The position numbers and the translations under genes are program-made. From positions 123,719 through 147,718 of the forward strand of contig CALMBF010000155.1 in assembly GCA_937860145.1 (NCBI GenBank): DNA of 24,000 bases, written 5' to 3'. The DNA comes from an uncultured Geobacter sp. (lineage in GTDB: Bacteria > Desulfobacterota > Desulfuromonadia > Geobacterales > DSM-12255). The notes beneath the pieces are model-generated. The model saw nothing but the letters and a program-made list of their open reading frames with translations. It was not told where the DNA came from and did not search any database. The first letter of the stretch is position 1, and the number at the start of each line of letters is the position of its first letter. Positions 1 to 24,000 of the stretch are shown piece by piece.

Positions 1-1
1 G

Positions 2-823
2 GTCATGCACAAGGGGGTCGAGTATCTGGAAGTTGTCCGGGCAGCCCGCTTCGGTTACGGCAAAGGGATGAACCCCTGCATCGACTGCCGGATCTTCCTG
101 CTGCGCAAGGCACGGGAGTACATGGTGGAGAGCGGGGCCGACTTCGTCATCACCGGTGAGGTGCTCGGCCAGCGCCCCATGAGCCAGCGCCGGGACACCC
201 TGAATATCATCGAGAAGGAGAGCGGTCTGGAAGGGCTTTTGCTCCGTCCGCTGTCTGCCAAGCATTTCACCCCGACCATTCCGGAGCGGGAAGGGTGGGT
301 GGACCGGGAGAAGCTGTTGGCCATGTCGGGACGCTCCCGCAAGGAACAGATCCATCTGGCCGATGAGCTGGATGTAAAGAACTATCCCTGTCCGGCCGGT
401 GGCTGCCTGCTGACCGAACCTGCTTTCGTGCCAAAAGTGAAGGATATCTTCGACCACTCTGCCGGGCTCAATGTCCGCGATTTCCGCTTGCTGAAACTGG
501 GACGCCATTTCCGCATCGGTCCGGATACCAAGGTGATTATTGCCCGTAACGAGGCTGAGAACCATCTTCTGGAGGGGGCCGTTCAGAGCGGAGAGGCGGT
601 ATTCCAGTGGCTGGAGGGGGGAAGCCCGGTCGGCGTGGTCATGGGGCATGTTGACGAGGCGCTGCTTGCTACTGCCGCCTCGATTCTCCTCCGCTACACC
701 AGGGCCCCGGCGGGCCGCAGCTGCCAGCTGCAGGTTACGGTAGACGGTGAGCAAAGGGAGTTTTCCCGGGTCAATACGTTCGAGGAAAAGGATATTGAAC
801 CGTATCGTGTCGGCGCGTCGTAA
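2..823 (+). CDS. PP-loop ATP pyrophosphatase, ThiI/MnmA-like tRNA sulfurtransferase family (5' end outside window)
   Basis: The frame is open from the window edge. Motifs NPCIDCR, ITGEVLGQRPMSQ, LRPLS and YPCPAGGCLL resemble PP-loop thiolation enzymes. TAA stop at 821-823, followed by a terminator. Confidence 0.6.
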   Translation, partial: VMHKGVEYLEVVRAARFGYGKGMNPCIDCRIFLLRKAREYMVESGADFVITGEVLGQRPMSQRRDTLNIIEKESGLEGLLLRPLSAKHFTPTIPEREGWVDREKLLAMSGRSRKEQIHLADELDVKNYPCPAGGCLLTEPAFVPKVKDIFDHSAGLNVRDFRLLKLGRHFRIGPDTKVIIARNEAENHLLEGAVQSGEAVFQWLEGGSPVGVVMGHVDEALLATAASILLRYTRAPAGRSCQLQVTVDGEQREFSRVNTFEEKDIEPYRVGAS

Positions 824-840
824 CAGCCATCCTTCGCAAC

Positions 841-876
841 AAAAAAGCCCCCGTGATTTTCATGGGGGCTTTTTTG
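841..876. terminator. Bidirectional intrinsic terminator between convergent genes
   Basis: aaaaaAGCCCCCgtgattttcatGGGGGCTttttt: a GC stem flanked by an A-run and a T-run, between the + CDS ending at 823 and the - CDS ending at 918. Confidence 0.85.
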
Positions 877-917
877 TCGGGTAACCGTGAACCGTTCTCT
901 TCACATGCCTATCGGTA

Positions 918-2459
918 TCAGACCGCCAGTTGTTCGGGATCGGCTGCCGGTCCGCTGTCGTGATAACGATCGTCGGTGATATAGGCGTACGGATCTTTCT
1001 CGTACCACTCGGCCCGGTACGGCAGCGGGGCATTCCCCAAGAGCCGCTGCTGGTAGGAGCGGTTGAGCAGATGCTTGGCAGATCGGCGCGCCACCTCGAA
1101 TGTCCCCTTGTACCCCAGATAGGTCTGCGGTGTCGCATACAGCGGGATGCAGGGCACGCCGAGCTTTGCAACCCAGGAGTTGCTGCCGCCATGGCCGACG
1201 TACAGGTCAGGCTTGGTCCTGTTGATCAGGTTCACCAGTTCGAATACCTGGGCCGTGGCCACGTTTACCTCCAGGTCCGGGTTGTCGCCTGCCGCCCGGA
1301 GATACAGGTCATCACCGAACTGGTCGTAATGGTGGGCCCTGAAGCCGATCACATTGGCGCCGAGCTCGTGGTAGAGCATTGCCATGGTGGCAACCCGCAT
1401 TTCCCCACCGCCGAGATAGACCCGCTTCCCCTTGATTATCTCGCAATAGCGGGCAATCCCCTTTTCCAGGGCGGCCTCTTCTGCGGCGATGAGCCGTTTG
1501 GCCTCTTCTTCCAGGCCGAAGTGGGCGGCGATCTTTTCCAGCCAGAGTGCGGTGTTGCGGATGCCGATGGGCATGGTATCGATGATGTAGGGTATGCCGT
1601 GTTTCTCCTTGAGGAAATCGAGAAAATAGTCATCATGGGTGGCGCAGATACTGACGTTCAGTGCAGCTTTGGTGATGTCGCGGAAGCTCTGTTCGTCGGA
1701 AAAGTGGGGGTAGACCTGCACCTTGAGCCCCAGGGCGCTTAGCAGCCGCTCCAGCTCGATCTCGTCGGGGCGGCCGATGGAGACGGCGTTGAACAGGTTG
1801 ACGGTCCGTTTGGCTTCTTCGTCTCGGATCTTTTGCTCACCTTCGTCCAGGTTCAGCTCCCTGGGGATGAAGTCGAGGAAACGGGCAAGACCGTGGTAGG
1901 CGGCATCGTATCCGGTGGCGGAGATGTGGGTGCGGAAGCCGGCGCAGTGCACCGGGACGACTCGGGCAGCCACCTGGGGCTGGACTTTGGCGGTTACTCC
2001 GTCCACATCGTCGCCAATGATGGCCGGGGTACAGGTGGTGATGATGAAGATGAGCTCCGGGCGATGACGGCGGTCGGCCTGGATGATGGCCGCGGCCAGT
2101 TTCTCCTCGCCGCCGTGGACCACGTCCGATTCGTCCAGGTTGGTGCTCCCCCAGATGATCCGGTCCTGTACCCGACCACGGGCTTTCTGGCCGATGCGGA
2201 ACATGCCGTCGAACTGTTGCAGCGAGCCGCCGCAGCCGGGGGGCGAATGCATCAGGACGTAGGCACCCGGGATGGTGCCGATGATGGTGAGCGCCAAGTT
2301 CATCTGGCAGCCGCCCGCCTGGGAGAAGGAGCGGCCGCTGTTCTGCAGGCAGCCGCCGCGGGAGCTCTTCACGAGCCCGTCGGAACAGCCGCCGTAGGCG
2401 TTACAGGTGCGCAGCCGGTTTTCCCTGACAGGGAGGACTTTCTGATCGGTATAAGCCAT
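918..2459 (-). CDS. Nitrogenase-like component 1 alpha-type subunit (NifD/NifE-like), paralog alpha3, 513 aa
   Basis: Start moved to the ATG at 2459, preceded by AGGAGA; the N-terminus MAYTDQKVLPVRENR aligns with the paralog at 17346. Motifs HSPPGCGG, TTCTPAIIGDD, VHCAGFR and SICATHDDY..KHGIP align to NifD C88, C154, the CEGFR region and C275. Confidence 0.9.
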   Translation of the reverse strand: MAYTDQKVLPVRENRLRTCNAYGGCSDGLVKSSRGGCLQNSGRSFSQAGGCQMNLALTIIGTIPGAYVLMHSPPGCGGSLQQFDGMFRIGQKARGRVQDRIIWGSTNLDESDVVHGGEEKLAAAIIQADRRHRPELIFIITTCTPAIIGDDVDGVTAKVQPQVAARVVPVHCAGFRTHISATGYDAAYHGLARFLDFIPRELNLDEGEQKIRDEEAKRTVNLFNAVSIGRPDEIELERLLSALGLKVQVYPHFSDEQSFRDITKAALNVSICATHDDYFLDFLKEKHGIPYIIDTMPIGIRNTALWLEKIAAHFGLEEEAKRLIAAEEAALEKGIARYCEIIKGKRVYLGGGEMRVATMAMLYHELGANVIGFRAHHYDQFGDDLYLRAAGDNPDLEVNVATAQVFELVNLINRTKPDLYVGHGGSNSWVAKLGVPCIPLYATPQTYLGYKGTFEVARRSAKHLLNRSYQQRLLGNAPLPYRAEWYEKDPYAYITDDRYHDSGPAADPEQLAV

Positions 2460-2526
2460 GGTGGTCTCCTTTCGTGGTCTTGCAATCTGTCCGTTAGTTG
2501 GAAGTTGCCGGAATGAGCGCATTAGG

Positions 2527-2636
2527 GCTATTTCGTCGAAATTCCTGCGAATGAAGCGTTAACAGTCGATGTTGTTTGAGCCCGTAGGGCGAGTTCATCG
2601 ACTGTAGCGAAATGAGCATGGAATTACAGAAATAGC
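2527..2636. repeat. About 110-nt imperfect inverted repeat (long stem-loop) in the beta3-alpha3 intergenic gap
   Basis: GCTATTTC (2527-2534) pairs with GAAATAGC (2629-2636). ACAGTCGATG (2562-2571) pairs with CATCGACTGT (2596-2605). Apical hairpin GCCCgtaGGGC at 2580-2590. Confidence 0.6.
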
Positions 2637-2683
2637 ACGTCAGCGCGAATGCAGGCGGCTTGCAACTGCCGCACTCCTCATCC

Positions 2684-4024
2684 TTATCGGCCCGGGATCG
2701 CGAACGACATCAGATCTTCCGCCAGGCTGAGGCCCCCACGATAACCGGCATACCCTTTGTTCATCACCACGCGGTTGTTGAGCGGAAAGCTGATCCCCAG
2801 GTGGCGGGCGCCGATGTTGGCGGCCAGTTCCCCTTCGATGGTGCTTCCCAGGATATAGGCCGGGCTAAAGATAGGCGCGTAGCGGTTGCCATCGGTAGCC
2901 GGCCAAAGTCTGGCCAGGTGGGCCGGGATCTGCCCCGCATCGGTTTCGAAGATGATCGTCGGCTGATAGCCGGACTCCAGGCGGTCGTAGCCGTCTATAA
3001 CCGCTGCGTGAAACTGTTCGTCCAGTCCGTCGCTCACCACCGCCAGATCGGTCAGCCAGCCCAGCTCTTCATTGAGAAAGCGGGTTATGGGGAGGGTTGT
3101 GGTGGCATTCCCCACCACCGCGGCATAGAACTGCATGTCTACATCGGTGAACAGGTCGCTCGAGCGTTCGAAGATGCGGTAGTAGAGATCATTTTCCCTG
3201 GCGATGACTGCTTCGGTGGCTTGCGGGTCAAGCCCAAGGGCGGCAGTCACCTCCCGCAGGAAACGGGCGGTGGCCACTGCCCCCACCGGCAGATCCACGA
3301 CTTTGAACGGGGTGGCGAAGCGTTCCTCGAACGTTCTGGCCGGGTCCACGCCATAAGCACGGGATACGACCAGATTGGCCGCTGCCGCCGGTGCACTCCG
3401 CAGGTTGTCCAAGGTTTCGTCCGGGGCGAATAAGGTGTTGACCTCCAGCCCCAGAAGCCCCAGCAGGCGCTTCAGCTCAAGCAGATCACCACGGAAAAAC
3501 GGGTCCTGACCCGGTACCAGTCCCCAGAGGTTGACGAGGCGGGTGTTTATCTCCGCTGCTGGCTTGAGGTAGTGGCGGAAGAGCCCGTCCAGCAGGAGAT
3601 CATACCCCTTGTAGGAGTTCCCCTTGAAACCGCCGGTCTCGATGCCGATCACCGGTATGCCGTTGTCCCGGTGCTCCTGGACCACCGACTGAATGTCATC
3701 GCCGATGATGTCGGTCATGCAGGCCGACACCACCACGTAGAGCTCGCCGTCCATCAGCTCATGGGTGGTGCGGATCTGCTCGCTCAAGCGGTCGCTGCCA
3801 CCGAACACCACCTCATTCTCGACGATGTTGGAGCCGGGGAGCGACGTGCCGCCGCAGTAGCCGGCCCCGTAAAAGCCGCTGCCGGCATAATGGGCCATGT
3901 GCAGGTTGCCGCCGCAGCCGCCGGAGCCATGAATGATCGGGATGGCTTTCGGCAGTGAGGTGATGGCGCTGAGCGCCCCTCCCAGGGCGCAGGTGAAGCG
4001 GGGGTGATCGATAGGGGTACTCAT
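2684..4024 (-). CDS. Nitrogenase-like component 1 beta-type subunit (NifK/NifN-like), paralog beta3, 446 aa
   Basis: Motifs FTCALGGAL, IIHGSGGCGG and SACMTDIIGDD match the three NifK P-cluster cysteine contexts. GGAGGA RBS before the ATG at 4024. Close paralog of 19075..20412. Confidence 0.9.
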   Translation of the reverse strand: MSTPIDHPRFTCALGGALSAITSLPKAIPIIHGSGGCGGNLHMAHYAGSGFYGAGYCGGTSLPGSNIVENEVVFGGSDRLSEQIRTTHELMDGELYVVVSACMTDIIGDDIQSVVQEHRDNGIPVIGIETGGFKGNSYKGYDLLLDGLFRHYLKPAAEINTRLVNLWGLVPGQDPFFRGDLLELKRLLGLLGLEVNTLFAPDETLDNLRSAPAAAANLVVSRAYGVDPARTFEERFATPFKVVDLPVGAVATARFLREVTAALGLDPQATEAVIARENDLYYRIFERSSDLFTDVDMQFYAAVVGNATTTLPITRFLNEELGWLTDLAVVSDGLDEQFHAAVIDGYDRLESGYQPTIIFETDAGQIPAHLARLWPATDGNRYAPIFSPAYILGSTIEGELAANIGARHLGISFPLNNRVVMNKGYAGYRGGLSLAEDLMSFAIPGR

Positions 4025-4051
4025 AAGTCCTCCGGTGCAGGTTGAAGTCTG

Positions 4052-4723
4052 TTAGTGAATTGCGCCAAAATCTGTTTCCAGTAGCACCATTCCCGGTGCA
4101 ATCTCGATAAACGAATCGCCGTCCCACGGGCCGTTGACGACCCGCCGCAACCATGCGTCGCGGCCGCCTATGGTCAGGAATTCCAGCCCCAGCAGCCCAG
4201 CCAGTTCGCGGCCGGTTGCCAGGTGCGCTGTTTCCCTGGGATGGCCGGTATGAACGAAAACAATGCGCCGGTAGGCATCGAACATGGTGGCCATCACCCG
4301 TTTTGCCTTCTGCTCGCCATATTTTTCCCGTACGCGCCGGTATTCGGAAAATACGGTCCGCTCCCCCTCCAGCCAGCCGCCGGAGAGGAAATAAGTCCCC
4401 TTTTCCTCACGGAGGAGTTCTTCATGGGTGTACCGGGACCCAAGGAGGAGCGGGATGCAGTCGTGGGCTCTCGGAATGAACAGCGGTATCCCTGGCGCAG
4501 TCAGTCCTGCCACCGCCCCGCCGCAGAGGCCGAAAGCCAGCACCACCCGGTCTCTACCAGTGGCGCTGGCAAGAACCGCGCGTAACTCCTCCCGCAGTTT
4601 GTCCGGCCAGCGGTGCAGCCCCATGGAGACAAAGTGGAAGATGACCGGGTGTGTCGGCGTTATTGCCAGAAGTTCTTCCTTCATGACGTCGCAGGCAATG
4701 ATGTGGGTAGGTGCGTCAGGCAT
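4052..4723 (-). CDS. DUF1638 domain protein, 223 aa
   Basis: The pattern IIACDVMKEEL...GLH..P..L...FGLCGG...AHDC...LGS...FLSGGW is typical of DUF1638. It lies 27 nt upstream of beta3 on the same strand. Confidence 0.7.
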   Translation of the reverse strand: MPDAPTHIIACDVMKEELLAITPTHPVIFHFVSMGLHRWPDKLREELRAVLASATGRDRVVLAFGLCGGAVAGLTAPGIPLFIPRAHDCIPLLLGSRYTHEELLREEKGTYFLSGGWLEGERTVFSEYRRVREKYGEQKAKRVMATMFDAYRRIVFVHTGHPRETAHLATGRELAGLLGLEFLTIGGRDAWLRRVVNGPWDGDSFIEIAPGMVLLETDFGAIH

Positions 4724-4755
4724 AAACAGTCATATCCGTTGTTGGTATGTGGAAA

Positions 4756-4807
4756 CAAAAAAACCGGAGATCTCCTGTGCGCACGTCACGCAGGGACCTC
4801 CGGTTTT
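4756..4807 (-). terminator. Intrinsic terminator after metK
   Basis: On the minus strand: AACCGGAG..(28 nt)..CTCCGGTT followed by TTTTTTT (the A-run at 4756-4763 on the plus strand). Confidence 0.7.
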
Positions 4808-4874
4808 CCGGTTGGCATGATTTCTCGATAAATTGTGTCGATTACACGTACAGCTCTCTGCACATATGGTGACT

Positions 4875-6056
4875 TCAGGCCAGCCTTGCAGCCCGGTCGA
4901 TGCGCTCCCAGGGGAGATCCAGGTCGTTCCTGCCGAAGTGGCCGTAGGCGGCGGTCTGGCGGTAGATGGGGCGGCGCAGGTCGAGCTGCTCGATGATGGC
5001 CGCCGGGCGGAGGTCAAAATTATCCCTGATGATCAGGGCGAGCTGTTCGTCCGACACCTTGCCGGTGCAGAATGAGTCGACGAACACCGCCACCGGCCGG
5101 GCCACGCCGATGGCGTAGGCGATCTGGATCTCAACCCGCGACGCCAGTCCGGCGGCAACCAGGTTCTTGGCCACGTAGCGGGCGGCATAGGCACCGGAGC
5201 GGTCCACCTTCGTGGGATCCTTGCCCGAGAAGGCACCGCCGCCGTGTCGGGCCACGCCGCCGTAGCTGTCGACGATGATCTTGCGGCCGGTGAGGCCGGC
5301 GTCGCCGTGGGGGCCGCCGACGACGAAGCGACCGGTGGGGTTGATGAAGAAACGGGTCTGGTTGTCCAACAGGTTCGCCGGGATCACCGGCTTGACGATA
5401 CGCTCGATGACGTCGCCGCGGATCTGCTCCAGCTCCACGTCGGGAGCGTGCTGGGTGGAGATGACCACCGTGTCGATCCGTGTCGGCGTGCCGTTTTCGA
5501 ACTGCACCGTCACCTGGCTCTTGCCGTCGGGGCGGAGGTAGCCGATTTCCCCTGATTTTCTGGCCGAGGCCAGCTTGCGGGTCAGGCCGTGGGCCAGGTG
5601 GATGCTGGTGGGGAGGTAGGCATCGGTCTCGTCGGTGGCGTAGCCGAAGACCATTCCCTGGTCACCGGCGCCGACGGAATCGAGATAGCCGTCATGGTCA
5701 ATGCCGGAGCGCTGCTCCAGGGCCGAGTTGACCCCTTGGGCGATATCGGGCGACTGCTGGTCAAGGGAAACCAGGACGGCACTGTGTTCGGCATCGAGCC
5801 CCAGTTCCGAGTTTGTGTAACCGACTTCAGTTATTGCGTCCCGGGCGACGCGAACGGCGTTGATCTGGGCAGTGGCCGAGGTCTCGCCGATGACGACGAC
5901 CAGGCCGGTGGTGACGCTGGTTTCGCAGGCGACGCGGGCAAGGGGATCTTTGTCGAGAAAAGCGTCGAGGATCGAGTCGGAGATGAAATCCGCCAGTTTG
6001 TCCGGGTGCCCTTCGGTGACCGATTCTGAAGTGAAGAGGTAGTTATGTGCCGGCAT
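4875..6056 (-). CDS. metK: S-adenosylmethionine synthetase, 393 aa
   Basis: [23 protein letters not shown]..., GAGDQG and the [11 protein letters not shown] motif. Start set at the ATG at 6056 with an AAGGAG RBS; the longer track ORF to 6347 covers the leader region. Confidence 0.95.
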
Positions 6057-6107
6057 TGCTGCTCCTTTCTGGTGATACCTTGAGTCGCATCCATGGTCTA
6101 TTCGCAT

Positions 6108-6165
6108 AAAAAAAGGCCAAGCAGGGTAGTGCATCCCGACTTGGCCTCCAGTGTGTCTGGTGGAA
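6108..6165 (-). promoter_or_regulatory. metK 5' leader: motif copy A (CCAGacacaCTGG-A-GGCCAAG...CTTGGCC-U7), candidate riboswitch or attenuator with an intrinsic terminator
   Basis: Read on the minus strand: cacaacggttccaCCAGacacaCTGGAGGCCAAGtcGGGatgcactaCCCtgCTTGGCCttttttt, ending 52 nt upstream of the metK ATG. Confidence 0.6.
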
Positions 6166-6223
6166 CCGTTGTGAATGTTCGAAGTGTGTCCGATCAATAT
6201 TTTCTGTGACCGTAGCAATTTAA

Positions 6224-6255
6224 ATCTTGACTTGTCAAGATAAAAAATATATATC
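6224..6255 (+). promoter_or_regulatory. Sigma70-like promoter (TTGACT-N15/17-TATATA/TATATC) overlapping the 18-bp palindrome ATCTTGACttGTCAAGAT
   Basis: TTGACT at 6227-6232 and TATATA at 6248-6253. The palindrome at 6224-6241 places TTGAC on both strands between divergent metK and the tautomerase operon. Confidence 0.5.
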
Positions 6256-6286
6256 CTACAAAAAATGTAGTTTATAACTGTCGCTC

Positions 6287-6333
6287 GCTGACCAGAGAAC
6301 TGGAGGCCGGAAAATCTTTTTCCGGCCTTTTTT
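6287..6333 (+). promoter_or_regulatory. Leader motif copy B (GCTGA-CCAGagaaCTGG-A-GGCCGG...CCGGCC-T6) upstream of the tautomerase gene
   Basis: It lies downstream of the predicted promoter and 35 nt upstream of the GTG at 6368. No plus-strand gene upstream needs a terminator here. Confidence 0.6.
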
Positions 6334-6367
6334 CGTTTCACAATCATACATCACAAAGGAGAGAAGC

Positions 6368-6556
6368 GTGCCGATTGTATCCATCGATTTTGGTTCAAAG
6401 CTGTCGAAAGAGCAGAAACAGGCCGTTGCCAAAGGGGTCACGGGGACGATTGCCGCGGCGACGGGCGTTCCGCAAGAGTCGGTCATCGTCATCATCAATG
6501 AGGTGGACAGGGATAATATTGCCAAGGCCGGGGTGCTGTTTTCCGACCGCACATAA
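6368..6556 (+). CDS. 4-oxalocrotonate tautomerase family protein, 62 aa
   Basis: GTG start with an AAGGAGAG RBS. N-terminal Met-Pro (MPIVSI...), the size and the ...KEQKQAVAKGVT... pattern are typical of the 4-OT family. Confidence 0.75.
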   Translation: MPIVSIDFGSKLSKEQKQAVAKGVTGTIAAATGVPQESVIVIINEVDRDNIAKAGVLFSDRT

Positions 6557-6579
6557 TTCAGCTGACAGGAGGATTGGAT

Positions 6580-8082
6580 ATGTTGAAACGAATAGTATCG
6601 GGAATAGTCGGCGTCATTGCCATCGCTGCCTCTGCATTCGCTGCCGACGTGACACTGAAGAGCCGGCTCGATCCGGTGATTGACCGTGCCATCAAGGATG
6701 AGCGGATTGTCGGCACGGTCGTTCTGGTCGCCAGGGATGGAAAACTGATTTACAAAAAGGCGGCCGGACTTGCCGATCGCGAGGCCAGGCGACCCGTGAC
6801 CCTGGATACGCAATTCCGTCTGGCGTCCCTGACCAAACCGATCGTTGCCGCGGCAACGGTTGCCCTGGCCGATGCGGAAATCTTCCGGCTCGACGATCCG
6901 GTGACCAGATGGTATCCGGAGTTCAAGCCGAAACTTGCCGACGGCAGGGAGCCGGATGTGACGGTTTATCAGCTGCTCTCCCACACTGCCGGACTCGGGT
7001 ACGGTTATCTGGAGTCAGGCAAAGGCCCTTACCACCAGGCCGGAGTATCCGACGGCTTCGACCGTTCCGTACCGTCACTGGACGAGAACCTGAAACGCCT
7101 TGCCAAGGCGCCGCTGCTTTATGAGCCGGGCACGGGCTGGTCCTATTCCATTGGCTACGAACTGCTCGGCGGGGTTCTTGAAAACGCCGGCAAGGGTAGA
7201 CTGCCCGCGGTTTTGCAGCGGACGGTGACCAAGCCGCTCGGTCTCAAGGCAACAACATTCACCCCTGCTGACAAGAAGCGCGTCGCTGCCCAGTACGCCT
7301 TTGCCATTCCGCGGCCGAAGCGTCTGGCCGACAGCGACACCATTGACGTCGGCAAGAGTCCGCTCCCTGTTGCTCCCGGCCGTGTCTTCGACCGGAAGGC
7401 CTACCCGTCTGCAGGCGCCGGTCTGGTCGGTACCGCAGAAGACTATCTCAAATTCCTGGAAGCCATCCGTCAGGGCGGAACACCGATTCTGGACAGTGCG
7501 GCGGTCTATTCGTTTACGACCAATTCCCTCGGGCTGATTACTTCACCAGCCCTGGGCAAAGGCTGGGGATACGGCTACGGCGTGGCGGTCCTGAAGAACC
7601 AGGGACTGGCGGAGTCGCTGCACGGTGTGGGGACCTGGCGGCTCAGCGGTGAATACGGCAGCCACTTCTGGGTGGATCCGCAGGCCGGTCTGACCGTGGT
7701 CGTGTTGACCAATACCGCCGGCGCCGGGACCCAGGAGCGCTTCAGTGACGACATCACCCGGGCGGTGTACGGCCCGGAGCGGAAGATAGCTCAGCCGACC
7801 GTCGACGGTATCCCCGTCACCACTGTTGTCGAGGGGAAAGCCTATAAATTCGTCCCCGAGGCAGTCAATGCGGCCAGTTTCAGCATCGCCAACAAGCCGT
7901 CCTGGGCCGCTTTCGACGCTGCCAGCGGCGCCCTGACCGGCACGCCGAAGACAGAAGATGTTGGCACCTACGGCGACATCGTGATCACCGCCACCAACAG
8001 CAGTGGTTCAGCGTCTCTCCCCGGCTTTGCCTTAACCGTCGCACCCGTTCCGCCGCCGGCCGCACCGGTAGCCGCAAAATAG
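6580..8082 (+). CDS. Secreted serine hydrolase (beta-lactamase/class C-like esterase family) with a C-terminal Ig-like domain, 500 aa
   Basis: ATG at 6580, 7 nt after AGGAGG. Signal-peptide-like N-terminus; SxxK motif ASLTKP; the C-terminal roughly 90 aa (KPSWAAFDAASGALTGTP...GTYGDIVITATN) looks like a bacterial Ig/cadherin-like repeat; Pro/Ala tail. Confidence 0.8.
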   Translation: MLKRIVSGIVGVIAIAASAFAADVTLKSRLDPVIDRAIKDERIVGTVVLVARDGKLIYKKAAGLADREARRPVTLDTQFRLASLTKPIVAAATVALADAEIFRLDDPVTRWYPEFKPKLADGREPDVTVYQLLSHTAGLGYGYLESGKGPYHQAGVSDGFDRSVPSLDENLKRLAKAPLLYEPGTGWSYSIGYELLGGVLENAGKGRLPAVLQRTVTKPLGLKATTFTPADKKRVAAQYAFAIPRPKRLADSDTIDVGKSPLPVAPGRVFDRKAYPSAGAGLVGTAEDYLKFLEAIRQGGTPILDSAAVYSFTTNSLGLITSPALGKGWGYGYGVAVLKNQGLAESLHGVGTWRLSGEYGSHFWVDPQAGLTVVVLTNTAGAGTQERFSDDITRAVYGPERKIAQPTVDGIPVTTVVEGKAYKFVPEAVNAASFSIANKPSWAAFDAASGALTGTPKTEDVGTYGDIVITATNSSGSASLPGFALTVAPVPPPAAPVAAK

Positions 8083-8194
8083 CGGGAGCTGGTACGATGA
8101 TCGTTCATCGTTAATCCGGTGGTTGAGCGGTGGCGGAGGAGGCACGTCATGCGAACGGAGTCACCGCTCAACTACCGACTGTGGAGAATCGTTC

Positions 8195-9016
8195 GTGATA
8201 CAACTTGATCTGGACACCCGGCTCCTGGCCGAAAATTATGACGAGCTGAGCGACTACCAGTTCGACAATGGTCGACGTCTACTGGAACTGCTCGATATCC
8301 GGCCCAACTCACGGGTCCTCGACATCGGCTGCGGTACGGGCCGTCTCGGGCTCCTGGTCGCGGAGTCCCTTGGTGACGACGGAAGGCTCATCGGCATTGA
8401 CCCTCTGCCCGAGCGGATCAGGATCGCCTGCAGCAAGAAGGCCCCGGCCAATGCGCGCTTTCAGGTCGGGGTGGGTGAGGACCTCGGTTTTCTCGACTGC
8501 GAGAGCATTGATGTCGTCTTTCTGAGTGCGGTATTCCACTGGATTGCCAACAAGGAGAAAGCGCTGCGGGAAATAGCCCGGGTGCTCAAGCCGGGGGGAC
8601 GGATCGGCCTTACCACGGGAGCCAGGGAGTTGGCCCGGGAAGCAACGTACCGCAAGATTACGGATCGGGTTCTGCTTCGCCTACCGTACAACAAGGTAGT
8701 CAATATCGAGGATTATGTCTTTACCCGGCACGGCGTTACCGCAACCCAGCTGGTACAGCACTTCCTCGGCGCCAAGCTGGCCGTGCAGAGCGTCGACATC
8801 CGCAAGCGATGCAAGTATTTCCGCAGCGGGATGGAGATTGTCGATTTTCTTGAATCGAGCACCTTCGGCAACTATCTGCAGCATGTGCCCGGCAACTTGC
8901 GGGAGGATGCCCGACGTGAGATCATTCTCGAGTTCGATAGCCTGAAGGCCGGTGGCCAGGTCGAGTTTACCGGGTTCACCATCTTTGCCGTGGCGGAGAA
9001 GCCGCTGGTGGATTGA
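8195..9016 (+). CDS. Class I SAM-dependent methyltransferase, paralog 1, 273 aa
   Basis: GTG at 8195 after GGAGAA. Motif I is VLDIGCGTGRLG. It aligns end to end (roughly half the residues identical by eye) with 16353..17171. The upstream part of the track ORF (from 8123) is unsupported. Confidence 0.8.
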   Translation: MIQLDLDTRLLAENYDELSDYQFDNGRRLLELLDIRPNSRVLDIGCGTGRLGLLVAESLGDDGRLIGIDPLPERIRIACSKKAPANARFQVGVGEDLGFLDCESIDVVFLSAVFHWIANKEKALREIARVLKPGGRIGLTTGARELAREATYRKITDRVLLRLPYNKVVNIEDYVFTRHGVTATQLVQHFLGAKLAVQSVDIRKRCKYFRSGMEIVDFLESSTFGNYLQHVPGNLREDARREIILEFDSLKAGGQVEFTGFTIFAVAEKPLVD

Positions 9017-9040
9017 ACCGCCGGCAAGCCGGGAGCTCAA

Positions 9041-10006
9041 GTGGATCATTTATCAGAAAGTATAGTCACGGCAGGTGAAACAGGAGTTGAATCCGTTTTC
9101 ATGGAGGATGAGCCCATCTCGTTACGCAGGGAAAACCGGACATTAGCCTATCTGGCACTTTTTTCCGGCGTTCTCTGCATCAGCGGCTCTGCCCTTTTCG
9201 TCAAGCTGGCCGCTGTCCCCGGCCCGGTGTCGGCCTTTTACCGCTTTCTGTTCACCGGTATTGTCCTGATACCCTGGTGGCTCGGCAGCGGTTCGTCCCG
9301 ACCGGACCGGTCGCAGCTCTGGCTATCTATCGCCGGCGGTCTGTTTCTCGGGCTGGACCTCTTCCTCTGGAACACCAGTATCATGCTCACCACTGCCTCG
9401 ACTGCCACCCTGCTGGGTAACAATGCGCCGATCTGGGTAGGCATCGGTGCGTCGCTTGTCTTCAAAGAGAAGCTGACCGGCCGCTACTGGTCCGGTCTGT
9501 CTCTCGCTCTGCTGGGAATGGTGCTGGTACTCGGGGCAGGAAACTGGCACTTGCCCGCAAGCAGCCGTGGGGACTTCCTGGCGGTTGCCGCCGGGTTTTT
9601 CTACGGCGCCTACCTGCTGACAACACAGAAAGCCCGCTCTATCGCGAATACCCTTACCTTCATGACCTTCTCGGTGGTGACGGGGGGGCTTTTGCTGCTG
9701 ATTCTAACCCTTGTCATGGGACTTCCCCTGACGGGCTACAGCGGCAGTTCCTGGTCCTATCTGGTTGCCTTGGCCCTGATATCACATCTCGGCGGCTGGC
9801 TGGGGGTCAACTATGCCCTGGGTTATCTGAAAGCCTCGGTGGTGTCGGTGTCGCTACTGTCTCAGGTCGTGGTCACGGTAGTTCTGGCCATGCCTCTTTT
9901 GGGTGAGCGGCTGAGCCTGCCGCAGCTGATCGGTGGTGGGCTGGTTCTCTCGGGTATCTACCTGGTCAACAGCCGGTGGTATAAAATTACAGAAAGGAGA
10001 ATCTAA
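9041..10006 (+). CDS. EamA/DMT-family transporter
   Basis: About ten hydrophobic segments with typical EamA repeat organisation. The start is uncertain (GTG at 9041 or ATG at 9101). Confidence 0.75.
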   Translation: MDHLSESIVTAGETGVESVFMEDEPISLRRENRTLAYLALFSGVLCISGSALFVKLAAVPGPVSAFYRFLFTGIVLIPWWLGSGSSRPDRSQLWLSIAGGLFLGLDLFLWNTSIMLTTASTATLLGNNAPIWVGIGASLVFKEKLTGRYWSGLSLALLGMVLVLGAGNWHLPASSRGDFLAVAAGFFYGAYLLTTQKARSIANTLTFMTFSVVTGGLLLLILTLVMGLPLTGYSGSSWSYLVALALISHLGGWLGVNYALGYLKASVVSVSLLSQVVVTVVLAMPLLGERLSLPQLIGGGLVLSGIYLVNSRWYKITERRI

Positions 10007-10545
10007 TGACCATGCTTGAACTGATAAGAAAACGCCGCAGTATTCGCACCTACACCGATGAGTCGATTGACCGGCAAACTCTTGAACTGCTGGTTGAAAC
10101 CCTGCTTAGAGCACCGTCGTCACGCAATAACCGCCCCTGGGAATTCATTGTGGTTGATGATCGGGACCTTCTGCAAAAGCTTTCGCTATCCAAGGCCCAC
10201 GGCTCTACCTTTCTAAAGGGCTCGCCTCTCGGAATCGTGGTCTGCGCCGACAGCACGAAATCCGATGTCTGGGTGGAGGACTGCTCTATCGCCGCAATCC
10301 TGGTGCAGATGACCGCCGAGTCTCTTGGATTGGGGAGTTGCTGGATTCAGATCCGCCAGCGTCCCCATGATGCTGACAGTTCAGCCGAGGCCTACGTTCA
10401 GCAGTTGCTAGGACTTCCGGAACATGTCAGGGTGGAATCTATCATTAGTATCGGCCATCCCCAGGAAAGACGGCCACCCTTGCGTGCCGACGAACTGCAG
10501 TATGACAAGGTGAAGCACAATCGTTACGACGAGCCGTTCAGTTGA
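10006..10545 (+). CDS. Nitroreductase-family flavoprotein, 179 aa
   Basis: RRSIRTYTDE...APSSRNNRPWEFIVV motif. The ATG overlaps the EamA stop (taATGa), suggesting translational coupling. Confidence 0.85.
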   Translation: MTMLELIRKRRSIRTYTDESIDRQTLELLVETLLRAPSSRNNRPWEFIVVDDRDLLQKLSLSKAHGSTFLKGSPLGIVVCADSTKSDVWVEDCSIAAILVQMTAESLGLGSCWIQIRQRPHDADSSAEAYVQQLLGLPEHVRVESIISIGHPQERRPPLRADELQYDKVKHNRYDEPFS

Positions 10546-10585
10546 TCATCTCCTAAAGGTAGTGTTTCGGGCAAACAATTAATAA

Positions 10586-10615
10586 TTGACGGGCAAACTG
10601 TTTTCGTGGTAATAA
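10586..10615 (+). promoter_or_regulatory. Candidate sigma70 promoter for the nifS-selD operon
   Basis: TTGACG-N17/18-GTAATA/TAATAA in an AT-rich gap, flanked by the direct repeat CGGGCAAAC at 10568-10576 and 10590-10598. Confidence 0.4.
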
Positions 10616-10658
10616 ATCTATAAACACGATAGATAATATAGTTACAAGGAGGGGCGCA

Positions 10659-12857
10659 GTGCATCCAGTGTATCTTGACTACAATGCAACTACTCCGGTT
10701 GACCCCCTGGTGGTTGATGAGCTGCTCCCCTGGTTGCAGGAAGGGTTCGGCAATCCATCCAGTAATCACCCGTACGGCCAGCGTGCCAAACATGCAGTGG
10801 AGCAGGCTCGTTCGCGGGTGGCGTCACTGCTTGGCGCGCATCCGGCGGAGATTATATTTACCAGCGGTGGTACCGAGGCAAACAATCAGGCGCTGATCGG
10901 GGTTGCCCTGGCCAACTGCGAGCGGGGTCGGCATATCATCACGTCGTCCATTGAACACCCGGCAGTCCTGAATCCGCTCCACTGGCTGGAGGGGCAGGGG
11001 TTCAACATCACCTATCTCCCCGTGGACAGCTCCGGACGGGTAGATCCGGAGACGTTGCGCCAGGCCATCACCTGCGAGACAATTCTCGTCAGCGTGATGC
11101 ATGCCAACAACGAGGTGGGGACTATCCAGCCGCTGGCCGAGATCGGCGCCATCGCCCGGGAACACGGCATTCTGCTGCACACCGATGCCGCCCAGTCGGT
11201 GGGGAAGATCCCGACGAGGGTGGATGAACTGGGGGTGGACCTGCTGACCATTGCCGGCCACAAGTTTTATGCCCCCAAGGGGATCGGCGCCCTCTATGTG
11301 CGCACGGGGGTGAAGATTGATCCCTACCTGCATGGCGCCGGACACGAAGGGGGCCGTCGGGCGGGGACCGAAAACGTCCCCTATATCGCCGCACTGGGTA
11401 AGGCGGCAGAACTGGCGGGCCAGCGGTTGGCCAGCGAAGGGGAGCGCATTCGTGAGCTGCGGGACCGCTTCCATGCCCGGCTGAACGAACTGGTTGACGG
11501 GGTCCTGCTGAATGGCCACCCCACCGAGCGCCTCCCCAACACTCTCAACATCAGCTTCAGCGACGTGGTCGGGGCTGATCTGCTGTCCCGTATTCCGGAG
11601 ATGGCCGCTTCCACCGGTTCGGCCTGTCATGACGGCAGCGGCGAGCTGTCCGGCGTGCTCAAGGCCATGGGGGTGCCACGGGAGCAGGGTTTCGGCGCCA
11701 TCCGCTTCAGCCTCGGCCGGCTTACCACCGCCGAGGAGCTGGAACGGGCAGCAGAGCTTGTTGCGACCAGGGTCAGGGAAATTCGCGCCATCCGGGGTGG
11801 TGTTTCCCATAATCACGTTCAGACCGGGCTCTCCGCCCTGGCTTCCTGCGCCGGTTGAGCGGCCAAGATAAGTCCTCAGGACCTGGCTCAAGTTTTGAGT
11901 CAGCTACCAAGCATTACCGACCCGAATGTACTCATCGGCACCAAAACCGCCGATGATGCCGCCGTTTACCGTGTGAACGATGATCTGGCCATCGTGCAGA
12001 CGGTGGACTACTTTACTCCGGTGGTGGACGACCCCTATCTGTTCGGCCAGATTACCGCTGCCAACTCCCTGTCCGATATCTATGCCATGGGGGCTACGCC
12101 TCTCTTTGCTCTGAACATAGCCGGGTTTCCATCCGATACGCTTCCCTTGGATGTTCTGGCCAGGATTCTCCAGGGGGGTGCTGACAAGGCGGCGGAAGCA
12201 GGCATCAGCATCATCGGCGGCCATACCATCAAGGATGCGGAGCCGAAATACGGCATGGCGGTCACCGCGGTGATCCATCCCGACCAGGTGATCAGTAACG
12301 CCGGGGCCAAACCGGGTGACCGGCTGATCCTCACCAAGCCGCTGGGAATCGGGATTATTACGACTGCCATGAAAAGCGGCAAGGTTACAGAAAAGACCGT
12401 TGCCGAAGTTGTCGCTGTCATGGCGAGTCTGAACAGGAGTGCCGCAGAGGCGATGGTTGTGGTCGGAGCCCATGCCTGCACCGACGTGACCGGTTTCGGA
12501 TTCCTCGGCCATCTTTCCGAAATGGTCCGTGGAAGCGGCGTCGGCGCGGTGATCAGCGTGTCGAGGGTGCCGGTGCTGGAAGAGGCCTGGAGTCTGGTGC
12601 GTGAGGGGATTGCTCCGGGCGGCAGCCGACGCAACCTGGAATTTTTGCGCGACCGGCTCACGGTAGAAACGGGTGTCAGCGAAGAGGAGCTGCTTGTCCT
12701 GGCCGATGCCCAGACCTCTGGCGGGTTGCTGATAGCATTGCCGGCAGACGACGTTGACCGGTTAGAGACGGAACTTGCCGGACGGGGTGTGACAGATGTT
12801 GCCGAAATCGGCGAGATTGTGGCCGATCCCGACAGCCGGATCACCCTGAGACCCTAG
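10659..12857 (+). CDS. selD: NifS-like cysteine desulfurase/selenocysteine lyase fused to selenophosphate synthetase; in-frame UGA (Sec) at 11856-11858; 732 aa
   Basis: GTG after AAGGAGG. The N-terminal domain has the PLP Lys context GHKFYAPKG and the active-site motif GSAC. Reading through the TGA gives ...SCAG-U-AAKISPQDLAQVL..., matching the SelD G-x-G-C/U-x-x-K-I-S-P active site. The rest is SelD-like (DDAAVY, VDYFTP, TDVTGFG). Confidence 0.8.
11859..11899 (+). other. Candidate SECIS-like stem-loop immediately 3' of the UGA
   Basis: GCCAagataaGTCCtcaGGACcTGGC at 11862-11887, followed by CTCAAgttTTGAG at 11887-11899. Confidence 0.4.
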
Positions 12858-12868
12858 GGATATCAGAC

Positions 12869-13645
12869 ATGGCAACCGGCTTGCAACTGGGCACCCTGTT
12901 CATGCTCGGCATGTCCGGAGGGTTTTTGTCCGGACTCCTGGGCATTGGCGGCGGCATTGTCATGCTGCCGCTCCTCATATCGCTGCCACAGTTAACGGGT
13001 TTTTCCATCGGTCTCCGTCCGGCTGTCGGGATTACCATGCTCCAGAGCCTGAGTGGATCCCTGTCGGGCATGCTGATCCATCGCAGGCACGATGTCTTCG
13101 ACGTTCCCCTTGCCCTCACGGTAGGGGTGTGCGCCGCTGCCGGATCAATGGGGGGAGCTCTCTTTTCCAGCCTGGTGAGTGAGCGGTGCATGGCGATCCT
13201 TTTTGCCGTGATGGCGTTAACAAGCCTGCTGCTTCTGCTCTTACCCGAATCCGGGGAGTTGCCATCAACTGATAGCACATGCCCGAAGCGCTTTCCTGCC
13301 GCATCGCTGCTGGGGGGTGGTGTCGGTTTTTGTGCCGGGATCATCGGCCAGGGGGGCGCATTCATCATCCTTCCCCTCTTGATTCATCTGCTGAAGGTAC
13401 CGGTGCGGACGGCAATCGGTACGACCGTCGCAGTCTCGTTTTTATCCGCAGCTGCCGGATTCATCGGTAAATGGAGCACCGGACAGGTCCCCCTGCTCTG
13501 GGGAGTCGCCGTGGCATCCGGAGCGCTGCTGGGGGGGCAGCTGGGGGGTATGGTCAGCCACCGGTTATCGACAATCACCCTGCGTCGAATCCTGTTCCTG
13601 GTGGTTGCGGTCAGCATGCTGCGTATATTTGCCCACGTCCTTTAG
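12869..13645 (+). CDS. TauE/SafE (DUF81) family anion exporter-like membrane protein, 258 aa
   Basis: Gly-rich TM1 (GGFLSGLLGIGGGIVMLPLL) and an internal repeat (GIIGQGGAFIILPLL) are typical of the TauE family. Confidence 0.75.
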   Translation: MATGLQLGTLFMLGMSGGFLSGLLGIGGGIVMLPLLISLPQLTGFSIGLRPAVGITMLQSLSGSLSGMLIHRRHDVFDVPLALTVGVCAAAGSMGGALFSSLVSERCMAILFAVMALTSLLLLLLPESGELPSTDSTCPKRFPAASLLGGGVGFCAGIIGQGGAFIILPLLIHLLKVPVRTAIGTTVAVSFLSAAAGFIGKWSTGQVPLLWGVAVASGALLGGQLGGMVSHRLSTITLRRILFLVVAVSMLRIFAHVL

Positions 13646-13699
13646 AAACCTTGCGGATTGCTATTGTCAGCGTAACTGAGACGTTAGCGGAGGTACTAC

Positions 13700-14287
13700 A
13701 TGCTTCTGTGGCACATCTTCATTCTCTTTACCCGGGTATCCCTGTTCTCCTGGGGAGGCGGACCTGCCTCCCTGGCGCTGATGCAACGGGAAACCACCAC
13801 TGCCCTCTGGAAGCCACCTGGTAGTGCCTCAACGTCTCCCTGGGTAACACCCCTGGAATTTTCCGATGCCGTGGCGGTGGGGAATGCACTTCCAGGACCG
13901 ATTGCACCCCAGGTTTCCGCCTATATTGGATATAAGATGGCCGGAGTGCCGGGTGCCGTCGCTGCTGCGGCCGGGACGGTACTGCCGACGACGATACTGA
14001 TGCTGTTCATGGTGGCCTGTTTTTTTCGCATCAAGGAGAGTCTGCTGGTCCAGTCCATGCTCCGGGCCGTCCGCCCGGTGGTGGTGGGACTGCTGCTCTG
14101 GACCGCCTATGACATGGCGATAACGGTTTTCGGGGTCAAACGGCTCGGGCTTGTGCAGTCGTTCTCCCTGGGATGGGATAAGCTGCTCATTGTGGCAGTG
14201 TCGTTTGCGGTACTGACCCTGACGGAAATCAATCCGGCCCTGGTTGTTCTGGTAGCGGCCGTAGCGGGCGGCGTGGTGTACCGTTGA
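13700..14287 (+). CDS. Chromate-transporter (CHR) family half-size protein, 195 aa
   Basis: FTRVSLFSWGGGPASLALMQRE and ...GNALPGPIAPQV... resemble short-chain ChrA proteins. Only one half-size gene is present. Confidence 0.7.
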   Translation: MLLWHIFILFTRVSLFSWGGGPASLALMQRETTTALWKPPGSASTSPWVTPLEFSDAVAVGNALPGPIAPQVSAYIGYKMAGVPGAVAAAAGTVLPTTILMLFMVACFFRIKESLLVQSMLRAVRPVVVGLLLWTAYDMAITVFGVKRLGLVQSFSLGWDKLLIVAVSFAVLTLTEINPALVVLVAAVAGGVVYR

Positions 14288-14352
14288 GGAACGTCAGTCG
14301 ACAGATGCGCAGCCGGGACAAAAGAAAAGCTTGGTGAGCAGGAGGGAGTTCT

Positions 14353-15816
14353 ATGGGCAATCGTAACCTGTTACGTGATCCGATCTGGCGAGGCGATGAA
14401 CTGGGAAAGGCACTTCCCGATTCGCTCCATGCCGTCTCCGTGGCGCTGCCGCATTGGCAGGACGTGGTTGGTTATGAGGAGAAGCGGCCCGAGGTGGTCA
14501 ATCGATTGCAATGCGGCTACCCCCGCTTCGTCATTCACCGCCTGGTGCAGGATCTGGCGCGGTTTATCGCCGGTGATCGCCCCTGCCTGCCGTTCCCTTC
14601 GCAGCACACGGCGCAGCAGTGCGTGGCTTTCATTCATCGCCAGAGCGGCGTCGAAGCTCAGGTGGTCGAGCGGGACGGGCAGTATGGTGTTGCCACGACC
14701 GACAGCGGTTACGACAGCCTCAAGGCTTTCTGGCAGCATACCGGCCTGATCGTCTCCACCCGCCGGGCCCAGTCGATATTGAGCGGTATCTCGCGGGTAC
14801 AATCTGATGATCGGGAAGTGCGGGATTCTCTTCGGCGACAGCTGGCCGGGTTGTACGACTGTTCTCCCGATGACGTATTCCTGCAGCCAACCGGCATGGC
14901 GGCCATGTTTGCCGCCCTGCGGGCGGTCATGCGGCGTACACCGGGCAGGCCGACGGTGCAGATCGGCTTCCCTTATGTGGATACGCTCAAGCTGCAGGAG
15001 AAATTCGGCCACGGCGCAACCCTGCTCCATGACCTCAACCATTGTACTGAAAACCTGCGTGCCCTTCTGCAACAAGGGGCTCTAGCCGGATGCTTCAGTG
15101 AGATTCCCGGTAACCCCTTGCTCGGATCTGCCGATCTGCGCGAGATCACCCCGATCCTGCGGGAGCACGGCGTGCCGCTGGTGGCCGACGACGTTGTTGC
15201 CACACCCCTGAACGTGGACCTCGGTTCCCATGCCGACCTGATCGCCACCAGCCTGACCAAATACATTTTCGGCAGGGGGGACGTCATGGGTGGCGCCCTG
15301 ATCTGCAACCCCCGCTCTCCCTATCACATCGAGCTTAGGGCCATTGCAACATCGCTGCACGAGGAGCTTCTCTGGCTTGATGATGCCGTGGTGCTGGAAG
15401 AGCAGATCGGCAGCTTTCCGGAGCGGATGCGGGTTCACAACCGTAACGGCCTGATCATTGCCGAACGGCTTCGCTCCCATCCTGCAGTTGAACAGGTCTG
15501 GTTTCCGAAATGGTCGTTCGGCGACGCCTACGAGGCGGTGCGCCGACCCGATGGCGGGTGGGGTTCCCTGGTCACCTTTCTGCCAAAGAACGCCGAGACC
15601 GCGTCACCCCGTATCTATGACAATCTTGAAGTTTGCAAGGGCCCGAGTCTGGGAACCAGCTTTACCCTGGCCTGTCCCTTTACCCTGCTGGCCCATTACA
15701 CTGAACTGGAGTGGGCTGAGGCCTGCGGGGTGCCGCGGTATCTGATCCGGCTCTCCGTGGGGCTCGAAGATCCGGAAGAACTCTGGGGCCGGATTGTCCG
15801 GGCGCTGGAAGCATAA
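14353..15816 (+). CDS. Cys/Met-metabolism PLP-dependent enzyme (cystathionine gamma-synthase-like, long Str2-type form), 487 aa
   Basis: The PLP-lysine context SLTKYIFGRGDVMGG, plus an N-terminal extension of roughly 100 aa with HAVSVALPHWQDVVGYEE. AGGAGG RBS. Confidence 0.75.
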   Translation: MGNRNLLRDPIWRGDELGKALPDSLHAVSVALPHWQDVVGYEEKRPEVVNRLQCGYPRFVIHRLVQDLARFIAGDRPCLPFPSQHTAQQCVAFIHRQSGVEAQVVERDGQYGVATTDSGYDSLKAFWQHTGLIVSTRRAQSILSGISRVQSDDREVRDSLRRQLAGLYDCSPDDVFLQPTGMAAMFAALRAVMRRTPGRPTVQIGFPYVDTLKLQEKFGHGATLLHDLNHCTENLRALLQQGALAGCFSEIPGNPLLGSADLREITPILREHGVPLVADDVVATPLNVDLGSHADLIATSLTKYIFGRGDVMGGALICNPRSPYHIELRAIATSLHEELLWLDDAVVLEEQIGSFPERMRVHNRNGLIIAERLRSHPAVEQVWFPKWSFGDAYEAVRRPDGGWGSLVTFLPKNAETASPRIYDNLEVCKGPSLGTSFTLACPFTLLAHYTELEWAEACGVPRYLIRLSVGLEDPEELWGRIVRALEA

Positions 15817-15876
15817 TTGAAAATGTGTTTCAGGTACAACAACCCGGTGCGACGGCTTTGAATCGCTTAAAAACAG

Positions 15877-15905
15877 TTGACACATACCTTTAATGGCAGT
15901 ATATA
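15877..15905 (+). promoter_or_regulatory. Strong sigma70-like promoter (TTGACA-N17-TATATA)
   Basis: TTGACA at 15877-15882 and TATATA at 15900-15905 in the AT-rich gap after the PLP-enzyme gene. Confidence 0.65.
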
Positions 15906-15955
15906 CGATATAAGTAATAGACATTATCGTTTATTTTGCCGAACAAAATATTTCA

Positions 15956-16000
15956 GCTGACCAGATAACTGGAGGCCAGGATTTTTCCTGGCCTTTTTTT
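15956..16000 (+). promoter_or_regulatory. Leader motif copy C (GCTGA-CCAGataaCTGG-A-GGCCAGG...CCTGGCC-T7)
   Basis: It lies about 45 nt downstream of the predicted transcription start and about 115 nt upstream of the Nfu start, in a leader-terminator arrangement. Confidence 0.65.
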
Positions 16001-16114
16001 GTTCATGACAGCTGCTGGAGACTGTAGAACTTAGTTCATGATTGAAGTTGTACATCAACAGGAGCTATACAACTTCAAGTGAATAAACGCATTGCCGATA
16101 GGGAGGATGAATAC

Positions 16115-16336
16115 ATGACTGCAGAGGTTGAAACTGTTCTGGATCTTGTCCGGCCAGCGTTACTGGCGGACGGGGGAAATGTGGAGCTGGTGGAGATTAC
16201 CGAGGATGGTTTTGTGAAGGTGCAGCTGACTGGAGCCTGTGGCCACTGTCCCATGTCGGCACAGACGCTTAAGTTAGGTGTTGAACGGACCCTGAAGAGC
16301 AAGCTCCCCTGGGTAAAAGGAGTGCTGTCAATTTAG
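16115..16336 (+). CDS. Nfu/NifU C-terminal-domain Fe-S cluster carrier protein, 73 aa
   Basis: ATG at 16115 after [24 protein letters not shown]...GACGHCPMS is the NifU C-terminal CxxC signature. Confidence 0.85.
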
Positions 16337-16352
16337 TTTTCCGGAGATAACG

Positions 16353-17171
16353 ATGATATCCCTTGCGCTTGATAACAGTAAACTCGCCAAAACCTACGAC
16401 GAAATCAGCGATTCCCAGTACGAGTCCGGCAAGAAGCTGCTTGCCGAACTCAAAGTCAAACCGGGTGAGACCGTGCTCGACATCGGCTGCGGCACCGGTC
16501 GGCTCGGACTCTACCTGCTCGATATTATCGGTCCGACCGGCCGTTTCATCGGCATCGATCCGCTGCCGGAGCGTATCAGTATTGCCAATGACAATAATGT
16601 TCACCCTAACGCCGAATTCCGTACCGGTGTGGCTGAAGACCTCTCGTTTCTGGGGAACAACAGCGTCGACCTGGTCTACCTGAGCGCCGTGTTCCACTGG
16701 GTACCCGATAAGCAGAAGGCATTGCAGGAGATCAGCCGGGTGTTGAAGCCGGGTGGCAGGATCGGTTTGACCACCAACGCCAAGGAGTTGGTTAAGGCGA
16801 CCACCCTCCGTTCCGTGACCACGGAGGTGTTATCTCGGGTTCCCTATCGCGGCCAAGTGGATGCCGAGGCTTTTGCCCCGACCCGCCACGGGGTGACAGC
16901 CACCCAGCTGGTTGAGCTCTTTCTCGATGCGGGATTCAGGGTTGCGGACGTCCGTGTCCTGGCCATCGAGCGTTTGTACCATACCGGACGTGATATCGTC
17001 GACTTTGCCGAAGCAAGTACCTTTGGCAATTACCTGAACCACGTGCCGGCAGATTTGCGGGATAAAGCCCGTTTTGACCTGGAGAGCGCCTTTGAGATAC
17101 TGCGTGGTGACGAGGGGATTCCGTTTCAGCTATATACACTTTTTGCCATTGCCGAAAAGATCGGCGCCTGA
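16353..17171 (+). CDS. Class I SAM-dependent methyltransferase, paralog 2, 272 aa
   Basis: Motif I is VLDIGCGTGRLG. Collinear with 8195..9016 (shared blocks LSAVFHW, VLKPGGRIGLTT, RHGVTATQLV, STFGNYL.HVP). Confidence 0.85.
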   Translation: MISLALDNSKLAKTYDEISDSQYESGKKLLAELKVKPGETVLDIGCGTGRLGLYLLDIIGPTGRFIGIDPLPERISIANDNNVHPNAEFRTGVAEDLSFLGNNSVDLVYLSAVFHWVPDKQKALQEISRVLKPGGRIGLTTNAKELVKATTLRSVTTEVLSRVPYRGQVDAEAFAPTRHGVTATQLVELFLDAGFRVADVRVLAIERLYHTGRDIVDFAEASTFGNYLNHVPADLRDKARFDLESAFEILRGDEGIPFQLYTLFAIAEKIGA

Positions 17172-17248
17172 CAGGGATGGATACATCTGGACTGCCTGGC
17201 TGATCTGATGATGGTCTGATGCGATAAAGTAATGGGTAATATTTTTGT

Positions 17249-17314
17249 GCTGACCGGCAAAGCCGGAGGTGCCTGATGCGCATGTGCGCATGGCCCTCCG
17301 GCTTTTCTTTTTTT
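17249..17314 (+). promoter_or_regulatory. Motif copy D (GCTGA-CCGGCaaaGCCGG-AGG) merged with a strong intrinsic terminator, between the methyltransferase and alpha1
   Basis: AAGCCGGAGG (17260-17269) pairs with CCTCCGGCTT (17295-17304), with an inner ATGCGCAtgTGCGCAT, followed by TTCTTTTTTT. The alpha1 RBS follows 20 nt later. Confidence 0.65.
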
Positions 17315-17345
17315 GCAACCGACAATAGAGGAGAGAGGTGTACGT

Positions 17346-18875
17346 ATGGGATTGAAAGAAGACCGGGTTGTCCCCGGCAGGGAAGACCGGGTAGCGGCCT
17401 GCATGGCCTATGGCGGCAGCGCCTGCAGTATCGGCGGCGAAAGCAAGGCATGTCTGAAGAACAGCGAGCGGGGTTTTTCCCAGGCCGGCATCTGCCAGCT
17501 ACTGCCGACCTTGGGGATGCTCCTGACCCTGCCGGATATTGCCGTGATCATCCATGGCGCCATCGGCTGCGGTTCTGCCGGGTTCGGTATGAATGTCAGT
17601 ATTCGCCTGCATCATCTGCTCCGCGGCAATCCCAATGCCAAGGACAGCCTATGGTTCAGTACCAACCTGGATGAGGCGGATGTGGTGCATGGCGGCGAAC
17701 AGCGGCTGGAGGAGACTATCCTCACTGTAAACGAACGCTACAAACCGAAATCCATCGTCGTGGTGCAGACCTGCACCCCGTCCATCATCGGCGATGATCT
17801 CGTGGGGGTGGTGGAAAAAGTCCGGCCGCTGGTGGAGGCCAACATACTCTATGCCCACTGCGAAGGGTTCAAGACCAAGGTCTGGGCCACCGGCTATGAC
17901 GTGGCTTTTCATGCCATGATTCACGGTTACATAGAAAAGGACAAGGAGGGGCCGCCGCCACGAAAAGCCCCCTGGCAACCGGGACAGCGGCCGACGGTCA
18001 ATGTCATCAACCTGGCCTCCGTCGGCAAGCCGGACGAGGAGGAGATCGAACGGCTCCTCAATGCCATCGGCATCGATGTGACCATCGGCCCCAACTTCGC
18101 CGACCGGGAAAAGGTGCGGCAGCTGACTCAGGCCGACCTGACGGTCAGCATCTGCCCGACCCATGACGACTACCTGGTCGATTACCTGCACACCGAGTAC
18201 GGCATCCCCTTCGTCCTGAAGGACATGCCGATCGGCCTGGAGAATACCCGCAACTGGTTGCTGGATATTGCGGGCAAATTCGGTCTGGAAAAGGAGGCGC
18301 TGGCCCTGATAGAGGCCGAGGAGGCCAGGGCGCGCACAGCGGTGGAGCGCTTCCTTCCCGTGCTGAAGGGGATCCGGGTATTTCTCTCCGCCGGTGAGTT
18401 CCGGGCGCTGGTTACCGGCGGGCTGTTCCAGGAGCTGGGGATGGAGATCGTCGGGGTACGCTCCTACCACCATGACGAGTTCGGCACCGATTTCTACGGC
18501 CGGCTGGTAAACGGTCAGCAGGGGAAGGACTTCCCGGTGGATATCGCCAATTTCCAGCCCTTCGAACTGGTCAATCTGTTGCAGCAGGTCAAGCCGGACC
18601 TCTTTGCCGGCCATATCTGGGACAACGCCTGGGCCGCCCGCCTCGGCTATCCCACCATCACCATCTTCCGCATCTTCGACTACTACGTCGGCTACCGCGG
18701 TTTCTATGAAGTGGCAAAAAAGGCGGCCCGCATCCTGCGCAACCATTCGTTCAATGCCAATCTGAGCAGAAACGTTACCGATGCCTACCGCCCGGAGTGG
18801 TATGAGCAGAACGCTTTCAAATACATCAAGTCAGGGCTGCCTGAGGGTCTGCAATCGGATACAGCTGCAGTGTAA
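17346..18875 (+). CDS. Nitrogenase-like alpha-type subunit (NifD/NifE-like), paralog alpha1, 509 aa
   Basis: ATG at 17346 after GGAGAGAGG. Motifs IHGAIGCGS, QTCTPSIIGDD, AHCEGFK and SICPTHDDY..EYGIP. Collinear with alpha3. Confidence 0.9.
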   Translation: MGLKEDRVVPGREDRVAACMAYGGSACSIGGESKACLKNSERGFSQAGICQLLPTLGMLLTLPDIAVIIHGAIGCGSAGFGMNVSIRLHHLLRGNPNAKDSLWFSTNLDEADVVHGGEQRLEETILTVNERYKPKSIVVVQTCTPSIIGDDLVGVVEKVRPLVEANILYAHCEGFKTKVWATGYDVAFHAMIHGYIEKDKEGPPPRKAPWQPGQRPTVNVINLASVGKPDEEEIERLLNAIGIDVTIGPNFADREKVRQLTQADLTVSICPTHDDYLVDYLHTEYGIPFVLKDMPIGLENTRNWLLDIAGKFGLEKEALALIEAEEARARTAVERFLPVLKGIRVFLSAGEFRALVTGGLFQELGMEIVGVRSYHHDEFGTDFYGRLVNGQQGKDFPVDIANFQPFELVNLLQQVKPDLFAGHIWDNAWAARLGYPTITIFRIFDYYVGYRGFYEVAKKAARILRNHSFNANLSRNVTDAYRPEWYEQNAFKYIKSGLPEGLQSDTAAV

Positions 18876-18909
18876 ATATACCTGATGACTATCAATTCTT
18901 CCGTAAATT

Positions 18910-19013
18910 CCTTCTCCCTCAGGGAGAAGGTGGCCTCAGGCCGGATGAGGGTGGTAACAGTGCCATTATGCACCATTTCCCCCTCACCCTAGCCCTCTCC
19001 CTCAGGGAGAGGG
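18910..19013. repeat. REP-like element: inverted pair of CCYTCTCCC-tca-GGGAGARGG hairpins in the alpha1-beta1 gap
   Basis: Hairpins at 18910-18930 and 18993-19013, plus GGCCtcaGGCC at 18932-18942. The two halves are approximately reverse-complementary. Confidence 0.65.
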
Positions 19014-19074
19014 GACTCTGTATAAGCTGTAGTGGCAGGTACGATTAAATTAATTACCAAGGAGTAACATCCAT

Positions 19075-20412
19075 ATGAGCACATTTATTGAACGCCCCCG
19101 CTACCAGTGCGCCCTCGGCGGCGCGCTGGTTACCATCAATGCCATTGAACGGGCAGTGGCAATTGTCCACGCTTCACCCGGGTGCGCTGCGGCTGCCGAT
19201 GGCGCCGCTGCCTTTGGCGGCGGCTACTGGGGGTCCACCGTCCACGACGGCCGGGCCACCCCGAGCAGTAACATCGTCGAGCGTGAAGTCATCTTCGGCG
19301 GTGAGGAGCGGCTTGCCGAGCAGATCAGCGCCACCCTCGATGTGGTCGACGCCGATCTCTACGCGGTCATCACCGGCTGCATGACCGACATCATCGGCGA
19401 CGATGTCCGCTCGGTGGTGAACGAGTTCCGCAGACAGGGGAAACCGGTCATAGTAGCCGAAACCGGCGGCTTCAAGGGAAACTCCACCGTCGGCTACGAA
19501 TTTCTCTGGGATGCACTGATCAACCAGTTCGTCTCAAAGGGGCTGCCGAAAAAAGACCGGCTGGTCAACATTTTCGGTGTGCTGCCGGTACAGGATGTTT
19601 TCTGGCGCGGCAACCTGCTCGAACTGAAAAGGCTGCTGTCAGCCATCGGCATCGAGGCCAACACCTTTGTTACCCCGTTCGATGACACCGCGTCGCTGAA
19701 AAACGCCTCCCAGGCGGCTCTTTCGATCGTCCTTTCCGATGTCCACGGTCAAAAGGCCGCCGCTCTTTTCGAGGAGGTACACGGGGTGCCGTATATCACC
19801 GAGTCCCTCCCGTTCGGCCCGACGGCGACGGAACGGTTCCTGCGCCGGATCGCAGAACTCTTCAACATCTCCTCGGCAAAGCTGAACCGGGTACTGAAGG
19901 AAGAGCGCCGGCACTATTACCAGTTCATCAATCCGCTGACCGATCTCTTTACCGACCAGGATTTCCAGCGTTTCGGCGTGGTCATCGGCAATGCCAATTA
20001 CGCTTACGCGGTGAGTCGCTTCATCGCCGACGATCTCGGCTGGATTCCCTATTTTGCGGCCATCACCGATATTCTGGATGAACAGCAGCAGGCAGCGGTA
20101 CTGGCGCGTTTTGCCACGATTCCCGAACAGGCGCGCCCCAAGGTCATTTTCGAGACCGACACCAGCCGGATCAGGGAGCGGCTGTTTGCCGAACTGGAAA
20201 AGGAGAATGATCCTTACGGGACCCCGATCAGTCCGGCATTCGTTATCGGCAGTAACCTCGACCGTCCTCTGGCTGCGGATCTGAAGGCCGGCTTCTGGGG
20301 CGTATCCTATCCGATTACCAACCGGGTTGTGACCGACCAGGGTTATCTCGGCTATCGTGGCGGCCTGCGCTTGGCGACCGAGGTTGTCAGCGCACTTGTT
20401 AGCAACCGATAA
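19075..20412 (+). CDS. Nitrogenase-like beta-type subunit (NifK/NifN-like), paralog beta1, 445 aa
   Basis: Motifs YQCALGGAL, IVHASPGCAA and TGCMTDIIGDD. AAGGAG RBS. Close paralog of beta3. Confidence 0.9.
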   Translation: MSTFIERPRYQCALGGALVTINAIERAVAIVHASPGCAAAADGAAAFGGGYWGSTVHDGRATPSSNIVEREVIFGGEERLAEQISATLDVVDADLYAVITGCMTDIIGDDVRSVVNEFRRQGKPVIVAETGGFKGNSTVGYEFLWDALINQFVSKGLPKKDRLVNIFGVLPVQDVFWRGNLLELKRLLSAIGIEANTFVTPFDDTASLKNASQAALSIVLSDVHGQKAAALFEEVHGVPYITESLPFGPTATERFLRRIAELFNISSAKLNRVLKEERRHYYQFINPLTDLFTDQDFQRFGVVIGNANYAYAVSRFIADDLGWIPYFAAITDILDEQQQAAVLARFATIPEQARPKVIFETDTSRIRERLFAELEKENDPYGTPISPAFVIGSNLDRPLAADLKAGFWGVSYPITNRVVTDQGYLGYRGGLRLATEVVSALVSNR

Positions 20413-20424
20413 AGGAGAGCATGT

Positions 20425-21897
20425 ATGGCAATCAATCTAAATCTTTCCGAAGCACCGATCCGCGAGGCTCGTCTCGGGGCCATCACCGGCTATAACGGTA
20501 CCCTCAAGGATCTGGTCAGCCGTAGCGGTTGCGGTGCAACGATCAATAACTGCGAGCGGAGTTTCAGCCAGACCAGTTCCTGCAGCTCCGGCTGTGCCCA
20601 GACCCTTCTGGCAAACATTGTCGATGCGGCAATTGTCAATCACGCTCCCATCGGCTGTGCCGGCGACACCATTTATCACAACATCGCCAACCATTACGGC
20701 CGCTTCTACCGTGGGCAGGATAACCGCAACATCCAGTTGATCAACACCAATATCGAAGAGTCGGACACGGTGTTCGGCGGTGCTGAAAAGCTGCGGGCCG
20801 GGATTCTGGAGGCATGGCGACGTTTCAAGCCGAAGGCGATTTTCGTCAGCACCTCCTGTGCCTCGGGGATTATCGGGGACGATATCAAGGGGGTTATCAG
20901 CGACCTGGGGGAAGAGGTCCCGATTCCGGTCATTCCGGTCTCCTGTGAAGGGTTTCGCAGCAAGGTCTGGGCCTCCGGATTCGATGCCGCCTTTCATGCG
21001 GTTCTGACCGGTATCGTCAAGCCTCCCCGGCGGTCACAGCCGAACCTGGTGAACATGGTCAACTTCCGTGGCAGTGCCCGGGAGTATATCACCCGACTGT
21101 TCGGCAGACTCGGCCTTGAGCCGCGCTTTATTCTCCCCTTTGCCTCGGTGGAGGAGCTGGAAACCATCTCCGAGGCGGCGGTGACCGCCACGGTCTGCAC
21201 CACCCTTGGCAGTTATATCGGCACGGCTCTGGAAGAGCAGTACGGCGTTCCCTATGTGAAAACCATTCCGCCCCACGGTGTTGCCGGTATCGAGGCCTGG
21301 CTGCGCGGCATCGCAGCTGCTGTCGGCAAGCAGGGTGAGGTGGAGGAGCTGATCGCCGAAGAGCGTGCCGCCACTGTCGACGATCTTGCCGAGATCCGTC
21401 GCCGCCTGGACGGAAAGACTGCCGTATTGGGGATGGGGCCCAGTTATGCCCAGTCTTACCTCGGGGTGCTGGAAGAGCTGGGGATAACGGTTCTGCACGC
21501 TGCCAGCTGGCACTATGACCAGCGTTATGACTATGGCGAGCAGCCGCCGGCCATTTTGCGCGCTGCCGGCCGGGAAGAGGACGTCACCTTCAGCGTCGGT
21601 GACCAGCAGCTGTTCGAGATCGGCAACAAGCTCTCCAGGGTCAAGCCCGATCTCTATTTCTCCCGTCACCCCGGCAGTTCGGTCTGGGGCGCCAAGCTGG
21701 GGATAACCGCTGTCCCGGTTATCGATGAGTACACCGCTTTCGGTCATCGTGGCCTTGTGAACTTCGGCTATCGGATCATCGATGCCCTGACCAACCGGCA
21801 CTTTGTCACCAAACTGGCGGAGCGGGTAACACTCCCCTACACGACCTGGTGGTTCGAACAGGACCCCTATTCATTTCTTGAGCAGGAGGTAATCTGA
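20425..21897 (+). CDS. Nitrogenase-like alpha-type subunit, divergent paralog alpha2, 490 aa
   Basis: Motifs NHAPIGCAGD, STSCASGIIGDD, VSCEGFRSKVWASGFDAAFHA and TVCTTLGSY..QYGVP. AAGGAGAG RBS 12 nt after the beta1 stop. Confidence 0.9.
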   Translation: MAINLNLSEAPIREARLGAITGYNGTLKDLVSRSGCGATINNCERSFSQTSSCSSGCAQTLLANIVDAAIVNHAPIGCAGDTIYHNIANHYGRFYRGQDNRNIQLINTNIEESDTVFGGAEKLRAGILEAWRRFKPKAIFVSTSCASGIIGDDIKGVISDLGEEVPIPVIPVSCEGFRSKVWASGFDAAFHAVLTGIVKPPRRSQPNLVNMVNFRGSAREYITRLFGRLGLEPRFILPFASVEELETISEAAVTATVCTTLGSYIGTALEEQYGVPYVKTIPPHGVAGIEAWLRGIAAAVGKQGEVEELIAEERAATVDDLAEIRRRLDGKTAVLGMGPSYAQSYLGVLEELGITVLHAASWHYDQRYDYGEQPPAILRAAGREEDVTFSVGDQQLFEIGNKLSRVKPDLYFSRHPGSSVWGAKLGITAVPVIDEYTAFGHRGLVNFGYRIIDALTNRHFVTKLAERVTLPYTTWWFEQDPYSFLEQEVI

Positions 21898-23213
21898 TGG
21901 CAGGACCGATAGAACAGATACGAAACGTCTGCGCCCTGGGCGCACTGCAGTCGGTGGTGGCGATTCAGCGGGCAATCCCCATAATCCATGCCGGCCCGGG
22001 GTGCGGACAGAAACTATGGAGCGGACTCTCCAACGGCAACGGTTTCCAGGGGGCGAGTTATGTCGGGGGTCATGCGGTTCCCTGCAGCAATGCTACGGAA
22101 AAGGAGGTGGTTTTCGGCGGCGAGGACAAGCTTCGGGAAACGGTGGAAAACACTCTCAAGGTCATGGATGGCGACCTCTTTGTGGTGTTGACCGGCTGCA
22201 CCTCCGACATCGTCGGCGATGATGTGGGGGAGGTGGTGCGCAGCTTCAAAAACAAAGGGACGCCAATCGTCTACGTGGAAACCGGTGGCTTCAAGGGTGA
22301 CAACTACTTTGGCCATGAACTGCTCTGGGAGGCGATTATCGAGCAGTTTCTGGAAAAATCAGACAGGATGGAGCAGGGGCTGGTGAATGTCTGGAGTGTC
22401 ATCCCCTATCAGGACCCCTACTGGACCGGTACCTTGCATGCCATTGCCGACCTGCTCCGCTCCATCGGGCTCAAGCCGAACATCATCTATGGACCGGGGG
22501 AAGGGGTCGCTTCGGTGCGCAAGATCCCGTCAGCCCAGTTTAACCTGCTCATCTCTCCTTGGGCCGGCCTGAAAACGGTCAAGCGACTGGAAGAGAAGTT
22601 CGGTACACCCTTTTTCCATTACCCGGCGCTCCCCATTGGTGCCACCGAGAGCGGCTCCTTCCTGCGGTCAGTCGGCAGCTTTGCCGGCATCCCGGTATCA
22701 CGGGTGGAGGAGACCATCAAACGGGAGGAGGAGCGTTACTATTATTACGTGGAGCGGTCAGCCGATCTGCTCTTCGAGACCCGCTTCCTCCCCGGCCATT
22801 TCGTTACCATTGCCGACAGCTTCTATTCCCTGGGCCTGACACGCTTCCTGATCAATGATCTGGGGCTGATTCCCGAAGTGCAGTTCGTTACCGAAGCCGT
22901 GCCTGAAGAGTTCCGGCCGCTGGTGGAGACGGAGTTCGCCAGGTTCGATGAAGGCCTGGTGTCGCCGGTGCACTACGGCGCCGATGGAGCAACGGTGCGT
23001 GACGAACTGGCGAAACACAAATTCCGCGAACGGCCACTCATTCTCGGCAGCAGCTGGGACCGGGTAATAGCCCGGGAACTGAAAGGGTATCCGTTGTCGG
23101 TCGCCATGCCGGTCAGCGACCGGCTGGTGCTGAGCCGCACCTATGCTGGCTATGACGGGGCGCTTCGGTTGACGGAGGATATCTACTCCGTGATCCTGGG
23201 CAGCTTCCAGTAG
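21897..23213 (+). CDS. Nitrogenase-like beta-type subunit, divergent paralog beta2, 438 aa
   Basis: Motifs NVCALGAL, IIHAGPGCGQ and TGCTSDIVGDD. The start overlaps the alpha2 stop (cTGATGg). Confidence 0.9.
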   Translation: MAGPIEQIRNVCALGALQSVVAIQRAIPIIHAGPGCGQKLWSGLSNGNGFQGASYVGGHAVPCSNATEKEVVFGGEDKLRETVENTLKVMDGDLFVVLTGCTSDIVGDDVGEVVRSFKNKGTPIVYVETGGFKGDNYFGHELLWEAIIEQFLEKSDRMEQGLVNVWSVIPYQDPYWTGTLHAIADLLRSIGLKPNIIYGPGEGVASVRKIPSAQFNLLISPWAGLKTVKRLEEKFGTPFFHYPALPIGATESGSFLRSVGSFAGIPVSRVEETIKREEERYYYYVERSADLLFETRFLPGHFVTIADSFYSLGLTRFLINDLGLIPEVQFVTEAVPEEFRPLVETEFARFDEGLVSPVHYGADGATVRDELAKHKFRERPLILGSSWDRVIARELKGYPLSVAMPVSDRLVLSRTYAGYDGALRLTEDIYSVILGSFQ

Positions 23214-23250
23214 CAGGTTGCTGAAAAACAGCCATCTCGCCACCGTCCTC

Positions 23251-23298
23251 GAAAGCCCCTTGTGCGGCGTAGCCCTGCTACGCCTCCGCGGGGCTTTC
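23251..23298 (+). terminator. Long GC-rich hairpin after beta2 (terminator-like, no U-tract)
   Basis: GAAAGCCCC (23251-23259) pairs with GGGGCTTTC (23290-23298), with an inner GCGGCGTAG/CTACGCC..CGC stem. Confidence 0.4.
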
Positions 23299-23354
23299 TG
23301 CGGGTGCGACGATCTGACTATTTTTGAGCAACCTGAGTTTTGAGAGCGTGATAC

Positions 23355-24000
23355 TTGTCGATAAGCGAAACAGAGAGCTACCAGCAGGCAAACCGGGCAC
23401 TGATCAGCCTGCTCTCCATCAACCTGCTGGCCGGGGTGGCGACCGGCATGCTGCAGATGACGATCCCGCTCTATGCCCTGTCACTCAAGGCAACCACCCT
23501 GCAGTTGGGCCTGATCGCCGGCGCCGTCGGCATCGGCATCGGCAGGCTGCTGGTGGTCATCCCGTCGGGAGTGCTCATCGACCGGTACGGGGCGCGCAGT
23601 CTCTTTGTCGCAAGCACCCTGGTCACGGCCATAGCCACTCTGGTACTCCTGTCAACAACCTCGACACTGACGCTGCTGGGGGTCCTGACCATACAGAGCA
23701 TGGGCCAGGCGATAGGATTTCTGGCCCTGCAGGCCGGATTCCTCAAGCGGCTCCCCTATCTCGGCAAAGCAAGGGCAGGGTGGCAGCGTGGCGCCACCCA
23801 GATCGGTTTCTATCTGATCGGTCCGGTGCTGTGCGGCATGCTGCTGCAGGAGAGTCGCTACGGGGTGGTTTTCGTCTCCGTCGGCGCCATCTTCTTCACG
23901 GAACTGGTAATTTCCTGGTATCGCCGCGTTTGCGGCGCCCGGGAGGTGCAGGATAGTCCCCATCGGTCCGAATCCGGTCAATTGGCGCGGTTCAGGGTGC
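23355..24000 (+). CDS. MFS transporter (3' end outside window); not in the supplied ORF track
   Basis: The frame is open from 23352 to the window end. My hand translation gives ...ALISLLSINLLAGVATGMLQMTIPLYALSL...GVLIDRYGARSLF... (MFS motif A between TM2 and TM3). The TTG start at 23355 is tentative. Confidence 0.65.
   Translation, partial: MSISETESYQQANRALISLLSINLLAGVATGMLQMTIPLYALSLKATTLQLGLIAGAVGIGIGRLLVVIPSGVLIDRYGARSLFVASTLVTAIATLVLLSTTSTLTLLGVLTIQSMGQAIGFLALQAGFLKRLPYLGKARAGWQRGATQIGFYLIGPVLCGMLLQESRYGVVFVSVGAIFFTELVISWYRRVCGAREVQDSPHRSESGQLARFRV

Follow-up and report, generated by a model that had tools for sequence, protein, structure and literature searches.

Most clades of Group IV nitrogenase-like (NFL) proteins have no assigned function, and a 2026 review counts finding those functions among the field's greatest challenges. 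Methylthio-alkane reductase (Mar) is a sulfur-scavenging enzyme of this group that cleaves methylthio-ethanol, DMS, or EMS into methanethiol and a hydrocarbon. The [Fe8S9C] cluster of MarDK from R. rubrum (PDB 9FMG) has as its second ligand MarD His429, which binds Fe8 (PMC12552129). This residue lies on a Mar-specific loop, adjacent to the NifD Gly424 position and apart from the H442 loop, and it was for this reason overlooked in earlier sequence analyses (PMC12552129). MarD His375 is close to the belt sulfide S2B (PMC12552129). The Mar variants C270A, H429L/F, and W195A are inactive, while mutation of H450, within the H442 loop, has no effect (PMC13474568).

In NifEN, a weak second ligand, Gln419, stands beside NifE Cys250, and the complex has a 4Fe O-cluster because NifN gives one Cys only (PMC13031127). 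In heliobacteria, few or even single H and B genes serve the NflDK1-5 pairs, of which NflDK2-4 are themselves uncharacterised (PMC9147875). MarHDK-like genes are also found in or near Type I mlp clusters, which concern corrinoid S/Se-methyltransferases, and these mlp-associated genes were called 'IV-A' by Kountz & Balskus (PMC10418091). The Cys-plus-His ligand pattern of Group IV has already been published, and the retention of Cys ligands together with the loss of His442 is likewise explained in the literature and is not a discovery of the present work.

Three nitrogenase-like pairs at one locus

The window, which denotes here the whole stretch of 24,000 nucleotides that was analysed, carries three alpha/beta gene pairs. 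Positions 17346 to 18875 of the plus strand are exactly one gene, a1, which encodes an NFL alpha protein (NifD/MarD-like) of 509 aa, and the NFL beta gene b1 lies at 19075..20412 (+). The second pair consists of a2 (20425..21897, +), the NFL alpha closest to MarD, and the NFL beta b2 (21897..23213, +). The third pair is on the minus strand, where a3 (918..2459), an NFL alpha of 513 aa, has its true start at 2459 rather than 2522, and the NFL beta b3 occupies 2684..4024. The host is Geobacter-like, and the nearest relatives are Geotalea, Geomonas, and Geomesophilobacter.

All six proteins match PF00148 (Oxidored_nitro) with 208-263 bits, far above the Pfam gathering cut-off of 28.6 (for a1, E = 9e-76). 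Using HMMER, the best PDB match of every alpha is MarD, chain 9fmg_A (a1, E = 8e-56; a2, E = 1e-109 over the full length; a3, E = 3e-62), and b2 matches 9d9u_C with E = 7e-129 and is 48% identical to MarK. Identity to MarD is 30-31% for a1 and a3 and 39% for a2, and a1 and a3 are 30-34% identical to a2. The AF2 models of a1 (pLDDT 88.8) and a3 (pLDDT 86.9) both have 9fmg_A as their top Foldseek match (TMt 0.91 and rmsd 2.5-2.6 A), compared with a target-normalised TM of about 0.75 to NifD and up to 0.81 to NifE. An earlier note on this DNA had predicted cluster sites more NifE-like or Mar-like than Mo-nitrogenase-like, and both the sequence matches and the models agree with the Mar-like description.

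A neighbor-joining tree pairs the a2 family with RrMarD as sister lineages and puts a1 and a3 into a separate clade; the named anchors of this tree are only RrMarD and Hmi. gestii NflD3, and none is labelled IV-A, IV-C, IV-D, or IV-E. Subclades of a1, a2, and a3 are each kept across many genomes. Because the alphas match MarD best and carry a His at the position of MarD His429, a1/b1, a2/b2, and a3/b3 are probably catalytic components of NFL reductases that belong to Group IV and are of the Mar type, with a P-cluster and an L-type cluster held by Cys and His.

Cysteines at the ligand positions of the P-cluster and the cofactor

The reference A. vinelandii NifD and NifK sequences were 100% identical to PDB chains. 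For MarD and MarK of R. rubrum, the sequences were reconstructed using the HMMER alignments to chains 9fmg_A and 9d9u_C, and the resulting numbering fits all residues given in the structure paper. In a MAFFT alignment, the P-cluster ligands NifD C62, C88, and C154 (MarD C66, C91, and C158) correspond to Cys50 (17493..17495), Cys75 (17568..17570), and Cys143 (17772..17774) of a1, all plus strand. The same positions are occupied in a2 by Cys53, Cys78, and Cys145 (codons 20581-83, 20656-58, and 20857-59) and in a3, in the 513-aa numbering, by Cys51, Cys76, and Cys143 (codons 2307-09, 2232-34, and 2031-33). On the beta side, NifK C70, C95, and C153 align with Cys12, Cys37, and Cys102 of b1 (codons 19108-10, 19183-85, and 19378-80), Cys12, Cys36, and Cys101 of b2 (codons 21930-32, 22002-04, and 22197-99), and Cys12, Cys37, and Cys102 of b3 (codons 3989-91, 3914-16, and 3719-21). 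Every alpha/beta pair has all six P-cluster Cys residues, with MarK C32, C56, and C121 as the beta-side equivalents in Mar, in line with the earlier prediction of an 8Fe P-cluster-type site at the interface.

The position of NifD C275 and MarD C270, where the cofactor is bound through its terminal Fe1, is taken by Cys270 in a1 (18153..18155, +; HMMER and MAFFT), Cys258 in a2 (codon 21196-98), and Cys272 in a3 (codon 1644-46). The hand alignment behind the first reading had placed Cys residues at these alpha and beta sites, and re-alignment leaves them there. A Sec-containing alpha, as known for some Group III NifD proteins, was ruled out, because all ligand codons are TGC or TGT for Cys in intact reading frames. 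The motif contexts 'GxCQ' and 'THDDY', which had been given for all three alphas, hold for a1 and a3, but a2 has SSCS and CTTLGSY instead.

Conservation was evaluated in a 76-sequence alignment, in which 43 of the 509 columns are invariant and the mean column identity is 56%. The invariant set includes C50 (76/76), C75, C143, and C270, as well as H375 (18468..18470, +; the MAFFT counterpart of MarD His375) and H423, a coincidence with a chance p of 2.6e-7. For the four Cys residues and the Mar-type His all to lie in this set, chance p is approximately 3e-6. In the a2 family, C53, C78, C145, C258, W182, F186, H363, R414, and H415 are each found in 120 of 120 sequences.

A predicted second cofactor ligand on the Mar loop

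MarD His429, of Loop I, corresponds to His423 in a1 (18612..18614, +), His415 in a2, and His423 in a3 (1191..1193, -), and the MAFFT alignment and independent pairwise HMMER alignments to 9fmg_A agree on this placement. The residue is invariant in the 76 aligned sequences, in all 113 homologues from the a1 search, and in all 120 a2 relatives. At the NifD H442 position, the residue depends on the alignment: it is Phe, Ile, or Tyr (a1/a2/a3) in two alignments and a gap in another, and the H442 loop was therefore judged not reliably alignable. His is found there in none of them. The loop is entirely free of His in a1 and a3, and H441 of a2 is not conserved, being present in only 12 of 120 relatives. 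The Ala, Arg, or Ile that the earlier note had read at this position belongs to these alignment-dependent readings; its point that His442 is not kept stands.

The conclusion drawn at the time, that the second cluster site is held by Cys only and is NifE-like, did not survive. A NifE-like scaffold with a loosely bound or transient cluster would fit the absence of a conserved His at NifD H442 or in its loop, NifE itself has only Cys250 and the weak Gln419 (PMC13031127), and N-terminal Cys residues resemble the entry ligands Cys15 and Cys25 of NifE. However, the His at the MarD His429 position is an essential ligand in Mar and is invariant in all alphas and their families, all betas have three Cys residues, unlike NifN, and the models fit MarD better than NifE. 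A site of Cys alone is therefore scarcely credible.

Other residues of the nitrogenase active site are replaced. NifD Q191 and H195, whose loss had been noted before, are W/W/S and Y/F/Y in a1/a2/a3, Val70 is M/L/I, Arg96 is not conserved in the alphas, and NifK Ser188 is Gly in the betas. These substitutions bear on the idea that at least one pair does not reduce sulfur compounds but is an alternative N2-fixing enzyme similar to Nfa (Group IV-A). Heliobacteria and Paenibacillus, for which N2 fixation by Group IV enzymes has been proposed (PMC13474568), contain relatives of a2, and NfaD reportedly has the same Cys/His pattern. Yet N2 reduction needs Val70, Gln191, and His195 (PMC12552129), among named relatives a2 is closest to Hmi. 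gestii NflD3 (WP_161260450, 60% identity) and not to NflD1 of the Nfa clade, and the genes around the pairs serve the metabolism of sulfur, selenium, and methionine and include none for nitrogen regulation. N2 fixation by Nfa is itself unproven, and we regard an Nfa-type function as very improbable.

Variation in the predicted cofactor pocket

With Mar-type reductases as the preferred reading, the three alphas differ in the residues that would surround the cluster. Arg414-His415 of a2 (21664..21669, +) corresponds to the 'RH' hallmark Arg428-His429 of MarD in both HMMER and MAFFT alignments, and both residues are present in 120/120 relatives. In a1 and a3, the Arg428 position is Gly and the loop is shorter by one residue. 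The MarD Trp195 position is Trp in a1 (W180) and a2 (W182) and Ser in a3 (Ser180). MarD His194 is replaced by Val/Val/Ile and Phe374 by Tyr/Trp/His (a1/a2/a3), while all three retain His375; each alpha has other residues in place of Cys73 and Gln74, and MarK Cys52 is absent from the betas. Moreover, three Cys residues at the N-terminus and a C-x-T-H-D-D-Y motif distinguish a1 and a3 from MarD and a2, which have neither. The C-x-T-H-D-D-Y motif adds a His/Asp element near Fe1, one helical turn past the Cys ligand.

Loop motifs were also compared among four-Cys alphas in a superfamily-wide alignment of 50%-identity representatives, which mixes alpha-like and beta-like sequences, is noisy, and was used for this purpose only. 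Mar-like and a2-like alphas have 'RH', a1/a3-like alphas have '(G/A/S)H', and remoter four-Cys alphas mostly lack the His.

Because a1 and a3 lack Arg428 and have the shorter loop, and a3 has Ser at the Trp195 position, the surroundings of their cofactor could differ from those in Mar, and possibly so could the cofactor itself. We tentatively suggest, as a possibility that is open to considerable doubt, that alphas of the a1/a3 type are L-cluster reductases of a class with its own function, with a differently tuned pocket and substrates beyond the known Mar thioethers. Judged from the residues, 'GH' in place of 'RH', the C-x-T-H-D-D-Y motif, the three N-terminal Cys residues, and, in a3, the missing Trp195 would mark such a class. 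Its substrates would be, for example, organoselenium or other methylated chalcogen compounds, which would be passed on to methyltransferases of the corrinoid/MtaA-like kind and the adjacent NifS-SelD selenoprotein.

The same departures could be read in another way, namely that not all pairs are catalysts and that one of them, such as a3/b3, works for the others as a scaffold on which the L-type cluster is matured or stored, or else carries a modified cofactor. Three DK pairs share one locus, apparently without H or B genes of their own; a1 and a3 have low identity to a2; a3 is without Trp195 and Arg428; a1 and a3 have the Cys triad and C-x-T-H-D-D-Y motif that MarD and a2 lack; and R. palustris NflDK3 was inactive on the substrates tested. 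Against a scaffold, all six P-cluster Cys residues and the strong His ligand are kept, both of which were lost in the known scaffold NifEN. The conservation of the subclades in many genomes is as expected of enzymes with their own substrates, and R. palustris Mar1 and Mar2 differ by substrate and not by role. This alternative reading is unlikely.

Gene context and cofactor supply

Other genes of the window encode MetK, a BesB-like Cys/Met PLP enzyme, TauE, NifS-SelD, Nfu, and ArsM-like methyltransferases. The neighbours in relatives include NMT1-type ABC transporters, cysteine synthase, and MtaA-like or corrinoid genes. No NifH-like gene was found in the window (all frames of its ends; tblastn with verified NifH) or in seven related loci, and the window and its flanks on the source contig (approximately 10 kb on either side) contain neither a NifH-like nor a NifB-like gene; these flanks also contain no radical-SAM gene. 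Neither riboswitches nor other RNAs were detected in an Rfam scan of the window. On the source contig, a NifX-like gene (PF02579) precedes a3 at approximately 3.4 kb upstream, and the a2 orthologue of Geomonas subterranea has a NifB-core gene (TIGR01290, E = 1.6e-92) directly upstream.

Proposed mechanism

The presence and invariance of the ligand residues, and MarD as the closest match in sequence and fold, are direct observations; from them and from Mar we infer the actual cluster content, reductase partner, and substrates of the three pairs. Each pair would hold an [8Fe-7S] P-cluster at its subunit interface, with three Cys residues from the alpha and three from the beta, and a homocitrate-free [Fe8S9C] L-type cluster inside the alpha. 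The ends of the latter would be bound by the NifD C275-equivalent Cys and by the His on the loop after the 'KPD' strand, comparable to MarD Cys270 and His429, and the NifD His442 ligand would be missing because the His of this lineage comes from another loop. If the pairs work as Mar does, electrons would pass from a NifH-like ATPase, with its gene elsewhere, via the P-cluster to the L-type cluster, and an organosulfur, possibly an organoselenium, compound would serve as the substrate, with its carbon-chalcogen bond cleaved for the assimilation of S or Se.

The locus combines one pair with the full Mar signature (a2b2) and two with defined departures from it, amid methionine, SAM, sulfur, and selenium genes. 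Three divergent pairs with defined pocket differences and S/Se neighbours therefore represent a reasonable comparative system for relating pocket residues to substrate range on [Fe8S9C].

Comparison with known systems

The three pairs share with the Mo-nitrogenase NifDK of A. vinelandii the PF00148 fold, six P-cluster Cys residues, and the Cys275 ligand, but identity is only 24-25%, the TM is approximately 0.75, and His442, Gln191, His195, Val70, and Arg96 are not kept. Like NifEN, they have the NifD C275-equivalent Cys, which binds the L-cluster in NifEN, N-terminal Cys residues, and no His at 442; in contrast to the single Cys of NifN and to Gln419, the betas have three Cys residues and the alphas an invariant His. 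The heliobacterial NflDK1-5 of Heliophilum fasciatum and Heliomicrobium gestii (PMC9147875) are also several divergent Group IV DK pairs clustered per genome, although the host here is Geobacter-like and the gene neighbours are different.

Type I mlp clusters resemble the locus in that an MtaA-like URO-D gene and DUF1638 flank a3b3 on the source contig, and in that a sister DK pair in Geotalea abuts a corrinoid protein, two URO-D, and RACo genes. No corrinoid protein or RACo gene is present in the window itself. The functional link to mlp-type clusters is a proposal.

R. rubrum MarDK (Group IV-C; 9FMG and 9D9U) differs in its marBHDK operon, where marB and marH are adjacent, as they are not beside the a1-a3 genes, and in the residues replaced by Gly at Arg428 in a1 and a3 and by Ser at Trp195 in a3. 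All three pairs share with it the six P-cluster Cys residues, the Cys270-type and His429-type ligands, His375, the lack of His442, Gln191, and His195, and a sulfur-metabolism gene context, and a2b2 also keeps Arg428, Trp195, and Phe199.

Gene pairs and family assignment

The window lies on a 106.7-kb metagenome contig (JGI 3300025144 Ga0209725_1000015). Six of its proteins score 208-263 bits against PF00148 and form three nitrogenase component-1 alpha/beta pairs. The nitrogenase-like (NFL) alpha subunits are a1 (17346-18875, +), a2 (20425-21897, +) and a3 (918-2459, -), and their respective beta partners are b1 (19075-20412, +), b2 (21897-23213, +) and b3 (2684-4024, -). The region described in the earlier note coincides exactly with the a1 gene. 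Since all six proteins score far under the cut-offs of the NCBIfam NifD, NifE, NifK, VnfD and AnfD models, none of them is orthologous to a named nitrogenase protein.

The alpha subunits are old paralogues of one another, with pairwise identities of 30% (a1/a2), 41% (a1/a3) and 34% (a2/a3). Identity to MarD, the alpha subunit of methylthio-alkane reductase (Mar), is 39% for a2 and 30-31% for a1 and a3. A neighbour-joining tree rooted on NifD has two clades, one uniting the a2 family with MarD and the other comprising a1 and a3 together with a third group, likewise found in Geotalea and Geobacter. The a2 protein is 60% identical to WP_161260450, listed in the Heliophilum genome paper as Hmi. 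gestii NflD3, a paralogue separate from the Nfa-like NflD1 and the Mar-like NflD5 (PMC9147875). Its partner b2 shares 48% identity with MarK (E=7e-129). The a3 lineage is sparsely sampled, as its nearest 50%-cluster representative is only 51% identical. Geotalea, Geomesophilobacter and Geomonas are the nearest named relatives, and Sporomusa, Pelotomaculum, heliobacteria, Clostridium and Paenibacillus are farther ones. The presence of several Group IV alpha/beta (DK) pairs per genome has already been described for heliobacteria (PMC9147875), and likewise for Rhodopseudomonas.

Cysteine ligands and the His442 loop

Reference sequences were secured before the alignment in the earlier note was checked. 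The A. vinelandii NifD, NifK and NifH sequences used match the PDB chains from end to end without a difference. Those of R. rubrum MarD and MarK were reconstructed from HMMER alignments to 9fmg_A and 9d9u_C; the rebuilt numbering reproduces the published C66, C73, Q74, C91, C158, H194, W195, F199, C270, H375, R428 and H429 of MarD, and the C32, C56 and C121 given for MarK in the structure paper.

With these references, MAFFT placed cysteines opposite NifD C62 (a1 C50, a2 C53, a3 C51), C88 (C75, C78, C76), C154 (C143, C145, C143) and C275 (C270, C258, C272), and the beta alignment did so for NifK C70/C95/C153 (b1 C12/37/102, b2 C12/36/101, b3 C12/37/102). The retention of these residues, as proposed in the earlier note, thus holds for all six proteins. 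The reported loss of Gln191, His195 and His442 is also borne out: in a1, a2 and a3, MAFFT gives W, W and S at 191 and Y, F and Y at 195 (and M, L and I at NifD V70), and none of the alignments made of these proteins places a His at 442. The residue opposite His442 changes with the alignment (F/I/Y, a gap, or the A/R/I reported earlier), so this loop is not reliably alignable. In a1 and a3 the whole loop is free of His. In a2 it contains a single His (H441), which only 12 of 120 relatives share; the loop has no conserved His. All four alpha cysteines fall among the 43 invariant columns out of 509 in an alignment of 76 sequences (mean column identity 56%), a pattern of conservation far from chance.

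A predicted, relocated histidine ligand

The second cluster had been predicted to be held by Cys only. In MarD, cryo-EM identified Cys270 and His429 as ligands of the [Fe8S9C] cluster (PMC12552129). His429 sits on the Mar-specific Loop I, beside the site where nitrogenases have an invariant Gly424, and off the loop of NifD His442; the authors give this location as the reason why earlier sequence analyses overlooked it (PMC12552129). The Mar variants C270A and H429L/F are inactive, and Mar tolerates mutation of H450, a residue of the His442 loop, without effect (PMC13474568).

MAFFT and three independent HMMER pairwise alignments identify the counterparts of His429 as a1 H423, a2 H415 and a3 H423, which argues against the Cys-only prediction for all three alphas. 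In a2, Arg414 precedes H415 and reproduces the 'RH' hallmark of Mar. Conservation of this His is complete: it occurs in 113/113 homologues of the a1 search, in 120/120 relatives of a2 and throughout the mixed alignment of 76 sequences. The position of MarD His375 is likewise invariant. The probability that chance would put all six pre-named positions among the 43 invariant columns is p = 2.6e-7. Among 50%-identity superfamily representatives, alphas nearest Mar and a2 carry 'RH', those nearest a1 and a3 carry '(G/A/S)H', and remoter four-Cys alphas mostly have no such His. The Loop I His is therefore a clade signature and not a generic residue of the superfamily.

AlphaFold2 models of a1 (pLDDT 88.8, pTM 0.89) and a3 (pLDDT 86.9, pTM 0.88) place the His between strand 419-422 and helix 424-432, a region modelled with confidence (pLDDT block means of 89-96 over residues 411-430). 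MarD (9fmg_A) was the top Foldseek match in the PDB for both (TMq 0.83-0.84, TMt 0.91, rmsd 2.5-2.6 A); NifD chains gave TM scores of ~0.70 (query-normalised) and ~0.75 (target-normalised) at an rmsd of ~4 A, and NifE gave 0.68 and up to 0.81. We infer the Cys-to-His geometry in a1 and a3 from homology.

The cluster-binding architecture is well supported. According to the 2025 structure paper (PMC12552129) and a 2026 review, most Group IV NFL sequences retain both the P-cluster Cys and the Cys of the C275 type, have no His442, and possess a His of the MarD His429 type. The earlier note rediscovered this published hallmark from sequence and missed the relocated His.

Gene neighbourhood and proposed function

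The window also encodes MetK, DUF1638, two ArsM/UbiE-like methyltransferases, a BesB-like Cys/Met PLP enzyme, Nfu, a NifS-like/SelD pair and TauE, EamA, ChrA-like and MFS transporters. Loci of relatives contain NMT1-type (sulfonate-type) ABC transporters, cysteine synthase, glutaredoxin and corrinoid/MtaA/RACo genes. Group IV NFL genes are reported to be associated with sulfur metabolism and also with type I mlp corrinoid S/Se-methyltransferase clusters (PMC10418091), and the neighbourhood is consistent with both. On one side of a3b3, upstream of window position 1 (L004 11637-14321), are a homologue of MtaA/CmuA-family methylcobalamin methyltransferases, a NifX-like protein and a ThiI/MnmA-like PP-loop protein; the other side, which includes window 4052-4723 (-), has DUF1638 and MetK. 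In Geotalea, a sister DK pair adjoins genes for a corrinoid protein, two URO-D proteins and RACo. Both surroundings resemble the type I mlp clusters of Kountz & Balskus (PMC10418091).

Synteny of the a1-b1-a2-b2 module extends to Geotalea and Geomesophilobacter. At 15971-15996 (+), 3' of the BesB-like PLP gene, lies a strong terminator-like hairpin (11-bp stem, T-run), and its position suggests a putative transcription unit Nfu - methyltransferase - a1 - b1 - a2 - b2. The a1-b1 gap is unusually long, at 200 nt (18876-19074) compared to 63 nt in Geotalea. The two methyltransferases (8123-9016 and 16353-17171, +) are paralogous and SAM-dependent in type; their best NCBIfam similarity is to arsenite-methyltransferase-type models, under cut-off, and they possibly act in chalcogen or metalloid methylation. 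A trio encoding a glutaredoxin-like protein (YruB family) and proteins of ~311-323 and ~460-472 aa is kept 3' of the DK genes in three genomes (L003 17430-20276, just past the window 3' end; L001 15737-18599; L006 from 19970 to its end). The two larger proteins have no Pfam match on record, and their source-contig copies no NCBIfam match.

No NifH-like gene was found in the window, in the ~10 kb of source contig that flank it on each side, or in the seven related loci searched. The source contig has a NifX-like gene (PF02579) ~3.4 kb upstream of a3. The a2 orthologue of Geomonas subterranea directly follows a gene for a 279-aa NifB radical-SAM core (TIGR01290, E=1.6e-92), which, like MarB, has no NifX domain; the cluster there also includes three DK pairs, DUF1638, a NifX-like gene and two MtaA-like URO-D genes. 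The three pairs are best read as putative ATP-dependent reductases that split carbon-sulfur, or possibly carbon-selenium, bonds; we infer that they would cleave different organo-chalcogen compounds for assimilation. The reductase partner, and probably a NifB-type maturase, would be encoded elsewhere.

A candidate selenoprotein

The ORFs for the NifS-like cysteine desulfurase (TIGR03402, E=2e-145) and SelD (TIGR00476, E=1e-115) share one frame (10659-12857, +) and are divided solely by a single TGA (11856-11858). Read-through yields '...SCAG-U-AAKISPQDL...', which matches the E. coli SelD active-site motif, GAGCGCKISP. The product is probably a NifS-SelD fusion selenoprotein whose catalytic position is occupied by Sec.

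Comparison with NifEN and Mar

A resemblance to NifE had also been suggested. NifEN carries a [4Fe-4S] O-cluster at its subunit interface, with three Cys ligands from NifE and one from NifN, and its inward-bound L-cluster is held by Cys250 and only a weak Gln419 ligand (PMC13031127). In contrast, b1, b2 and b3 each retain three Cys and, by alignment to MarD, each alpha has a strong His ligand, which argues against a NifE-like assignment.

Compared to Mar, a1 and a3 show several departures. Gly422 replaces MarD Arg428 in both, and the loop is one residue shorter. From the cofactor Cys, they read C-(P/A)-T-H-D-D-Y (a1 residues 270-276, window 18153-18173; a3 residues 272-278), whereas the corresponding segment is C-x-T-L-x-x-Y in MarD and a2 and C-Y-R-S-M-N-Y in NifD. 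The motif His occurs in 64 of the 76 aligned sequences. The motif adds a His and two Asp at a distance of one helical turn from the ligand of Fe1. Ser180 of a3 (window 1920-1922, -) occupies the position of MarD Trp195, and the W195A variant of Mar is inactive (PMC13474568). Three extra N-terminal Cys (a1 codons 19, 27 and 36, window 17400-17453; a3 residues 19, 25 and 37) are matched in 51-56 of the 76 sequences. The flexible N-terminus of MarD carries C42/C46/C54, and N-terminal Cys15/Cys25 are the L-cluster entry ligands of NifE (PMC13031127); those of a1 and a3 may be transient ligands for cofactor insertion. The uncharacterised a1/a3 clade is the modest upside of this locus: its departures from Mar are real and family-conserved, may reflect different substrates or cofactor tuning, and are the sole part of the locus that exceeds published knowledge.
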